Shown here: piece after piece, positions 1 to 64,000 of the stretch
Layout of the letters: each line of letters begins with the position of its first letter
Position numbering within the stretch: the first letter of the stretch is position 1
Virus genome (UHGV): UHGV-1497419
Source: a virus
Strand: one strand, 5' to 3'
DNA length: 64,000 bases
Program-made: the position numbers and the translations under genes
The notes under the pieces: model-generated
The model's database searches: none
What the model saw: only the letters and a program-made list of their open reading frames with translations
Told to the model about the DNA's origin: nothing

Positions 1-40
1 AGGGGGAGAGGGGTTGGTCTGGCTCTCTATAAAAACCTAC

Positions 41-179
41 CTGCACAATTCTAAAATGATTTTTCTTGCCCGACCTGAGCGGGGTCTGCACGTTTTGAAA
101 ATGATTTTTCTATCCGGCGATGAGATTTTTGGGGATATCTGTACAGACCCCTACAGATACCTGCACAAATTGAAAATGA
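41..179. repeat. three direct copies of a ~19-bp element CTGCAC-N5-(T/G)AAAATGA at 41-59, 86-104 and 161-179
   Basis: Read directly from the sequence; non-coding DNA downstream of the last leftward gene; the overlapping 61-aa plus ORF (14-199) is probably spurious. Confidence 0.5.
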
Positions 180-180
180 A

Positions 181-229
181 AAAGGCCGCCTTACCTTAAA
201 TTTTTCAATGGGTTAGGCAGCCTTCTTAG
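181..229 (-). terminator. putative terminator hairpin (AAGGCCGCC / GGCAGCCTT, long loop) followed by a T-run on the minus strand
   Basis: Inverted repeat with an A-run on the plus strand immediately downstream of the 258-1037 gene; the 25-nt loop is atypically long. Confidence 0.3.
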
Positions 230-257
230 ATGATTTGCAGATACTGTGAAGTACTAA

Positions 258-1037
258 TCAGCTTATGAATTTGAACTTTTTAGAGTACAGCAAGTAACAA
301 ACTTCATCCTGATTTGTTGTGTAGATGTATGCTGCTGGATGATTACCAAAGAACACCCCTTCGTATCGCCCAAATGGGTCCACTGAGAACATCTCACTGT
401 CACACATACCCATTTCACCAACCAGAGGGTAACTAATCTCCACCTTACCTTCTGCAAGCTGATAGAGGGTAACTTGATTAGTCTTACCATCACTGAGAAC
501 AACACCATCATAAAATTGTGGTGCTGAGGTAGCATACTTAGGGGTAACTACACTTGCCATCTCTTTATCATAGACGTAAAGGTACACATCAACATTGTGC
601 ATGACACTATTAATGATGCTTTTTACAGCCTCCGCATCTAAACCACCAATACCTGCACCAATCATAGGTAATCCAATTTTACGGATAGAGTTCATCCAGC
701 AAAACTTGCGGAGTTTTTCCAGTGCCTCTACTAAGTATCGGTATGATGCGCACTTCCCAACATCCAACTGTGTGTATAGGTTAAAAATGTAACCGTACTC
801 CGTTCGAGCATGTGACACTTCACCAATCATCTGGTAGCCGATATCATGAGCACTGTAGCCAAATTTCTTATGGAATTTCCGGTCAGCTTCTTCAGCTTTT
901 GGGAAAATCTTAGCAATTTTTTGAGCGATTCCAGCACCCATGAGGTTACGACAGTTGCAACCATGAGCAATTAACTCAATATCTGTGTTTTTGAAGGCAG
1001 ATAGTAAGTTACCTTTCACAACTTTTACAATACCCAT
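258..1037 (-). CDS. macrodomain protein, TARG1/OARD1-like ADP-ribose hydrolase family, with a ~110-aa C-terminal extension of unknown function
   Basis: N-terminal region VKGNLLSA...TDIELIAHGCNCRNLMGAGIAQKIAKIFP and later IGLPMIGAGIGGLDAEAV match the pattern I recall for OARD1/TARG1-type macrodomains; not confirmed by search. Confidence 0.55.
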   Translation of the reverse strand: MGIVKVVKGNLLSAFKNTDIELIAHGCNCRNLMGAGIAQKIAKIFPKAEEADRKFHKKFGYSAHDIGYQMIGEVSHARTEYGYIFNLYTQLDVGKCASYRYLVEALEKLRKFCWMNSIRKIGLPMIGAGIGGLDAEAVKSIINSVMHNVDVYLYVYDKEMASVVTPKYATSAPQFYDGVVLSDGKTNQVTLYQLAEGKVEISYPLVGEMGMCDSEMFSVDPFGRYEGVFFGNHPAAYIYTTNQDEVCYLLYSKKFKFIS

Positions 1038-1238
1038 TTAACATCTCTCCCAAGATTCTTTATCTTCTGAAGGTTTTACACGTTGCCCTTCGTGGTCTAC
1101 CCAGATACACCCACAGCCTTCACAGATTACTGGCATTGCATAACCAGCTTTAAAGTCATCTTCAGTGATAAGACCTTTTAAGTCGCCTGTATCACGTCCG
1201 AACATTTCGATAGAACAGTCTTTGCAGAAGTCAGCCAT
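1038..1238 (-). CDS. hypothetical small zinc-ribbon protein (CxxC...CxGC)
   Basis: 66-aa ORF with paired cysteine motifs, tightly packed in the operon. Confidence 0.35.
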   Translation of the reverse strand: MADFCKDCSIEMFGRDTGDLKGLITEDDFKAGYAMPVICEGCGCIWVDHEGQRVKPSEDKESWERC

Positions 1239-1250
1239 ATAATATACACC

Positions 1251-1478
1251 TTATAGTTCAGTTTCTCGTAATTCTTTACCTTCATCATAGAAGCATTTAT
1301 AAAATGTATCTATAGAAATTCTGGCAAAGGTAAGGTCTTCAAAGTATTCTTCTGGAGTTATCCCTGTAAAACTAAAACTATCGAGATTGTAAAATGGTAT
1401 CACTGTGTCGTTACTAACGAAAACACATGCTGATGTAACTTCTCCAGTGTCTTTATCAATTACCTCTAGAGCTTTCAT
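1251..1478 (-). CDS. hypothetical protein
   Basis: 75-aa ORF in the co-directional gene array. Confidence 0.3.
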   Translation of the reverse strand: MKALEVIDKDTGEVTSACVFVSNDTVIPFYNLDSFSFTGITPEEYFEDLTFARISIDTFYKCFYDEGKELRETEL

Positions 1479-1779
1479 AGTTTACCTTCTCAGTTAGCTC
1501 ATATAAATCAACATGCTCAATACTATCAATGTTGATGTCAATCTTTTTGAAACGTTCTATCACTTCGTTGTCAGTCATCCATATCAGACACCAATGGTTC
1601 TGAATGGATTCTTCAAGAAGTTCAACACAATCTTTAAAAGTTTTTGTATCACTTCTTGTGCCTACTACTGCGATTGTTCCATATAGCCACTTACCATTGC
1701 CATAAGATACTTGTGCTACGCCAACTTCTTTACCTTTCTCGTAGTAAACGGCTACAAAGTCTCTTCCATTAATCTGCAT
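1456..1779 (-). CDS. hypothetical protein
   Basis: 107-aa ORF in the co-directional gene array. Confidence 0.35.
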   Translation of the reverse strand: MQINGRDFVAVYYEKGKEVGVAQVSYGNGKWLYGTIAVVGTRSDTKTFKDCVELLEESIQNHWCLIWMTDNEVIERFKKIDINIDSIEHVDLYELTEKVNYESSRGN

Positions 1780-1781
1780 AG

Positions 1782-2051
1782 TTACTTCCTCGTTTTAAGA
1801 ACTGCTAAGATTTCTTTAGAGTCTGGTAAGAACCATGTGTAGTGATTCTCTTTGATTTCTGGATGAGTGTCAACCTTTATTTTGCACTCTTTACCAACAT
1901 GCTTAAGCTGTGCTGTGACACCTTGCATAAAGATATGGCACATCACATTATCCATAATGGTTGGTATGAAGTCAATTCGCATATAAGTTTCTTTTGGTCG
2001 CGGTAACAGTAAGTACCCTTCTACGTAAAAAGTATCTTCATTCTCTGTCAT
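1782..2051 (-). CDS. hypothetical protein
   Basis: 89-aa ORF; its start overlaps the stop of the next gene by 4 nt. Confidence 0.35.
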   Translation of the reverse strand: MTENEDTFYVEGYLLLPRPKETYMRIDFIPTIMDNVMCHIFMQGVTAQLKHVGKECKIKVDTHPEIKENHYTWFLPDSKEILAVLKTRK

Positions 2052-2317
2052 TGCTGTTTATTTCCTAATAAAATCATATCAATAAGGTTATTAGCTTTGA
2101 TTGTGCACTGGTAAAATCCATCACGATAGAACTCAAGGGCTGCTGCCACATCACTACCAGTATTACCTTTGATAGTGAATCTTGAATCTTCTTGAGTGTA
2201 CTTATCACTCTCACTTACTTGGGAGTTTTTGAATGTACTGTTCACTTTGTTCGTTGAACACCCTGACATAATTATCAGTAACACAAACATTATAAAACTC
2301 TGGCTTAGTTTTTTCAT
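2048..2317 (-). CDS. putative o-spanin (outer-membrane lipoprotein)
   Basis: Signal peptide with lipobox-like IMSGC; the gene starts inside the 3' part of the upstream TM/coiled-coil gene in another frame (overlapped spanin architecture). Confidence 0.4.
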   Translation of the reverse strand: MKKLSQSFIMFVLLIIMSGCSTNKVNSTFKNSQVSESDKYTQEDSRFTIKGNTGSDVAAALEFYRDGFYQCTIKANNLIDMILLGNKQQ

Positions 2318-2558
2318 ATGTTAGTACCTCTTTTGTGTGCTTATTCTTAGCAAGCACATCTTTCAAATCATTTTTGTAATTGGTGCTGAGTGTGGCTAAA
2401 CCTTCCTGATAAGCATCTTTGGCAACACTTATTAGTTTCTCATTATTTAGCTCAGTTTCAGCAACTTGGTAGTCTCTGTAAGAGTATCCTCCCCAGACAC
2501 CTGCCCCAACTAAGAAAACAATTATGAAAGTAGCTTGACAAAACTCTTTAAATGTCAT
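2211..2558 (-). CDS. putative i-spanin (N-terminal TM helix plus periplasmic coiled coil)
   Basis: Hydrophobic N-terminal segment FIIVFLVGAGVWGG then a charged helical region; overlapped by the lipoprotein gene; adjacent to the lytic transglycosylase. Confidence 0.4.
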   Translation of the reverse strand: MTFKEFCQATFIIVFLVGAGVWGGYSYRDYQVAETELNNEKLISVAKDAYQEGLATLSTNYKNDLKDVLAKNKHTKEVLTYEKTKPEFYNVCVTDNYVRVFNEQSEQYIQKLPSK

Positions 2559-2575
2559 TTAACAATCTCCTGAAA

Positions 2576-2599
2576 TGAAAAAGGCTCCCTAAGGAGCCT
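2576..2599 (-). terminator. rho-independent terminator (GGCTCC-ctaa-GGAGCC plus T-run on minus strand)
   Basis: Perfect 6-7 bp GC-rich stem with a tetraloop; the A-run on the plus strand gives a U-run after the stem on minus-strand RNA. Confidence 0.55.
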
Positions 2600-2610
2600 G
2601 TATCTTAACC

Positions 2611-3075
2611 TTAACCGAGGACTTTAGCAAGGATATTCGCAGCCATCGAAGAAGCTTTTGCAGCAGCAACTACGCCAGCTTTGACAGTGCTATCCTTAAT
2701 AGCAGATACCGTTGCAGCATCAGTAAAGAGATAAGTGATTGTTTTAGAACCACTTGTAAAGGAAAGCATAAGAGTAGTTTCCAGATTGAAAGAGCGATAC
2801 GGAGCACCTTCTTTAACGATACCTTCAGCACCTAACTCTGAAGCCTTACCCATATCATAGATAGTCATCAGGTTTTCTTTGTGTGCAGTCGTTGAACCAG
2901 CACCTTTTACGTGTTTTTTAACATTCAATAATGCACGATATTCACGAATGCTGCCATCAGCTTTTACATTAACAGCACGAAAAATTTTACCTTCAAAGTT
3001 ACCTTGAATCATTTTACGAACTATTGCAGATTTGTTTGCCGTATCGTCCAGTGCTACCGTAATGATATTATTCAT
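2611..3075 (-). CDS. hypothetical protein
   Basis: 154-aa ORF followed by a strong terminator. Confidence 0.4.
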   Translation of the reverse strand: MNNIITVALDDTANKSAIVRKMIQGNFEGKIFRAVNVKADGSIREYRALLNVKKHVKGAGSTTAHKENLMTIYDMGKASELGAEGIVKEGAPYRSFNLETTLMLSFTSGSKTITYLFTDAATVSAIKDSTVKAGVVAAAKASSMAANILAKVLG

Positions 3076-3085
3076 AAGTTTTCTC

Positions 3086-3781
3086 TCAATGTTTAACTAA
3101 CATGGTTTTAATGTGTGGAAGGATTCTGTTCACCTTCTGCACATTCTTCTCTGTATCTTCTATAAAGCATACTATATTAAAGTAAGGCAGAATGCAAGAC
3201 TGAATCATCCTCACTTTCAAACTTTCTGCACTTATAGAGTTAGCCCCAAAACCACGCATAAAAAGCATGTAGTCATGCTCTGTGTTATGCCTTAAAAACA
3301 TCTCAGTAGGTATTCTCTGAGATTCACCTCTCGCTGTCAAGAGTCCAACAGCAGCATGATTAGCAATTGCATCAATGATATTGAAAACATACGTTGGCTT
3401 TGCTCTTACAGAATCAAGAAGATTGGTATACTGTGAGAATGAACCATCAGTCAATTCCGTTGAGCAATCTTCGTGATTAAAATTTGTAAGAACACCATCA
3501 ATATCTGCTAAGATGAGATTCCCTTTTTCTACAAGGTCTTTATTGACTATGACTAAGCTATCACGACTTACACCTATAGTTTGTCCAGTCTCTTTATCTA
3601 CAACATTCACAATTGGCTCTGATGTGTGAAACTCTTCTAGTGAACATACAACTTCTCTTGCAGTGTCTTCAAAATCCCTACACTGTTCTGGAGTCCATAC
3701 ACAGGAATCAAGACCTAACTCATGAGGATGTAAGTCATAAGCATGACACAGTACTTCATCAGACTTTCTTAATTTTTTCAT
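3086..3781 (-). CDS. HAD-superfamily phosphatase (possible nucleotidase)
   Basis: HAD motif I-like ILADIDGVLT; T5-like phages encode a HAD deoxynucleotidase, so this is a plausible analogue (inference). Confidence 0.4.
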   Translation of the reverse strand: MKKLRKSDEVLCHAYDLHPHELGLDSCVWTPEQCRDFEDTAREVVCSLEEFHTSEPIVNVVDKETGQTIGVSRDSLVIVNKDLVEKGNLILADIDGVLTNFNHEDCSTELTDGSFSQYTNLLDSVRAKPTYVFNIIDAIANHAAVGLLTARGESQRIPTEMFLRHNTEHDYMLFMRGFGANSISAESLKVRMIQSCILPYFNIVCFIEDTEKNVQKVNRILPHIKTMLVKH

Positions 3782-4307
3782 GATTTACCTTAGAAATGTT
3801 TGTTGCAAATTCACATTGAGCAATTACTTTCATGTTGTTATAGACATCTTGAGAATATTTCTTAGCTTTAGGGATTCTGTACGAATACCCAGCATTATAT
3901 GATGCTAAAACTTTTTGTAAAGTCTTCTTTGACTTTGGCTGACCATGCACCTTTGTCCAAAACTCAAGCTCTTTGTGAGTTTCCTTCGCAGCATAGTCAA
4001 AGTCTTTTAAGAGTTTCTTTTTAGCCACATTAGGACTAATTTTGTTACGCTTTACAACAGTCTTCAAGTGATTCTGGAAAATACCATAATCATGTGTCTT
4101 TTTATTCTCTACCTTCAGACCTAACTCTGACTCTTGTAAGGCTATAGCAGCTAGAGTGATACCCCAACCTTTACCCATGTTATTCTCACCATACTGGTAA
4201 GCTTTTAACATGTTTACTTTTTGGCTAATTGATAGCTCTGGGCAGTCAACTGCATAAGATAAGTGTGCTGTAAACATTAAGCACAAACCTAGAATCAATT
4301 TCTTCAT
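3759..4307 (-). CDS. lytic transglycosylase with N-terminal signal peptide (candidate endolysin)
   Basis: Signal peptide MKKLILGLCLMFTAHLSYA; SLT-like core AAIALQESELG...YGIFQ; next to the spanin pair. Confidence 0.5.
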   Translation of the reverse strand: MKKLILGLCLMFTAHLSYAVDCPELSISQKVNMLKAYQYGENNMGKGWGITLAAIALQESELGLKVENKKTHDYGIFQNHLKTVVKRNKISPNVAKKKLLKDFDYAAKETHKELEFWTKVHGQPKSKKTLQKVLASYNAGYSYRIPKAKKYSQDVYNNMKVIAQCEFATNISKVNHEKIKKV

Positions 4308-4368
4308 TGGTTCTCCTGTTTAGTTTATCGTGACAACAATTATACAGTACTCTGCACAAAACACAAAT

Positions 4369-4394
4369 AAAAAAGGCCGCCGAAGCAGCCTTTT
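4369..4394 (-). terminator. terminator hairpin (GGCUGC-UUCG-GCGGCC on minus RNA) flanked by T-runs on both strands
   Basis: Inverted repeat with a UUCG tetraloop and one G-U pair, immediately after the rIIB-like stop. Confidence 0.45.
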
Positions 4395-4407
4395 AAGAAA
4401 TTACTTA

Positions 4408-5517
4408 TTAGATTTCACGTTTACGTTGGGAGATAAGTTCTCCAGCAGTACCAACGATGACATGTAAAGCTTCAGTCTTGCCATCCCATGCTTTCAGCAC
4501 TTTACGTTGATTATCAACGATTGCTGCAACTTCATAACGAGACGAGCGCATCTTCATATCGTTGTAATCAGTTGGTACGGATACAACGTCTCGTGGATGG
4601 ACACGAACCTTCAGAATTGTATCACCTGAGAAACAACGAACATAATCCCAAGCACCAACATGAAGACCTTGAGAGCAAGTCACGTTACGGTTATTATCAA
4701 CCATCCAACGTGGCATTTCTACAATGTTACCCAAATCATTAGGTACTCTGTAGGTGTGGGAGTCAACCAGCTTGCCTTCACGAGTAGATACTTTCTTCCA
4801 ACCAATGATGTAGCCTTCTTCATCAATTTCAACATCAAGGTGAGATACGAAGCCCCAAAGTTGTTCTACGGAATCTTTAGATGGGTTTTCCATCAGTTTT
4901 TCGAAGAACATCACAAGACGTTCGAAACCTTTATCTCCAGTCTTCATCATGTGAAGAATACGGTCAACCAGAGTAGAACGCATCTCAACAGCACCGTAGA
5001 ATAACTTGTCACCTTTGATTGTGATAGCACCCTGAGTGAAGTTTTCGATAGACTTACGAATGTTCATCAGTTCAAAGGCTTTCTTGAACTCACCTTTCAC
5101 AACATGAACTACAATCTCTTGATAGTTCGGATGAGTAGATTCAACAATTTCAGACTCTGAACCGTAAGTCATAATTACAGAGTCGCCAGTAATCATGTAC
5201 TCAATCTTGTCATCTTTCTGCATAGCTTCGTGCAGTTTATTTACCGGAGCTTTCTGTACATCCTCTTTAACAGCCTTTTTAACTGGCTTGTCAGCTTTCT
5301 TTTTAAAGGTCTTAGCAACTTGCTTCAGAGTCTTCGTAGCTGGTGTAGAAGTCGCCTTCTTATTCCCTTTTAAGGTTGCTTCATGACGCTCTACGGCACG
5401 ACCGACTGAACGGGTTGAGGTGTTAAATTTCTGTGCAATAGCGGTTTTAGTCAGCTTGCCCTCTTTAACCAGTTTGTAAATTTCTGCGTCAATCTGTGCT
5501 TTAGTTTTAGTAGTCAT
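4408..5517 (-). CDS. rIIB: rIIB-like protein (putative), N-terminal HTH-like segment
   Basis: Sits immediately downstream of the rIIA-like gene as in T4; similar size class; no diagnostic motif recognised, so the call is positional. Confidence 0.35.
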   Translation of the reverse strand: MTTKTKAQIDAEIYKLVKEGKLTKTAIAQKFNTSTRSVGRAVERHEATLKGNKKATSTPATKTLKQVAKTFKKKADKPVKKAVKEDVQKAPVNKLHEAMQKDDKIEYMITGDSVIMTYGSESEIVESTHPNYQEIVVHVVKGEFKKAFELMNIRKSIENFTQGAITIKGDKLFYGAVEMRSTLVDRILHMMKTGDKGFERLVMFFEKLMENPSKDSVEQLWGFVSHLDVEIDEEGYIIGWKKVSTREGKLVDSHTYRVPNDLGNIVEMPRWMVDNNRNVTCSQGLHVGAWDYVRCFSGDTILKVRVHPRDVVSVPTDYNDMKMRSSRYEVAAIVDNQRKVLKAWDGKTEALHVIVGTAGELISQRKREI

Positions 5518-5596
5518 CTTATTACTCTCTCTTGTTAGTTAATAAATCATTTTGTGATGCTATTTTAAGGGGCTTTGAAGCCCCTTGTCAAACACT

Positions 5597-7963
5597 TTAA
5601 TCGTAAATTGTAGTCCCTTCTGGAACACATTTTACATCAAAGCCTAAGAACTTACTCACTTCGATGGGTGACACTTTATTCCAATCTAAATGAGAAAGCA
5701 AGAAGTTTTCTTGTTTTCTTTTTGAAAGGTAGTTTGTCACCTTAATGACCATACGGTCACCAGCTTTCTTAATTTTCTTGTACAGCTTTGTATCATTGTC
5801 AAGGCATTCTTTCAAAGTTTGCAATCTACTAACAGTGTAAGTGTATGCAAACGGTGCAGCAACGTATTGGATTTTACCGAACATTGCCTCTACAGCCTCT
5901 TCATTACCTTCTAGGAAGATAGTTTTGTTTGTATCCCGTGAATAGCAATAACCACGAGAAATCTTCCTATTATTGAATGTAAAGTTTCTGGCAATAATCC
6001 AGCTACTTGTAAGGTCAAGAACACCATTCATGTAGATGCGTGTCATATACCTGTTATGATTAATCCAATGAACATCAGTTAAGCTGTCGTTCAAGAGCTT
6101 CTCATCTACTTCAATCCAGTCTTCTGGTATCTTTTTCCAATTTGCTTTTCGGAAAACATAGACTGTCTTTCCAATAACATTAGCAACTGACTTAGCTACA
6201 TCTTCTGGGGATGAGCAAAAACATTCACCATCAACTGTGTCACCAATTGCCTTAATGTAAAGCTGAGGTTCTTCAATTGTGTCTAAGTCCTCTGACACCT
6301 CTTTGTAGGAGGCTACACCTTCTGCTGGAACAGCTTTCCAGAGTTTTACAACACCTCTTACAGCTTCTTTACGCTGGTAATGGTGTTCCTTATCAGACAT
6401 TTTCACAATCTTTAACAAGCTTTTATCAAGTTTGTGTAGATTGATTAAATCATCTAACTCTTTTTCAGTCGAGAATACAAACACAATACCATTATATCTG
6501 TGAAACAGACTGGACTCACTGGCGTAGTCTCGACATGCACCACGCAGAATCTGATTGCGTCCTACAGTCTTCTCAGTTCCGTTTTTATTGCGACGGTCAT
6601 TAATCACGAACAAAAACTGTTCAATTTGGCTTTTACGCATTGCACCAAAGATATTGAACATACTTGCCTCTTGAGTGTAGGAAAGTGCTGTTGCACGAAT
6701 CTTACTCTCTAAAGAGTTGAACTTAACATAAGCAACTGGGTTATAAAGATAATCTACTTTAGGAATGTTGTTTCCGTTCCTATCAACCTTAATATTACCT
6801 TTACCGTCACGTTCATAAATAACTGAGCCGTCTTCTGCGTAGATAATCCCACGACGAATGTTTAGCAATTCTTCTTCCAGAGAATCAAGCTTAACACCGC
6901 CCCACTCTAGCTTTGGACACACAGCATTAAACATCTCTCGTGAGTTCAAACGTAACTCAGCATAAGCCTGTGCAGCATCCATGAGTGTAGGTTGGTTATT
7001 AACTTTCTTGATAACATCCTTTGTAATGGCTTCAGTTATCTTTTTGGTAGCCTCAATGATGACATTTTTTGTCGTATCATTCATCTGCAATGCTTCACGA
7101 GAAGCTGCAATAGCAACTGAACCAATAGGCATGTAGATGTTTACAAGGTCTACGCTCCTACGGAAAAATTCTGGCAATACTTTGAAGAAATCATCACCAA
7201 GTAATGCTTCCATGTTAACAGGGTAGGCAATGTTACCCATCACCACATTAAACTCTGTCCTGTTATCACTAGAACGCCAGCTTAGCTTATGAATCATGGC
7301 ATCATAAACACCCTCTTCACGGGCAATGACGTTCATATCTGCTAATACATCGTTGTACACAATATTACTTTCTGGTTTTACAGCAAAGTATGAGTATACA
7401 TTACCAGCTTCTTCAAAGAACTTTGAGATACGGTGGTCAGCAACTGCCACACGTACAGCTAAACCATTAGGTTCTTTTGTTGGGTTAGTTGTCAGCTTAG
7501 TTACTTGAGGAATACCATTCTCAAGATAAACAGAGTACTTATTAACAACACCATCAACATAGCTAGATACTGTGAATGACTGAGCAATTGCAAATGGTGA
7601 CTTTGAGCCGATACCCATTGCACCAATGTAATCATTAGAGTCATTCTTCGTAGAAGCTCCGTAGTTCAGATACAAACTCATTACTTTGTCATGGGTTAAA
7701 CCAGTTCCAAAGTCACGGACTTCAAAGTAAGGCTCAAACCGAGTAGGTAAATGCACATGGAACGGGATGTTCTCTTTTCCAGCTTCTTTCTGAGCATCTA
7801 CTGCGTTACATGACAGTTCACGAATAACTGCCCTTTCTTTAAATGTGTATACACCAGAACTCAAAAGGCTGAACATTTCAGGTGTCATTGTAATCTGTGC
7901 TTGAGACGTCTCTAAAGAAGTTGAACTCTTAATCACTTCTGCGTGGTCGTTTACCATGCGCAT
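5597..7963 (-). CDS. rIIA: rIIA-like protein with GHKL/HATPase_c ATPase domain
   Basis: N-box E..NAVDA (ELSCNAVDA), G1 box DFGTGL and G2 box GAMGIGSKS in the N-terminal third; 788 aa, comparable to T4 rIIA. Confidence 0.55.
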   Translation of the reverse strand: MRMVNDHAEVIKSSTSLETSQAQITMTPEMFSLLSSGVYTFKERAVIRELSCNAVDAQKEAGKENIPFHVHLPTRFEPYFEVRDFGTGLTHDKVMSLYLNYGASTKNDSNDYIGAMGIGSKSPFAIAQSFTVSSYVDGVVNKYSVYLENGIPQVTKLTTNPTKEPNGLAVRVAVADHRISKFFEEAGNVYSYFAVKPESNIVYNDVLADMNVIAREEGVYDAMIHKLSWRSSDNRTEFNVVMGNIAYPVNMEALLGDDFFKVLPEFFRRSVDLVNIYMPIGSVAIAASREALQMNDTTKNVIIEATKKITEAITKDVIKKVNNQPTLMDAAQAYAELRLNSREMFNAVCPKLEWGGVKLDSLEEELLNIRRGIIYAEDGSVIYERDGKGNIKVDRNGNNIPKVDYLYNPVAYVKFNSLESKIRATALSYTQEASMFNIFGAMRKSQIEQFLFVINDRRNKNGTEKTVGRNQILRGACRDYASESSLFHRYNGIVFVFSTEKELDDLINLHKLDKSLLKIVKMSDKEHHYQRKEAVRGVVKLWKAVPAEGVASYKEVSEDLDTIEEPQLYIKAIGDTVDGECFCSSPEDVAKSVANVIGKTVYVFRKANWKKIPEDWIEVDEKLLNDSLTDVHWINHNRYMTRIYMNGVLDLTSSWIIARNFTFNNRKISRGYCYSRDTNKTIFLEGNEEAVEAMFGKIQYVAAPFAYTYTVSRLQTLKECLDNDTKLYKKIKKAGDRMVIKVTNYLSKRKQENFLLSHLDWNKVSPIEVSKFLGFDVKCVPEGTTIYD

Positions 7964-7991
7964 AATACTTTCCTCTTAGTTTACTGTTAAA

Positions 7992-8168
7992 TCACTTATT
8001 AAACATTTTACCAGAACCACCACAAATAGGGCAACAACCTGCTCTTGTATACCCTTCTCCGTTACAGTAGTCACACTTTTTGTGTTCTGCAAAGTACTTA
8101 CAAAGAAGGCAAACAAATATTGCTACACTACCAAGTGACAGTAAAATTTCTATCCAATACGCTTGCAT
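7992..8168 (-). CDS. small membrane protein with two DnaJ-type CxxCxGxG zinc-finger repeats (58 aa; below the ORF-track length cut-off)
   Basis: Hand translation: MQAYWIEILLSLGSVAIFVCLLCKYFAEHKKCDYCNGEGYTRAGCCPICGGSGKMFNK; ATG at 8168, stop at 7992-7994. Confidence 0.3.
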   Translation of the reverse strand: MQAYWIEILLSLGSVAIFVCLLCKYFAEHKKCDYCNGEGYTRAGCCPICGGSGKMFNK

Positions 8169-8485
8169 GACTCACCTCTCATATTCTTGTAAAGGATAAA
8201 GCTTCTGTCATGGACGATACTTGTAGACACTGCAAAGTTACTTTCAAGCATCTGTTTGTTTGGATTGTAGAAGCTTTCTTTAAACTCGTCAAGTGCAAAT
8301 TGGTGATGTTGCGGAAGACCTTTTACACAGACCTTTATTGTGATTGCTGCTGCGACCTTGCCAGTCAGTTCTTCTTGAGCTGCTACCAAGATTTTGTTAA
8401 GGAACTTATGACCATCTTCAGGCTTCTTGATGTTCTCCCAACGTTCTTCTAAGACAATGTTGATGTTCATCTCTTTGATTTTCAT
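8150..8485 (-). CDS. hypothetical protein
   Basis: 111-aa ORF between the NAMPT-like gene and the rIIA-like gene. Confidence 0.35.
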   Translation of the reverse strand: MKIKEMNINIVLEERWENIKKPEDGHKFLNKILVAAQEELTGKVAAAITIKVCVKGLPQHHQFALDEFKESFYNPNKQMLESNFAVSTSIVHDRSFILYKNMRGESCKRIG

Positions 8486-8502
8486 AGTTTTCTCCAGAAA
8501 TT

Positions 8503-8524
8503 AAAAAGGCTCCCGTAGGAGCCT
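8503..8524 (-). terminator. rho-independent terminator (AGGCTCC-cgta-GGAGCCT plus T-run on minus strand)
   Basis: Perfect 7-bp stem and A-run on the plus strand, directly after the NAMPT-like stop. Confidence 0.55.
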
Positions 8525-8538
8525 CTTATCATATACTT

Positions 8539-10320
8539 TTAAAGCTGCTTGTCAATATTATTTCGAATATCCCCAAGAGTTGTGTAACCGAACTGCTCAG
8601 AGTCACTAAAGACTAAACGTAAGGCACAAGCTGGGTGGTCAAGTACATCTGCAAAACTCTGGAATCCATAGCCATCTATAGCTTTCAGCTTGTCACCATC
8701 CCACATAGGTGCTACACCACCAAAGGCAGATTTCTTAACACCACTATCTGTTTTAGGGTCTTTTGCAAGCATAATCTCTTTACCACCAATGCTTGCAAGA
8801 GTTGCTTTGACAGCAAATGCAAAGGTGTCACGAGTCATGTACTGGTAAGTGTAAGAACCTACGCCAAACACTACGTTAGAGCTTGCAAAACCCATTTCAT
8901 ACAGACGCTTCAGGATTTCGTTTGCACGTTCCAGTGTGATAGAGTCACCATAGATAAGGCCGATGTGCTCATCCAGTACCTTAAACCCTTTAGAGTTAAC
9001 AGTTCCCCCAAAGATGTTGTACAGCGTCTTAATAGCTCCATCAATCTCCGCTACAGGACGTGTTACAACGTTTGCAGAACCAACCATATAAGCATTCTTC
9101 AGCAGTACTGTATCAGCAACTTCAAAGTCTTCTCTGTCAACAACCATTTCGTAGCCTTCTGACAGTAGCCATCCAGCAATACCATAGTTAATGTTTTCAA
9201 GCTTCATGTTCAGGACAGAGTTCAGCATTGTATCACTTGCCTCCAGCTTGCTTAGGTGTTCGTAATAAGCCTTCTTAGCACACTCTAAGTGGATTGCTTT
9301 ATAACCTGTGACAATATGTACAGGGTCTCCAGAGTCAGGGCGAATTACCAGTTTACCATCACGTTCCATAATTTCTTTACGGAGTGCTGGTAAGATTTCT
9401 GACACAGTTCTCCAGAAGTTATAAGTATCTGAAACAATGCTTGCAATACCAGTTGGGTAAGTTTCTGTTAAGAAACGACGGAAGGTTTGCAACTCACCTT
9501 TAAAACGTCTTTCTTCTTCAATCAATTCGTTACCGCCTTCCCAAGCAATGTTTGCACACATTACAGAGTGTTCAGTGGCTGGTACAGAGCTACCAATATC
9601 AGAGATTGGGTAAGACTGTCCATAGATTCGTTTAGCCGTATACACAGCAGGGAAGCTATCAGTTCCTTTAAAGCTGGTTAAGTGACCTACAGCGTTAAAT
9701 GCGTCATCAGTAAAGCCGGACATACCACGCATAGCAAAGTCATGGCACTGATAAGGTAAATGTAAGTCGTTGTCGCAAGTAAGGTCAGCCCACTTCTTAC
9801 AGATACGTTTATAATGCAATGCAATAGTTGCAATGGTACAAGCCTTCCAAATCTCAGCAGAGAAAGCATCCTCCAGATACCCCGCTACCCAATGGAAACC
9901 TGAAACAGTGTTCTGGAAGACAATCATTGGGACACGCATAGGGACAACTGTACCTTCTTCTACAGCGTATACTTCAACTGGTAGATAACCTAAGTCGTGA
10001 AGTGCTTCCCAATGCTCTCGACCGATAGCATCTTTACCCAGAACACCATTCATGACTTCTAAGATTTCATCAATGGCTTCTTTTTTATCACGTTCAAAGA
10101 AAGTGGCGTTCCAGTGGTCTATCAAGTAATCTTTAACGAAACGTTGAATACCAAAAGCCACTACACCATCAATTGCTAAGGGGCTGTTAAACCATTTGTC
10201 ACTACGTGGTGTCAGGTTGAACATCAAATACTCTGTTGCACTAGGATACTGGTAAACATGACCAGATTTGTAAGCATCTGCGTTTAAACCTGCTGGTACT
10301 GCATAAAGTGATTTAGTCAT
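8539..10320 (-). CDS. nicotinamide phosphoribosyltransferase family protein (NadV/NAMPT-like; candidate Namat of an NARP1 pathway)
   Basis: Blocks matching human NAMPT from memory: DAYKSGH..QYP, LPVEVYAVEEGTVVP, HDFAMRGMSG...FKGTDS, PATEHSV, SIVSDTYN, VIRPDSGDP, GLIYGDSI. Confidence 0.85.
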   Translation of the reverse strand: MTKSLYAVPAGLNADAYKSGHVYQYPSATEYLMFNLTPRSDKWFNSPLAIDGVVAFGIQRFVKDYLIDHWNATFFERDKKEAIDEILEVMNGVLGKDAIGREHWEALHDLGYLPVEVYAVEEGTVVPMRVPMIVFQNTVSGFHWVAGYLEDAFSAEIWKACTIATIALHYKRICKKWADLTCDNDLHLPYQCHDFAMRGMSGFTDDAFNAVGHLTSFKGTDSFPAVYTAKRIYGQSYPISDIGSSVPATEHSVMCANIAWEGGNELIEEERRFKGELQTFRRFLTETYPTGIASIVSDTYNFWRTVSEILPALRKEIMERDGKLVIRPDSGDPVHIVTGYKAIHLECAKKAYYEHLSKLEASDTMLNSVLNMKLENINYGIAGWLLSEGYEMVVDREDFEVADTVLLKNAYMVGSANVVTRPVAEIDGAIKTLYNIFGGTVNSKGFKVLDEHIGLIYGDSITLERANEILKRLYEMGFASSNVVFGVGSYTYQYMTRDTFAFAVKATLASIGGKEIMLAKDPKTDSGVKKSAFGGVAPMWDGDKLKAIDGYGFQSFADVLDHPACALRLVFSDSEQFGYTTLGDIRNNIDKQL

Positions 10321-10367
10321 CTTTTAATCTCTCTCTCAAAATGGGGCTTTTAAGCCCCTATAAACTT

Positions 10368-11264
10368 TCAATCAAGGTTTGCTACAGTAACTTGACTGTA
10401 ATGTGTTAAGCCACGGTCTTTAGCTTCGCCTAAAGAGTTTGTAGTGTAAATATGGTCGATACCATTGTCAAGAAGGTTTTCAACATCTTTAGAGAAGATA
10501 CCATGTGTTACATAAAGTTCCACACGTTTTGCACCTGCTTCACGAAGATGCTTCGCTGCTTCTATGAAGGTTCGACCACCATCACAGATATCATCCAGAA
10601 TCATGACGGTTTTATCTGTCAAATCAACATCATCAAGGATTCGCATACTAGTAATTTCACCAGTCTTAAGGTTACGCACTTTAGACATTGTGATGTATGG
10701 TTTATCCACCTCTTTAGCAGTCTCTGCAATCTTCTTAGCAGCACCTGCATCTGGGGCTACTAAGTAATCAATCAGTGGGTCATTTGCATAGTGGACTGCA
10801 ATTTCCTTTTGAGGAATACTCTGGAAGCAGTTAAACAGGTTATCTGGTACATAGCTGTGAGGGTCAACTGCACAGACTGCATCAAAACCCATTGCATTAA
10901 CCTGTTGTGCAAACACTTTCAAAGCTGCTGCATCACCTTTAAACATGTGACGGTCGTAACGTGCATTTGGCAAATAGTAAAAGATAGCAGTCTTCATAGC
11001 AAACTTATGAGGTACTAAATCATCAATTGCTTCTTTAGCAAGTGCCACAGCAAACAATGTGTCCTTATCATAACCTTTTACAATCATAATCACATTGTTG
11101 ATAGATGATGCTGCATAAGCAGTAAAATCAACAAACTCTGGCGAAAAGTGTCCACCAATCTCACCAGAAGGGAATTGGACGATGTTAAACTCTTCTTCAT
11201 GAGTCCCTTTAGTTGGTGAATGAACTGTAACACGGATAGATGTTTTCATAGTTTTCTCTCTCAA
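10368..11264 (-). CDS. ribose-phosphate pyrophosphokinase family protein (Prs-like; candidate Adps of an NARP1 pathway)
   Basis: Prs signature blocks LPNARYDR, VDPHS, VAPDAGAAKK and the PRPP-binding loop VMILDDICDGGRTF...AKRVELYVTHGIFS. Confidence 0.8.
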   Translation of the reverse strand: MREKTMKTSIRVTVHSPTKGTHEEEFNIVQFPSGEIGGHFSPEFVDFTAYAASSINNVIMIVKGYDKDTLFAVALAKEAIDDLVPHKFAMKTAIFYYLPNARYDRHMFKGDAAALKVFAQQVNAMGFDAVCAVDPHSYVPDNLFNCFQSIPQKEIAVHYANDPLIDYLVAPDAGAAKKIAETAKEVDKPYITMSKVRNLKTGEITSMRILDDVDLTDKTVMILDDICDGGRTFIEAAKHLREAGAKRVELYVTHGIFSKDVENLLDNGIDHIYTTNSLGEAKDRGLTHYSQVTVANLD

Positions 11265-11539
11265 TCAAAAGTTACGTTTGTTACTGCCATTGCAGATTTG
11301 CATTTTGCAGGGTCTACAACGTGATAAAGTACACTACAGTTACCTGTGCTGTCTGGTACAGGCTTTACCCATTGCTGCTTTATAGTTGGCTCTCCTAAGT
11401 CTTTGTAAGAGCCATCTGTAAAGTTGTTTACCATCTCAAGTGCAATTGGTTCTGGAACATGACCGCGTATCATGTACATCTCACAACCATTACCACATTC
11501 ACTGACTAATGGTAAAATCTCCCACTTCTCTTTAGCCAT
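11261..11539 (-). CDS. hypothetical protein
   Basis: 92-aa ORF; stop overlaps the Prs-like start. Confidence 0.35.
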   Translation of the reverse strand: MAKEKWEILPLVSECGNGCEMYMIRGHVPEPIALEMVNNFTDGSYKDLGEPTIKQQWVKPVPDSTGNCSVLYHVVDPAKCKSAMAVTNVTFD

Positions 11540-12047
11540 TGTAAGTTGCCCTATAAACTGTCTCGAACTTCAACAGGAGAGATATTGCCAAATCTGTATA
11601 GTTGTTGTCAAGCACATCTGGCATATTATTTTTGATATATTTCTCTTGCTCTTCATAGGTCATCTTAGGGATGCTTAGAAGACTATCACCTTGATTCTGA
11701 TTATCAAGTTTAGTCTGGATAAACCAGTTTGCACAGTGATGCTCACCACCCTTTGTAACAGGTTTGTGGTGGCCTAATGTGAAGGATTGACTACCTGTGT
11801 ATCTGCAAAGTTTATTGAGCACTGTAATGGTGTTCTTCACAACAAAACATTCATACAGGTTGTCTATGGTGTAGTATGGGTAATATCGGAATAATGCTCT
11901 TTCACGAGTACTCTCACGATTCCAGAGAATCATGTGATTGGAGTTGGAAGGGTCATATTGGTGGAAGTCAATGAACTCTTGACGTTCCTCAAAGCTGAGC
12001 CTTAACACTGACATTGCAGCCGAACGTTTCAGGTTTGACAGGTACAT
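11532..12047 (-). CDS. hypothetical protein with a possible HNH-like motif
   Basis: GHHKPVTKGGEHHCANW loosely resembles the HNH H-H...GG...N core; weak. Confidence 0.3.
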   Translation of the reverse strand: MYLSNLKRSAAMSVLRLSFEERQEFIDFHQYDPSNSNHMILWNRESTRERALFRYYPYYTIDNLYECFVVKNTITVLNKLCRYTGSQSFTLGHHKPVTKGGEHHCANWFIQTKLDNQNQGDSLLSIPKMTYEEQEKYIKNNMPDVLDNNYTDLAISLLLKFETVYRATYNG

Positions 12048-12098
12048 ATTATCTCCAAAATAAAAAGGGAACCTTTACAGTTCCCTAATCATAGACTC

Positions 12099-12410
12099 TT
12101 ACTGAACTAATTTCAATACTTTGAAGAAACCTTCTTCACCAATTGCATCATAGACCTTTTCAGTTGGCTTGATAAGGTTGTTCAAGCAGATTATTTTCTT
12201 ACGTTTCTTATCATAAGAAAGTTTAAGCTGCTTCAGCTCTTTATCATCTTCAGGGTGCTCATTGTACATCTTTACAGCCTCTTTGAAGCTAATGTAACCG
12301 CCGCCAAGAGTAAGGAAACCTGTGCCACAATAATGTGAATTGTGCTTATCAGCCATAAACTGACACAGAATAGAAATCTGAATTTTACGGGTGTTATAAA
12401 TCTTTTCCAT
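12099..12410 (-). CDS. hypothetical protein
   Basis: 103-aa ORF. Confidence 0.35.
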   Translation of the reverse strand: MEKIYNTRKIQISILCQFMADKHNSHYCGTGFLTLGGGYISFKEAVKMYNEHPEDDKELKQLKLSYDKKRKKIICLNNLIKPTEKVYDAIGEEGFFKVLKLVQ

Positions 12411-12421
12411 TTTGGTTATCC

Positions 12422-12694
12422 TTACTTGTTGCGTTTACGGTTACGAGCTTTCTTAGCTGCTCGTTTAATAGCTGCTGCACCAGACGGACGGTGGGCTTGC
12501 TTCTTACCACCTTTACCACGTCCAACATGAATGTAAGGCTGCTGTTCAATCTGGCTTGCAAGAACCTGTGCAACTGCTGAAGCATCTACACCGACCTGCT
12601 TACCCGTCATAGAAACAATTGCTGCTGCTTTTGCCAGTGCAGCTAAGAAACCAGCTTTCATGTTACTAAAAATTCCCATTTTAATCTCTCTCAT
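12422..12694 (-). CDS. hypothetical protein with a strongly basic C-terminal tail
   Basis: 90-aa ORF ending KRAAKKARNRKRNK. Confidence 0.35.
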   Translation of the reverse strand: MREIKMGIFSNMKAGFLAALAKAAAIVSMTGKQVGVDASAVAQVLASQIEQQPYIHVGRGKGGKKQAHRPSGAAAIKRAAKKARNRKRNK

Positions 12695-12949
12695 TTAAAG
12701 TTTAATACAGAACTTATTAAGTTCTTCTTCAGTAACTGTGACAACTTTATCATCAACACGTAAGTTTGTCGCGTAAAAATTTGAGAAATGTGCTTTGTAT
12801 TTTACTTTAAATACTCCAGCATCCTCAATACATTTCAATGCTTCCATACCAGTGGAGTCAAACAGACTTTTAGTATAGACTTTCCACTCTTCAATGGTTT
12901 CTGGATTTACTTTGTAGCTACCAAATAGTGACATGTTACAGTACGACAT
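12695..12949 (-). CDS. hypothetical protein (start uncertain; track ORF extends to 13096 and overlaps nrdG)
   Basis: ATG at 12949 avoids overlap with the nrdG 3' end; upstream in-frame starts also exist. Confidence 0.3.
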   Translation of the reverse strand: MSYCNMSLFGSYKVNPETIEEWKVYTKSLFDSTGMEALKCIEDAGVFKVKYKAHFSNFYATNLRVDDKVVTVTEEELNKFCIKL

Positions 12950-12977
12950 AACAAACTCACCGCGTTTGAATCCACCG

Positions 12978-13463
12978 CTACTCTGCTCTCCATTGACAGT
13001 CACCTTGCCAGCCATATTCTTTTCTCCACAAGTTTTGGTTGTCTGAACCACGATATGGTTTATTCGTTGGTTTAGAAGCATCATACTTACCATCAATCAC
13101 CACGTCAACATATTTCATCACATCTAAGTGGATTTTTTCGTGCAGTTGAAAACCTGTCCAAAGCCATATAGACTTTTCTGGATAAACAGTTTTAATACGC
13201 TTGCATATGTTGGTGACCTCTTGAATATTTCTATCATCCAGAGGCTCCCCACCAAGTATTGACAGCCCACTGATAGCGTTATCATTCATTAGCTGAATGA
13301 TTCCGTAAAGGTTTGCATAAGTAAATACTTTACCAGCATTAAACTTCCAAGACTCCCTGTTAAAGCAGCCTTCGCAGTGATGCTTACAACCAGCTACGAA
13401 GAGGCTTACACGAACCCCTTCACCATTAGCTGTGTCAAATGGCCTAATCTCCATGTAATTCAT
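12978..13463 (-). CDS. nrdG: anaerobic ribonucleotide reductase activating protein (radical SAM)
   Basis: CKHHCEGC = CxxxCxxC radical-SAM cluster motif near the N-terminus; C-terminal RGSDNQ resembles T4 NrdG; adjacent region contains nrdD. Confidence 0.8.
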   Translation of the reverse strand: MNYMEIRPFDTANGEGVRVSLFVAGCKHHCEGCFNRESWKFNAGKVFTYANLYGIIQLMNDNAISGLSILGGEPLDDRNIQEVTNICKRIKTVYPEKSIWLWTGFQLHEKIHLDVMKYVDVVIDGKYDASKPTNKPYRGSDNQNLWRKEYGWQGDCQWRAE

Positions 13464-13522
13464 CTAGTTACCTCACCAATAAATATAAACGTTCTTTAAA
13501 CCTTTTCTTCGAATTGTTTTAC

Positions 13523-13918
13523 TCATTCAAACACCACCTGACAAGGAACCTGTTTAGTAATAAATTCTTCACAGTGCTCTTTAATGAAGTTTTGTAATGG
13601 TACACAATCTTGTGCGCAAGTCATTAGCATAATGTACTCTGGATTCATGATGTTTTCAAGACTGTAGAAGACAACATCATCAGATAGTTCGTGACCATCT
13701 TCTTCAGACCAAGTTCCAGTGACTACAGCTAATTTGTCAAGCAATTCATTAGGCAATGCTACACCATCTTCTACAGAATCACTTAGAACATTGTCGCCGA
13801 TATACAATGTGAAGACCGTGTGGAATGTTGAGTATCTTACGTGATTCTTTTCACAAGAGCCACACTCTGAGGCATAATCTTTAATCCACTCTAACTGTTT
13901 TTGACTCAACTTAATCAT
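13523..13918 (-). CDS. hypothetical protein
   Basis: 131-aa cysteine-containing ORF. Confidence 0.35.
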   Translation of the reverse strand: MIKLSQKQLEWIKDYASECGSCEKNHVRYSTFHTVFTLYIGDNVLSDSVEDGVALPNELLDKLAVVTGTWSEEDGHELSDDVVFYSLENIMNPEYIMLMTCAQDCVPLQNFIKEHCEEFITKQVPCQVVFE

Positions 13919-14115
13919 AATTTCACCTTAGTTGGTAATGCACTGAATGCTATGACTAACCCTAAAAATGGTTTGAAGCATGACCATAAATCCATCTGAC
14001 CATGATATGAGAAACTCCATTGTGGGTCTGAAAAACCCCATACCATAACACTAACCCCAAAGAAGAAGACTAGAATATGGAGTATGTATATCAACGCTTT
14101 TGATATCTTAAACAT
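13915..14115 (-). CDS. hypothetical small membrane protein
   Basis: 66 aa with a long hydrophobic segment ALIYILHILVFFFGVSVMVWGF. Confidence 0.3.
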   Translation of the reverse strand: MFKISKALIYILHILVFFFGVSVMVWGFSDPQWSFSYHGQMDLWSCFKPFLGLVIAFSALPTKVKL

Positions 14116-14221
14116 TTTAACTTACCTTTCAATTCACAATAAGAGAGTCCTAAAAAGAACCCTAGTAAGACAGAACCTATGAACAATCCAATAATACTCT
14201 CTGCCATATCTAACATCCAAT

Positions 14222-14260
14222 AAAAAAGGTGATGTAAGCCTATCAAGACCCACATCACCT
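14222..14260 (-). terminator. putative terminator (9-bp stem AGGTGATGT/ACATCACCT, 16-nt loop, T-run on minus strand)
   Basis: Perfect inverted repeat immediately downstream of the nrdD stop with an A-run on the plus strand. Confidence 0.4.
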
Positions 14261-14269
14261 TGTCAAGTT

Positions 14270-16414
14270 TTACATAGATACTCTATCACGAATCTCAGCG
14301 ATTTTTGCATCGTTCATTCGGGATTCACCTTTAATCTTAGTCCATCCCAGATATCCGCACACCCTGTTAATCACAGAGATATCATGTGAATGACAAACCT
14401 CACATTCTTCAACATCAGCCTTTGGTCTGTTACCACAATGTTCACAGATTGCTAAGTCAAAGTTAAGCCCCTGATAGAAACCTTTCAACATCCCTCTTGT
14501 AATACAACTTTTAAGTGCTGTTAAGTTTTCTGGGTTAGCTACCCTGACATACTGGATTCTCCCACCTCTACAGATATGGAAGAATGGCTCTTCTAAGTCC
14601 TGCTTCTCAAATGGTGAGATGTCTGCTGCAACATTCATATGGAAACTGTTTGTAAAGTATTCCTTATCAGAAACACCTTTGATAACGCCAAACATATCTC
14701 TGAACTGTTTTAGCTGAGTTCCGCAAAGTGATTCTGCTGGAGTACCATAGACGGCATATAAGAAGCCATCTTCATTTTTAAACTCTTCAGTTTTCATGTT
14801 GATGTATGCCAGAACATCGTATGCAAAACTACAGCTTCCAACTTCATGAAGTCGTTTACCTTCAGCAAGAACAGATAGCTCATCAAGCGCAGTAACACCA
14901 AAAGAAGCTGTGAAGGACTTCACAATATCCCAACCAACCTTGTCAGTAGGTTTCTTAGTTCCTTTGTACAGACCACCTTGTGTAAATGCAAGAGGGTTAG
15001 AACTTGCTGGCATATTAGCAATCATTTCGTAACGTTTCTTGTGGAAACTACGAATCATCTCTAGGTACTTATCAAGCTCTGTCCAGAAATCTAAACCATT
15101 CTCTTTAGAATACTGGTAAATCATTGGTAAGTTCAAAGATACAGCACCAATATTAGCACGACCAACGTAGAACTCTTCTCCATTCTCGTTAAGATATGGG
15201 GATAAGAAAGCTCTGCAACCCATCGGTGAAATTACCTTGCCAGAACGCTCAAAAGCCTCTGCTACAGCACCATGACCAGATACACTTAAAAAATCTGGAT
15301 ACATCGCTTTAGAGCAACACTCAATAGCTTTGCTGTACAGTTGGCCTTGACAGATATTCTCATCGTGTCTCTTCTGGTCATGAATATAAACCAGTTTAGG
15401 GAATACAACAGGCTTCTTACTCTTACCTTGTCCATTCATGCGAACATCAAGAATGGTGTTTGCAATCATGTATTGCAGTCGGTTGTCTTCATTAGACATA
15501 TCTGAGTCAAGTAATCCAAATGTCAAAGTTGTAAATGCAAAATCACCACGGCTACAAGGTACAGTATTTAGTTTCATTTCGAGTGACTGGAAACCCTGAG
15601 TTAATTCAAGCTGTAGCTGCTCCATGACATAATTGTGGTAATGTTCTTTAGGAATACCGTAAGATGCTGCTTTCTCAGCATGGTAGCGTAGAGACTTTTT
15701 AGCATACGGTACAAGCACCTTATCAATCTCTGCTAAAGTAAATCCACCAAATTGCTGTGCAGTTGCTGAAAGAACTACATCACCAATAACCTGTAAGGCT
15801 GACAGCACAGACTTCGGTTCACAGTATTCGATGCCAGACATCTCAAAGCCACCTTTCAGTACTTTACCAATGTCAAACAAGCAACAGTTAATGCCGCCAA
15901 AAATCAGGTCTCTTAAATCGTGGATATAGATAAACCCTTTTTCAATGGCTTCAAGTTCCTCTGGTGTTAAATGGTACTGCTTAAAGATTTCTTTAGTCAG
16001 GTAACCACGAATAATTGAACCTTTTGTAGAAATTAAACTGCTGTCAAAGTTAGCGTTTTCACGGTCACCTAAGAAGAGCGTGTCTCTAGTCTTTTGGTAA
16101 AGCTCATCCCAATTTTGAGCAACCTCTTTCCGGTAATTTCTATATGTTGAGTAAGACTCATAAATCTCGTGATTGACTTCTGCCAAAGCACCCTCAACAA
16201 TGCTGTGAATATCATTGACTGAGATGAGTAAATTATTCTGCTTAGTGGACTTTACCAGAATCCTCATAAATGCTGACTCAAGAGCTTGGGTAACATCTGG
16301 TGGGAGTTCTTTATATCCAACCCTGTTAGCTGACTTAGTTACTGCTGCTAAAACTTTTTTGATATCAGGTTCTTCAAGTGAGCCATTCTTTTTAATAATC
16401 TGTACTTTGTTCAT
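14270..16414 (-). CDS. nrdD: anaerobic ribonucleoside-triphosphate reductase (class III, glycyl radical)
   Basis: C-terminal glycyl-radical motif RVCGYLG and a C-terminal Cys cluster; 714 aa. Confidence 0.9.
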   Translation of the reverse strand: MNKVQIIKKNGSLEEPDIKKVLAAVTKSANRVGYKELPPDVTQALESAFMRILVKSTKQNNLLISVNDIHSIVEGALAEVNHEIYESYSTYRNYRKEVAQNWDELYQKTRDTLFLGDRENANFDSSLISTKGSIIRGYLTKEIFKQYHLTPEELEAIEKGFIYIHDLRDLIFGGINCCLFDIGKVLKGGFEMSGIEYCEPKSVLSALQVIGDVVLSATAQQFGGFTLAEIDKVLVPYAKKSLRYHAEKAASYGIPKEHYHNYVMEQLQLELTQGFQSLEMKLNTVPCSRGDFAFTTLTFGLLDSDMSNEDNRLQYMIANTILDVRMNGQGKSKKPVVFPKLVYIHDQKRHDENICQGQLYSKAIECCSKAMYPDFLSVSGHGAVAEAFERSGKVISPMGCRAFLSPYLNENGEEFYVGRANIGAVSLNLPMIYQYSKENGLDFWTELDKYLEMIRSFHKKRYEMIANMPASSNPLAFTQGGLYKGTKKPTDKVGWDIVKSFTASFGVTALDELSVLAEGKRLHEVGSCSFAYDVLAYINMKTEEFKNEDGFLYAVYGTPAESLCGTQLKQFRDMFGVIKGVSDKEYFTNSFHMNVAADISPFEKQDLEEPFFHICRGGRIQYVRVANPENLTALKSCITRGMLKGFYQGLNFDLAICEHCGNRPKADVEECEVCHSHDISVINRVCGYLGWTKIKGESRMNDAKIAEIRDRVSM

Positions 16415-16433
16415 TATTGCCCCTTTACATGCT

Positions 16434-16454
16434 AAAAAGGTCTCCGAAGAGACC
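16434..16454 (-). terminator. rho-independent terminator (GGTCTC-cgaa-GAGACC plus T-run on minus strand)
   Basis: Perfect 6-bp stem and A-run on the plus strand, between the 68-aa gene and nrdD. Confidence 0.5.
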
Positions 16455-16462
16455 CTTTCATT

Positions 16463-16669
16463 TTAAATCTTTTTAGAAAACTTTGAAACGAGTTTTCTTA
16501 GTTTTTCAGTGATACCTAGCTGTATCTCTAATATTTCAAAGATAACCCATAGTAACATGGCTCCAAACAATGAACCTTGTTCAAAATCAGTAAATAGGTT
16601 AACAACAAGCATACCAATCACAATAGCTGGTGCATCAACAACCAAACCTTCCCAAAGGCGTTTAAGCAT
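16463..16669 (-). CDS. hypothetical small membrane protein
   Basis: 68 aa with hydrophobic segments. Confidence 0.3.
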   Translation of the reverse strand: MLKRLWEGLVVDAPAIVIGMLVVNLFTDFEQGSLFGAMLLWVIFEILEIQLGITEKLRKLVSKFSKKI

Positions 16670-16904
16670 TATTCACCTCTGCCATAAAATTCTGTAGCGT
16701 TCCAACAGGTTTTAGGTTTTGACCGTCAGTTTTCATGATGAATGGCATCTGACGAACTGGCATCTGTGCAATATCCATCAGGTCTGGCAGTTCATAATCC
16801 TGCCCTAACATTCTCACAACATGGTCAATACCACGAGCTTTCGCAAAATTCTTTGCAGTCTCACACTGAGGGCATCCAGTTTTGGAGTAAATTACATAAG
16901 TCAT
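16662..16904 (-). CDS. glutaredoxin/NrdH-like redoxin
   Basis: CPQC active site at residues 11-14, ~80 aa, directly downstream of nrdB. Confidence 0.7.
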   Translation of the reverse strand: MTYVIYSKTGCPQCETAKNFAKARGIDHVVRMLGQDYELPDLMDIAQMPVRQMPFIMKTDGQNLKPVGTLQNFMAEVNNA

Positions 16905-17977
16905 TAAGGAACCTCTAAAAATCCACTATTCAAATCATCTACAACAGTATTCAATAAATACGCACCGTTCTGTTGCTCCTGATTAGCATTCTGCTCTTTA
17001 TCAATTTCCATCTTCTTAATCATATACTTCAAAGGTGGTTCTTTAGGAGCTACAAAATCTCTGGGAATGCCAAACATATCATACAGTGGGGCAGCATTAT
17101 AGTAAACCCACTCATGAAGAAGCTTTGTATTTAACCCAACTACAGCACGTCCTTCGGAGAAGATATAATACGACCATTTCTCTTCACTTTCAACTACTTC
17201 ATCTAAGATTACTTTAATCTCTGGAAGAATTTGTTGGAAAGCTTTTTGCCACTCATCATCTCTTAAAGTTTCTTTTAAAACTTCAATATCAATTTTAGTG
17301 TGAAGGATTTCGTCAAGCATAATTTTCTGGACAGCTTGAGCAATACCTTGAAATTTATCTTGAGCATCAAGTGCAAAAGTACATGCAAAGGATGCCATAA
17401 AAGATATTCCTTCCAGCGCAGTCACTGCAAATAGACCTTTCAGAATCACTTTATGGAAGTGTAAAGGGTCTTTGTCCAGAAGTGAGTCACGCACATAACT
17501 CAGACGATAGTTTATACCTTCATCCAGTAATTCTTCAAGAACACGATTCACAGTTTTTAATCGGTCTTGCACAGCAACATTCTGGTTAATCTCATCTAAG
17601 ATTGTTTCAGGGTTTTTAATACATTGTCTTACAATCTCTGAGTAAGTAAGAGCATGTAGGTTTTCAATCTCAGACTGCTTCATAATTGTAGTTGCATAAA
17701 TGTCATCAGAGATAAAAGGTGCAAAGGCAAATGCCAAGCTCTTAGCAACTTGAGTGTCTGCTTCCCATTGCCACTTAAGAATCTCAAGCATTACACCTGA
17801 CATTGATGCTGGGACACTCTCAAAATCAAGACGTGATTGTTCAAAAGGGAACTCATCTTCTGACCAGTCTTGTGCTTTTTGTTGTTTATAAAGTTCAAAG
17901 ATTTTTGGGTAGTGCTTATTGAGTGAGTCAAAAGTTTTTCTCTCACCACCTAAAAAGATTGGGTGCTGGTTAATCAT
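16904..17977 (-). CDS. nrdB: ribonucleotide reductase class Ia small subunit
   Basis: Ferritin-like R2 features, position after nrdA; start set at the ATG (MINQHP) forming an ATGA overlap with the upstream stop rather than the TTG at 18037. Confidence 0.8.
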   Translation of the reverse strand: MINQHPIFLGGERKTFDSLNKHYPKIFELYKQQKAQDWSEDEFPFEQSRLDFESVPASMSGVMLEILKWQWEADTQVAKSLAFAFAPFISDDIYATTIMKQSEIENLHALTYSEIVRQCIKNPETILDEINQNVAVQDRLKTVNRVLEELLDEGINYRLSYVRDSLLDKDPLHFHKVILKGLFAVTALEGISFMASFACTFALDAQDKFQGIAQAVQKIMLDEILHTKIDIEVLKETLRDDEWQKAFQQILPEIKVILDEVVESEEKWSYYIFSEGRAVVGLNTKLLHEWVYYNAAPLYDMFGIPRDFVAPKEPPLKYMIKKMEIDKEQNANQEQQNGAYLLNTVVDDLNSGFLEVP

Positions 17978-18231
17978 AGCGTGATTTCTCCTTTCTTTAT
18001 CATTTCTAAGGCTTGTTTTCTGTCTAAAACTTCCCAATTCTCTTTGTTAAACATCTCATAAGGTCTTGCGTAGATTTTACCATCTGCTGTAGAGATGTAA
18101 GAGGCTCCAGTGACCCATAAGTCATCATTCTGCTTTATCATGATACCTGTGCTGCTCACATAGTACAATGTTTTGCGGGGTTTGTAGAGCAAGTATATTG
18201 GTCGCTCATGTTTTTCTATTAAATCTTTCAT
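17974..18231 (-). CDS. hypothetical protein between nrdA and nrdB
   Basis: 85-aa ORF from the ATG at 18231 (MKDLIEK); stop overlaps the nrdB start. Confidence 0.35.
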   Translation of the reverse strand: MKDLIEKHERPIYLLYKPRKTLYYVSSTGIMIKQNDDLWVTGASYISTADGKIYARPYEMFNKENWEVLDRKQALEMIKKGEITL

Positions 18232-18286
18232 GGTCTCTCCAAAGTTATTTTTAGAGGGTCTTTTACGACCCTCATAGTTATTAAAA

Positions 18287-20521
18287 CTAAACACCACAAC
18301 CCTCGCAATAAGCATCTTGCAGTGCAGATTTACCTACACCAATGCGACTGTTAAGGTAGTACATGGTTTTCATACCTACCGAGTTGGCATAAATCATGTA
18401 CTTCAAAGCTTGAGCCAATGATACCTTCTTAGCTTTTGCGTAGTCAACATAGAAATCTGAAGAGATAGCTTGACCAGTGAACTTTTGAACAATTGCATAA
18501 CAATCAATCAGGTCAAAGGTGTCAATACCCCAAGCAATTTCATATACATACTTCAACTCTTCATAATCTGGAACAATAAACAGCACGTTACCAGTTGCAG
18601 ACTTTTTAGTTAAAATAAAGTCACGAATTGGGTACAAGCCATTTGTCGTATTAGTTGCCAGTGAAGAACTCTCATTAGGCATGTAAGCTTCTAATACAGA
18701 GTTTCGGATTCCACCATTTTCTTTGATACGTTGTGCTAAGTCATCCCAATCATATCGTAGTTTTGCATCATGCTTTTCATCAATCTTCTTGTTAGCTGTC
18801 TTTGGAGGAACCCAGCCTTCAGGATACTTAGTGAACTCCATGTACTCTGGAACGCCACGCTCTTTAGCAAGTCTCAGAGAGGCTTCATGCAGATAGTAAG
18901 AGTGCATCTCTGCCAGTTCATGAAGTTTCGTTTTACCTGCTCGTGAAGAGTAGTTCACGTAGTTCTTCGCAAGGTAATGAGCCACATTTGTAAGGCCAAT
19001 CCCAACAGAACGACGCTTCTGAACATGGTTGCGCATCGATGGATACGGATAATCCATAAGGTCAATAACGGAGTCAACCATTGCAAGAGCATAATAAGCA
19101 ACGTCAGCGTATTCATCTTCTGAAATTCTCCCTGCAACCAAACTAGCTAGGAAGCAAAGAGCCACCTCACCATCCTCTTTCACAGCATCGTCTCTGTAAA
19201 GGTCTGTCTCTTTCTCAAAACCATACACTGGCAACACAATTTCCATACAAAGATTTGACATCTTCAATGGTTCTTTAAATGGTGTATGTGTGTTTGCGTT
19301 GTTAGTGAAGAATGGATACACACGACCTGTAGCATAACGCTGTTGAATAAACAGCTTAGCAATTTCACGAGCCTTGACTCGTCTGTGCTTAACTCCTGAA
19401 TGTACTGCGTGACCAACTGCCATAGCAAACTCATCAGCAGATGCTGTGTAGAACATGTCATAGAGTTTTGGTGCATCTTTGTAAGAGAATAGCAACCAAT
19501 CTGTATCATACTGAACACACTGCCAGAAATAATCGTTTGTGCCGAATGAGTAGTCCATCTCATTAATACGTTTAGAAGGAACCGTTGTAGGGTGCTTCAA
19601 ACGCAGTAAATCTTCAATCTGCGGGTCTAGAGCAGTGTAGAAGTTATTAGCTGAACCACCACGACTCTTCTGTTTGTTTGCCTCTACAGATGAACGTACA
19701 AGCTTGTAATAAGGCAGTTTACCCATGTGTTCGATAGTGTTTTGACGGATACCATCACCAATAGTGCGAGTCTCCATCAGCATACCGATACCAGCTTGCT
19801 TTGTAGTCATATCATAAGCAACCTTTGCAGCAATACCAAGTGATTCAGCAGTATCGTTTGCCTTAATCAAGCAGCATGACGCATAACCTGATTTAGTTGC
19901 CCTCAAACCGTTTAAATAAGGCGTAGGAGCGTTAATCTTCAGGTCAGATAGGTAAGTGTACAGCTTGATAACATCTTGCAGTCTACGGTGCTTTGGTTGC
20001 TTCTCAAAGGCTTTCATAGCCATACCCATAAACATAAATTGTGGTGACTCAAAAAGTCTTCCCGTTTTAATATCACGGATACCATACTTGTCTCTGAACT
20101 GTTTCAAGACTGCATAACCGTAAGAGATATCTTTTGAGTGCACGATGTAACCTTGCAGGTATTCAAGCTCTTCCTGTGAGTAATCCATCTTCTCCCAAAG
20201 TCCTGCTCTCTCCATATTTTTAACGAAGGTAATCAGCGTAGGAACCTTAGTAAAGCCTCCAAAGGCTTCTTTGTAGATAATACCCAAAAGCAGTCGTCCA
20301 GCCATATCTGAGTACTCTTGAGTTTGTTTATCAACACAAACATCAATCATGGCTTGGTGCATCTCTTTTGTAGTGCAACCCTCATAGACACGTTTCATAG
20401 CTTCCATAGTGACTTCTGACCAGATAATTCCACGTTTATCTGCCCATGATGCCCACTTATTCAGTCTTTCTGGGTCAAAGCTTACTACTGTACCATTTGA
20501 TTTTTTAATTGTCTTAATCAT
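18287..20521 (-). CDS. nrdA: ribonucleotide reductase class Ia large subunit
   Basis: NLCMEIVLP active-site block, 744 aa, C-terminal Cys pair. Confidence 0.9.
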   Translation of the reverse strand: MIKTIKKSNGTVVSFDPERLNKWASWADKRGIIWSEVTMEAMKRVYEGCTTKEMHQAMIDVCVDKQTQEYSDMAGRLLLGIIYKEAFGGFTKVPTLITFVKNMERAGLWEKMDYSQEELEYLQGYIVHSKDISYGYAVLKQFRDKYGIRDIKTGRLFESPQFMFMGMAMKAFEKQPKHRRLQDVIKLYTYLSDLKINAPTPYLNGLRATKSGYASCCLIKANDTAESLGIAAKVAYDMTTKQAGIGMLMETRTIGDGIRQNTIEHMGKLPYYKLVRSSVEANKQKSRGGSANNFYTALDPQIEDLLRLKHPTTVPSKRINEMDYSFGTNDYFWQCVQYDTDWLLFSYKDAPKLYDMFYTASADEFAMAVGHAVHSGVKHRRVKAREIAKLFIQQRYATGRVYPFFTNNANTHTPFKEPLKMSNLCMEIVLPVYGFEKETDLYRDDAVKEDGEVALCFLASLVAGRISEDEYADVAYYALAMVDSVIDLMDYPYPSMRNHVQKRRSVGIGLTNVAHYLAKNYVNYSSRAGKTKLHELAEMHSYYLHEASLRLAKERGVPEYMEFTKYPEGWVPPKTANKKIDEKHDAKLRYDWDDLAQRIKENGGIRNSVLEAYMPNESSSLATNTTNGLYPIRDFILTKKSATGNVLFIVPDYEELKYVYEIAWGIDTFDLIDCYAIVQKFTGQAISSDFYVDYAKAKKVSLAQALKYMIYANSVGMKTMYYLNSRIGVGKSALQDAYCEGCGV

Positions 20522-20539
20522 TTTTGAATCCTACAGATG

Positions 20540-20561
20540 AAAAGAGCCTCCGAAGAGGCTC
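20540..20561 (-). terminator. rho-independent terminator (GAGCCTC-cgaa-GAGGCTC plus T-run on minus strand)
   Basis: Perfect 7-bp stem with an A-run on the plus strand, upstream of nrdA. Confidence 0.5.
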
Positions 20562-20566
20562 CTAGT

Positions 20567-20902
20567 TTAAATCTTGAAAATTTGCTCATTCTGCCACATA
20601 TCGTAAAACTTATCACTTACCTTTGTGACTGAAGAAGTGTGCATACAATTCAGGAGCCATGATGATGTATTATCATCCATAATTGTTTCAAGTTTTTGTG
20701 TAACGTTCACATCCATGTCTGCAACAACGTAATTACCTCGCATCTTGCAAACAATCCTTCCAAACAAGATTGCACTTCTTCCTCTTCGGTCATCACAGTA
20801 CATCACTGTGTCCCCGTGCTTAACATCTTGTCCGATACTATCAACACCTAATTTAGCACCTGATATAATGTCATCATAAGATAGCTTTTTTGCTTTAGAC
20901 AC
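20567..20902 (-). CDS. hypothetical protein
   Basis: 111-aa ORF. Confidence 0.35.
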   Translation of the reverse strand: MSKAKKLSYDDIISGAKLGVDSIGQDVKHGDTVMYCDDRRGRSAILFGRIVCKMRGNYVVADMDVNVTQKLETIMDDNTSSWLLNCMHTSSVTKVSDKFYDMWQNEQIFKI

Positions 20903-21227
20903 GGTATTTCTCCAAGTTTCTTTTTAGATATAACCAACCATAGTCAGTTCTTTCTACACCCATGAAGAGTGGAGCCATCACAACTTTCCCAAAAGTATTT
21001 CTGTGTAGGCAGATTTCAAAGGAATACTCTTTCTCGATATCAATCCCATATTTGTACAGGACTGCTTTTAAAACTTGTTCATTATCCAGAAGTGTATCTG
21101 GAGTCTCACCATACTTCTCAAGTAACGGGTCATACATAAACACCGTCATAGAGATATTGTAGTTTGAGAAGTGGCTCTTCTGAGCCACACCTTCTTTATT
21201 AATGTTCTGTGAATCCATTATAACCAA
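20895..21227 (-). CDS. hypothetical protein
   Basis: 110-aa ORF. Confidence 0.35.
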   Translation of the reverse strand: MVIMDSQNINKEGVAQKSHFSNYNISMTVFMYDPLLEKYGETPDTLLDNEQVLKAVLYKYGIDIEKEYSFEICLHRNTFGKVVMAPLFMGVERTDYGWLYLKRNLEKYRV

Positions 21228-21954
21228 CCCCTTTTAACCAGCACTTCAGGTTATTAGCATCATAATTCAGTTTCGGGTATGAGGTTACATGGAACTGCTC
21301 ACCATCATAGTAGACAATATCTGCAATCCATAGTCCATTCTCTTTACAGAAATCTTTATCTGCTTTAGAGGTAATTGGATTAACTTCTACAAAACCATCT
21401 ACACCCAAATCCTTTAAGCTACCTACAATACCTTTGCAGATAACACATGTCTCAGATACTACCACAAAAAGTTCTTGGCTTTCAAGCTCTACAATGTATT
21501 CACCAAGCTGTACTTTAGGGAGATTTGATTGCTTCATAATCTTCCCATCGGCTGCACGGACAATCGCATACCACTCTTTACCATCAACCACTGACATTCT
21601 GATGATACACTCTTGACCAGTACGCTTCTCAACATCTGCAAGACGCTTTAAAGCTTCTTCATAGTCATCTGTGTACTTCAGGTCATTATTATGGCAAACA
21701 GCTTTCATAGCACCGTTATGGTCATGTTGTGACAGATAAATCAGACCATCAAGAACATATTGCAAATCTGCCTGAGCATCCAGTGTCTCAATGGGGTCTT
21801 TCTCTTCAATTGCTTTTACAAGCTCTTTTGCTTCTTCAAGCATACACAGAGACTGGGATTTTAAAGATTCCCAATACTCATCACTGTAAGGTTGCTTTTG
21901 AGTGTTTCCACAACGAAGATTCCAGTTTTTTACTGCTTCTCTTGAGTTAAACAT
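21199..21954 (-). CDS. MazG-like nucleotide pyrophosphohydrolase domain protein (N-terminal) with an extra C-terminal domain
   Basis: EEAKELVKAIEEKDPIETLDAQADLQYVLDGL resembles the MazG/HisE EExxE...D helix pair. Confidence 0.4.
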   Translation of the reverse strand: MFNSREAVKNWNLRCGNTQKQPYSDEYWESLKSQSLCMLEEAKELVKAIEEKDPIETLDAQADLQYVLDGLIYLSQHDHNGAMKAVCHNNDLKYTDDYEEALKRLADVEKRTGQECIIRMSVVDGKEWYAIVRAADGKIMKQSNLPKVQLGEYIVELESQELFVVVSETCVICKGIVGSLKDLGVDGFVEVNPITSKADKDFCKENGLWIADIVYYDGEQFHVTSYPKLNYDANNLKCWLKGVGYNGFTEH

Positions 21955-22192
21955 TTGGACTCCTTAAAAATCTGTTAACCTTTAGCTCTCGTGTTTCAAT
22001 ATATTCCAGATGCTCACGTAACTCTTGACGTTTAAGCATTAGGTGTTGCATTTGAGATTCAACAGCTTCAACTTCTTTAATTATTGACTCTCTGGCATTT
22101 GCAAGAATGCGCTCAAGTTCTTCAATCTTGCTGTCAACCTTTGCTACATGACTCACAGCTTTACTTTTGTTAAACATTTTATTCTCTCTCAA
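21947..22192 (-). CDS. hypothetical coiled-coil protein
   Basis: 81-aa charged helical ORF. Confidence 0.3.
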   Translation of the reverse strand: MRENKMFNKSKAVSHVAKVDSKIEELERILANARESIIKEVEAVESQMQHLMLKRQELREHLEYIETRELKVNRFLRSPNV

Positions 22193-22198
22193 TAGTTA

Positions 22199-22696
22199 TC
22201 AAGCACAATTTGCTTTCATTACCTTATGGATTCTTTTTTCAGCATCTTCATAAGTTTCTTTAGTGATAAACTTAATTGCTGCAATGTTGGCATTGTAGAA
22301 GAGTCTGAGCTTAGAGTCAATCCTTTTTGTCATTACATCGAATTTATGTTGGAGGTTTGCTTCACCATAAACTAGGCCACCTTTCGTGTAGTAGGTTTGG
22401 ATAATGTAAAAGTCAAAAAATTCTTTTCCAAAGCTTTCAATATCTTTTTTAATATACTCAGAAGAGGTTTCGTAAGTCATCCAATCACTCTCCTTAGTGA
22501 CTACCTTCTTCCGAGTCTTCCCAGCAACTTTTCTTTTTGTCACACTGTTAAGCTGTTTCTTTCCGATATAGTATTGTCCAGTCTTCTTACAGTGCACTAA
22601 ATAGACAAAGCCAAAATGTTTAGTGGGGTCAACTTCCCCACATAAAGATACCCAATGACCGTAGGTGGGGCAATTGCCAAATCCTTTAATTTTCAT
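22199..22696 (-). CDS. hypothetical protein with a possible GIY-YIG-like motif
   Basis: FVYLV...GQYYIGKK resembles the GIY-(N9-11)-YIG spacing; weak. Confidence 0.25.
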   Translation of the reverse strand: MKIKGFGNCPTYGHWVSLCGEVDPTKHFGFVYLVHCKKTGQYYIGKKQLNSVTKRKVAGKTRKKVVTKESDWMTYETSSEYIKKDIESFGKEFFDFYIIQTYYTKGGLVYGEANLQHKFDVMTKRIDSKLRLFYNANIAAIKFITKETYEDAEKRIHKVMKANCA

Positions 22697-23726
22697 TCAT
22701 ACACGGCTCCCAATTATATTTCTTGAAAGAGAAATTGTCTTTTGGATTTCTCTCTTGATATGCTATCCAGAAATGCTGTTCCATTAACTCTAACGGTGTC
22801 TTTGTAACAGTTTGTCCATCCCATGACACATAGGTATAAGAGTCTTTTTTAGCATAGAGTTCATAGATAGCGTCAAGGCACTCTTTGTAGGTCTCTTTGC
22901 CATCCAAAGCATTCATCACAGCTACTTTACCAGCACCTTTTAGGCCGAAGTAGTTGTCTGCATTATCTCCAGCAACAGCCTGATAACACAAGAATTTAAA
23001 ACCTACACCAACTGTTTTTGCAGCTTTTGATTTTGATTTGATAGGACAATCCCAGATGTCACCAACATTATTGTCTGCAATAAAGATTAGTGGTGATTTT
23101 TCATAAGTCATATCGATACAATAAGTCCCTTCAGCTTGTCGAAGGTCTTTGTCAATACTCATAAGAGCAGCTTTCTTACCCATCTTTTCAGCTTTAGCGA
23201 TTACGATTGAATCGGCTTCGAAGCCACCCTTTAAGAGTTTGAACTCTGGTCTTGACAGAAGATATTCACGACAAGCAACTAAGTGTGTTGGTGTGACAGC
23301 ATCTTTGCGGTTACCTTGATATTGGTGCTCAAGACCTTTAATGTCTTTATGTTTATGCACACCTTTCTCTGTTAAATAACCTACCCAAGTTCTTTCTTTA
23401 CCAACAACCTTAAGCCATTCCTGAAGCACCTGTTGAGTAGCCATGATAGCTTCTTTTTCACTCTTAGCTTCTTTCCAAGTCTGTCTTTCCCATTCATCTT
23501 CATCAAATGTCAGTCCAAGCTCTTCCACAAGGATTCTCTGGTCTGCTAACCATCTTGCAGCATCTTTTGCATTATCAAATGGTTCAGATTCTTCTGCTGT
23601 GAGTTTATTGACATATTTATATTTTGCTTTCTCAACTACACAAGCACCTTTATAGGCAATGCTATCAGAGTCAATAAAGACATGTGTAACTGAATCGGGA
23701 AGTTTTTTTAATGTGTACTTCTCCAT
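22686..23726 (-). CDS. RNase H / 5'-3' flap endonuclease (T4 rnh-like)
   Basis: Blocks FIDSDSIAYKG, YQGNRK, FEADSIVIA and SIDKD align with the acidic catalytic clusters of T4 RNase H as recalled. Confidence 0.5.
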   Translation of the reverse strand: MEKYTLKKLPDSVTHVFIDSDSIAYKGACVVEKAKYKYVNKLTAEESEPFDNAKDAARWLADQRILVEELGLTFDEDEWERQTWKEAKSEKEAIMATQQVLQEWLKVVGKERTWVGYLTEKGVHKHKDIKGLEHQYQGNRKDAVTPTHLVACREYLLSRPEFKLLKGGFEADSIVIAKAEKMGKKAALMSIDKDLRQAEGTYCIDMTYEKSPLIFIADNNVGDIWDCPIKSKSKAAKTVGVGFKFLCYQAVAGDNADNYFGLKGAGKVAVMNALDGKETYKECLDAIYELYAKKDSYTYVSWDGQTVTKTPLELMEQHFWIAYQERNPKDNFSFKKYNWEPCMNEN

Positions 23727-23788
23727 TGTGACTCTCCATATGAAAAAGCCCCATACTAAGTACAGGGCTTTAAAGTAACTTTTAGAGA

Positions 23789-24646
23789 TTAGTCTTCTGT
23801 ATCGAAGTCTTCATCTTCTTCGTCATCTGGGTCTGGCAAGTCTTCATCGTCACCATCATCAGAGTTATTCGAAGGTTTGTGGTCTGTTGTGTCTTCTTCA
23901 GTGATTTCACCGTTATCTTCAACACCATCAAGACCAAGCATAGCCAGTTCGTCTTCATCCAGTTCAGGTTCACCATTAGCACCATTACCACCAGTGTAAG
24001 GTACAAGAGTATCGATGATAAACTGTTCCTGAATAGGTTTTGTCAGAACATTGTTCTCAAAAGTGTAGAAGTGAGTAGAAAGAATCACACTACCAAAAGA
24101 ACCGTTACCAACTGCAATATCTGGATGAATTACATCATAGTTCTTGTCATCTTCATGTTTGTCAGATGCTTGAGCTTTGATTTTCTTCATCGGCTGTTTA
24201 ACAGCTACACGCTTACCATTTACTTCTTCAATCAGCATTACAGGGAATGACTGTTTAGCTGTCCACACAGCACCATCTTTATAAGCTGCTGCACGACTTA
24301 CTTTCAAGATGTAGTAAGTGTCTGCTTCAAAAGGTGGTTTACAACCAAACTTCTCTTCGAAGTCATCTGCATCAACTGCTTCAGTAGTAACTTTATCCCA
24401 GCCTTCTGGGTTTTTCTTAGACTTAGTAAACTCTTTAAAGAGCTTGTTACCGTCTTCTGCCAGAATTGAAACACTGTAGTTACAATCTTTTCCTGGGAAT
24501 TTCTTGTCAATAGATTTACCTTTTCCCGGACGTGGTGAAGTGTTCAGGTAATAAAACCAGACATCTTTCAGAAGGTAACGCAGAGTTTGACGTTCAGTGC
24601 CGTTGTACTTCTCTACCGGAGCTTTCATTTTAACAACTTTAGACAT
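23789..24646 (-). CDS. putative single-stranded DNA-binding protein with acidic C-terminal tail
   Basis: C-terminus DDGDDEDLPDPDDEEDEDFDTED is typical of phage SSB tails; sits among replication genes; no OB-fold motif confirmed. Confidence 0.4.
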   Translation of the reverse strand: MSKVVKMKAPVEKYNGTERQTLRYLLKDVWFYYLNTSPRPGKGKSIDKKFPGKDCNYSVSILAEDGNKLFKEFTKSKKNPEGWDKVTTEAVDADDFEEKFGCKPPFEADTYYILKVSRAAAYKDGAVWTAKQSFPVMLIEEVNGKRVAVKQPMKKIKAQASDKHEDDKNYDVIHPDIAVGNGSFGSVILSTHFYTFENNVLTKPIQEQFIIDTLVPYTGGNGANGEPELDEDELAMLGLDGVEDNGEITEEDTTDHKPSNNSDDGDDEDLPDPDDEEDEDFDTED

Positions 24647-24718
24647 TATTTAAACCTCTATCTCAATTTATGAAGAGTACCAATTCTAATTTGTTGATAC
24701 TCTATTGTCAAACATTAA

Positions 24719-24868
24719 TTACTGGAAGTTGTGCTTATCTTTAGAAGCTGCTTTACGTGCAGTTTTTCCAGTTCTTACACGCTTCTCTTCATAGTATTTT
24801 GCTGGTTTACCAGCAGTGGCTTTTAAGGAATCCCCAAAAACTTTTTCAAATGCTTTAGAGTGTTTCAT
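24719..24868 (-). CDS. small basic protein (49 aa; below the ORF-track cut-off)
   Basis: Hand translation MKHSKAFEKVFGDSLKATAGKPAKYYEEKRVRTGKTARKAASKDKHNFQ; ATGA overlap with the upstream stop. Confidence 0.3.
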   Translation of the reverse strand: MKHSKAFEKVFGDSLKATAGKPAKYYEEKRVRTGKTARKAASKDKHNFQ

Positions 24869-25158
24869 GATATTCTCCGATATACTTGATATTCAAACAC
24901 ATTTTCTTTAATTATAAACAGCCAACCAATATTATGTTTAGGTATAGTAATGGTGACTGTGATTATGCTGTGATGGAACTTTTCTTCTGCCTCAACACCT
25001 CCATCACATTTCATGTAGAGCATTCTATAGAACCTATCAATCTTTGTCAAACACTCTTCCTGAAATTTATTTAAACTTTTTTCTTCAAAGAAGGGTGTGA
25101 ACCCCTCTCTTTTATAACTATCACTCAGTTTCGAATTGGCAGTCATCTGCATCCTCAC
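24865..25158 (-). CDS. hypothetical protein
   Basis: 97-aa ORF downstream of the primase-helicase. Confidence 0.3.
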   Translation of the reverse strand: MRMQMTANSKLSDSYKREGFTPFFEEKSLNKFQEECLTKIDRFYRMLYMKCDGGVEAEEKFHHSIITVTITIPKHNIGWLFIIKENVFEYQVYRRIS

Positions 25159-27112
25159 TTAATACAGGTGGAATCGTTGAGCTTTGACGCTGCTCTTCAG
25201 TATAGACTTCACCAGTCTCACGGTCAAACACTTCATCCTCATAATGTGGCAAAGAGTCATCATAATGGTCTTCAGCTTCACCAATACCAAACTGTTGGCG
25301 AATATTTTCTGCTGCGCCATCAATGTCAACTCCACAACCAGATGCTTTGATAAGACGCCCTGTATCTGGATTGTACCAAGTATGACCAGCAATACCAGTT
25401 GACTTACCATGACGACGACATTTAGTTAACTTGATTTTTGTCAAGTTTTTCTTAACAGGGTCTGGGTCAACCTTGTTACGCATTAACAGAATGTTGTTCA
25501 TAGAAATCTGGAAATACGCACCAGAGCCTTTAATATCCTCTTCAGAGATATCTCCACCTTCGGAGTTAGCCTTCTGACCACCTGCACTTTTACGAACGTG
25601 ACAGACGTTAACCTGTGCATACTGGTAGCGTTTGCAACGGCGCAATAGCTCAGACAAAACTTCCTCTTCATCCGTATCTGAACGTGACAGAGCCAACGTA
25701 ATAGGGTCAAGAATAATAATCTTACAGTCTAAACTATTAACAAGATAGTCAACAAACTCCAGCAAGTTATCTTGGTCAATTGCCCCTTGATGGTCTACGA
25801 TGTGGATACGACGACCTTTAGATAGTTCTGCATGTGCTTCCTTCAATTCATCCCAATCACGTTCGTCATAAGGAATCTCAGAAATCTGCTTGCTCAGGTG
25901 GATTGCACAAAGCATCTCCATCAACTCTTCATAGGTATCTTCTACAGGAATTACACCAATATTGTAATCGGTATCTTTCCAAGCTGTGTAAATCATTTCA
26001 CGAGTGTATGCTGATTTACCCACTGAAGATGGTGCTGCCAGAGTTGTAATCTCACCTAGACCATAACCACCATAAGTCAGTCTGTTCAAATCTCCGAAAG
26101 ATTCTGGGAAAGGAATCAATGGAATCTGACCACGATTCTTCATTGCCTCAAAACCATCTGCGAAGTTCTTGATACCAGCAGGACAGTAACGGGGCGCATT
26201 GTAGATACGCTGCTTAAACCCTTCAAGAACTGTGTCTTTCTCTTTATAGAACTTTGTCCACCATTCGTTAAGGTCTTTTACACCCTCTGGATACTGGAAT
26301 AAACGAACCTTCTCAATAGGTAGGATACCAGCAGCCTCTTTGGTAGCTTTAGCACCTGCTTCATCGTTATCAAAGCACAAGTAAATCTCATCAAATGATG
26401 TGATGTACTGATAGTTGTCTTTGATAGACTTAATGTTTGCACCTGACGGAACAGATACGTGACAGTAATTCTTACGACGAGACTTATCTTTAATCGCCAA
26501 AGAAGTCATGTAGATTGCTGTCGCACATTCCATCTCACCTTCCCAGATGAATAGACGGTTACCACCTTCTGGAGCAATCCATGAGCCGAACATTGCCAGT
26601 TCACCTTTAATGTCTCCAACACCACCAGAAAAGTCTTTTAGCTTACCACGTAGGTGCTCTTTTGGATGGTCTTCTGGGTAACGGTGACGAACACGGTAGC
26701 CAACATGTTCTAGCTTACCATCTTCATTACGTTTGTAAGTTGGATAGAAGTGCGCATCAATTTCACCGTCACTGTCAATGTCAACCTTGATACCTAAGCG
26801 TTCAAGGACTTTTGCAGGAATCTTCCTATCTTTCAAGTCCATTGCTTCTAGGTTTTCTTTTACATCGTCTAAATCCATTCCACGGAAAGTACGGTTTTTA
26901 TTGTCTGAACCAGTAGAATAAGTGCTCACGATTTGTCCTTTATCAAAATCCCACTCTGGGAAACCTTTGTTACAGCTAAAGCAAGTCATCGAATAAGAAT
27001 CATCGTCATGATGATAGATTGAACCAGCATCTGATGAACCACAACGTGGACATGCACAATGACCAATAAACTGACCAGCCTCTTTCAATTTACGACCTTT
27101 AGACATTAGCAC
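25121..27112 (-). CDS. bifunctional DNA primase-helicase (T7 gp4-like)
   Basis: Zinc ribbon CPRCGSSD...CFSCNKG, TOPRIM-like YLCFDNDEAGAKA, Walker A AAPSSVGKSAY and Walker B IIILDP. Confidence 0.8.
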   Translation of the reverse strand: MLMSKGRKLKEAGQFIGHCACPRCGSSDAGSIYHHDDDSYSMTCFSCNKGFPEWDFDKGQIVSTYSTGSDNKNRTFRGMDLDDVKENLEAMDLKDRKIPAKVLERLGIKVDIDSDGEIDAHFYPTYKRNEDGKLEHVGYRVRHRYPEDHPKEHLRGKLKDFSGGVGDIKGELAMFGSWIAPEGGNRLFIWEGEMECATAIYMTSLAIKDKSRRKNYCHVSVPSGANIKSIKDNYQYITSFDEIYLCFDNDEAGAKATKEAAGILPIEKVRLFQYPEGVKDLNEWWTKFYKEKDTVLEGFKQRIYNAPRYCPAGIKNFADGFEAMKNRGQIPLIPFPESFGDLNRLTYGGYGLGEITTLAAPSSVGKSAYTREMIYTAWKDTDYNIGVIPVEDTYEELMEMLCAIHLSKQISEIPYDERDWDELKEAHAELSKGRRIHIVDHQGAIDQDNLLEFVDYLVNSLDCKIIILDPITLALSRSDTDEEEVLSELLRRCKRYQYAQVNVCHVRKSAGGQKANSEGGDISEEDIKGSGAYFQISMNNILLMRNKVDPDPVKKNLTKIKLTKCRRHGKSTGIAGHTWYNPDTGRLIKASGCGVDIDGAAENIRQQFGIGEAEDHYDDSLPHYEDEVFDRETGEVYTEEQRQSSTIPPVLSEDADDCQFETE

Positions 27113-27299
27113 CTCTTCGTTGTAGTTCTGCCTTCAATCCATTTTCAATCTTGTCCAGTTCATGAATTTCATCTGCAATCTCTTTCCTTCGTGATTCAAC
27201 TCTCTTAAGACGTTCAATCATTACCTCATTGGAAAGAGATGAGAGTTCCACTAAACGGTGGTCAATAACTTTAAAATTGTCTTTTACTCTCATCTTCAT
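27099..27299 (-). CDS. hypothetical coiled-coil protein
   Basis: 66-aa charged ORF. Confidence 0.3.
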   Translation of the reverse strand: MKMRVKDNFKVIDHRLVELSSLSNEVMIERLKRVESRRKEIADEIHELDKIENGLKAELQRRGANV

Positions 27300-27307
27300 T
27301 CTCTCTT

Positions 27308-28051
27308 TTAAACTTTAATGATGGCTCTTAGCTTGTTCTCAAGGTCTGTAAGAGTACCATTATTATGAATAATGTCACGCTCATATTTGGTGGATAGCCC
27401 ATTTTCTGAAACGTGTGATGAAATCTTATCCACATTGTCTCTTTTTACTTCAATAGTTTGGTGTGCAAATCTACTCAGCCACTCAGCTTCAGAGTCAAAT
27501 CTTAAATCACTGATTAAGACAAAACCATATTGATTTCTAAGTGAGCAACTTTCATAGAATCTAACCATTCTTTTTTCAAGGTCTTTAGACCAGAACTTGT
27601 CGCCCATTACTTTACGGACAACTTCAGTACCCCAAATCTGTTGAATTTGTCTTGATGAGAATTTATACTTTTTGCTAAACCCCAGACGTGTCAATAGAGT
27701 CGGTTTAGCAACCTTCTTAAGCTCCATGATTAATCGTCCGGTTAACTCTGATATAAGCTTGAAGTCCATATGGTAACGTTCATCTCTGAAGGTGAACTCC
27801 ATAGCTTCCGTAACTTTAAACATCAGTTCAGGATATGATAAGTCAAATACCTGCGGAGTCTCTTTAGTTTCACCGTACAGGTCATTCCAAGTCAAGTCAA
27901 ATATCTTTGATGCAGATAGTTTAAGGTTGTCTGCAAAGGCCATTATTGCAACATTGTAGCCGTGCTCATCCTCTAAGATATTCTTCACAATAGAACATGA
28001 GGTGTCTTTTCCAGAACGTGCCTTTCCAGTAAATGCGATAATATTACTCAT
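27308..28051 (-). CDS. deoxynucleoside monophosphate kinase (T4 gp1-like)
   Basis: P-loop FTGKARSGKDT matches the GxxRSGKDT loop of T4 dNMP kinase; 247 aa. Confidence 0.6.
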   Translation of the reverse strand: MSNIIAFTGKARSGKDTSCSIVKNILEDEHGYNVAIMAFADNLKLSASKIFDLTWNDLYGETKETPQVFDLSYPELMFKVTEAMEFTFRDERYHMDFKLISELTGRLIMELKKVAKPTLLTRLGFSKKYKFSSRQIQQIWGTEVVRKVMGDKFWSKDLEKRMVRFYESCSLRNQYGFVLISDLRFDSEAEWLSRFAHQTIEVKRDNVDKISSHVSENGLSTKYERDIIHNNGTLTDLENKLRAIIKV

Positions 28052-28112
28052 TTTATCTCCATTAATTACTAAAAAGCCCCCAACTAAGGAGGCTTGTAAG
28101 ATTTATAAAGAC

Positions 28113-28913
28113 TTATTGCAGTTGCTCAGCATACTCTTTTTCAGCCATAGCTGAGATTTGCTTCACAAAATCATCACCGAAGTTAATGCGTAGTTTCTCT
28201 TCAATGATTGAAGCACCAATGTTCACCAAAACATCATTGATTGCTTGCATACTAACGCCACCAGTCATCTCTTCAATGAACTCAATACTTACACCCATCA
28301 TCTGTGACAGTTGGATTAGTGCAACGATATTCATCATCGTAGAGATAGCTGGAATCATCAGTGCAACTTTCACCTGAAGTGGTTCAATGTCAGCTACAGA
28401 GTCATTTTCAACAGCTTCTTCCAAAGACTCTTTAGTTTGCTGGATAATCTCTTTGATTCGTGGGTTTAATTCTTCTACGCCCCAATCAAGTTTTTCATAT
28501 CGTGAAAGTTTCTCTTCCATACGCTTCTCAAGAACAGCCATAACAGCACTCGTTGATGAGATAAGCGTATCAATAATGAAATCAGTGTCCTTAGTCAGCA
28601 ACAGTTCCTTATCTTCGTCTGACATCCTGATATAGTCATTCTTTTGCATTTCATAAAAAATGAACTCAGCAAGTGCATCAACACCAACCGCAATAGATGC
28701 CAGAGCAAGTGTAGTGTCTGTTAACATCATGTTGACCTGTTCTGCAAAAGCACCGTTATCAGACTTGTCTTCAGGCAAGTTATAGCTTGCAGGCATAAAC
28801 TGTTCTGTGTAGTTGTTACCACGAAGAATCATAGCCATGCTTTCTACGGCATTGATTAAGAATGCTTCATCAACACCTTTCTCTTCAAGCATCTTTTCTA
28901 CATCGATATTCAT
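28113..28913 (-). CDS. hypothetical acidic protein
   Basis: 266-aa ORF, second gene of the leftward early operon. Confidence 0.4.
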   Translation of the reverse strand: MNIDVEKMLEEKGVDEAFLINAVESMAMILRGNNYTEQFMPASYNLPEDKSDNGAFAEQVNMMLTDTTLALASIAVGVDALAEFIFYEMQKNDYIRMSDEDKELLLTKDTDFIIDTLISSTSAVMAVLEKRMEEKLSRYEKLDWGVEELNPRIKEIIQQTKESLEEAVENDSVADIEPLQVKVALMIPAISTMMNIVALIQLSQMMGVSIEFIEEMTGGVSMQAINDVLVNIGASIIEEKLRINFGDDFVKQISAMAEKEYAEQLQ

Positions 28914-28914
28914 A

Positions 28915-29337
28915 TTATTTCTCTCTCAGTTGGTTAAGTTTCTTTCTAGAACATTTTAAGTTTTCGGATGAAGAAAAGTCAAGTGTCTTTTCAGAACGTG
29001 GATAATAGTGCCTATCCCAAGAAGTTTCAACATCGTTAATCAGTGACGCTAGATTACACAGGTCTGTACCACTTTGCAACCTCTTTTTAAGAGAATCTAG
29101 TAAAGCAACTGTGTCTTTAGCTTTACGTCTCGCTGTAGCAACATCTTTCATATGCTCAAATACAGAGCATTTTAAGTCATCTTCATAGTTTTCAGACAAC
29201 TCTATTTCATGTTGTATATCAACCATTCTCCTGTGATGGTGAGCATATTCCCGTTGAGCAGCAATGTCAAGTTCTTCCAACTTCTGCAAAGCTCTAACAA
29301 AGTCAGCTATGTCTGGGTGAACAAACATTTTCTGCAT
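28915..29337 (-). CDS. hypothetical protein
   Basis: 140-aa ORF, first gene after the divergent intergenic region. Confidence 0.4.
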   Translation of the reverse strand: MQKMFVHPDIADFVRALQKLEELDIAAQREYAHHHRRMVDIQHEIELSENYEDDLKCSVFEHMKDVATARRKAKDTVALLDSLKKRLQSGTDLCNLASLINDVETSWDRHYYPRSEKTLDFSSSENLKCSRKKLNQLREK

Positions 29338-29594
29338 GTAAGCCTCTTTTAAGTAACTATTAAGTTTTAATCTTTTATCTTAACGTATTCTATACGTTAT
29401 ACTTTAAAGCTTTTTAAAAGCTATTAAATAATCTTTTAAGAATTTTAAAGTATCTGTATAGTTAAACTGTTAAGTAACCTTTTAAGTAAAAACCCACTTC
29501 GCAAAGATTAACACCTTGTCAAGTGCATTGTCAACTTGCTTTTTATAATTTTTTGCAGTAATGTATGAGGTTAATGATTTTAGAGGGAGTAAAA
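29338..29594. promoter_or_regulatory. AT-rich divergent intergenic region with repeated CTTTTAAG / TTTTAAAAG motifs (candidate bidirectional promoter region)
   Basis: Strand-switch point between the leftward and rightward blocks; includes TTGTCA...TATAAT elements upstream of the polymerase gene, but with a non-canonical 22-nt spacer. Confidence 0.4.
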
Positions 29595-32294
29595 ATGGAA
29601 AACGTAGATTTTAAAAACTTACATTTAGTTGGTGATACAGAAACTGATGGTTTACTCCTTGAGTTCACTAAAGTGCACGTAATGGCTTTCGCAGACTATA
29701 AATCTGATGATGAAGAGCCGCCTGTATGGGTCTTTACAGATGAGCCTATCCTCGGTCACAAGTATACCAAGTACATTAAGGGTGGCTTACGTGAAGGTAT
29801 TGAGTTTGCGTTAAAGGCAAAACGTCTTTGCATCCATAATGGTCTCGGTTATGACTGGTGGGTTTTCAATCACATTGCACCTGATTTATGGAACTTTGAT
29901 AATCCAAAGTGTAAACCGTGGAGTAATTTCTTTCAGGATTCTCTTATCCAGTCTCGTGTTCAGTGGATGGATAGACCAACTCCAAAGGGCTATAAAGGTG
30001 CTCATGGTTTGGCTGCATGGGGTGCTCGTGTTGGTGTTCGTAAACCAGAGATTGAGCATTGGGGTGTGTGGAATGCAGAAATCTTCACTCGTGTTGTAGA
30101 AGATATACGTATTAACGCCAAAACTAAACGGGCACTTGATAACGAGTATCTCAAGCTTAAGAAGTGTGGTATAGACACTTATGAAACTTACATGCGAGCT
30201 AAAGAAACATCTTTCTGGATGAGTCAACAAGCTATCAATGGTTGGAAAGCTGATAAAGAGCTTATGGAGTTCCATGTAAAGGAGCTTGACAAGTTGACTA
30301 ATGAGCTTGCTTCAGAGGTTGAACCACATCTACCTCCAACTATTAAGACCAAAGGTAAAGTCACTGGAGAAGAGTTTGCAAAAGCTTGGAATGAGTATGT
30401 TGAAACATTTGGTCATGCAGATGGACTGAAAAGAATTACCAAGTACCCTAAGACAAAGTATCGTCAGCAGGTACGTAATGGTGAGATGCAGACATACGAA
30501 ATCAAACCATTTGGTAAGCCAACTACAAAGATTTTTAACATTGAAAAGAGAAATTGCTATACACCAACCAACTCTGTAACTGGTGAAGAGTACAAGGAAG
30601 GCTTTGTAGCAATGAAGGATGCTCGTGCAATTTGCAATGAGTTGAACGCAAAGATTGGTAAGAAATGCAAAGACTGGAAGCCAGTAAAAACAGTCAAAAC
30701 TGTGAAGTACTATAACAGCCACGTTGTTAACCACTTTGAACTTGAGTCAAGTCGCTACACAGGTTTGATTGATGCACCATATACACCAATTGAGTTTGAA
30801 GTTTCTCGTATGACTCAGGTAGCAGTTGTTAAAGACTACTTGAAATCAGTTGGTTGGATTCCAGATGACTGGAACTACAAGAAAGACTCAGATGGTCGCC
30901 CTGTCAAAGTTTGTCGTTTCAAAGACAATAAAAAGATGATTACAAAACATCCTAAGTGGCAGGAGATGGTGGAACGATGTGGTTTAAGTTATGTTGAACA
31001 TGAAGGTGTCCAGTACATTGAGCATAACTGGTCTGTGAAGAAGTACACAGATTTGCTTGAGCCTTGCTTAATCCGTACTTCACCAAAACTTACTGAATCA
31101 TCTTATGATACGATTGAAGGTGAGCTTGGACAGAAGATTGCTAAGTACTATACTTTGATGCACCGACGCAGAACTATTGAGAACTCAAAGGATGATGAAA
31201 AAGGTTGGTTGAACCAGATTCGTCCTGATGGTCGCCTTAGTGCTGGTGCAATGGTGTTCGGTACTTCAACTGGACGTATGACGCAATATGGTATTGTAAA
31301 CGTACCGTCTGGTGCTGCTGTCTATGGGGAACCAATGAGGGCAGTGTGGATTTGTGAGGAAGGTACTAACGTTGTCTCTGTAGATATGAACTCGGCCCAG
31401 CTAGTTCTGCTTTGTAACTTTATGGGTGATAAAGACTTCACCAAAGCGGTAACACAAGGTAAAGAAGAAATTGAGTTCATTCGTCAAGAAGATGGACGCT
31501 ATTACTGCAAACATTTTGATGAGTACCTAAACCCAGAAATTGATAAGTACCTTCGCTATGACTCTGAGAATGACCTGTACGTTGTCTATTCAGGGACTGA
31601 TGCACATACACTGAACAGTATTTACTTTAGCTTGAATGATGAGCAGGATATCTTGACTTGTCGAGCTACTCAGGATGAGAATCTTCTTCATGAGATTAGC
31701 AAAGGTCGTAAGAAAGCTAAGAATGGTATCTATGCACTGCTGTTCGGTGCAGGTGATGAGAAGTTTGCTAAGACGATTAAAGCTGCAACTACTCAGGAAG
31801 GTGCGCTGACTAAACAGACTTACTTTATTCGTTTGCCTAAAATTAAGAAGCTGCTAGATGACTTGGAAGCTGACTACAAAGCAACTAAAAAGGCACTTGA
31901 AGAGGTGTTTGGTAAGACTGCTGCAATCTCTAAAGGAGGTTTTGTAAAGGTTGCTGGAGCTTGGTTGTGGTGTAAATCTCCACACAAACTGTTGAACTAT
32001 CTTTTGATGGGTTCAGAGGCTCAGATTCAAAATGAGGCAATTAACCTTGCTTGTCGTCGTATGATTGACGAAGGTTTGATGAAGTTGAATGGTCGTAAAC
32101 CAGCTATTGGTGCTCGCTTACTCTGCGCATATCACGATGAGACAAGCTGGGAATGCCCAGAAAGTATGACGGCAGAGGTGAAAGCAGTTACTGACTGGTA
32201 TTATGGGCAAGCTTCTAAGAACTTAGGTCTTAAGAAAGAAACACTTGTTACAGGTACTGGTAAGGTTGGTAAAAGCTGGCTTGAGGTTCACTAA
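29595..32294 (+). CDS. DNA polymerase, family A, with 3'-5' exonuclease domain
   Basis: Exo I motif VGDTETDGL; motif B RKKAKNGIYALLFGAG; motif C YHDE; RBS GAGGGAG 5 nt upstream of the ATG at 29595. Confidence 0.85.
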   Translation: MENVDFKNLHLVGDTETDGLLLEFTKVHVMAFADYKSDDEEPPVWVFTDEPILGHKYTKYIKGGLREGIEFALKAKRLCIHNGLGYDWWVFNHIAPDLWNFDNPKCKPWSNFFQDSLIQSRVQWMDRPTPKGYKGAHGLAAWGARVGVRKPEIEHWGVWNAEIFTRVVEDIRINAKTKRALDNEYLKLKKCGIDTYETYMRAKETSFWMSQQAINGWKADKELMEFHVKELDKLTNELASEVEPHLPPTIKTKGKVTGEEFAKAWNEYVETFGHADGLKRITKYPKTKYRQQVRNGEMQTYEIKPFGKPTTKIFNIEKRNCYTPTNSVTGEEYKEGFVAMKDARAICNELNAKIGKKCKDWKPVKTVKTVKYYNSHVVNHFELESSRYTGLIDAPYTPIEFEVSRMTQVAVVKDYLKSVGWIPDDWNYKKDSDGRPVKVCRFKDNKKMITKHPKWQEMVERCGLSYVEHEGVQYIEHNWSVKKYTDLLEPCLIRTSPKLTESSYDTIEGELGQKIAKYYTLMHRRRTIENSKDDEKGWLNQIRPDGRLSAGAMVFGTSTGRMTQYGIVNVPSGAAVYGEPMRAVWICEEGTNVVSVDMNSAQLVLLCNFMGDKDFTKAVTQGKEEIEFIRQEDGRYYCKHFDEYLNPEIDKYLRYDSENDLYVVYSGTDAHTLNSIYFSLNDEQDILTCRATQDENLLHEISKGRKKAKNGIYALLFGAGDEKFAKTIKAATTQEGALTKQTYFIRLPKIKKLLDDLEADYKATKKALEEVFGKTAAISKGGFVKVAGAWLWCKSPHKLLNYLLMGSEAQIQNEAINLACRRMIDEGLMKLNGRKPAIGARLLCAYHDETSWECPESMTAEVKAVTDWYYGQASKNLGLKKETLVTGTGKVGKSWLEVH

Positions 32295-32301
32295 TTAGTG
32301 T

Positions 32302-32334
32302 TGACAAGGTGCTCATGGAAGAGTACCTTATACT
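32302..32334 (+). promoter_or_regulatory. candidate promoter (TTGACA ... TATACT, non-canonical 21-nt spacer)
   Basis: Consensus -35 hexamer and -10-like hexamer directly upstream of the 32356 gene; the spacing is atypical for sigma-70. Confidence 0.3.
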
Positions 32335-32355
32335 ATATCTTATATAGGAGGGCTT

Positions 32356-32565
32356 ATGAGCCATCGTGGAAGAACCCATGCAGCGATGATGAAAGGTGCT
32401 TCAAAGGAGACTATCAAAAATCGTAAGCAGAAGTTGTTTGAGAGAATGAACAGGTTAATTGACAACTCATCTCTTTCAGGTTCTGAGAAGGTTTTCTTGA
32501 AAGGTAATCTGAAAAGCATTGCACGAGAACTTATTGACATTGAGTATTGGAGACATCAAAAATGA
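32356..32565 (+). CDS. hypothetical protein
   Basis: 69-aa ORF with RBS AGGAGG. Confidence 0.4.
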   Translation: MSHRGRTHAAMMKGASKETIKNRKQKLFERMNRLIDNSSLSGSEKVFLKGNLKSIARELIDIEYWRHQK

Positions 32566-32780
32566 CACTTGCAGACGTTATTCAGCAACTTCACGACAAC
32601 TGCTATACCCCAGAGTTGATTCAGGAGATGTGTATTGTAGTGATGCCTAGCAAGTTCGTAAAAGCCTTTAACAGTGACACTTTAAGGTCTGCACACATTC
32701 TTATTGTTGAAGGTAAGATTGCAAAAGACCGTACAGGTGTTCTTAAGGGTGAACGTATTGATATCTTGGAATTGTTATGA
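32562..32780 (+). CDS. hypothetical protein
   Basis: ATG at 32562 forms an ATGA overlap with the upstream stop. Confidence 0.35.
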   Translation: MTLADVIQQLHDNCYTPELIQEMCIVVMPSKFVKAFNSDTLRSAHILIVEGKIAKDRTGVLKGERIDILELL

Positions 32781-32937
32781 ATAAGTTATATAGTCTCTGG
32801 GGAAGGATGGGTAAAGATTCTGACTGGAATCTGCTCAAAACAAATGTAAAAAGTAATGAGATAGCGTACTACAAAATTCATTACTACAAAACTTTCAGAG
32901 AGTTTGAGTATCGTGAACAACAGACAGGAGAAGTATT

Positions 32938-33174
32938 ATGTGGAAATCAGTAATTGTGCTTGGTGTTATTTTTCTATCTGGCTGCAACCCTTCTTATGAA
33001 GATAAAAATGCTTCTTATAGTCTCCCACCAGAGATGCAAGATTGTAAAGTCTATAAGCTGAATGGGGATGCAATAAGCACAGATATTGTTGTTGTAAGAT
33101 GTCCAAACTCTCAAACGACAACATCTTATCGTTATGGTAAAAATAGTCAATCACACACTACTGTTATTGAGTGA
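32938..33174 (+). CDS. putative lipoprotein
   Basis: Signal peptide MWKSVIVLGVIFLSGC with lipobox LSGC. Confidence 0.45.
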   Translation: MWKSVIVLGVIFLSGCNPSYEDKNASYSLPPEMQDCKVYKLNGDAISTDIVVVRCPNSQTTTSYRYGKNSQSHTTVIE

Positions 33175-33185
33175 GGTTTTTCAAG

Positions 33186-33392
33186 ATGCAAGTCTTAGTA
33201 AACTATATCTACCGTTATGATACTGTTCACTCCACTACAAACATAGCTCAACGTAACCCAATCGTACCGCGAGAAGGTGAATTGGTTCGCATTGAGGGTT
33301 GGACTTACACTGTGGAAAACATCATTCATAAGTTTGATGTTGCTGGTGATGTTCAAGTTATTGACGTAGAGATTGGTGGTAAGAGAAAATGA
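33186..33392 (+). CDS. hypothetical protein
   Basis: ATG at 33186 preceded by GAGG. Confidence 0.35.
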   Translation: MQVLVNYIYRYDTVHSTTNIAQRNPIVPREGELVRIEGWTYTVENIIHKFDVAGDVQVIDVEIGGKRK

Positions 33393-33580
33393 ACAAAGAA
33401 GATAAGCATAAAAATGCTGTACGAACTCCTGATGGGAAGATTCAATCATTCACCCTGACAGTTGGTGGAAAGCCATTCCGTTGCCACTGCGGAGCAAACT
33501 GCTTTCATAAACCAGATAAAAATGACTTAGAGCTTTACGCATGTAATGCTTGCAATACTTGGTATCATTCAGAGGAATAA
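33389..33580 (+). CDS. hypothetical zinc-ribbon protein
   Basis: CHC...C and CNAC cysteine pairs; ATGA overlap with the upstream gene. Confidence 0.35.
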   Translation: MNKEDKHKNAVRTPDGKIQSFTLTVGGKPFRCHCGANCFHKPDKNDLELYACNACNTWYHSEE

Positions 33581-33581
33581 A

Positions 33582-34682
33582 ATGACAATTCTGTACAAAC
33601 AAAATAAAGATGGTTCCTTCAACGTCTGGTCATGTGTTGCTGTAGGTGACAAAGTTATTACAACCTACGGTAAAGAAAATGGCAAGATGATGTTTGAAGA
33701 GTACACAGCAGAGCCTAAAAACATCGGTAAAAAGAATGAGCGTAACGCTGAACAACAAGCTCTCTTTGAAGTTGCTGCTAAGTATAAAAAGCAAGTAGAC
33801 CGCAAAGGTTATGCTTACACAAAAGAGTCTGCACAGAATACTGAGAAGGTAGGTGTACAGCTTGCTCATGATGCTGCAAAGGTTAGCCATGCAAAGTATC
33901 TGAAGTTCCCTGCTGATGCTCAACCAAAACTTGATGGTGTCCGTTGTAGGATTTCAAGAGATGCTGATTTAGTTAGTTTTACGGCTTATTCTCGTGAGAA
34001 TACTGTTTACAACGTTCCAGCAGAACTAATTCCAGATTTGCTTTTGTTGCTTAAATTACATCCACAAGTTGAAGACTTTGATGGTGAGATTTATGCTCAT
34101 GGTTGGGACTTAGAAGATATTGTATCTATGATTAAGAATGCTGACAATCCAGACCGTCACCTTCTTAAATTCTACTGGTATGATATCTGCGACAATTCAA
34201 AATCTTGGCCTGAGCGTCGTGAAGTTATTGATAACTCACCTATTGTTGAGCTTGGGGATACCTGTAGAGTTGTTCCTGTGCAGACTATCCGTGTAAATTC
34301 TTGGGAAGAGTTTGATGAAGCTCATGATAAGTGGGTTGAAGCTAAGTTTGAAGGTGCAATGTACCGTTCAATCTCTGAAGACTCCTTCTACGAGTGTTGT
34401 CACCGTTCATACTTCTTGATTAAGCACAAGAAGATGCACACTGAAGAGTTTAAAGTAACTGGTGTAAAGACTGATAAACGTGGTCATGGTAAGTTCGTTG
34501 TAGAGACTCTTCCTAACGTCTTTGTAGATGTCTCATGGAAAACCACTCATGAGAAAAAGCAGTATCTGGCTGAGCATCCTGAAGAGTTTATCGGGAAGCC
34601 TTTAACGGTTCAGTTCCAGAAGATGACTCGTAAGGGGTCTTTACAGTTCCCTGTTGGGTTAGTTATTAGGGATTATGAGTAA
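33582..34682 (+). CDS. ATP-dependent DNA ligase
   Basis: Adenylation motif I PKLDGVRC (KxDG); ~366 aa; RBS GAGGA upstream of the ATG at 33582. Confidence 0.8.
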   Translation: MTILYKQNKDGSFNVWSCVAVGDKVITTYGKENGKMMFEEYTAEPKNIGKKNERNAEQQALFEVAAKYKKQVDRKGYAYTKESAQNTEKVGVQLAHDAAKVSHAKYLKFPADAQPKLDGVRCRISRDADLVSFTAYSRENTVYNVPAELIPDLLLLLKLHPQVEDFDGEIYAHGWDLEDIVSMIKNADNPDRHLLKFYWYDICDNSKSWPERREVIDNSPIVELGDTCRVVPVQTIRVNSWEEFDEAHDKWVEAKFEGAMYRSISEDSFYECCHRSYFLIKHKKMHTEEFKVTGVKTDKRGHGKFVVETLPNVFVDVSWKTTHEKKQYLAEHPEEFIGKPLTVQFQKMTRKGSLQFPVGLVIRDYE

Positions 34683-34689
34683 AAAGTTG

Positions 34690-34717
34690 TTGACATAGAA
34701 AATTTGGTGAGTATACT
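34690..34717 (+). promoter_or_regulatory. sigma-70-like promoter (TTGACA - 16 nt - TATACT)
   Basis: Consensus -35 at 34690-34695 and near-consensus -10 at 34712-34717, just after the ligase stop. Confidence 0.45.
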
Positions 34718-34756
34718 GAGCAGCATAAACCAACGGGTACTCACCAACACCCCTTA

Positions 34757-35021
34757 AGAGTCTTTGAAAAGGGTTTTTAAGTGATGTGGGGCGAGGCTCG
34801 GTGAGGTGGGGTAAGGCATAGTGCGGTGCTGTTTGGTATGGGTAGTTAGTCTCAGCTACATTAAAATGAGACTTACCTTTTTAAAGGGTCTTTAAACAGG
34901 GTCTTTTAATAAGGTTGTGTGATGTGATGTATGGTGCTGTGGAGTTTGGTTAGGTCCGGTCAGGTATGGTATGGTGATGTGAGGTATGGGTGGATGGTAG
35001 TAGCCACGTTAAAAATCTACC
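34757..35021 (+). repeat. structured GT-rich intergenic element, copy A (GGTCTTTAA-type boxes, GGT-rich tracts, conserved 37-nt hairpin at 34841-34877 with T-run, distal stem GGTAG/CTACC)
   Basis: Near-identical in architecture to copy B at 36162-36408; the 37-nt hairpin block is identical in both. Confidence 0.6.
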
Positions 35022-35079
35022 AAGTTTCTAAAGAGTCTTCTGTTGAGGGTTCTTTATAAACAACTTAACAATCAATTAA

Positions 35080-35685
<606 letters not shown>

Positions 35686-35687
35686 TT

Positions 35688-36128
35688 ATGAATACAAAAG
35701 CATTAGCAGCAAAGTTTAGTTACGGTGACACTGTATCACACTCTGAGATGGATACCTTCTTAGGTATTGTGAAGCCAACTTATCAAGGTGACATTGTTAA
35801 GTACGAAGATGAAATGAAGGCTTATGCACTTACACGTCTAAACCGACTTGAGAAGTTTATTGAAAAGCTTCTTAAAGAAGAGAAGATTTATCTGGTTGCT
35901 TCAATGGGTGTTGGTTATCGTGTTGTTGAACCTAAGCATCAAGCAACTATTGCAAAACGTAAAATGTCTGGTAAGATTGGTCGAGCTTTAAAGCAAGCCA
36001 CTCAAGCGATTGAGAATGTGAACACTATGGCACTTAGCCATCAAGAACGTTCACGACTGATTGAACAGCAAAACCACTTAGCTGCTATGAAAGCTAACAT
36101 TAACAAGCAACGTAGAAAACCTTTCTAA
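35688..36128 (+). CDS. hypothetical protein (cassette gene 2)
   Basis: 146-aa ORF, 2-nt gap from the upstream gene. Confidence 0.45.
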   Translation: MNTKALAAKFSYGDTVSHSEMDTFLGIVKPTYQGDIVKYEDEMKAYALTRLNRLEKFIEKLLKEEKIYLVASMGVGYRVVEPKHQATIAKRKMSGKIGRALKQATQAIENVNTMALSHQERSRLIEQQNHLAAMKANINKQRRKPF

Positions 36129-36139
36129 GTTGACTAGGT

Positions 36140-36162
36140 AGCCTCTTCGGAGGCTCCTTTTT
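36140..36162 (+). terminator. rho-independent terminator (AGCCTC-UUCG-GAGGCU plus T5)
   Basis: 6-bp stem with UUCG tetraloop followed by TTTTT immediately after the 36128 stop. Confidence 0.55.
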
Positions 36163-36408
36163 AAAAGGTCTTTAAACAGGGTCTTTTAATGAGGTTATGT
36201 ATGGTTTGGTTGGGTGTGGTGGTGTAAGGTGTAGTCAGGCTTGGTGAGGGTAGTTAGTCTCAGCTACATTAAAATGAGACTTACCTTTTTAAAAGGTCTT
36301 TAAGAGGGTCTTTTAACAAGGTTAGGTTAGGTCTGGTGTGGTAGGGTTAGGTGGGGTTAGGTTTGGTGTGGTATGGAAGGATGGCAGTAGCCTTATAAAA
36401 AATCTGCC
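36162..36408 (+). repeat. structured GT-rich intergenic element, copy B (hairpin at 36249-36285; distal stem GGCAG/CTGCC)
   Basis: Same order of boxes, GT tracts and hairpin as copy A; distal stem shows compensatory changes relative to copy A. Confidence 0.6.
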
Positions 36409-36427
36409 AAATAAGCTATAAAGTCTG

Positions 36428-36462
36428 TTGACAAGTCAGGTGTTATAGCTTATTTTTATACT
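36428..36462 (+). promoter_or_regulatory. candidate promoter (TTGACA - 17 nt - TATTTT, followed by TATACT)
   Basis: Consensus -35 hexamer at 36428-36433 upstream of the 36501 gene. Confidence 0.35.
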
Positions 36463-36500
36463 CAATGTAATACAAAATTTAATATAACTTTGAGGTCATT

Positions 36501-36884
36501 ATGAAAAAGATTTTATTAGCTGCTGCAATGGTTATGGCAATGAATTTACCAGTCAATGCAACAGAACTTCCAAATGTGGACTTATCAGGTGTTCCAGAAG
36601 ACACTTGCCAGATTGTAAAAGGTGTTGCTCTAGCTAATGGTGAGTTACTTAAACCCATCTCTGAAGAGTCTTTGACAGAGATGACTGATAAGGTGACTGA
36701 CTACCAGTATCGTGTTCTTGCAGAGTATTTCCTGCAATCTGCAAACATTAAAGAGAAACACCATGACGATATTGATGTACAGGCGATGCTCAACCACCGT
36801 ATCCAGTTTAAAGAAGATTTGATGCAAAAAGCTATGTATGGTGTGGAGTATTTCTTAGAAAACAGAAGCTGCACAGGTATTTGA
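36501..36884 (+). CDS. hypothetical secreted/periplasmic protein
   Basis: Signal peptide MKKILLAAAMVMAMNLPVNA; RBS GAGG. Confidence 0.45.
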   Translation: MKKILLAAAMVMAMNLPVNATELPNVDLSGVPEDTCQIVKGVALANGELLKPISEESLTEMTDKVTDYQYRVLAEYFLQSANIKEKHHDDIDVQAMLNHRIQFKEDLMQKAMYGVEYFLENRSCTGI

Positions 36885-36885
36885 T

Positions 36886-37098
36886 ATGGCTCTTAAAAAG
36901 TTACATCCCAGAAGCGGTTATGGTAAGATAATTGACGATACAGACGGATTTACAGTCTTTACAGTTATCTGTCAAGATGATTCACAGATTGAAAAGGCTC
37001 TTGATGATTATCTTAATGATGAACGTGAAAAGGTTAGGGCTACAAACATAGATTCATTGATTGACACTTCACGCAAACGGAAGAAGAAAGATGAATGA
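36886..37098 (+). CDS. hypothetical protein
   Basis: 70-aa ORF. Confidence 0.35.
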   Translation: MALKKLHPRSGYGKIIDDTDGFTVFTVICQDDSQIEKALDDYLNDEREKVRATNIDSLIDTSRKRKKKDE

Positions 37099-37390
37099 GG
37101 TTTTTGACCCTTATGCCCCACAAGATGATTGGGAGGCTGATAGAGAGGCTGAAATGGAGAGTTATATTTGTCCAATGGATGTAAACGAAATGAGAGACTT
37201 CGTTGCACATCGTTTTAAGAGAGAGATTAAATCCAGAGGTCTTTCTCAAGAGCAAGTTGCTAAAATTTGTGGTATCTCTCAGGCTCGTGTATCCAACATA
37301 ATCCATCTCACTGGTAACGTCTCCCTTGAGTATATGTTGGAAGTATGTGAAAAATTTGGTGTTAATTTCAATTTAAGGTTGGCAGATTAA
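37091..37390 (+). CDS. HTH DNA-binding protein (XRE/Cro-like)
   Basis: LSQEQVAKICGISQARVSNI helix-turn-helix pattern; ATG at 37091. Confidence 0.5.
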   Translation: MNEVFDPYAPQDDWEADREAEMESYICPMDVNEMRDFVAHRFKREIKSRGLSQEQVAKICGISQARVSNIIHLTGNVSLEYMLEVCEKFGVNFNLRLAD

Positions 37391-37391
37391 T

Positions 37392-37751
37392 ATGAAACGT
37401 GAAAACATTATCCACTCTGAAAACTTCGCATTAGGCTTTTATGGCGTACCAACTCACCTTGAAAAGTATTATGGTGTGAAGATTCTCTCCAATCTCATTA
37501 TGGCTTACAAAGATGGTAAGATTAAGCACACTGAGAAGAAACGTGTCATGGGCTATATGGCTGTAGGTTCAGCAATCTCAAACATCAAGCTGGAAACCAC
37601 TAGTAGCCAGATTGTGAAAGACCACTTCATCAAAGAGCTTTACCAGAATCTTGATGGTGTAGATGTTCAGGCTGTTTGGTTGGATGTTGATGGTCATAAC
37701 TACACAAGTTTCGTTTTCAAAAACGATGACATTAAGTGTTTGTTCCCATAA
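37392..37751 (+). CDS. hypothetical protein
   Basis: 119-aa ORF. Confidence 0.35.
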   Translation: MKRENIIHSENFALGFYGVPTHLEKYYGVKILSNLIMAYKDGKIKHTEKKRVMGYMAVGSAISNIKLETTSSQIVKDHFIKELYQNLDGVDVQAVWLDVDGHNYTSFVFKNDDIKCLFP

Positions 37752-37764
37752 TAGGTGATTAACT

Positions 37765-38280
37765 ATGATTGATATCTACTTACAAGATGCTCATGCAGAT
37801 TTCCTTAAAGAGATGCTTAAAAAGTTTATGGCTTCACAGTATGAGAATGAAGCATCTTTTAAAATAGTTACATGTGGCGACGAAGCTGGTTTTGTTGAGA
37901 TTGAACATGAAGGTACTGGAAAGAGTGTTTGTAAGTTACCTGATAGTATGTTCTCTAACACGTTCTTAACAAAGACTAGTATAAATGTTAAGCTTGTGCC
38001 TCAGATTGAAACATACTCTGGTACAGATTATCCTAAAGGTTTTAAGTCACTGATGAAGTACTTCTTAGATGACTTTGTGGGTAATCTTCTGAGGGAGGTA
38101 AAAGAAAGTCGTACAGTGTTAACTGTAGAGAATATCGGAGGAACTATCAGGATTACTTCTGACCGCTACTCTATGAGTCTCTTCGACTTCGTTCCTAAGA
38201 ACTTTGATGGTATTCTGGATGAAGAAGATGACTGTGTAGACTTTATATTGGTTCTTGAACCAGTTTTTGAGGTTAAATAA
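37765..38280 (+). CDS. hypothetical protein
   Basis: 171-aa ORF. Confidence 0.35.
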   Translation: MIDIYLQDAHADFLKEMLKKFMASQYENEASFKIVTCGDEAGFVEIEHEGTGKSVCKLPDSMFSNTFLTKTSINVKLVPQIETYSGTDYPKGFKSLMKYFLDDFVGNLLREVKESRTVLTVENIGGTIRITSDRYSMSLFDFVPKNFDGILDEEDDCVDFILVLEPVFEVK

Positions 38281-38541
38281 ATGAAAATTGAACACTGCTA
38301 TGAGTCTGACGGAACACCTATCCGTTGTCCACATTGTGGGTGTACAGACTTGCAAGGTGAAGTTCATGTGATTGTTAATGGTCATATAGCTGAAGAAAGT
38401 ACTACATGTGTTGGTTGTGGTGAGCAACTATCATTCTGGGCTTATGGTTCATACCAACCTGCACCACACTTAATCTACCATAGCAATAAAGCTGTGAAGA
38501 ATGTTATCAACTGGTTTATTAAGAAAGGATTTACAAAATGA
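38281..38541 (+). CDS. hypothetical zinc-ribbon protein
   Basis: CPHCGC ... CVGCGE cysteine pairs; ATGA overlap with the DHFR start. Confidence 0.35.
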   Translation: MKIEHCYESDGTPIRCPHCGCTDLQGEVHVIVNGHIAEESTTCVGCGEQLSFWAYGSYQPAPHLIYHSNKAVKNVINWFIKKGFTK

Positions 38542-39083
38542 TTAAATTAATCTTTGCAAGTGGTGAAAATGGTGAGTTTGGTACTCCAACTGGTATGCCG
38601 TGGCCTCGACATAAACAGGACATGCAAGAGTTTAAGAGACTCACTAAAAACAACTTAGTAGTGATGGGTAACGAGACTTTCAAGACTCTGGGGGGTAAAC
38701 CTTTACCAGAACGTGCAAATCTCATCTTAACAAATTCTGTACCATATCTAGGCATAGATTTTGGCAAAGATGATGTGATGTATGCTAAGGCCAGCAAAGA
38801 ATCCTTTGGAGCATTTTTGAATTATCTTGATAGCTCTATTGATGAAGATGTCTTTGTAATTGGTGGTGCAGGTGTCCTTGTCAATGCTTTACCATATGCT
38901 GGTGTAGTTTTCCATACAGTTTTCCATAAAGTTACTGAAGAGGCCACTGTGCATTTACCTTTTGAAAACTTCTTTGAGAAGCTGTATGATAACCGTGTAT
39001 TTACAAAGGTACAGTCAAAACCATCAGATGATGGTAAAGCAACCTTTGAAATTTATGTTCCACAAGCAAAAGGACACTTTTGA
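38538..39083 (+). CDS. frd: dihydrofolate reductase
   Basis: N-terminal MIKLIFASGENGEFG..MPW and VVMGNETFKTLGGKPLPERANLILT match the DHFR fold signature; directly upstream of thyA. Confidence 0.8.
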   Translation: MIKLIFASGENGEFGTPTGMPWPRHKQDMQEFKRLTKNNLVVMGNETFKTLGGKPLPERANLILTNSVPYLGIDFGKDDVMYAKASKESFGAFLNYLDSSIDEDVFVIGGAGVLVNALPYAGVVFHTVFHKVTEEATVHLPFENFFEKLYDNRVFTKVQSKPSDDGKATFEIYVPQAKGHF

Positions 39084-39084
39084 T

Positions 39085-39984
39085 ATGTCACAAGCAGATA
39101 CAAGTTACAAAAATATCCTGAACCATGTTTTATCAGTTGGTGAACTGCGTACTACACGAACTGGAGATGTTATCTCTGCATTTGCTCCACCTAAGTTTCG
39201 TTTTGATATGCGAACTGGTTTCCCACTCTTAACATCTAAACAGGTGTTTACACGGCAAGTTATTGGGGAAGCTTTATGGTTCCTGAATGGTGAGAATAAG
39301 CTTGGTGAACTTCGTTACCGTACTTGGGGTGAAAATGACGGAGAACGCTGGACTATCTGGTCAGATGATTTTAAACGCTGGTTAAGCTCTAATTATTCTT
39401 CTGAACAAGATTGGTTAGAGGATGCAGGTGGAAGAATCTATGGGGTTCAGTGGAGAAACTTTGAAGGTCATAATGGTTGTGTTGTAGACCAACTAGAGAC
39501 CTTAGTAGCGAAGATGAAGGGTGATATCACAGACCGCTACATGCTTGTTAATGCTTGGAATGCAGCAGATATTGCAGCTAACTCTATGGCTTTAGCACCT
39601 TGCCATGTACTGTTTCAGATTTATATCACTAACGAAGGTGAAGTTGACTTACAATGGTATCAACGTTCTGTAGACACCTTTTTAGGACTTCCGTTTAACA
39701 TTGCATCTTATGGTTTTATTCTGGAAGTTCTTTGCAAGATGACTGGATACACTCCACGGTACTTGATAGGTGTCTTTGGAGATACTCAGATTTATCAGAA
39801 CCATATGAAGCAGGTTTATGAACTGATGAACAATGAAGAGTTCCATGCACCTACTTTTGAGATTGGGCTACCACTTAACACTTTAAGTGACTTAAAACAT
39901 CTTACTGCAAGTGATTTTATTGGTGGCATTAACAACTACCAACATGCAGGGAAGATTGAAGCACCTCTGTCAGTAGGTAAGTAA
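39085..39984 (+). CDS. thyA: thymidylate synthase
   Basis: Signature blocks LAPCH and YQRSVDTFLGLPFNIASY; start set at the ATG at 39085 after the DHFR stop. Confidence 0.9.
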   Translation: MSQADTSYKNILNHVLSVGELRTTRTGDVISAFAPPKFRFDMRTGFPLLTSKQVFTRQVIGEALWFLNGENKLGELRYRTWGENDGERWTIWSDDFKRWLSSNYSSEQDWLEDAGGRIYGVQWRNFEGHNGCVVDQLETLVAKMKGDITDRYMLVNAWNAADIAANSMALAPCHVLFQIYITNEGEVDLQWYQRSVDTFLGLPFNIASYGFILEVLCKMTGYTPRYLIGVFGDTQIYQNHMKQVYELMNNEEFHAPTFEIGLPLNTLSDLKHLTASDFIGGINNYQHAGKIEAPLSVGK

Positions 39985-40020
39985 AACAAAAAAGGCTCCC
40001 GTAAAAAGGAGCCTTAAATT
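39984..40020. terminator. bidirectional rho-independent terminator (AGGCTCC-cgtaaaaa-GGAGCCT with A-run upstream and T-rich downstream)
   Basis: Perfect 7-bp stem at the convergent junction between thyA (+) and the 40021 gene (-). Confidence 0.6.
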
Positions 40021-40392
40021 TTATCTTTCAGTATTCTTTGTGTTCTTTTCAGTAATAGCTTGCAAGGCTGATACTGATTGAGCCAGATTGTTCACACTGT
40101 CAGAGAATTTATCGAGAGTCTTAGTAAGTTTTGCGTTTTCACCCTTAACATTCTCTAACTGAACTTTCTGGTTCTCCATCCCTAGCTGAATCAGTCTCAT
40201 GTCAGACTGTAAATCACGAATAGCTGAGTAATTAGATTTGCTATAATTATCTAGCTGCTGTAACTTTGTTGTGACAGACACTTCTTGCTTACCATCCGAA
40301 ACTTGCATGGTGGTATACATCCCAATAACACTAAAAATACCAACTACAATTGCACCAATATTATTTTTAAAAGCTTCCTCTAGCCACTTCAT
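40021..40392 (-). CDS. hypothetical membrane-anchored coiled-coil protein
   Basis: TM segment IGAIVVGIFSVIGMY then a helical charged region; last gene of the structural operon. Confidence 0.35.
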   Translation of the reverse strand: MKWLEEAFKNNIGAIVVGIFSVIGMYTTMQVSDGKQEVSVTTKLQQLDNYSKSNYSAIRDLQSDMRLIQLGMENQKVQLENVKGENAKLTKTLDKFSDSVNNLAQSVSALQAITEKNTKNTER

Positions 40393-40587
40393 TTATTTCT
40401 CCCCCTTAAAAGCTTTTTCTAAGTTATCTACGAACTCATCATCAATAGGTGTGTCTGTTTTACTCGCAAGGTATCTTGCAAGCTTAAAGAACACTTTCTC
40501 AATCATGTATTCACTTAGAAGGGATAAAATGAGTTTCCAGAAGAAGCTACCTAGATTTTTTAGAAGAATTGCTAGGATTGTAGGCAT
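40393..40587 (-). CDS. hypothetical small membrane protein
   Basis: 64 aa with N-terminal hydrophobic segment. Confidence 0.3.
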   Translation of the reverse strand: MPTILAILLKNLGSFFWKLILSLLSEYMIEKVFFKLARYLASKTDTPIDDEFVDNLEKAFKGEK

Positions 40588-40666
40588 TTAATCACCTCAT
40601 CAGCCAAGATGGTGAGAATACCCATAAAGAATATTAACACCATCTTAACAATCAGTCAATAAGTGA

Positions 40667-43051
40667 TTAAGCAGTTCTTACCCAAGCCATTAACTTATAG
40701 AACTGGTTAGTAACACTAAATGCTGAACCAGAACCAGTACCACCTGTGTTACCACTAACTGTATGGGTGTGAGCACCAATACCTACAGAGTGGGTGTGAG
40801 CACCAGTGTTACTTGTAGTACCAGACCATGTGTGTGTATGGTTACCAGTTGTGTTAGTGTTAGGGAACTTGTTATCAGTTCTGTCAAGCCAGTCAAGAGT
40901 TCTCGTCTTGTTATTGCTAACAGTTGTATAACCGTACTGAGCATCACCACCATTAACCAATAGCAGACCTAAGTGGTGAGCGTGGTTACCAGCAGCACTT
41001 GTTGTGCCACTTACAGAGTGAGTATGACCACCAGTGCTATTAGTGCTCTTCGTACCATAATCGAAAGACGAAGTGGTAGCAGAGAAACTATGGGTGTGTG
41101 ATGGTAAGTTACCAACAGCTAACGTCACAGAGTCTGAACCGCCTGTTGTAGCAACATCTGAACCATTTGCTGCTGCAATTCTGATAGTTCTACCAACACC
41201 ATTGTTCAGGTACGTCCAAGTTAACCCAGGAAGTGCTGTATTAGGGTCAACATTACTGTTAAACCACGTTACAATACCTACTGGATAGATTTTATTAAGG
41301 TCTGTAGAGTCACTTACTGCCTGTGCAATCTTCTGGTCAGTTTCAGCTTTAGTGTATGCACCAATCTCTGAAGGGTTTGGTCTCTGAGCTTCAGTGTAAA
41401 CCTTAGACCATTCAGCCTCAAAACCCTGCCTATCTCTGGCTGTTCTATACCATAAACCACTATTCCTGTAATCAAACCTTAATTGTGCAGTTGGTGTTGA
41501 TGCTAACATATTAGCGAATAGGTGTAAGACTAAACGGCTTGAACCACCACCCTTGATAGTCTCTACATAAATTCCTGAAGGTTGGTTCCAAGCCACACCA
41601 CCATCAGACTCCTCCACTAAAGCTCTGGATGCTGACCATAAGTACTTTGCATCGGTTGCAGATTTAACGTAGTATCTATCATCTAAGTTAGACCAATCAG
41701 ATGGTTGTACCTGACCAGTGATTCTAACAGTTTTATTCAGTAAGAAATCACTCCCCATGTAAATGGTGGTAGCAGTCCTGTCATTGTGAATAATGAGTCT
41801 GGTCGGGTCTGCTGTTTCTCCATTCCCAATATACCACCTTCTCACATCGTCAGCATTATGGGCAGAGAGATACACCTCTTTATCCTGAATAGTATTCCTT
41901 AGTTGCAATAATGGGCCATTCTGTTTAATAACCTGTGCAGACCTGAAAGTGTTTACATCACTTAGCTTAGCAAGATTACTCAAAGTTCCTGCTGGAATAT
42001 ATCTAGAGTCGATGTTAGTCCAATCAGAAGGTTGAACTTGACCAGTGATTTGGACTGTTCTGCTCATGGCAATGGTGTTACCTAGTGAGATTTGTGTATT
42101 TGCTAAGTAGTTATAGATGTTTACAGTGTTTTCATCGGTATCATTACCAATATACCACTTACGAGTTCCATCTGATTTTTTTGCTTGGATATACAAAGCA
42201 GCAGTTGTATCTACATTTTGCAGAGTGATAGCATTAGCATTCTTCTTAACAACAAAGTTAGTGAAAATATTAGAGCCACTAAAAGTATTATCACCAGCTA
42301 ACTGTGCAAATCTCTGATTAGCTACTGTCTGAGTAAAGTATCTAGCATCTAAGTTAGAGAAGTCAGAAGGTTGAACTTGACCCATGACTCTTAGTGTCTT
42401 GTTAAATGACGCTGTTGCGTCAAGGGTTAACATTGAGCCAGTGGCATGATTGTACAGATAAACATTAGTGTTGTTTGCATTTCCCTGTCCAACATACCAC
42501 GTTTGCTGGTTATTAGCATCTCTACCCTGAATATATGAAGCTCCTGCATTAGTTGCTTTCTTAAGGGTTAACTGCTCACCATCAGTTACAATTGCTTGCC
42601 TAATGTTGAAGTTATTTGTTACAGCCAGCCTTGCATATCTTGCATCATTCTCTTCATTAGTTCTCATCCCAAGTTCATTAGGGCTTGGTTTATTCAGAGT
42701 ATGATAAACAGTTGCCGACCTTGAAGCATCTGCAATAGTTAGCTTAAGACCGTTTGCGTTAATTTTAAAAGTCTTTAAAACATCCCCGATAGTAATCTCA
42801 GAAGAACCTGTTGGGTCAAATACTGCCTTACCGCCATAGAGTAACTTAACAATCCCTAAGTCACCTGTCATAGTACTACCAGCAATCTGAACAAATCTCT
42901 CAAGTTTAAAAGATGCTAAGAAGTCTTGATAGGTCATTCGACGGTCTTCATCACCCAGCATTTCAGGTCTCTTTTTAACTCTGACATGAAGAAGGTCATC
43001 TGAACGGATTGTATCGATTGAGTTTAATTCACTCAATTTGTAATCTGCCAT
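40667..43051 (-). CDS. tail fibre protein with three ~95-aa internal repeats and a C-terminal His-x-His-rich tip
   Basis: Repeats carrying VQPSD(F/W)(S/T)N(L/I)D(A/S/D)RY; C-terminal [31 protein letters not shown]; ATG at 43051. Confidence 0.6.
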
Positions 43052-43097
43052 TATAAATTTTCCTCTCAAAAGGGGCTATAAAGCCCCTGTAAAGAAA

Positions 43098-44285
43098 TTA
43101 AGCTGTTCTCTGCCATACATACAGTACGAAGGATGGCTGCTCAATGTTGAAAGCTTGTCCACCACCAACACTATTCGTGTTTCCACTATGTGTATGCTCA
43201 GAAGAAGAAACTGTCACAGTACCGTTGTGTGTATGTGAACCAATACCAACTGTATGGCTATGAGCACCAATACCCACTGTGTGATTGTGGTTACCAGTTG
43301 TGTTAGTGGTAACGCTAAAAGAGTGGGTGTGCGAACCAGCGACTTCGCAGACAGCATCTGCTGAGTACCACGATTGGTCATTCCTTGTAGACCAAACCAT
43401 TGCAGGTCTTTCCGACAGACCACCACCTGCTTCATAAGTCAATCTGTGGTTGTGAGCACCAGCAGCACTTGTTGACCCACTACCAACGTGATTGTGGTTA
43501 CCAGTTGTGTTAGTGGTCTTTGTTCCATAGTCAAAAGAGTTGGTAGTCTTAGTTCCATAGTCAAAAGCTGAGATTGAAACAGTTGCATTATGAGTGTGAC
43601 CACCACCACTGAGAGACACAGAGTGTGAGTGTTGAGGCATATTATTAACTGACAAAGTGACAGTTGAAGCACCAAATACAGAACCTGCTGGCCTTGTATC
43701 AGAGTCATAACCAACCAACGCCATACCTTTTGAAACTAACTCCCAAGTACCTCCACAAATTAAGTATGTAGAGGGGTTTGCAGAGTTCATCGAAAGATGG
43801 ATAGTACCTACTGGATAAGAAGCCTGAACAGCCTTGTACAAGTTATTTACTGCTCTTGCTGTAGCATACTTATCTGCATCCTCGTTATACAGGTTAGATG
43901 TTGTCCAGTTCTGAACATTACTTAAACCAACCTGTGCCTTAGTTGTATTGTGTGGGTTACTCTTGTCCTTGATATGTTGCTGGACAAGGCTATTAACCTC
44001 TTCTGAAGACATAATCTGTAGATTTGCTCTTGCCTCAGCTACATTAACAATATCTGATAAGTTATTTGCAGCAACTAACTGAAGAGCATTAATAACATTA
44101 TCTAAACCAATTTGTGTTTTAGTAACACCATGAGGGTTATTTTTTAGGCTTGCGTGTGGAGCAAGTAATTGCTCAAGAGTACACCTCTTATCCTCAATAC
44201 CCTGCTTAAGATGGAAGATATCACTAAGGTCAATTGGTAAGGCTGCTTGAGGCAAGGCACTAATTTGAATTTCACCTACTGCCAT
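43098..44285 (-). CDS. tail fibre protein 2 with His-x-His repeats
   Basis: N-terminal T(K)xQ(I/V)GL(D/S)NV repeats; HxH clusters; C-terminal ...LYVWQRTA parallels ...LMAWVRTA of the longer fibre. Confidence 0.55.
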   Translation of the reverse strand: MAVGEIQISALPQAALPIDLSDIFHLKQGIEDKRCTLEQLLAPHASLKNNPHGVTKTQIGLDNVINALQLVAANNLSDIVNVAEARANLQIMSSEEVNSLVQQHIKDKSNPHNTTKAQVGLSNVQNWTTSNLYNEDADKYATARAVNNLYKAVQASYPVGTIHLSMNSANPSTYLICGGTWELVSKGMALVGYDSDTRPAGSVFGASTVTLSVNNMPQHSHSVSLSGGGHTHNATVSISAFDYGTKTTNSFDYGTKTTNTTGNHNHVGSGSTSAAGAHNHRLTYEAGGGLSERPAMVWSTRNDQSWYSADAVCEVAGSHTHSFSVTTNTTGNHNHTVGIGAHSHTVGIGSHTHNGTVTVSSSEHTHSGNTNSVGGGQAFNIEQPSFVLYVWQRTA

Positions 44286-44287
44286 TA

Positions 44288-52303
<8,016 letters not shown>

Positions 52304-52304
<1 letters not shown>

Positions 52305-52944
52305 TACATTTTTCCTGCTCTTCTAAGTTCGTTGTAAGCAATTTCCTCTTTATACGACCTCTGAATCTCAAGAAATTGTCTCAATGATAATAAATCAGAG
52401 AATGTCATAGCAAAGAGTTGGTCAAGTGTTTCTTTACACCCTTCCATACCATAAATAGCAAGCACAAATTTCATCTCGTCTGCTTCTTCATAGGTTGCCT
52501 CTACAGCAGCATCAGTTAGTGGTGTCTGTAGAGTGTTACCCATGTTTACTGAGAAGTTAGGCTTTTGAAAATGCTTGCTTCGAAAAAACTTCCGAAGTTT
52601 GCCTCCAGCGCAAATGCTAAGTAATCAATAAACTCACCGTAGTTTGCTTGGAAGTACGTATCAATATTAAGTGGGAAGTCGTCAACAGTTGCCCCTTGAA
52701 ATAATAAGGTAGCCATCTCTTCAAGGTTAATTTCTTCAATTCTGTCAAAACAAGCTTCAACAAGTTCTTTAAATGGAACCATTGGAGCTTCTTTCTTACC
52801 CTTGTCAGTCAGACTTGATAGCATCTGTGCAAAAGTTGGAACAACAATTTTACCCAACTTCATAGACATCTTAATACCATCTCTTGCCCCAAGCAGAATG
52901 ATATTCACTTTCTTACCGTTAATTACTCTAGATTCTGTTTTCAT
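52304..52944 (-). CDS. tail assembly chaperone, predicted -1 frameshift fusion product (G-T type)
   Basis: Slippery heptamer U_UUU_UUC in the 52546-52944 frame; the -1 frame is open from there into the 52304-52543 ORF. Confidence 0.45.
52546..52944 (-). CDS. tail assembly chaperone (G-type, unshifted product)
   Basis: 132-aa ORF between tube and tape measure genes. Confidence 0.5.
   Translation of the reverse strand: MKTESRVINGKKVNIILLGARDGIKMSMKLGKIVVPTFAQMLSSLTDKGKKEAPMVPFKELVEACFDRIEEINLEEMATLLFQGATVDDFPLNIDTYFQANYGEFIDYLAFALEANFGSFFEASIFKSLTSQ
52582..52588 (-). other. programmed -1 ribosomal frameshift slippery site TTTTTTC
   Basis: X_XXY_YYZ heptamer in the zero frame of the chaperone gene, ~36 nt before its stop. 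Confidence 0.45.
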
Positions 52945-52974
52945 TGTGATTCCTTAATACTTTTAAAAGAAACA

Positions 52975-53010
52975 AAAAAGGGGAAGACCTTTTAAAGTCT
53001 CCCCCTTATA
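52975..53010 (-). terminator. putative terminator hairpin after the tail tube gene
   Basis: GGGGAAGAC / GTCTCCCC imperfect inverted repeat with an A-run on the plus strand. Confidence 0.3.
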
Positions 53011-53017
53011 GGATTTA

Positions 53018-53464
53018 TTAAACACTTGACGCTGGAATTGTAGAAGTGTAGTCTAACTTCTCACAACCAAAAATCCAAGTTTTAGAGTTCTGGTCACGAC
53101 CAAGTTCAATCTGCGGTAATTCCTGCAACCAAGCATTAATACCAGTTGCCAGAACAGAGCCTGATGGGTCGTAGATTACGAAGTTAGAAGAGATATCTTC
53201 TTCAAGTTCCATATTGTCTTGTTTAGCTTGAATTGCAGAAAGCATCTGGTTAGAGAGAGAAGTCTGCATTAACTCAATCTCAATAGTACCTGTCTTGTCT
53301 GCATTTCTTGTCAGAGCAACTTGACCACCTGCACCAACAACTGGTGTCACAAGTGGTGATGTTCTCTGTAGACGCAAGAATGAATCTGGGGCAAAGCCTT
53401 CAATGGCAATACCATTCCAGCTACATACAACGTCTTTAGGGGAATATTGCTGATACATAGCCAT
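53018..53464 (-). CDS. putative tail tube protein
   Basis: 148-aa protein between sheath and chaperone genes; positional. Confidence 0.45.
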   Translation of the reverse strand: MAMYQQYSPKDVVCSWNGIAIEGFAPDSFLRLQRTSPLVTPVVGAGGQVALTRNADKTGTIEIELMQTSLSNQMLSAIQAKQDNMELEEDISSNFVIYDPSGSVLATGINAWLQELPQIELGRDQNSKTWIFGCEKLDYTSTIPASSV

Positions 53465-53479
53465 TCCAATTTACCTCTA

Positions 53480-54832
53480 TTATTCGTAAGCCACTGTACC
53501 TTTCAAGTCAACATCCAAGATAGCCCCTGCTAAGATACCTGCGAAGGTAACATCTTTCAGGATACGAGCTTTCTTGTCTGCCAAAGCAACTTGAGAGGCT
53601 TTAGGAACATTAACTGTGTAAGATGACAGGAAGTTTCTGTTGACTGCTCTTTGTAGAGAGGTTTCAATGACTTGACGAATACGGGTAATACCAGTATCAT
53701 CATAAGTAATCTTACCACCCTTCTGGTTAATTAGCAAGTCTCTCAGAGAAGTTTTCAGGTCTGATTCTAACCAGTCAACGCCACGGACGATATCAATCCA
53801 TTCCCCACCAGAAGTAATCCCTCTACGAACCACTGGAACACCACCATCAAGGTCAATAAAGTTACAGTGACGTACATCTAAAGCAGACTTCTGAATACTT
53901 GTCAGAGGTCTCTGATTAGATGGTTGTAGAGAAGCTGCTACACCAGTTAGCTGAGCATTACCCCAAGCAATTGAACCTGCATCATATGGAGCACCATAAG
54001 CAATGTATGCCATCTCTGGATAGTCTTCTGCTGCTGCGTGATGCCACAAGCAAACTGTACGAGTGTACATATTCTTAGCAAGCTGTGCTGGAACATCATT
54101 TGCACTGGCTAATTCTGTACCTTGCAGGGCTGTTACATCGGAGTTAGCTGTAAAGAAGATTTTCTTGCGAGCCTGAATCTCAGAAGCCATTGCTAAGACA
54201 AACTGTTGAGTTCTGTCTTCTGCTGCAATGAAATACCAGTCATTAGAGTAAGCTTCGATAGCTGCCAGAGCAGTTGATGCTGTATCGGCAGTTGTACTTG
54301 CAATATACACAGTCTGTGCTGTAGTTGTTACTTTCACAAAGTCATTATCACCAGCTTTGGTAATAATCATTGTGGCAGAGCCATTGCTACCAGTTACGTT
54401 CACAGAAACCTTATCTTTGATTGTTGGGTCAGCTTCAATCTGTGTTTTAAACTGTTGCAACACGTTTTCAGCAGTGTCTTCAGCTTGTGCTGTATACTGA
54501 TATGGTTGAGAAATTCCACCGCCAGCAGCTACAGTAATTGAGTAGTCTGTACTTTCAGCAACGGCATTAGGAATTGATACAGTGTACTGCATAGCACGTC
54601 TACCAATATAAAGCTGAGTTACTTTAGGAGTCTGACTCCAAAGTTGTTTAGCAGCCTTATATGCAGCAGTATTCTCATCGAAATCTTCAGCAACTTCAGT
54701 TAAGGAAGTGTAACCACGTACTCTTTCTTCAAAATTATCTGTTGAAGCTAAGAATAGTGGCAAACCAAAACCTTCTCTTGTAGTTCCTGCGGTGTTCAAT
54801 GTAATATCTACATTAACAATTGGATTCCACAT
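53480..54832 (-). CDS. putative tail sheath protein
   Basis: 450-aa protein immediately upstream of the tube gene; positional. Confidence 0.45.
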   Translation of the reverse strand: MWNPIVNVDITLNTAGTTREGFGLPLFLASTDNFEERVRGYTSLTEVAEDFDENTAAYKAAKQLWSQTPKVTQLYIGRRAMQYTVSIPNAVAESTDYSITVAAGGGISQPYQYTAQAEDTAENVLQQFKTQIEADPTIKDKVSVNVTGSNGSATMIITKAGDNDFVKVTTTAQTVYIASTTADTASTALAAIEAYSNDWYFIAAEDRTQQFVLAMASEIQARKKIFFTANSDVTALQGTELASANDVPAQLAKNMYTRTVCLWHHAAAEDYPEMAYIAYGAPYDAGSIAWGNAQLTGVAASLQPSNQRPLTSIQKSALDVRHCNFIDLDGGVPVVRRGITSGGEWIDIVRGVDWLESDLKTSLRDLLINQKGGKITYDDTGITRIRQVIETSLQRAVNRNFLSSYTVNVPKASQVALADKKARILKDVTFAGILAGAILDVDLKGTVAYE

Positions 54833-55432
54833 TTATTTTACCCCTTTGGAGTCTACATCTAGATGGATAGTATATTCTGGTGGCTCTTGTCCTTCTTCAT
54901 AAACCAACTCACCATCAACAATGACACGCTCAATAATACTTCCACGTTCATCTTTCAGGACTGAGTTTTTTACAAGAGTTACAACAAGAGGTGCAGAATT
55001 TTCGAAATCTGTATTGAGATAAGTGTAATCATTTGGGATTGCTCCAGTGTCTAGTACTGTAGCTCCTGTTTCTTCAAGGATTAAATCTCTGACTGAACTC
55101 ATCTCTAATCTTTGTTTAAGCTCAAGCATAATACTGTGAGCACCTTTACCATTTACCGTAATTAATACAGGAATCTGAAAAGCAATTCTGTAGCAAACTA
55201 CATCATCCTCAACAAACTTATCAAGAACCCAACCATAAGGTGTTGCGGCATCTTGACAATATACGGTAATAAATGGCTGGTCAGGTTTTAAACCTTTGTC
55301 ATTTGAGTTATCAGAAGGGTAAGCTCTAATTACGTTTGGTCTATTATTTTTATCACGAGCTAATCTGTGACCAATAACATCCACTAAGGTTCTAACTAGA
55401 CCTTTTTCAAGTTCTGCTGTTTCTAACTGCAT
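54833..55432 (-). CDS. hypothetical tail completion/neck protein
   Basis: 199-aa ORF between head and sheath genes. Confidence 0.3.
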   Translation of the reverse strand: MQLETAELEKGLVRTLVDVIGHRLARDKNNRPNVIRAYPSDNSNDKGLKPDQPFITVYCQDAATPYGWVLDKFVEDDVVCYRIAFQIPVLITVNGKGAHSIMLELKQRLEMSSVRDLILEETGATVLDTGAIPNDYTYLNTDFENSAPLVVTLVKNSVLKDERGSIIERVIVDGELVYEEGQEPPEYTIHLDVDSKGVK

Positions 55433-55808
55433 TCATTTTATCCCTTCTAATAATGATATATTCATAATGGGACGTATGGGCTAATTGCTGTGACCAATCC
55501 ATAGTCATAAATACTTCATACTCATGACCATCAATCATAACAATATCAGACTCATTCCACTCTACATCATCTGAAGTTCTAAGTTTATATGTGGTATACA
55601 GGATTCTTGTATCGGTAAGCCTAATACCTTCCGGTAAAGCAATCTGTGTACCATTCTTTACAGAACCTTTGATATATGGCTGGATATTACCTTTACAGTT
55701 AACCTCTACAATATCTTGTGAAGCTACCCAATCACCATCATCATTATAATAACCGTCTTCAGAGACTTTACGCTTTACTACAAAGCTGTGTCTGTTTAAG
55801 AGTCTCAT
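55407..55808 (-). CDS. hypothetical head-tail joining protein
   Basis: 133-aa ORF. Confidence 0.3.
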   Translation of the reverse strand: MRLLNRHSFVVKRKVSEDGYYNDDGDWVASQDIVEVNCKGNIQPYIKGSVKNGTQIALPEGIRLTDTRILYTTYKLRTSDDVEWNESDIVMIDGHEYEVFMTMDWSQQLAHTSHYEYIIIRRDKMNAVRNSRT

Positions 55809-56287
55809 TTTTTAATACCCTTCTTAGTAGAAATTTTATAAGCAAGGTTATCCCTTAAGTCACCTGTCTCAACAAGAGGTGCATTAAAGCCTTTTTTCTT
55901 GACTGTGGAAGGTGCGTTAGGAGGGAGGATAGCAGAATTACCAAAACCCCTTTTAATTACCTTTTGAGTATTCTTTGCAAATGCTTCTAAGGTATTTGAA
56001 GGGTCTGTGTTGAGACTGCTAAGTTGCTTATATAGATTCTTCTTAGTCTGCTCTAACAAGGTCTGTTTGTTTAGCATCATAGTGATTTCAAACAACCTAC
56101 GATATACTTTACCAGAAGCTGAAGGAACCCCAATAACTTCTTGCAAATACATTAAAGCAGGATAAGAAAAACCAGAGCTATGTTGACCTTGTTCTTGAAA
56201 ATACCCAACTTGAGCATTAGCCGTTTGCAAGTTCTTCATAGCCCCGACTAATTTTGCTCTAGCGGGGTGAATAACCCTTTTAACCAT
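55805..56287 (-). CDS. hypothetical head-tail connector/completion protein
   Basis: 160-aa ORF. Confidence 0.3.
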   Translation of the reverse strand: MVKRVIHPARAKLVGAMKNLQTANAQVGYFQEQGQHSSGFSYPALMYLQEVIGVPSASGKVYRRLFEITMMLNKQTLLEQTKKNLYKQLSSLNTDPSNTLEAFAKNTQKVIKRGFGNSAILPPNAPSTVKKKGFNAPLVETGDLRDNLAYKISTKKGIKK

Positions 56288-56736
56288 TATTCATCTCGCT
56301 CGATAATAAATACGCCATTAACACGGTTGCAGTAATCTCTGCCTTCGTATCTGGCAGCATCACCATATTCTGTGTATTTCTTGACAGAGCAAGGATTCTG
56401 ACGACGCATGTCAATATCACACTGATTAATACCACCTGCATAGGGTAGTCCTGAAACAGAGCTTTTAACAAGGTCATCATAAACAGCTTTCAGAGATTTG
56501 AATCTGGAAGAGTTACGTAAATAAACACCACCAACCTTCTCATCTCCCATCTTGGCTACTTGAAAGAGTAAATATTTAAGAGCTTTGATGGCTGCTTTCT
56601 TTTCATCCTTTCCAGATTCTAGATAGAACCACTCTAGCACAGACTGCTCAATAAGAATTTCATCATTATTAGTGTCTGTGCAGAGGATTCTTACTCTATC
56701 AAGAGGGTTATTGGCTGGGTCGCCTGTATAGCACAT
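56287..56736 (-). CDS. hypothetical head completion protein
   Basis: 149-aa ORF just after the capsid gene. Confidence 0.3.
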   Translation of the reverse strand: MCYTGDPANNPLDRVRILCTDTNNDEILIEQSVLEWFYLESGKDEKKAAIKALKYLLFQVAKMGDEKVGGVYLRNSSRFKSLKAVYDDLVKSSVSGLPYAGGINQCDIDMRRQNPCSVKKYTEYGDAARYEGRDYCNRVNGVFIIERDE

Positions 56737-56757
56737 TCATAACCCTCCTTAAGAATA

Positions 56758-57864
56758 TTAGTCTGGTTTAGCGTCAGAACGAACGTCTACCAGCAACTGA
56801 GGACGTGTGCAGTATGGCAGCATGTAAGAGTGAGCTTCAAAGTCAATACCTTCGTCACGGTCTTTTTCGTATTCGAATACGTACAGTTCCTGACCAAGTG
56901 TATTTGCATAACCCATCTTAGGACATGGACCATATGCCACTTCGAAGATGTTGTTTGCTTCACCCAGCATAGAAACGTTAGGGAAAGCATGACCTACACC
57001 AACAGTTGCTGCTACACTATCAATACTCACCAGAGTGTGAACCTTACCACGCTTGTCTTTGAACTTACCGTTGTACTGGACAAACTTAACACCACCGTAG
57101 TAGAAAGTGTTCATGTGAGCCTGAACGCCGTCAGTACCACCAGTTCTCAGAGAACCAGTAATCTGTTGCCAAGCCAGCGGAGTCTGCTGTGCAAGATAAG
57201 CGTCACGAATCTTAGGGTGTTTAACCAGTTTGCTGAAGAATAAGCGGTCAACAACTACGTGAATTTCTTCACCGTTGATTACAGTGCCAGTCTTAGCTTC
57301 GTCTTCCATGTGCATACGCAGTTCTTCAATAGCAGCGTCAATGTCAGCATTAGGGTTGTCAAGGTCGAAGTAAACAGTCTTCTTCTGAACGTCGAACTGC
57401 TGGTACAGGTCAGCATACAGAGTACCACGAGCATCAACAACTTTACCCTTCAGAGCTTGCATAAACAGGAACTCACGAGTAATATCGAACTTGGTACGAA
57501 TCTTCATCAGCTTCTTAGCACGTACTACAGCTTCAGTAGTTAGTTCGTTTGCAGTGCCTGGCTGACGTACACCCTGAATCTCATCAGGAGTAATGCTTTC
57601 AACTTCTTTGAAGTACATCATTGGGAAGCTGATTTGACGAACACGCTCAGGTGCGCTAGTCTCTGCTTTACGGCTATCACGGTCTACCGCATCAAGCAAG
57701 CTAACATCCCAATCAGTCAAGTCCATAAGGAAAGTAGTTTGGGTGATTGGTGCTGAACGGAACAGACCTAAGTTGGAAATATACCCATAAGTATTAGGGA
57801 TAGACTGGACTTCACCAGTCAGGTCAGCAAGGAAAAATCTGCTTTTTTCAGAATTAGTCAACAT
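56758..57864 (-). CDS. major capsid protein
   Basis: 368 aa, preceded by protease-scaffold and decoration genes (lambda-like head gene order); positional and size-based. Confidence 0.6.
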   Translation of the reverse strand: MLTNSEKSRFFLADLTGEVQSIPNTYGYISNLGLFRSAPITQTTFLMDLTDWDVSLLDAVDRDSRKAETSAPERVRQISFPMMYFKEVESITPDEIQGVRQPGTANELTTEAVVRAKKLMKIRTKFDITREFLFMQALKGKVVDARGTLYADLYQQFDVQKKTVYFDLDNPNADIDAAIEELRMHMEDEAKTGTVINGEEIHVVVDRLFFSKLVKHPKIRDAYLAQQTPLAWQQITGSLRTGGTDGVQAHMNTFYYGGVKFVQYNGKFKDKRGKVHTLVSIDSVAATVGVGHAFPNVSMLGEANNIFEVAYGPCPKMGYANTLGQELYVFEYEKDRDEGIDFEAHSYMLPYCTRPQLLVDVRSDAKPD

Positions 57865-57897
57865 TGTAAAATTCTCCAGAATGTCTTATTATTGTTA

Positions 57898-58275
57898 TTA
57901 CAGGCCAGTTGGTACGAAATCAATACCTTTAGCAGCCAGAGCTGCCTTAACACTATCAGCATTAACACTTGCTTCAAGAGTAAGCATGTCTTTCAGTTCT
58001 GCATCGCGGTAGATGCCTACCACTTTCAACTGACCATGATAAGACAGTTGTGAGTCTGCGTAGAAGTTAACGATACATACAGAGTCAGCCTGAGCTTCTT
58101 CCCCTGCTGCAACTTTAGTACCGTCTGCTTTCAGAACTTCACCTACACGGTATTCTGTTGAAGCAACTGGAGTGTACTCTTTACGAGAGTGACCTGTTGG
58201 GGTAATCTGTTCCCAAAGAATGATATCATTCAGAGGTTCTCTGTTACCTAACTTAGTAAAACCTTGATATGCCAT
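57898..58275 (-). CDS. putative head decoration protein
   Basis: 125-aa protein between the protease-scaffold and capsid genes, as lambda gpD. Confidence 0.4.
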   Translation of the reverse strand: MAYQGFTKLGNREPLNDIILWEQITPTGHSRKEYTPVASTEYRVGEVLKADGTKVAAGEEAQADSVCIVNFYADSQLSYHGQLKVVGIYRDAELKDMLTLEASVNADSVKAALAAKGIDFVPTGL

Positions 58276-58286
58276 TATTGTGTTCC

Positions 58287-59633
58287 TTATTTGATAAGAG
58301 ATTTTAGAGCATTCTGGAGAGCCAGTTTGCGTTGTTCAGCGGTGTCTTCGGAAGCATTCTTAGCTGGTTCTTTTTCTTCTTCAACCAAATCAGCTTCGCC
58401 GTCATTACCCATTTCTTCCATAGCGTTGGAATGCTCAAGAACAGCACCAGCAGTTTCTTTCAGCTTGGTAATTTCTGATTCTTTTTCTTCCATTGCAGAA
58501 GCATGGGACGCGATAGTTTCATTAAGTTTCTGGTTAGCACCTTCCATAGCATTCATAAACAGAACACTCAGAGGGTTATCAAGACCAGCACCTAAAATAG
58601 TCGTTGCAGCTTCTTTTGCATCAAATCCAAAAGCTTCAGCAGAAGCAGAAATCTTATTAGTCAAATCTGACAAAGCAGCTTCCTGTTCTTTAGCTTTCAT
58701 TTGAGCAACCTGAAGACGCAAAGCTTCTAGTTCTTGCTTTTCTTGTTCAGTCATTTCTTCACCTGAATTGTTAACGTTTAAACTTACAGGAGCCTCTTCA
58801 GAACCTTGTAAGTAATTTAAGAAATCATCTTGAGACATGATTGAGTTAATTAAACCAAGTTCAAGAGCTTCCTGAGCAGAATAAACATTCGCCTCAGTAT
58901 TCTTTACAGCTTCTTCAGAGAGATTACGAGATTCGGCTACAAAACCTGTAAAGGTTGCGTAGGTATCATTAATTCTCTTTTGAAGTCTTTCTTTGCTTTC
59001 TTCTGAGAGTGCTTGGAATGGTGAACCCATACCTTTAAACTCACCAGCTTTGATGACGTTAATTGTTACGCCATTCTTTTCAAATGCCTTAGTTAATTCC
59101 TGATGAACCATAATTACACCAATAGAACCAACATCTGCATCTGGTGATGCAATAATTTCTTCAGCAGAAGATGCAAGAGCGTATGCAGCGGAACAAGCGA
59201 ACTCATCTACATAAGCAATAATTTTCTTTTGGCCTCTTGAAGCCATAATGTGACGTGCTAATTCAAAGCAACCTGAAGCTTCACCACCACCAGAATCGAT
59301 GTGCAGAACAATAGTCTTGATTGACTCATCTGCTAAAGCTTCGTCAAAGCCTCTACGCAAACCTTCATAAGAGCTTAATCCACCTGTACACATTGCATCA
59401 ATGAATGTCATACGATGGGTTAAACCACCCATAATAGGAATAATAGCAATGTCATCTTTTACTTTTAAAAGACTTCTTGCTTCACCTTTGGGTTTATCAA
59501 AGTTTACTGCTGCTTGGACATCACCCAGCAATCTGTTATTCACATAAGTTGCTGCTGAGTGAGCTAATGATTCAGTGGCTAGTAAAGGTTGGTTGAATAA
59601 TCTATCAGCAAGTCTGAAGATATTCGAACTCAT
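58287..59633 (-). CDS. prohead protease (S49/ClpP-like) fused to a scaffold-like C-terminal domain
   Basis: IVLHIDSGGGEA and ACSAAYALAS serine-protease blocks; C-terminal helical repeat region EELEALRLQVAQMKAKEQEA. Confidence 0.7.
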   Translation of the reverse strand: MSSNIFRLADRLFNQPLLATESLAHSAATYVNNRLLGDVQAAVNFDKPKGEARSLLKVKDDIAIIPIMGGLTHRMTFIDAMCTGGLSSYEGLRRGFDEALADESIKTIVLHIDSGGGEASGCFELARHIMASRGQKKIIAYVDEFACSAAYALASSAEEIIASPDADVGSIGVIMVHQELTKAFEKNGVTINVIKAGEFKGMGSPFQALSEESKERLQKRINDTYATFTGFVAESRNLSEEAVKNTEANVYSAQEALELGLINSIMSQDDFLNYLQGSEEAPVSLNVNNSGEEMTEQEKQELEALRLQVAQMKAKEQEAALSDLTNKISASAEAFGFDAKEAATTILGAGLDNPLSVLFMNAMEGANQKLNETIASHASAMEEKESEITKLKETAGAVLEHSNAMEEMGNDGEADLVEEEKEPAKNASEDTAEQRKLALQNALKSLIK

Positions 59634-59644
59634 TTTTACTCACC

Positions 59645-59977
59645 CTATTTGTTTAAATCTACAGAGACTGAAGAGATAACATAGATACCTTCTTCAGCAA
59701 AGAATTGAGGTTTGCTAAGAGCACCAGTTGCCACGCATTTATCGTTAGCATCCCACAAGCTATAGTGTGAGACCGTTGCAGAAGCTGGAACAGTAATATT
59801 AACTGTATCTTCTGAGGCAATTAAGCCATTATCCGGTTCAGAAAAATAAATAGCCACTGGCTGAGTAACCTTATTTGCTGTAGGGTCTGCCGTTGGGTCT
59901 ACATTGTGTAAAATAATAGTCGTTGGGGTTAGCGTGGCGAGGATTTTATTCTTACCATCAATAGTTAATGTTCCCAT
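59645..59977 (-). CDS. hypothetical protein
   Basis: 110-aa ORF in the head module. Confidence 0.3.
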   Translation of the reverse strand: MGTLTIDGKNKILATLTPTTIILHNVDPTADPTANKVTQPVAIYFSEPDNGLIASEDTVNITVPASATVSHYSLWDANDKCVATGALSKPQFFAEEGIYVISSVSVDLNK

Positions 59978-60477
59978 TAATTAAACCTTACTTTTTGTTT
60001 AAGGACTGTTGAATGGTTACCAGATTCATCTACCACATTTACAATCATATCATATACTTTACCTTTGACAAGTACTTTGTAATCATTTTGTGAAAAAATG
60101 TATTCAAGTCTGTTTGTTTCTTTATTAACTGTCATTGGAGATTGAAATGCAGTGTCGAGGGTAATGAAAGCGGCTTCAATGCTATTAACATTGATACGTT
60201 TATTCTCGCAGTTATATAACTTTACACCCAAAAGGCATGAACTGTCAAATGGAATTTTAACAATTTCACTACAATTTCCTGAAATAAACGGTTTTCCACT
60301 CATTGGTGCATCAAGTAACCTACAAATAGTGAAAACGTCAGAGATTCCACCATCACTAACATAACCTGAAAGGCTGACCCTTGAGCCAGCCTCTACAGAT
60401 AGCCTATCAGTAATGATAAGAACACCTCTATACGAATGCACTCGTGCAGCATTTGAAATAGAGATAACTTCAGCCAT
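59977..60477 (-). CDS. hypothetical head protein
   Basis: 166-aa ORF in the head module. Confidence 0.3.
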   Translation of the reverse strand: MAEVISISNAARVHSYRGVLIITDRLSVEAGSRVSLSGYVSDGGISDVFTICRLLDAPMSGKPFISGNCSEIVKIPFDSSCLLGVKLYNCENKRINVNSIEAAFITLDTAFQSPMTVNKETNRLEYIFSQNDYKVLVKGKVYDMIVNVVDESGNHSTVLKQKVRFN

Positions 60478-61943
60478 TATTTATTTGCCTTATTTGCTGT
60501 GCTTGGGTCTTTCGCTGAAGGTGTCTTTGCAGTACCTTCTCCAGCGGTCTTATAACCATCTCCTGAACGGCTTTGGCTATTCGGAGAAAGCTTTTCAGAT
60601 ACTGGCTGAGACTCATCAGCAGGAGGAAGACCAATATGCTCTCTAAGTTTGTTAGATAGCTCTTTGTCAACTTCCAAAGCACCTACTGCAACAGTCTTCT
60701 GAATATAAGAACCAATTGCTTCAAGGTCTGGAGTTTCGATATCATCATATGTGATTTGTACATGTTCTTCATCATCCCACATATTAAGAGCATAAGTCTG
60801 TGCAACTAAGTCACGGTTAATTACGTTCTTAATTTGCTTCAGCAGAATATCTACTGACATTGCTAATAGACTTGTCTTAGAATCTGCAAGAGAGAATGAA
60901 CCGTACTTTGACTGACCCATAGCAAGAACATCTGACATAAATGCCATCATAATCTGCTTAGAATATCTGTCAATGATAGAGCCTGTGTCATATGCTTTAG
61001 CACCCTGTCTAGAAACTAATGAGAACTCAAAGATATCCTCTTTAGTTTCTGGGTCGATATATCTAGGCCAGATTAAACCTGCTCTGTCATTAGCAATCAT
61101 ATCATTAACAACAGTTTTGCAGTATTGTACGAAAGCTTTCTTTTCAGGTTCTGCATTTTCATCCAGATAATCTGGTGGTAAACCAATCTTTGGCATACCT
61201 ACTAAGTCTCTTGAAACACCAACAGCTTCGTACTCTTCAATCTGTACTTTATACTTCCACGGTACATAAGCATTAAGTAATGGTGAACGACCTTCTGGAT
61301 TTCCATATTCATCGTCATACTTAAACAGCATGAATTTAGCTCGTGGAAGTTTTCTTGTCAGTGGTCTTTCTCCGAGATTAATTGCTCCAGCAATATGTGA
61401 AACATTTCTCAGATTTTGTCTGACACCAGTAACTTTTCTAAAGTCTTCGTCAAAATACCACTTATCAAGTGTTGATTGGTTTCTGATTGGTAATTTAGCC
61501 CATCCAATTAAACCGTCATCAAATTTTGACTGGTACTTTCCTTTCTTACCCTGACGTTTCTTATAAACCTTTTCATTAACACAGAACCCATAAGTGCAGA
61601 ATGACATTACAGAATTAATAAAATCTGCCCAATCATGCTCCATGTCATCCATTAAAGAATTAAAGAAGTCTGCTCTTTCAAGCATTTTAGGGTCTTGCTC
61701 TTTTCCCTTTGGAGGTACGAATCTCCAGTTGACTTTTCTGACAAACATCTTAATAATATTTACAGATGCTGCTACAGCAGGGTCACGCATCATTAATTGG
61801 AAAGTTTTAATACTTTCAGGGAACCTTAGTGCCTGACGAGGTTCTTCATAGATTCTTCCATTCTTAACCTTCAGACCCAAAGAACCTACTTCACCCATTC
61901 TAAATGGTGGTAAGCTTTCTTGTGTTTCTGTAATATCTGCCAT
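60477..61943 (-). CDS. portal protein
   Basis: 488-aa protein immediately downstream of the large terminase; positional. Confidence 0.55.
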   Translation of the reverse strand: MADITETQESLPPFRMGEVGSLGLKVKNGRIYEEPRQALRFPESIKTFQLMMRDPAVAASVNIIKMFVRKVNWRFVPPKGKEQDPKMLERADFFNSLMDDMEHDWADFINSVMSFCTYGFCVNEKVYKKRQGKKGKYQSKFDDGLIGWAKLPIRNQSTLDKWYFDEDFRKVTGVRQNLRNVSHIAGAINLGERPLTRKLPRAKFMLFKYDDEYGNPEGRSPLLNAYVPWKYKVQIEEYEAVGVSRDLVGMPKIGLPPDYLDENAEPEKKAFVQYCKTVVNDMIANDRAGLIWPRYIDPETKEDIFEFSLVSRQGAKAYDTGSIIDRYSKQIMMAFMSDVLAMGQSKYGSFSLADSKTSLLAMSVDILLKQIKNVINRDLVAQTYALNMWDDEEHVQITYDDIETPDLEAIGSYIQKTVAVGALEVDKELSNKLREHIGLPPADESQPVSEKLSPNSQSRSGDGYKTAGEGTAKTPSAKDPSTANKANK

Positions 61944-61960
61944 TCTTCTTCACCTAGCTA

Positions 61961-63577
61961 TCAACGTCTAAGCCCCTCATATGGGTTTCCTCTCACTAAG
62001 TCTGTGTGAGCACCCATTGATGGTGGCTTGAATAATTTAACTTCGTTAAGACTGTTGAAAGCATCACTGGTAGCATCCACTTGGTCATCTTTAGTTTTGC
62101 CATCACCACAAAAGCCTTCAAGCTCTTGAAAGTAAGCTTCGTTCCAACTACCTCTCAAGACTTTTACAAGTCCAGCTTCAGAAGCAGCAGAAAATCCCGC
62201 AAAGCGGGTAACTTTATCTTTATTTGTTGGTTTAGCTCTTGCACGATAGCCTTTCTCGGCAAGTTTCCTGATGAGGGATGTTGCGTAGGATTTACCAGCA
62301 GCGCCTGGGTCTTGAGGGATAAAAATACCAGTTCGCTTACCGTCACTTTCAGCAGTCAAATTAATTTGTGTTTCGACTCCAGAGGGTCTATCTCTAAATC
62401 TTACTACATCAATGATATAATAGCAACCGTCTTTTTTAGATTTACCCATCTTAACACCTGCTGTCCAGTCTGGATTAGGGTTAACCTCAGATGGTAAAGT
62501 TGCTGCTAAGTCCCATGCTCTAACATCAAATACATCTTCTGGGAGTGAATCAACAATCTCACACCATTGTCTTTGCCAATAGTTTGAACCTTCTGCACGA
62601 GCCTTCCAGTTACCGAAACGAAGTCTTGCAACGTTTACAGGGGTGTTGTTTTCCAACTTACCACGGTACTTAGGTTCTAAGAAGTCAAGGATTGGGTTAT
62701 CATCAATCGTACCAGAGATAAAGGTGTATGTTTGAGGAATCTCAAGAGGGAACATTTCAAGAATCTTGTCTCTCTCCCAATCAGAAACCATCACACCATC
62801 ATTCATTACATACCAACGAATACGACCACACTTTTCAGGGTCTGGATAACCTTCTTCATCTAAGAAAGGTTCTACCCAATCGTAAATAAAGTGGTCTCTG
62901 TCTGGGTTCATAGAAATCTTCATGTATGAATCACCTTCAGCACCAGAACGTAGACGGGTTTGTAGGTATGAAATCTGTGAAGCAGAGAAGTGTGTACCTT
63001 CGTCAAAGTAAATAGCTGAGTATTCAATACCCTGATGACCTTCAGCGTGTTTTTCAAGTTCTAAATAAGTAAACTTGATAGTTGCCCCAGAAGGGAATGT
63101 GATAGTCATCTTCTGCTCGTGAGGAACCCCACCAAACTTACCAAATAGTTTCTTTGCAGCAGGCCATAAACCACCTTGTAACTGTGTTGTATTTCGACGG
63201 AAATATACAGCATTATAGTTAGGGTCTTCAATAAACCTTAAAGAGTCCATTAACAATGCAGCAGTTTTACCAGCACCAGCAGCACCACCATAGAGAACCA
63301 AGTCAGCATTAGTATTTAAAAAGACCTCTTGAGAACCCGGCTGAGGGGCTACATAGTTCTTATCAGTCATCAATTTAAAGATAAGGCGAACTTGGTCTGG
63401 TGTGTATCTTAATAAAGTCAGAATTTGAGTTGGAAGGAATTTAGAGGGGTCTTTACCGAATGATTTGATAATTTCTTTTACTTCATCAGAAAGCCCCAAC
63501 TCTCCAGCTAGGACTTTCCTAACATCTTCCACTCGCTTCTGCTTAACAGCATTTAAGTCCATTAAGCACCTCCGCAA
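61961..63577 (-). CDS. terminase large subunit
   Basis: Walker A LYGGAAGAGKT near the N-terminus; 538 aa; first large gene of the structural operon. Confidence 0.8.
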   Translation of the reverse strand: MRRCLMDLNAVKQKRVEDVRKVLAGELGLSDEVKEIIKSFGKDPSKFLPTQILTLLRYTPDQVRLIFKLMTDKNYVAPQPGSQEVFLNTNADLVLYGGAAGAGKTAALLMDSLRFIEDPNYNAVYFRRNTTQLQGGLWPAAKKLFGKFGGVPHEQKMTITFPSGATIKFTYLELEKHAEGHQGIEYSAIYFDEGTHFSASQISYLQTRLRSGAEGDSYMKISMNPDRDHFIYDWVEPFLDEEGYPDPEKCGRIRWYVMNDGVMVSDWERDKILEMFPLEIPQTYTFISGTIDDNPILDFLEPKYRGKLENNTPVNVARLRFGNWKARAEGSNYWQRQWCEIVDSLPEDVFDVRAWDLAATLPSEVNPNPDWTAGVKMGKSKKDGCYYIIDVVRFRDRPSGVETQINLTAESDGKRTGIFIPQDPGAAGKSYATSLIRKLAEKGYRARAKPTNKDKVTRFAGFSAASEAGLVKVLRGSWNEAYFQELEGFCGDGKTKDDQVDATSDAFNSLNEVKLFKPPSMGAHTDLVRGNPYEGLRR

Positions 63578-63583
63578 ATAGAA

Positions 63584-63784
63584 TTATTCAGAGTCTGTAG
63601 CAGTCTCTTCTTTCTTAACTTCGAACTTTGCATCAACAGCATCAAGAAGTGCATCCATAGATGCTTCTTTAATATCAATACCTGTTGCTACAGACAATCT
63701 GTCTGCAATTGCCATGATAGTATTCTGCATAAATTCTAGCTTTTTGTTAGCTTCATAAAGTTCTTTATAAACGGTCTCACTCAT
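63584..63784 (-). CDS. hypothetical protein upstream of terminase (too short for a typical small terminase)
   Basis: 66-aa ORF with GGAG 9 nt upstream. Confidence 0.35.
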   Translation of the reverse strand: MSETVYKELYEANKKLEFMQNTIMAIADRLSVATGIDIKEASMDALLDAVDAKFEVKKEETATDSE

Positions 63785-63810
63785 TATGTTTTCTCCAAAT
63801 AATTAACCAT

Positions 63811-63854
63811 GTTTCTCCTTAAAAAAGACGGCACAGAGACCGTCAAGGAGAAAC
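63811..63854 (-). terminator. nested hairpin: inner terminator GACGG-N8-CCGTC plus T6 on the minus strand, enclosed by a perfect 10-bp inverted repeat GTTTCTCCTT/AAGGAGAAAC
   Basis: Read from the sequence; the outer arm contains a Shine-Dalgarno-like AAGGAG. Confidence 0.45.
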
Positions 63855-63910
63855 CACAATGTACGTCAGAGACATACTGTATAAGCCTTCTTATAAAGTA
63901 TAACTCTGTA

Positions 63911-63971
63911 AAAAAGCCCTGTCTAAAAATACTCTTCGGTAGCGAAAGGAAGAATACTTATAGCAGGGCAT
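63911..63971 (-). terminator. putative structured terminator (GCCCTG ... CAGGGC with long internal loop, T6 on minus strand)
   Basis: Inverted repeat with an A-run on the plus strand upstream of the structural operon. Confidence 0.3.
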
Positions 63972-64000
63972 TATTATTATTTTAATTGAGAGAGAGTAAA

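Follow-up and report, generated by a model that had tools for sequence, protein, structure and literature searches.

The window analysed here, the whole stretch of 64,000 nucleotides from the virus genome UHGV-1497419, comes from a Felixounavirus, i.e., a Felix O1-like myophage, since the 295 phage records matched by positions 52000-53500 (megablast) belonged nearly all to Felixounavirus or to other Ounavirinae. The top match was Escherichia phage radambza, with 99.7% identity. The tail genes of interest are encoded on the minus strand in the order sheath, tube, 132-aa chaperone, 79-aa ORF in the -1 frame, and tape measure:

53480..54832, minus strand: tail sheath gene, 450 aa (DUF3383; phrog_205 tail sheath, E=1.2e-123; 'tail sheath' in RefSeq VpaE1)
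53018..53464, minus strand: putative tail tube gene, 148 aa, upstream neighbour of the chaperone gene (Pfam KPP10_Orf10; phrog_280)
52546..52944, minus strand: G-like tail assembly chaperone ORF, 132 aa, zero frame (PF21822; phrog_1613, E=2.6e-48)
52304..52543, minus strand: T-like ORF counted from its ATG, 79 aa (phrog_4963 'tail assembly chaperone', E=2.8e-55)
50076..52304, minus strand: tail tape measure gene, 742 aa (Pfam TMP_3, E=2e-17; phrog_4036)

The Pfam match of the 132-aa ORF already settles, at the level of sequence, its identity as a chaperone. Residues 9-124 align to positions 1-124 of the 127 positions of the Phage_TAC_15 model (PF21822) with an E-value of 2.8e-19 and 70.3 bits, above the gathering threshold (cut-off 22). 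The ORF starts at ATG 52944 and ends at the stop TAA 52548-52546. The T part had no match in the Pfam search, and a PDB sequence search with the fusion protein retrieved no relative. Given that the chaperone falls in Phage_TAC_15 and that the T part is without a Pfam match, the pair has no detectable membership in the lambda G or T families. We would assign the product of 53018..53464 to the tail tube from its place after the sheath gene and from the annotation of its relatives.

The start codon of the tape measure gene shares bases with the stop codon of T/GT (TAATG, window 52302-52306, minus strand), and an AGGA is found about 9 nt upstream of the tape measure start at this overlap. The TAATG stop is reached only by ribosomes that have shifted frame or have initiated at T. 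As only that minority terminates there, any translational coupling to the tape measure gene would involve the minority. Between the tube gene and the chaperone gene lies a strong hairpin resembling an intrinsic terminator (52978-53007, minus strand), with a 13-bp stem AAGGGGGAGAC...GTCTTCCCCTT followed by TTTTTGTTT; the record of phage Michonne has a 'terminator' annotated at the matching position. This hairpin may attenuate transcription, leaving sheath and tube in excess over chaperone and tape measure. The window contains no tRNA genes that might affect Phe decoding.

A slippery heptamer in the overlap of the two frames

Positions 52590-52581 of the minus strand read AG TTTTTT CG, and the zero frame of the chaperone around them is AAC TTC GGA AGT TTT TTC GAA. 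This places T_TTT_TTC in the zero-frame X_XXY_YYZ phase, in agreement with the preliminary description of this DNA. The features of the site are:

52582..52588, minus strand: slippery heptamer T_TTT_TTC (X_XXY_YYZ), read from the sequence in the zero-frame phase AGT TTT TTC
52304..52582, minus strand: part of the predicted GT fusion read in the -1 frame, 92 codons and a stop (from the -1 frame translation; C52582 is read twice)

The fuller minus-strand sequence is GAG GCA AAC TTC GGA AGT TTT TTC GAA GCA AGC ATT TTC AAA AGC CTA ACT TCT CAG TAA AC ATG GGT. At the site, the zero frame translates as ...EANFGSFFEASIFKSLTSQ and the -1 frame as ...KLRKFFRSKHFQKPNFSVNMGNTLQ...AGKM. Reading in the latter meets no stop between 52624 and the TAA at 52306-52304, and the 79-aa ORF (ATG 52543) lies within it, which bears out the earlier claim that this frame is open from the heptamer through the ORF. 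The G ORF and the -1 frame overlap by 79 nt (26 codons), the heptamer being 11 codons ahead of the zero-frame G stop, and no other in-frame slippery heptamer was found within this overlap. The first codon after a -1 slip is CGA (52582-52580), and the frame then runs for the 92 codons to its stop. The predicted GT, complement(join(52304..52582,52582..52944)), would consist of 121 aa, 13 aa (RSKHFQKPNFSVN) and the 79 aa of the T-like ORF, i.e., 213 aa (121 + 92), close to the 'roughly 210 aa' first estimated. Its junction would be ...EANFGSFF-RSKHFQKPNFSVNMGNT... (GSFF-RSKHFQ), in a region that takes in ...ANFGSFFRSKHF...; the junction initially proposed, GSFF-FRSKHF, had one Phe too many.

To estimate what chance would give, we counted the in-frame X_XXY_YYZ heptamers in all ORFs of at least 100 aa in the window. 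There were 73 in 20,375 codons, i.e., 0.0036 per codon, from which about 0.09 are expected in a 26-codon overlap; the heptamer is therefore only suggestive when taken from one sequence alone. A -1 frame open for at least 60 codons followed just one of the 73, the T_TTT_TTC site (92 codons, with 35 for the runner-up).

We then compared 57 related loci, taken from phage entries in GenBank and from IMG/VR. Of these, 55 kept the heptamer in the same phase together with the -1 extension, with G identities as low as 26% and GC contents between 0.40 and 0.65. In each of the 39 loci of Ounavirinae type that were analysed first (the window itself, Felixounavirus, Suspvirus, Mooglevirus, Kolesnikvirus, Yersinia phage P778 and unclassified contigs), TTTTTTC stood in the zero frame inside the overlap and the -1 frame was open to the T-like domain. 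The same heptamer and phase, with an open -1 frame encoding a T-like domain, were found in all 16 more distant IMG/VR loci (L041-L056), which have 26-50% identity to the chaperone and several of which have 57-65% GC. The chaperones of the GC-rich relatives that keep the heptamer are only 26-31% identical to that of the window. Fusions of 210-217 aa aligned end to end across eight lineages.

The codon preceding the TTT TTC of the heptamer was AGT (Ser), TCT (Ser) or GAT (Asp), always with T in the last position. In the GC-rich group, T occupies 17% of third positions and TTT accounts for 37% of Phe codons; NNT-TTT-TTC is nevertheless retained. The retention of NNT-TTT-TTC while the preceding codon varies reflects selection on the nucleotide heptamer, and not on the peptide. 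The two exceptions among the 57 loci are single records. In Escherichia phage CL1 (OK040806, positions 657-663) the slippery run is T7 instead of T6, and its record consequently gives a single 213-aa CDS, 'tape measure chaperone', whose fused product is identical to the GT predicted here. In the UNVERIFIED record of Salmonella phage GE_vB_B3 (MG969406) the run is T5. Both are probably homopolymer sequencing errors; CL1 could alternatively be a genuine GT-only mutant.

The -1 frameshifts of G/GT-type tail assembly chaperones were reportedly treated as a class by Xu, Hendrix and Duda in 2004. The locus has the traits of this class: two ORFs between the tube gene and the tape measure gene, the second in the -1 frame and overlapping the 3' end of G, a slippery sequence in the zero frame inside the overlap, conservation of this sequence despite protein divergence, and a downstream ORF without start signals of its own, though an ATG is present in the window. 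Gene families and gene order fit the G/GT arrangement just upstream of a tape measure gene that had been proposed, and this arrangement is conserved in relatives. The site also backs the assignments made in the tail module (tube, chaperone, tape measure).

Sequences flanking the heptamer

When six divergent lineages were aligned by codon, nucleotide identity peaked at the heptamer and the next 23 nt (0.94 vs 0.60 overall). In Erwinia phages the sole stretch detectable by blastn was a 41-nt island at 52599-52559. Two flanking elements are considered here:

52559..52581, minus strand: 23-nt tract directly 3' of the heptamer, GAAGCAAGCATTTTCAAAAGCCT, in the identity peak and in the blastn island
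52602..52606, minus strand: GGAGG, Shine-Dalgarno-like, 13 nt 5' of the heptamer, candidate 5' stimulator

The 23-nt tract is almost invariant in Ounavirinae, whose genera have chaperones only ~40% identical, and its conservation does not extend to L041-L056. No structure was predicted for it (52581-52559). It codes in both frames, for FEASIFK in the zero frame and for RSKHFQKP in the -1 frame. This double use of the bases is the simplest answer for its invariance and, since it can account for it alone, the tract is no independent proof of an RNA signal. One could imagine that the tract modulates the shift by its sequence, with no structure involved, whether via the mRNA channel, via rRNA or via the nascent SFF/RSKHF peptide, and also that T_TTT_TTC is invariant in all Phage_TAC_15 chaperones, even in phages with 65% GC. 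We regard this combination as unlikely.

A search for a downstream stimulatory stem-loop had been suggested. For the window and five relatives we folded stretches of 42, 50, 52 and 112 nt past the site; we also computed RNAalifold consensus structures on eight lineages, and scanned positions 52250-53050 with Rfam. None of these revealed a 3' stem-loop or pseudoknot of the dnaX/IS type at stimulatory spacing (~5-9 nt after the heptamer). Folding of the 50 nt past the site gave -3.2 kcal/mol (z=+0.94), and across folds the minimum free energies ranged from -3.2 to -3.4 kcal/mol, at z values of about +0.9 to +1.0. The downstream RNAalifold consensus of the eight lineages reached -1.6 kcal/mol with no covariation, and the Rfam scan gave only sub-threshold chance matches. 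With no downstream stem-loop, a low shift rate is expected from the heptamer alone.

Some structures were seen elsewhere. A hairpin CUCUACAG...CUGUAGAG in the T region (~52490-52545, minus strand) begins ~37 nt 3' of the heptamer and is in the range of -20 kcal/mol (z=-1.6). SUSP1 and Mooglevirus have another inner stem at this place (CCCCAU/AUGGGG). We rejected it as a classical stimulator because it lies too far downstream and is missing from the RNAalifold consensus. Unlike the AT-rich Ounavirinae, the GC-rich IMG/VR loci L047-L056 (GC 0.57-0.65) have hairpins of -16 to -30 kcal/mol located 2-5 nt after TTTTTTC. Dinucleotide shuffles fold just as stably (z -0.3 to -1.6), and for this reason we do not claim these hairpins as stimulators. 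A long-range pairing of AGCAAGCA with UGCUUGCU ~100 nt downstream was also discarded, its partner not being conserved, by eye, in distant lineages.

On the 5' side, GAGG occurs at the same spacing as in the window in 10 of 13 lineage representatives and is absent from the Erwinia, Yersinia and L036 lineages. For internal Shine-Dalgarno-like sequences, a spacing of 9-14 nt is reported to stimulate -1 shifts (PMC5009743), and the upstream GGAGG may likewise help the frameshift. It is a candidate only, because it is missing in these three lineages and because its bases also encode a conserved Leu-Glu-Ala, which confounds its conservation with that of the Glu-Ala codons.

Probable ribosomal frameshifting and its alternatives

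We interpret T_TTT_TTC as the place where, in a Felix O1-like myophage, ribosomes undergo programmed -1 frameshifting within the tail assembly chaperone pair, the equivalent of G/GT, and give this reading a probability of about 90%. Judging from the comparison of sequences, ribosomes almost certainly make a longer version of the chaperone at this slippery site. Most ribosomes would end at TAA 52548-52546 with the 132-aa chaperone, and a small fraction would slip with tRNA-Phe in both the P site (UUU) and the A site (UUC). The two tRNAs would re-pair one base back on U_UUU_UUC, and the -1 frame would then be read as CGA AGC AAG... to TAA 52306-52304, giving the 213-aa GT. If lambda G/GT and P2 E/E+E' are a guide, the N-terminal domain common to both products would coat the tape measure protein, whereas the rare C-terminal T domain would, from what is known in lambda, recruit the tube protein. 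With a T domain that is rare and recruits the tube protein, the slip rate would set the G:GT ratio needed for tail assembly, i.e., many G and few GT.

We infer that the slippage is ribosomal, with a shift rate of probably ~0.1% to a few per cent; such a low rate would yield many G and few GT molecules. In Escherichia coli reporters, UUUUUUC shifted at 0.12% without stimulator, at 0.89% with the IS911 stimulators and at 7.6% with the IS3 pseudoknot (PMC4066793, supplement). Among A-site tetramers in E. coli, U_UU.C ranks second in proneness to shift, and shifting favours UUN codons and heptamers made only of pyrimidines (PMC4066793). The papers searched contained no report in which the fusion had been detected by experiment in a Felix O1-like phage.

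Phage P2 E/E+E' resembles the window in its contractile tail, in the location of the chaperone pair between the major tail and tape measure genes, and in its T6-based heptamer T_TTT_TTN. The P2 pair uses a -1 shift at TTTTTTG with no downstream hairpin (PMC3091744), which the missing downstream hairpin of the window matches. According to the citation in PMC3091744, this frameshift was established by Christie et al. 2002. The P2 heptamer ends with G whereas that of the window ends with C, and the proteins differ in length (91 aa for E and 142 aa for E+E', 132 and 213 aa in the window), the likeness being one of arrangement and heptamer. Lambda G/GT is made by a -1 frameshift at G_GGA_AAG in a ratio of ~30:1; neither protein is found in virions, G binds the tape measure protein and T binds the major tail protein (PMC5009743). 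Lambda shares with the window the position of the genes and the combination, predicted here, of an abundant short chaperone with a rare C-terminally extended one, but it is a siphovirus with a different heptamer. The E. coli dnaX signal includes a Shine-Dalgarno-like sequence on the 5' side, a heptamer and a 3' stem-loop. The candidate GGAGG 13 nt 5' of the heptamer may correspond to the 5' element of dnaX; the window differs from dnaX in having no 3' stem-loop and a U-based heptamer instead of A_AAA_AAG.

The nearest annotated equivalents are in the Citrobacter phages Michonne, Moogle and Mijalis (Mooglevirus, Ounavirinae), where a tape-measure chaperone frameshift is assigned to the orthologous gene pair, at 79% nucleotide identity. 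Michonne AKU44019 is a joined CDS with 'ribosomal slippage (47149)', and position 47149 falls inside the same heptamer in an identical context, AGTTTTTTCGA. The genome announcements of Michonne and Moogle describe them as Felix O1-like phages with a tape measure chaperone made by a -1 translational frameshift. The Mooglevirus annotation concerns another genus than that of the window and was made by inspecting the sequence, not by experiment. The phrase 'translational frameshift' does not occur in the 2010 Felix O1 genome paper.

The same protein (S-F-F-R...) would result if RNA polymerase added one U on the T6 run, so that a minority of mRNAs encoded GT in one frame with no shift by the ribosome. 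The deposited CL1 record, with its T7, encodes exactly the fused protein. A scan for terminators also found a weak hairpin, CUGGAG-GCAAA-CUUCGG, directly before the T6 run (52592-52608, minus strand), and hairpins beside slippery runs can stimulate polymerase slippage (PMC5009743). Yet this hairpin has only six pairs, two of them G-U, arises from Glu...Phe codons (GAG/TTC) and is not conserved (alifold consensus of -1.8 kcal/mol), and we rejected it, with its T-run, as a terminator-like stimulator of transcriptional slippage. Productive slippage by bacterial RNA polymerase typically takes place on runs of 9 or more. The T6 run is shorter than these, and in all loci it is capped by an invariant C and not lengthened. 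The heptamer also stands in the exact X_XXY_YYZ phase and is a motif on which ribosomal shifts have been measured in E. coli. Slippage by the polymerase is thus a very improbable origin of GT.

The other alternative has no fusion: the 79-aa ORF would be translated alone from ATG 52543, e.g., by termination-reinitiation, and the heptamer would be incidental. An in-frame ATG does lie 2 nt past the G stop (TAA AC ATG) in the window and in most Felixounavirus genomes, and two separate CDS are annotated in all five Felixounavirus records checked (VpaE1, radambza, SUT_S720, BPS17L1 and pSJ21, RefSeq included) and in Mooglevirus Sf18. However, there is no Shine-Dalgarno sequence in the 20 nt upstream of ATG 52543. 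The T part has no ATG at its start in five divergent loci (phiEa21-4, P778 and L036-L038), where the T domain is still conserved, and relatives of phiEa21-4 lack it as well. One IMG/VR Felixounavirus contig (L011, ~1902) has ATA where the T ATG would be, with Ile for Met in the -1 frame, and is a natural variant without an independent start for the T part. The -1 frame peptide upstream of the T ATG, R-S/G/R-K-H/L-F-Q-K-P, is conserved too, which is a weaker argument because the same bases are constrained in the zero frame. Independent initiation explains neither the relatives devoid of a start codon nor a heptamer conserved down to 26% protein identity and in GC-rich genomes, and we give very little credit to a locus without fusion. 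From these comparisons, the T ORF would not be an independent gene. Independent initiation at the ATG of the window is still formally conceivable, and low-level reinitiation there may go along with the frameshifting.

The idea that a T-rich heptamer and an overlapping ORF came together by chance and serve no function can be dismissed in spite of the ~0.09 heptamers expected in a 26-codon overlap of this AT-rich genome, because the site is invariant in 55 of 57 very divergent loci and the exceptions are variants in run length (T7 and T5).

Programmed frameshifting at T_TTT_TTC has already been described in Felix O1-like phages, and the site in the window is a re-discovery of a known feature, since the joined CDS of Michonne and the Michonne and Moogle papers describe it. 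It brings no new biology: the mechanism, the role in tail assembly and the presence in Felix O1-like phages were all described before. Its value is for annotation. Most Felixounavirus records have no joined CDS, and the 213-aa product is omitted in all five that we checked; in the window, complement(join(52304..52582,52582..52944)) is the feature to annotate. The T6 homopolymer is, in addition, a spot where sequencing miscalls make false fused or broken genes, as the records of CL1 and GE_vB_B3 probably illustrate.

Follow-up and report, generated by a model that had tools for sequence, protein, structure and literature searches.

Phages of the Felix O1 type are classic tools of typing and biocontrol. 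The window analysed here, a stretch of 64,000 nucleotides from the virus genome UHGV-1497419, is a Felixounavirus (Felix O1/wV8-like) genome in which the gene order runs from a tRNA cluster through a non-coding element to a 66-aa gene, terL and portal. The element follows tRNA-Cys, the last gene of the tRNA cluster, and directly precedes the packaging/structural operon (terL-portal-head), whose first gene is the 66-aa gene (63584-63784, minus strand; phrog_4397, no assigned function). Within the element, a terminator-like hairpin is enclosed by an inverted repeat that carries an AAGGAG motif. Does the enclosing helix mask a working ribosome-binding site, as a sequence-only reading had proposed, or does it act on the late transcript in another way? 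The Felix O1 genome paper states that temporal gene control, and the passage of many terminators, are unknown, and reports that the phage encodes neither an RNA polymerase nor a specificity factor (PMC3185647).

All coordinates of the element are given for the minus (gene-sense) strand. Pairing was assessed in 28 distinct sequences (18 of them from Felixounavirus) and the contribution of the 3' flank in 15 representatives; Felixounavirus, Suspvirus, Mooglevirus, the pEC-M719-like phages and the lineage L134 are together referred to as W-type. The functional proposals are computational, and all energies are equilibrium predictions with arbitrary transcript ends. A TerL search of IMG/VR returned close relatives only, and tblastn with TerL placed Kolesnikvirus as the next group at 69% amino-acid identity, followed by a drop to about 40% in Pseudomonas phages. 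The core-pattern scan of IMG/VR gave mostly chance matches in coding DNA, while that of metagenomes added one lineage, L134. Elsewhere in the structural module, the gaps are taken up by small genes or by an ordinary terminator. A search of the Ounavirinae literature found no transcriptome, 5'/3'-end mapping, expression or small-RNA study for any phage, and the accessible part of the PhageMaP report (phage Bas63) gives no result for the tRNA/terL intergenic region.

A probable weak terminator at the end of the tRNA unit

A consensus scan marked the hairpin GACGGU-CUCUGU-GCCGUC (GACGG-N8-CCGUC; 63844-63827) as terminator-like. With a U-G sixth pair, it has 6 bp, including four G-C pairs, and a 6-nt loop, and it is abutted without a gap by a U6 tract (63826-63821); its predicted energy is -7.4 kcal/mol. 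The U6 tract is invariant in all W-type sequences and reads CUUUUU in Kolesnikvirus. The inner stem was 100% paired across the 28 sequences. In L134 it is GGCGGC/GCCGUC, and in Kolesnikvirus a wholly different sequence, GUGGCG/CGCCAC, takes its place, with 4 of the 6 pairs altered on both sides. The stem is therefore either invariant or compensated in Felixounavirus, Suspvirus, Mooglevirus, the pEC-M719-like phages, L134 and Kolesnikvirus, and the hairpin with its U-run is retained in five or six Ounavirinae lineages. The record of Citrobacter phage Mijalis annotates this hairpin as a terminator; the site is absent from the Felix O1 terminator list.

A G+C-rich stem-loop followed by a U-run is thus found on the transcribed strand at the end of a transcription unit, with its structure kept. 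We conclude from these comparisons that the inner hairpin and U6 are a genuine but weak Rho-independent terminator, and that this terminator, judged by gene order, closes the tRNA transcription unit plus a conserved structured non-coding trailer of ~150 nt. The sequence-only reading had seen here a typical intrinsic terminator upstream of the structural operon, which the scan call, the gene order and the stem kept or compensated across lineages bear out.

The trailer as a candidate structured RNA

The ~150-nt non-coding block is the most conserved nucleotide stretch of its neighbourhood, being 92-94% identical between genera compared with 68-70% for the 66-aa gene and 88% for terL. It comprises two hairpins, H1 and H2, and a single-stranded pyrimidine tract. 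tRNA-Cys ends about 6 nt beyond the window end, and the first terminator-like structure after it is H1 (63916-63969), a 54-nt hairpin GCCCUG...CAGGGC followed by U6 (63915-63910). H1 has a minimum free energy of -24.2 kcal/mol (z = -6.6), and 99.8% of its cells were paired in the 28 sequences, with one UA<->CG double change; in the metagenome lineage L134 its apex is swapped for a different, still paired sequence. The second hairpin, H2 (63867-63908), is CAGAG-U-UAUACU-U-UAUAAG-AAGG-CUUAUA-C-AGUAUG-U-CUCUG (-15.4 kcal/mol, z = -5.2). It was 99.4% paired, one of its pairs occurs as AU, GU or GC, and its basal helix covaries, reading CAGUG/CGCUG in L134 and UCGAG/UUCGG in Kolesnikvirus. A small alternative hairpin, H3 (GUAUGUC-UCU-GACGUAC, 63861-63877), competes with the 3' half of H2; it was 100% paired with U-G<->U-A swaps, a one-sided form of support, and could form in Kolesnikvirus as well (GUAUG-UUUCGG-CAUAC). 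For all 8 representatives compared, folding of the sense strand was more favourable than that of the antisense strand, by 8-21 kcal/mol.

A covariance model of H2 built from W-type sequences found one copy per genome and scored the syntenic Kolesnikvirus element at 21 bits; because antisense matches at the Kolesnikvirus locus score equally, the E-value of this match is marginal. The arm sequence of the outer helix and the H2 motif have no copies beyond chance elsewhere in the window. Against Rfam, the whole window gave no match at the gathering score, the locus at E<=10 gave only tRNA-Cys and sub-threshold matches (the best being an S15 leader at 20.6 bits, for a threshold of 39.5), and the whole tRNA cluster of phage ASO1A, searched at E<=0.1, yielded nothing but tRNAs and noise below threshold. 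The block may thus be regarded as a candidate new structured RNA outside the described RNA families.

A helix predicted in read-through RNA

The inverted repeat around the terminator is exactly as the sequence-only reading had described it, a perfect 10-bp repeat with the 5' arm GUUUCUCCUU at 63854-63845 and the 3' arm AAGGAGAAAC, which contains AAGGAG, at 63820-63811. It ends at 63854, and the extra bases that the earlier reading had included, 63855-63861, are CAUUGUG. Transcription reaches the 3' arm only by read-through. A perfect Watson-Crick 10-mer is a trait of particular strains, found in 3 of the 28 distinct relatives; most Felixounaviruses have the 3' arm AAGGGGAAAC, which gives one U-G pair. 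Across the variants of the 3' arm (AAGGGGAAAC, CAGGAGAGAC, CAGGAGAGCC, CAGAGGAACC and GGGAGAUUCC), complementarity to the 5' arm is maintained. In the aligned register 93% of the outer helix was paired, with pEC-M719 and L134 pairing in a shifted register, and RNAalifold predicted a 7-bp core. Support for the outer helix is thus one-sided, all substitutions being in the 3' arm, and since an A-to-G change opposite U is neutral for pairing, these changes do not prove selection.

A perfect 10-bp inverted repeat is in itself not rare: with a spacer of <=40 nt, 8 loci were found in the window versus 4.3 +/- 2.8 in dinucleotide shuffles. The nested fold as a whole does better than chance, reaching -19.7 kcal/mol (z = -4.5; 1 of 200 shuffles was equally good). 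The 16 nt past the U-tract add -12.7 kcal/mol in the window, compared with -4.7 +/- 1.8 kcal/mol for shuffled flanks, of which 0 of 1000 equalled it. In all 15 representatives the 3' flank adds -9.8 to -12.7 kcal/mol versus -3.3 to -7.2 kcal/mol when shuffled, and the fraction of shuffles equal to the natural flank is 0.000-0.042. Kolesnikvirus forms its outer helix from unrelated sequences, without an SD-like sequence. Because the helix is found in 15/15 representatives, including Kolesnikvirus with its unrelated sequences, the folding predictions indicate that it is a conserved RNA structure, possible only in transcripts that have passed the U-tract. In a comparison of read-through and terminated folds, which the earlier reading had proposed as a check, the predicted outer helix distinguishes read-through RNA in all 15 representatives.

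The AAGGAG motif and the 8-codon ORF

The sequence-only reading had taken AAGGAG as a Shine-Dalgarno sequence for a short ORF. On the minus strand, this 8-codon ORF (MVNYLEKT*, 63810-63784) begins with an ATG at 63810, and its stop TAA (63786-63784) overlaps the ATG of the 66-aa gene (63784) as UAAUG. The model would be that AAGGAG serves the ORF, that the outer helix masks AAGGAG, and that the UAAUG overlap couples the ORF to the 66-aa gene; in the window, the SD, its spacing to the ATG and the stop/start overlap are indeed textbook. However, the ATG is present in 11 of the 28 distinct sequences, with GTG in 1, and missing in 17, and the helix persists. Every Suspvirus, Mooglevirus, pEC-M719-like and L134 sequence lacks the ATG, as do 7 of the 18 distinct Felixounavirus sequences, one of which has GTG. 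The 66-aa gene has its own conserved GGAG, and the Kolesnikvirus helix does without an SD-like sequence. No conserved SD, start and frame of the kind expected for upstream-ORF coupling was therefore found, and the comparison has already largely refuted the model, to which we assign hardly any likelihood. We judge the 8-codon ORF not functional, and AAGGAG does not appear to be a working ribosome-binding site. Of the earlier proposal that the locus is coupled to translation of the late operon, a link to initiation of the first late gene stays plausible, while the route through the ORF, with its ATG in 11/28 sequences, falls away. The plus-strand ORF noted after AAGGAG runs antisense to the conserved RNA, lacks gene context and is rejected as well. 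A leader-peptide attenuator, which would have its ORF upstream of the terminator and overlapping the alternative strands, was likewise considered and rejected, because the one short ORF here follows the U-run.

A 17-mer complementary to the ribosome site of the first late gene

A 17-mer, CAUUGUGGUUUCUCCUU (63861-63845), ends in the 10 nt that make up the 5' arm of the outer helix. It is invariant in 28/28 distinct sequences and in L134, and we propose that it opposes a translation initiation region (TIR) as an anti-TIR. The real TIR of the 66-aa gene is GGAGAAAACAUAAUG (63796-63782), with GGAG and AUG conserved in all lineages; the GGAG is at -12, outside the outer helix. The spacer of the TIR varies (AAAACAUA, AAAUACA, AAUUACA) and the complementarity to the 17-mer is retained: 14 of 15 positions of the SD-AUG are complementary in every W-type lineage, at -15.7 to -16.8 kcal/mol (-16.8 in the window). 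Among 67 gene starts, the TIR of the 66-aa gene is the best partner of the 17-mer. The CAUUGUG:CAYAAUG helix was 100% paired and is predicted by RNAalifold.

We tentatively favour, as the best explanation of these observations, a genuine weak terminator combined with a read-through-only helix and a 17-mer anti-TIR that is neutralised by a decoy. The functional element would be the 17-mer just 5' of the terminator: its anti-SD and anti-AUG are spaced as in a ribosome site, and together they match the true SD-AUG at the start of the first late gene. The purine tract AAGGAGAAAC right after the U-tract would be a decoy SD. In read-through RNA, the decoy would zip onto the anti-SD part, stacked on the terminator hairpin; with the anti-SD occupied, the real GGAG about 15 nt downstream would not be captured, and the late mRNA would stay translatable. 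In RNA ending at the terminator, the decoy would be absent and the 17-mer single-stranded. AAGGAG would then be purine-rich because it has to pair with a pyrimidine tract, and the 8-codon ORF would be a by-product. Most likely, therefore, the outer helix neutralises a conserved ribosome-site-blocking sequence rather than masking a working ribosome-binding site. The folding and conservation data suggest a polarity opposite to that of the sequence-only reading, in which the pyrimidine arm is a conserved anti-ribosome-site and the purine arm is its decoy.

When the decoy was replaced in silico, opening the real SD-AUG cost 2.1-5.7 kcal/mol more in 9 of 9 lineages, and with the decoy the predicted openness of the TIR was about equal to that with a scrambled 17-mer. 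A change of the decoy (63811-63820) to ACACACAACA would be expected to lower translation. In Felixounavirus, scrambling the 17-mer still makes the TIR easier to open than it is in the wild type, by 1.6-3 kcal/mol. Because the AUG remains paired with CAUUGUG in the consensus fold, the net outcome for translation could be repression instead of protection. The Kolesnikvirus pyrimidine tract is part of an internal loop, the helix around the terminator there lacks a decoy SD, and a match between 17-mer and TIR was sought and not found; the decoy model is thus limited to the W-type lineages.

The RNA that ends at the terminator might have a function of its own. Most of the 22 nt that precede the terminator are unpaired in the terminated fold, the seed is invariant, and the element lies 3' of the last tRNA, as in small RNAs and trailers. 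The 17-mer has predicted complementarity to four other gene starts; when its first 10 nt were permuted, the match to the other gene starts was lost (0.3% of controls were equal), from which it follows that the fit depends on the 5' half of the 17-mer. The best predicted partners in trans are the 66-aa gene and the genes for the major head protein (start at 57864), baseplate hub (48938) and tail assembly chaperone (52944). The terminated product, H1-H2-seed-terminator, could on these predictions be an undescribed phage small RNA whose 17-nt anti-ribosome-site pairs in trans with late mRNA starts, which we consider rather unlikely. It is only remotely possible that such an RNA is the partner of the phage Ro60-like RNA-binding protein encoded at the head of the same operon. 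A Y-RNA identity was rejected, there being no Y-RNA-like Rfam match and no evident Ro-binding stem.

Alternative explanations

The 17-mer might instead silence the late gene in the manner of T4. In read-through RNA from the early/middle tRNA unit, a composite stem, made of CAUUGUG:CAYAAUG with the outer helix and the terminator or of the whole 17-mer on the TIR, would hide the start of the first late gene and keep the RNA silent until a late transcript started inside the structure or cleavage (e.g. by RNase III) removed the 5' strand. An upstream strand complementary to the late SD and AUG is present, and its 14/15 match to the TIR (-15.7 to -16.8 kcal/mol) is stronger than that to the decoy (-12.3 to -14.1 kcal/mol). 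The AUG-covering helix is the fully paired one predicted by RNAalifold, for 5 of 7 lineages the SD of long read-through RNA is predicted to be unpaired with a probability of 0.00-0.09, and unmasking of ribosome sites by RNase III is documented for adhE and lambda cIII (cited in PMC5371410). Yet the opening energy of the TIR changes by just 0-2.7 kcal/mol with versus without the upstream strand, the decoy offsets the 17-mer, and there is neither room nor a recognisable promoter between the 17-mer and the gene: the interval from 63861 to 63784 contains no TATAAATA, no sigma-70-like match and no T4-type motif, and no late promoter was found inside the hairpin. Given also that Felix O1 is reported without an RNA polymerase or specificity factor (PMC3185647), we think such a lock unlikely. 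A processing or decay element of the lambda sib/tI type is improbable. Here the nested read-through stem would be a double-stranded RNase substrate, and its cleavage would separate stable tRNA/trailer RNA from the late mRNA, or destabilise one of them. The terminator hairpin does top a longer stem whose distal strand lies past the U-run in 15/15 representatives, that is, in all lineages including Kolesnikvirus with no SD-like arm, and H1 and H2 are likewise long imperfect hairpins. Against this, the stem is short for RNase III (16 bp that a U6 bulge interrupts and a further 7 bp on the far side of a 24-nt loop), and the invariant TIR-complementary 17-mer would be left unexplained.

A promoter inside the block would give the terminator another role. 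A sigma-70-like sequence, TAGACA-N17-TATACT (63897-63925; 10/12), has its -35 in the H1 3' strand and its -10 in the H2 5' strand and is annotated, by consensus only, in the ASO1A record. Acting constitutively in the lambda PR'-tR' manner, it would yield a ~70-nt terminated leader, and an antitermination factor or RNA element would turn the late genes on. The U-tract follows 70 nt after the match, which does not vary among W-type lineages, and the passage of many Felix O1 terminators and its timing are stated to be unknown (PMC3185647). However, the hexamers lie within hairpins that covary as RNA, which already explains their conservation, and a transcript started there cannot form H2, though H2 covaries. 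Promoter-like matches in the region are not above those in shuffles, and a sigma-70-like promoter was sought in the Kolesnikvirus element and not found. Such a leader is thus very unlikely, as is a plain pair of tandem terminators, in which H1-U6 and then the inner hairpin insulate the late operon and the outer helix is merely a sturdier RNA 3'/5' end. Dual terminators with small RNAs between them are known at the ends of stable-RNA operons, the E. coli rrn operons being the precedent (PMC8144298), and a single 10-bp inverted repeat is statistically not rare. Nevertheless, insulation would not explain the near-invariance of the 150-nt block, a read-through-only helix kept by different sequences in every lineage, or the complementarity of the 17-mer to the TIR. 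Finally, the position immediately upstream of terL and the extreme conservation would suit a site acting as DNA, either a packaging signal by the terminase genes or a palindromic protein-binding site. This is extremely improbable, as the folds are strand-specific (the sense strand having the 8-21 kcal/mol advantage), a G-U pair would be an A-C mismatch on the other strand, and compensatory changes and whole stem replacement preserve structure rather than sequence; a DNA palindrome was rejected for the strand asymmetry of the folding.

Relation to known regulatory systems

In lambda tI/sib, the element of int retroregulation, the terminator hairpin caps a longer stem, the distal strand of which is encoded past the U-tract; sib is located 3' of the controlled gene and acts via RNase III and exonucleolytic decay. 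The element described here is similar in that terminated and read-through RNAs are predicted to fold differently and would have different fates. Unlike sib, it precedes the late operon and follows the tRNA unit, and its 5' strand is a proposed anti-ribosome-site. Translational riboswitches and RNA thermometers have expression platforms of the anti-SD/anti-anti-SD kind, and here too a pyrimidine tract can pair with an SD-AUG and a competing purine tract would decide the outcome. The choice in this case, however, is apparently set by a transcription stop between the competing strands, and no ligand or sensor domain was identified.

For its genes e, 49 and soc, T4 uses a hairpin that conceals the ribosome site as long as the gene is carried on a long early transcript; late transcripts start inside the hairpin and leave the site accessible. 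Felix O1-type phages are likewise lytic myoviruses, and an upstream strand, present only in transcripts from the upstream unit, is complementary to a late gene start. In contrast to T4, the structure has no late promoter inside it and no T4-type motif, and it has a putative decoy strand, which is absent in T4. 3'ETS-leuZ is a tRNA operon trailer, and the T4 stable RNAs C and D lie in the T4 tRNA cluster. RrA/B/F are small RNAs between the dual terminators of the E. coli rrn operons (PMC8144298). The candidate RNA resembles these products of stable-RNA operons as a structured RNA past the last tRNA, between two terminator-like hairpins, with an intrinsic terminator and U-tail; it differs in having no sequence or Rfam relationship to them. 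The PR'-tR' leader of lambda (6S RNA) is under Q antitermination. As there, a short terminated leader would stand directly before the late operon, whereas the promoter is doubtful here and absent in Kolesnikvirus, and no Q-like factor is known in Felix O1 (PMC3185647).

Implications

The element lies precisely where the tRNA unit gives way to the packaging/structural operon. If the conservative part of our conclusions alone holds, a spurious upstream ORF and its ribosome-binding site are removed, and a candidate new structured RNA is documented. If the small-RNA reading is true, termination would produce a translational repressor and read-through a self-neutralised, translatable late mRNA, and this would amount to a post-transcriptional timing switch for Felix O1-type phages, which lack their own RNA polymerase or sigma factor. 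If the terminator, anti-ribosome-site and decoy choose between a small RNA and a translatable late mRNA, the element would be a compact, factor-independent coupling of termination to translation, and such a switch would provide a concrete handle on late-gene control in Felix O1-type phages.

Genomic setting and comparison set

More than 200 Felixounavirus genomes, among them VpaE1, wV8, ASO1A and relatives of Felix O1, match the final 2.1 kb of the window at 98-99% identity. Records MG065664.1 (Campylobacter phage A132) and one "Staphylococcus phage" are ~98% identical to this Felixounavirus region and are probably mislabelled or contaminated entries. On the minus strand of annotated relatives, the gene for a Ro60-like RNA-binding protein is followed by ~24 tRNA genes and a few small ORFs, then tRNA-Ser and tRNA-Cys, a 220-nt non-coding stretch holding the element studied here, a 66-aa gene (63584-63784 in the window), terL, the portal gene and the remaining structural genes. 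The tRNA-Cys ends ~6 nt past the window end; directly after it, a CU-dinucleotide repeat (63988-63996, minus strand) differs in copy number among strains and is predicted to pair with the Shine-Dalgarno (SD) region of the 66-aa gene in long read-through folds.

Outside the window, the tRNA operon of ASO1A opens with a gene (locus L083, 5666-7081) for a protein of 471 aa that carries DUF2828 and DUF7788 domains (phrog_850, 'RNA-binding protein'). A PhageMaP preprint named its Bas63 homologue Ro60-like and suggested that some 'tRNAs' are Y RNAs; Y-RNA families had no match anywhere in the tRNA cluster. An unannotated stretch of the ASO1A cluster (L083 8514-8899), also outside the window, gave a weak tRNA match (31.7 bits) and tmRNA- and permuted-tmRNA-like matches below threshold (16-29 bits), and may represent either a tRNA that has degenerated or some tRNA-like RNA.

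We compared 28 distinct versions of the region (non-identical element versions among the fetched loci) from Felixounavirus, Suspvirus, Mooglevirus and one pEC-M719-like lineage, and added two Kolesnikvirus versions (TerL protein identity 69%) and L134, one new divergent lineage from a metagenome. Felixounavirus, Suspvirus, Mooglevirus, the pEC-M719-like lineage and L134 are termed W-type and set against Kolesnikvirus. The sample amounts to five or six non-independent lineages, and most pairing-preserving changes are one-sided.

The terminator and the structured block that it closes

Each sequence feature listed by the sequence-only reading was found in its place. The inner hairpin (63827-63844, minus strand, followed by U6 at 63821-63826), which has a U-G sixth pair, is terminator-like by consensus scan, and its pairing is kept at 100% in the 28 distinct sequences. 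The stem is GGCGGC/GCCGUC in L134 and GUGGCG/CGCCAC in Kolesnikvirus, where four of six pairs are altered on both sides and a U-run again follows. Citrobacter phage Mijalis has exactly this hairpin marked as a terminator in its GenBank entry, and it is absent from the terminator table of the Felix O1 paper (PMC3185647). The proposal of an intrinsic terminator holds, and what is conserved is its structure. Because it is weak (-7.4 kcal/mol), partial read-through is likely. A strong ordinary terminator, GGGGGAGACUUUAAAAGGUCUUCCCC-U6, lies at 52957-53008 (minus strand) after the gene at 53018-53464 and is identical in sequence to t64 of the Felix O1 paper (PMC3185647).

The inner terminator closes a block of ~150 nt (63969-63821, minus strand) that follows the last tRNA gene and is more conserved than terL at the nucleotide level: identity across three genera is 92-94%, compared with 68-70% for the 66-aa gene, 67-68% for the spacer after the U-run, 78% for the upstream gene and 88% for terL. 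The block folds at -52.1 kcal/mol (z = -5.3) into two long hairpins, H1 (63916-63969, with its own U6 after it) and H2 (63867-63908), a mostly unpaired 22-nt stretch that holds the pyrimidine tract, and the terminator. Compensatory changes occur in H1 and H2, and L134 has a different sequence at the apex of H1. In the Mijalis record (L003 1458-1533), the annotated tRNA-Cys overlaps H1 and misfits the tRNA itself, whose sequence stops near 1476; this record seems to carry shifted feature coordinates.

The sense strand folds better than the antisense strand by 8-21 kcal/mol in 8/8 representatives, which speaks for a site that works as RNA and not as DNA. A covariance model spanning H2 to the terminator found a single copy per genome and matched the syntenic Kolesnikvirus element at ~21 bits, a score that is weak alone because antisense matches at the same locus score similarly. 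Rfam searches gave no match for the element, and the block is a candidate new structured RNA family. A sigma-70-like match, TAGACA-N17-TATACT, has its hexamers inside H1 and H2; since it has no counterpart in Kolesnikvirus, we regard this putative promoter as unproven. A TTGACA of the plus-strand gene block is flanked by the arms of a perfect 13-bp inverted repeat (36409-36455, AAATAAGCTATAA...TTATAGCTTATTT), which looks like an operator or promoter-associated palindrome.

A helix around the terminator in read-through RNA

The terminator is enclosed by an outer helix (5' arm 63845-63854, 3' arm 63811-63820). Taken alone, an inverted repeat with ten perfect pairs and a short spacer is unremarkable (8 loci in the window vs 4.3 +/- 2.8 in shuffles); the nested fold, at -19.7 kcal/mol (z = -4.5), stands out. 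The 3' flank contributes -12.7 kcal/mol here vs -4.7 +/- 1.8 with shuffled flanks (0/1000 as good), and across 15 representatives the gain from the flank beyond the U-run is -9.8 to -12.7 kcal/mol vs -3.3 to -7.2 when shuffled, with a fraction of 0.000-0.042 of shuffled flanks matching the real ones. No change occurs in the 5' arm. In the 3' arm, 6 of 10 positions vary, yet it stays complementary (93% of cells paired in the aligned register); the arms pair in shifted 8-bp registers in pEC-M719 and L134, and just 3 of the 28 distinct sequences have the perfect Watson-Crick helix seen in the window. Unguided RNAalifold predicted the inner hairpin, 7 bp at the core of the outer helix and a 7-bp CAUUGUG:CAYAAUG helix over the 66-aa gene's start codon.

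The Kolesnikvirus terminator likewise lies inside a helix whose 3' strand is past the U-run. This helix is of unrelated sequence (GCAUAC-A-GGCAGUU ... AACUGUC ... GURUGU) and holds no SD-like tract, and the two Kolesnikvirus variants differ in it with pairing retained. A second Kolesnikvirus terminator, GGAGGC...GCCUCC-U6, lies 50 nt past the first (L037 2195-2265, L036 2199-2265); its stem is itself an SD/anti-SD pair, and the preceding AGURUGUACAUU resembles an incomplete second copy of the AGUAUGU...CAUACA module.

What is conserved is therefore the nesting of the terminator in a helix predicted to form only in read-through RNA, and the outer helix as a mark of such RNA is borne out. This feature is not a masked ribosome-binding site belonging to a small ORF. 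The sequence-only reading had noted an 8-codon ORF (63784-63810) just after the AAGGAG of the 3' arm. This ORF is not conserved: it starts with ATG in 11 of the 28 distinct sequences and with GTG in one, and lineages other than Felixounavirus have neither codon there. The 66-aa gene, by itself, is preceded in every lineage by a GGAG at -12. A link to late translation is plausible; the proposed route through AAGGAG and the mini-ORF found no support. An Rfam match to the ribosomal S15 leader at 63708-63835 (minus strand), covering the terminator's 3' half and the beginning of the 66-aa gene, scored below threshold (20.6 vs 39.5 bits) and was taken as chance.

Complementarity to gene starts and a proposed decoy

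Just 5' of the terminator lies an invariant 17-mer, CAUUGUGGUUUCUCCUU (63861-63845, minus strand), whose last ten bases are the 5' arm. It is complementary at 14 of 15 positions (-16.8 kcal/mol) to the SD-AUG of the 66-aa gene, GGAGAAAACAUAAUG (63796-63782, minus strand). Although the spacers differ, complementarity is kept in Suspvirus, Mooglevirus and the pEC-like lineage (GGAGAAAUACAAUG, -16.1) and in L134 (GGAGAAUUACAAUG, -15.7). Among 67 gene starts in the window (mean -8.2, SD 3.5), the translation initiation region (TIR, SD to AUG) of the 66-aa gene is the best match, and when UCUCCUU was kept and the first ten bases were permuted, only 0.3% of controls gave an equal number of good matches. 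Thus, the 17-mer looks like an anti-SD plus anti-AUG at ribosome-site spacing. The next four matches (-15.0 to -16.2 kcal/mol) are the minus-strand starts of the exonuclease (23726), tail assembly chaperone (52944), major head protein (57864) and baseplate hub (48938) genes; because they are nearly as complementary, action of the 17-mer in trans is a possibility.

The pyrimidine tract would be contested by two purine tracts, AAGGAGAAAC right after the U-run, which would close a small loop and stack on the terminator, and the real GGAG ~15 nt further on. In partition-function calculations, changing the ten bases after the U-run to ACACACAACA raised the opening cost of the real SD-AUG by 2.1-5.7 kcal/mol in 9/9 lineages. 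With the natural sequence, this cost is about that with a scrambled 17-mer in Suspvirus, Mooglevirus, the pEC-like lineage and L134, and 1.6-3 kcal/mol above it in Felixounavirus. The best reading of these models is that AAGGAG would be a decoy neutralising the anti-ribosome-site in read-through RNA, and that RNA stopped at the terminator would leave the anti-ribosome-site exposed. Such a decoy would explain the invariant 5' arm, the fast-evolving yet complementary 3' arm and why no ORF is needed. It fails to cover Kolesnikvirus: the helix around the terminator there lacks a decoy, and the pyrimidine tract is in a loop.

Alternative explanations

A serious alternative is a T4-like lock, in which read-through RNA would be silent until processed or replaced. 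The full conservation of the AUG-covering helix favours it, as does a 17-mer/TIR duplex intrinsically stronger than the 17-mer/decoy duplex, but no internal promoter was found and the predicted opening energies differ little. An RNase III site of the lambda sib/tI kind would fit the anatomy, which is right in all lineages, Kolesnikvirus included. Less likely are a PR'-tR'-like promoter-proximal terminator, for which the hexamers in H1 and H2 would have to serve as promoter, plain tandem terminators, which would leave the near-invariant block unexplained, the upstream-ORF coupling of the sequence-only reading, with its ATG in 11 of the 28 distinct sequences, and a DNA site, given the strand difference in folding.

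A literature search found no transcript mapping in any Ounavirinae phage, and the temporal control of Felix O1 and the passage of its transcription through terminators were stated to be unknown (PMC3185647). Under the decoy model, the exposed 17-mer might have a trans role on late gene starts or be a mere cis element. The element, with its predicted function, would be a variation on known kinds of terminator-linked RNA switches.
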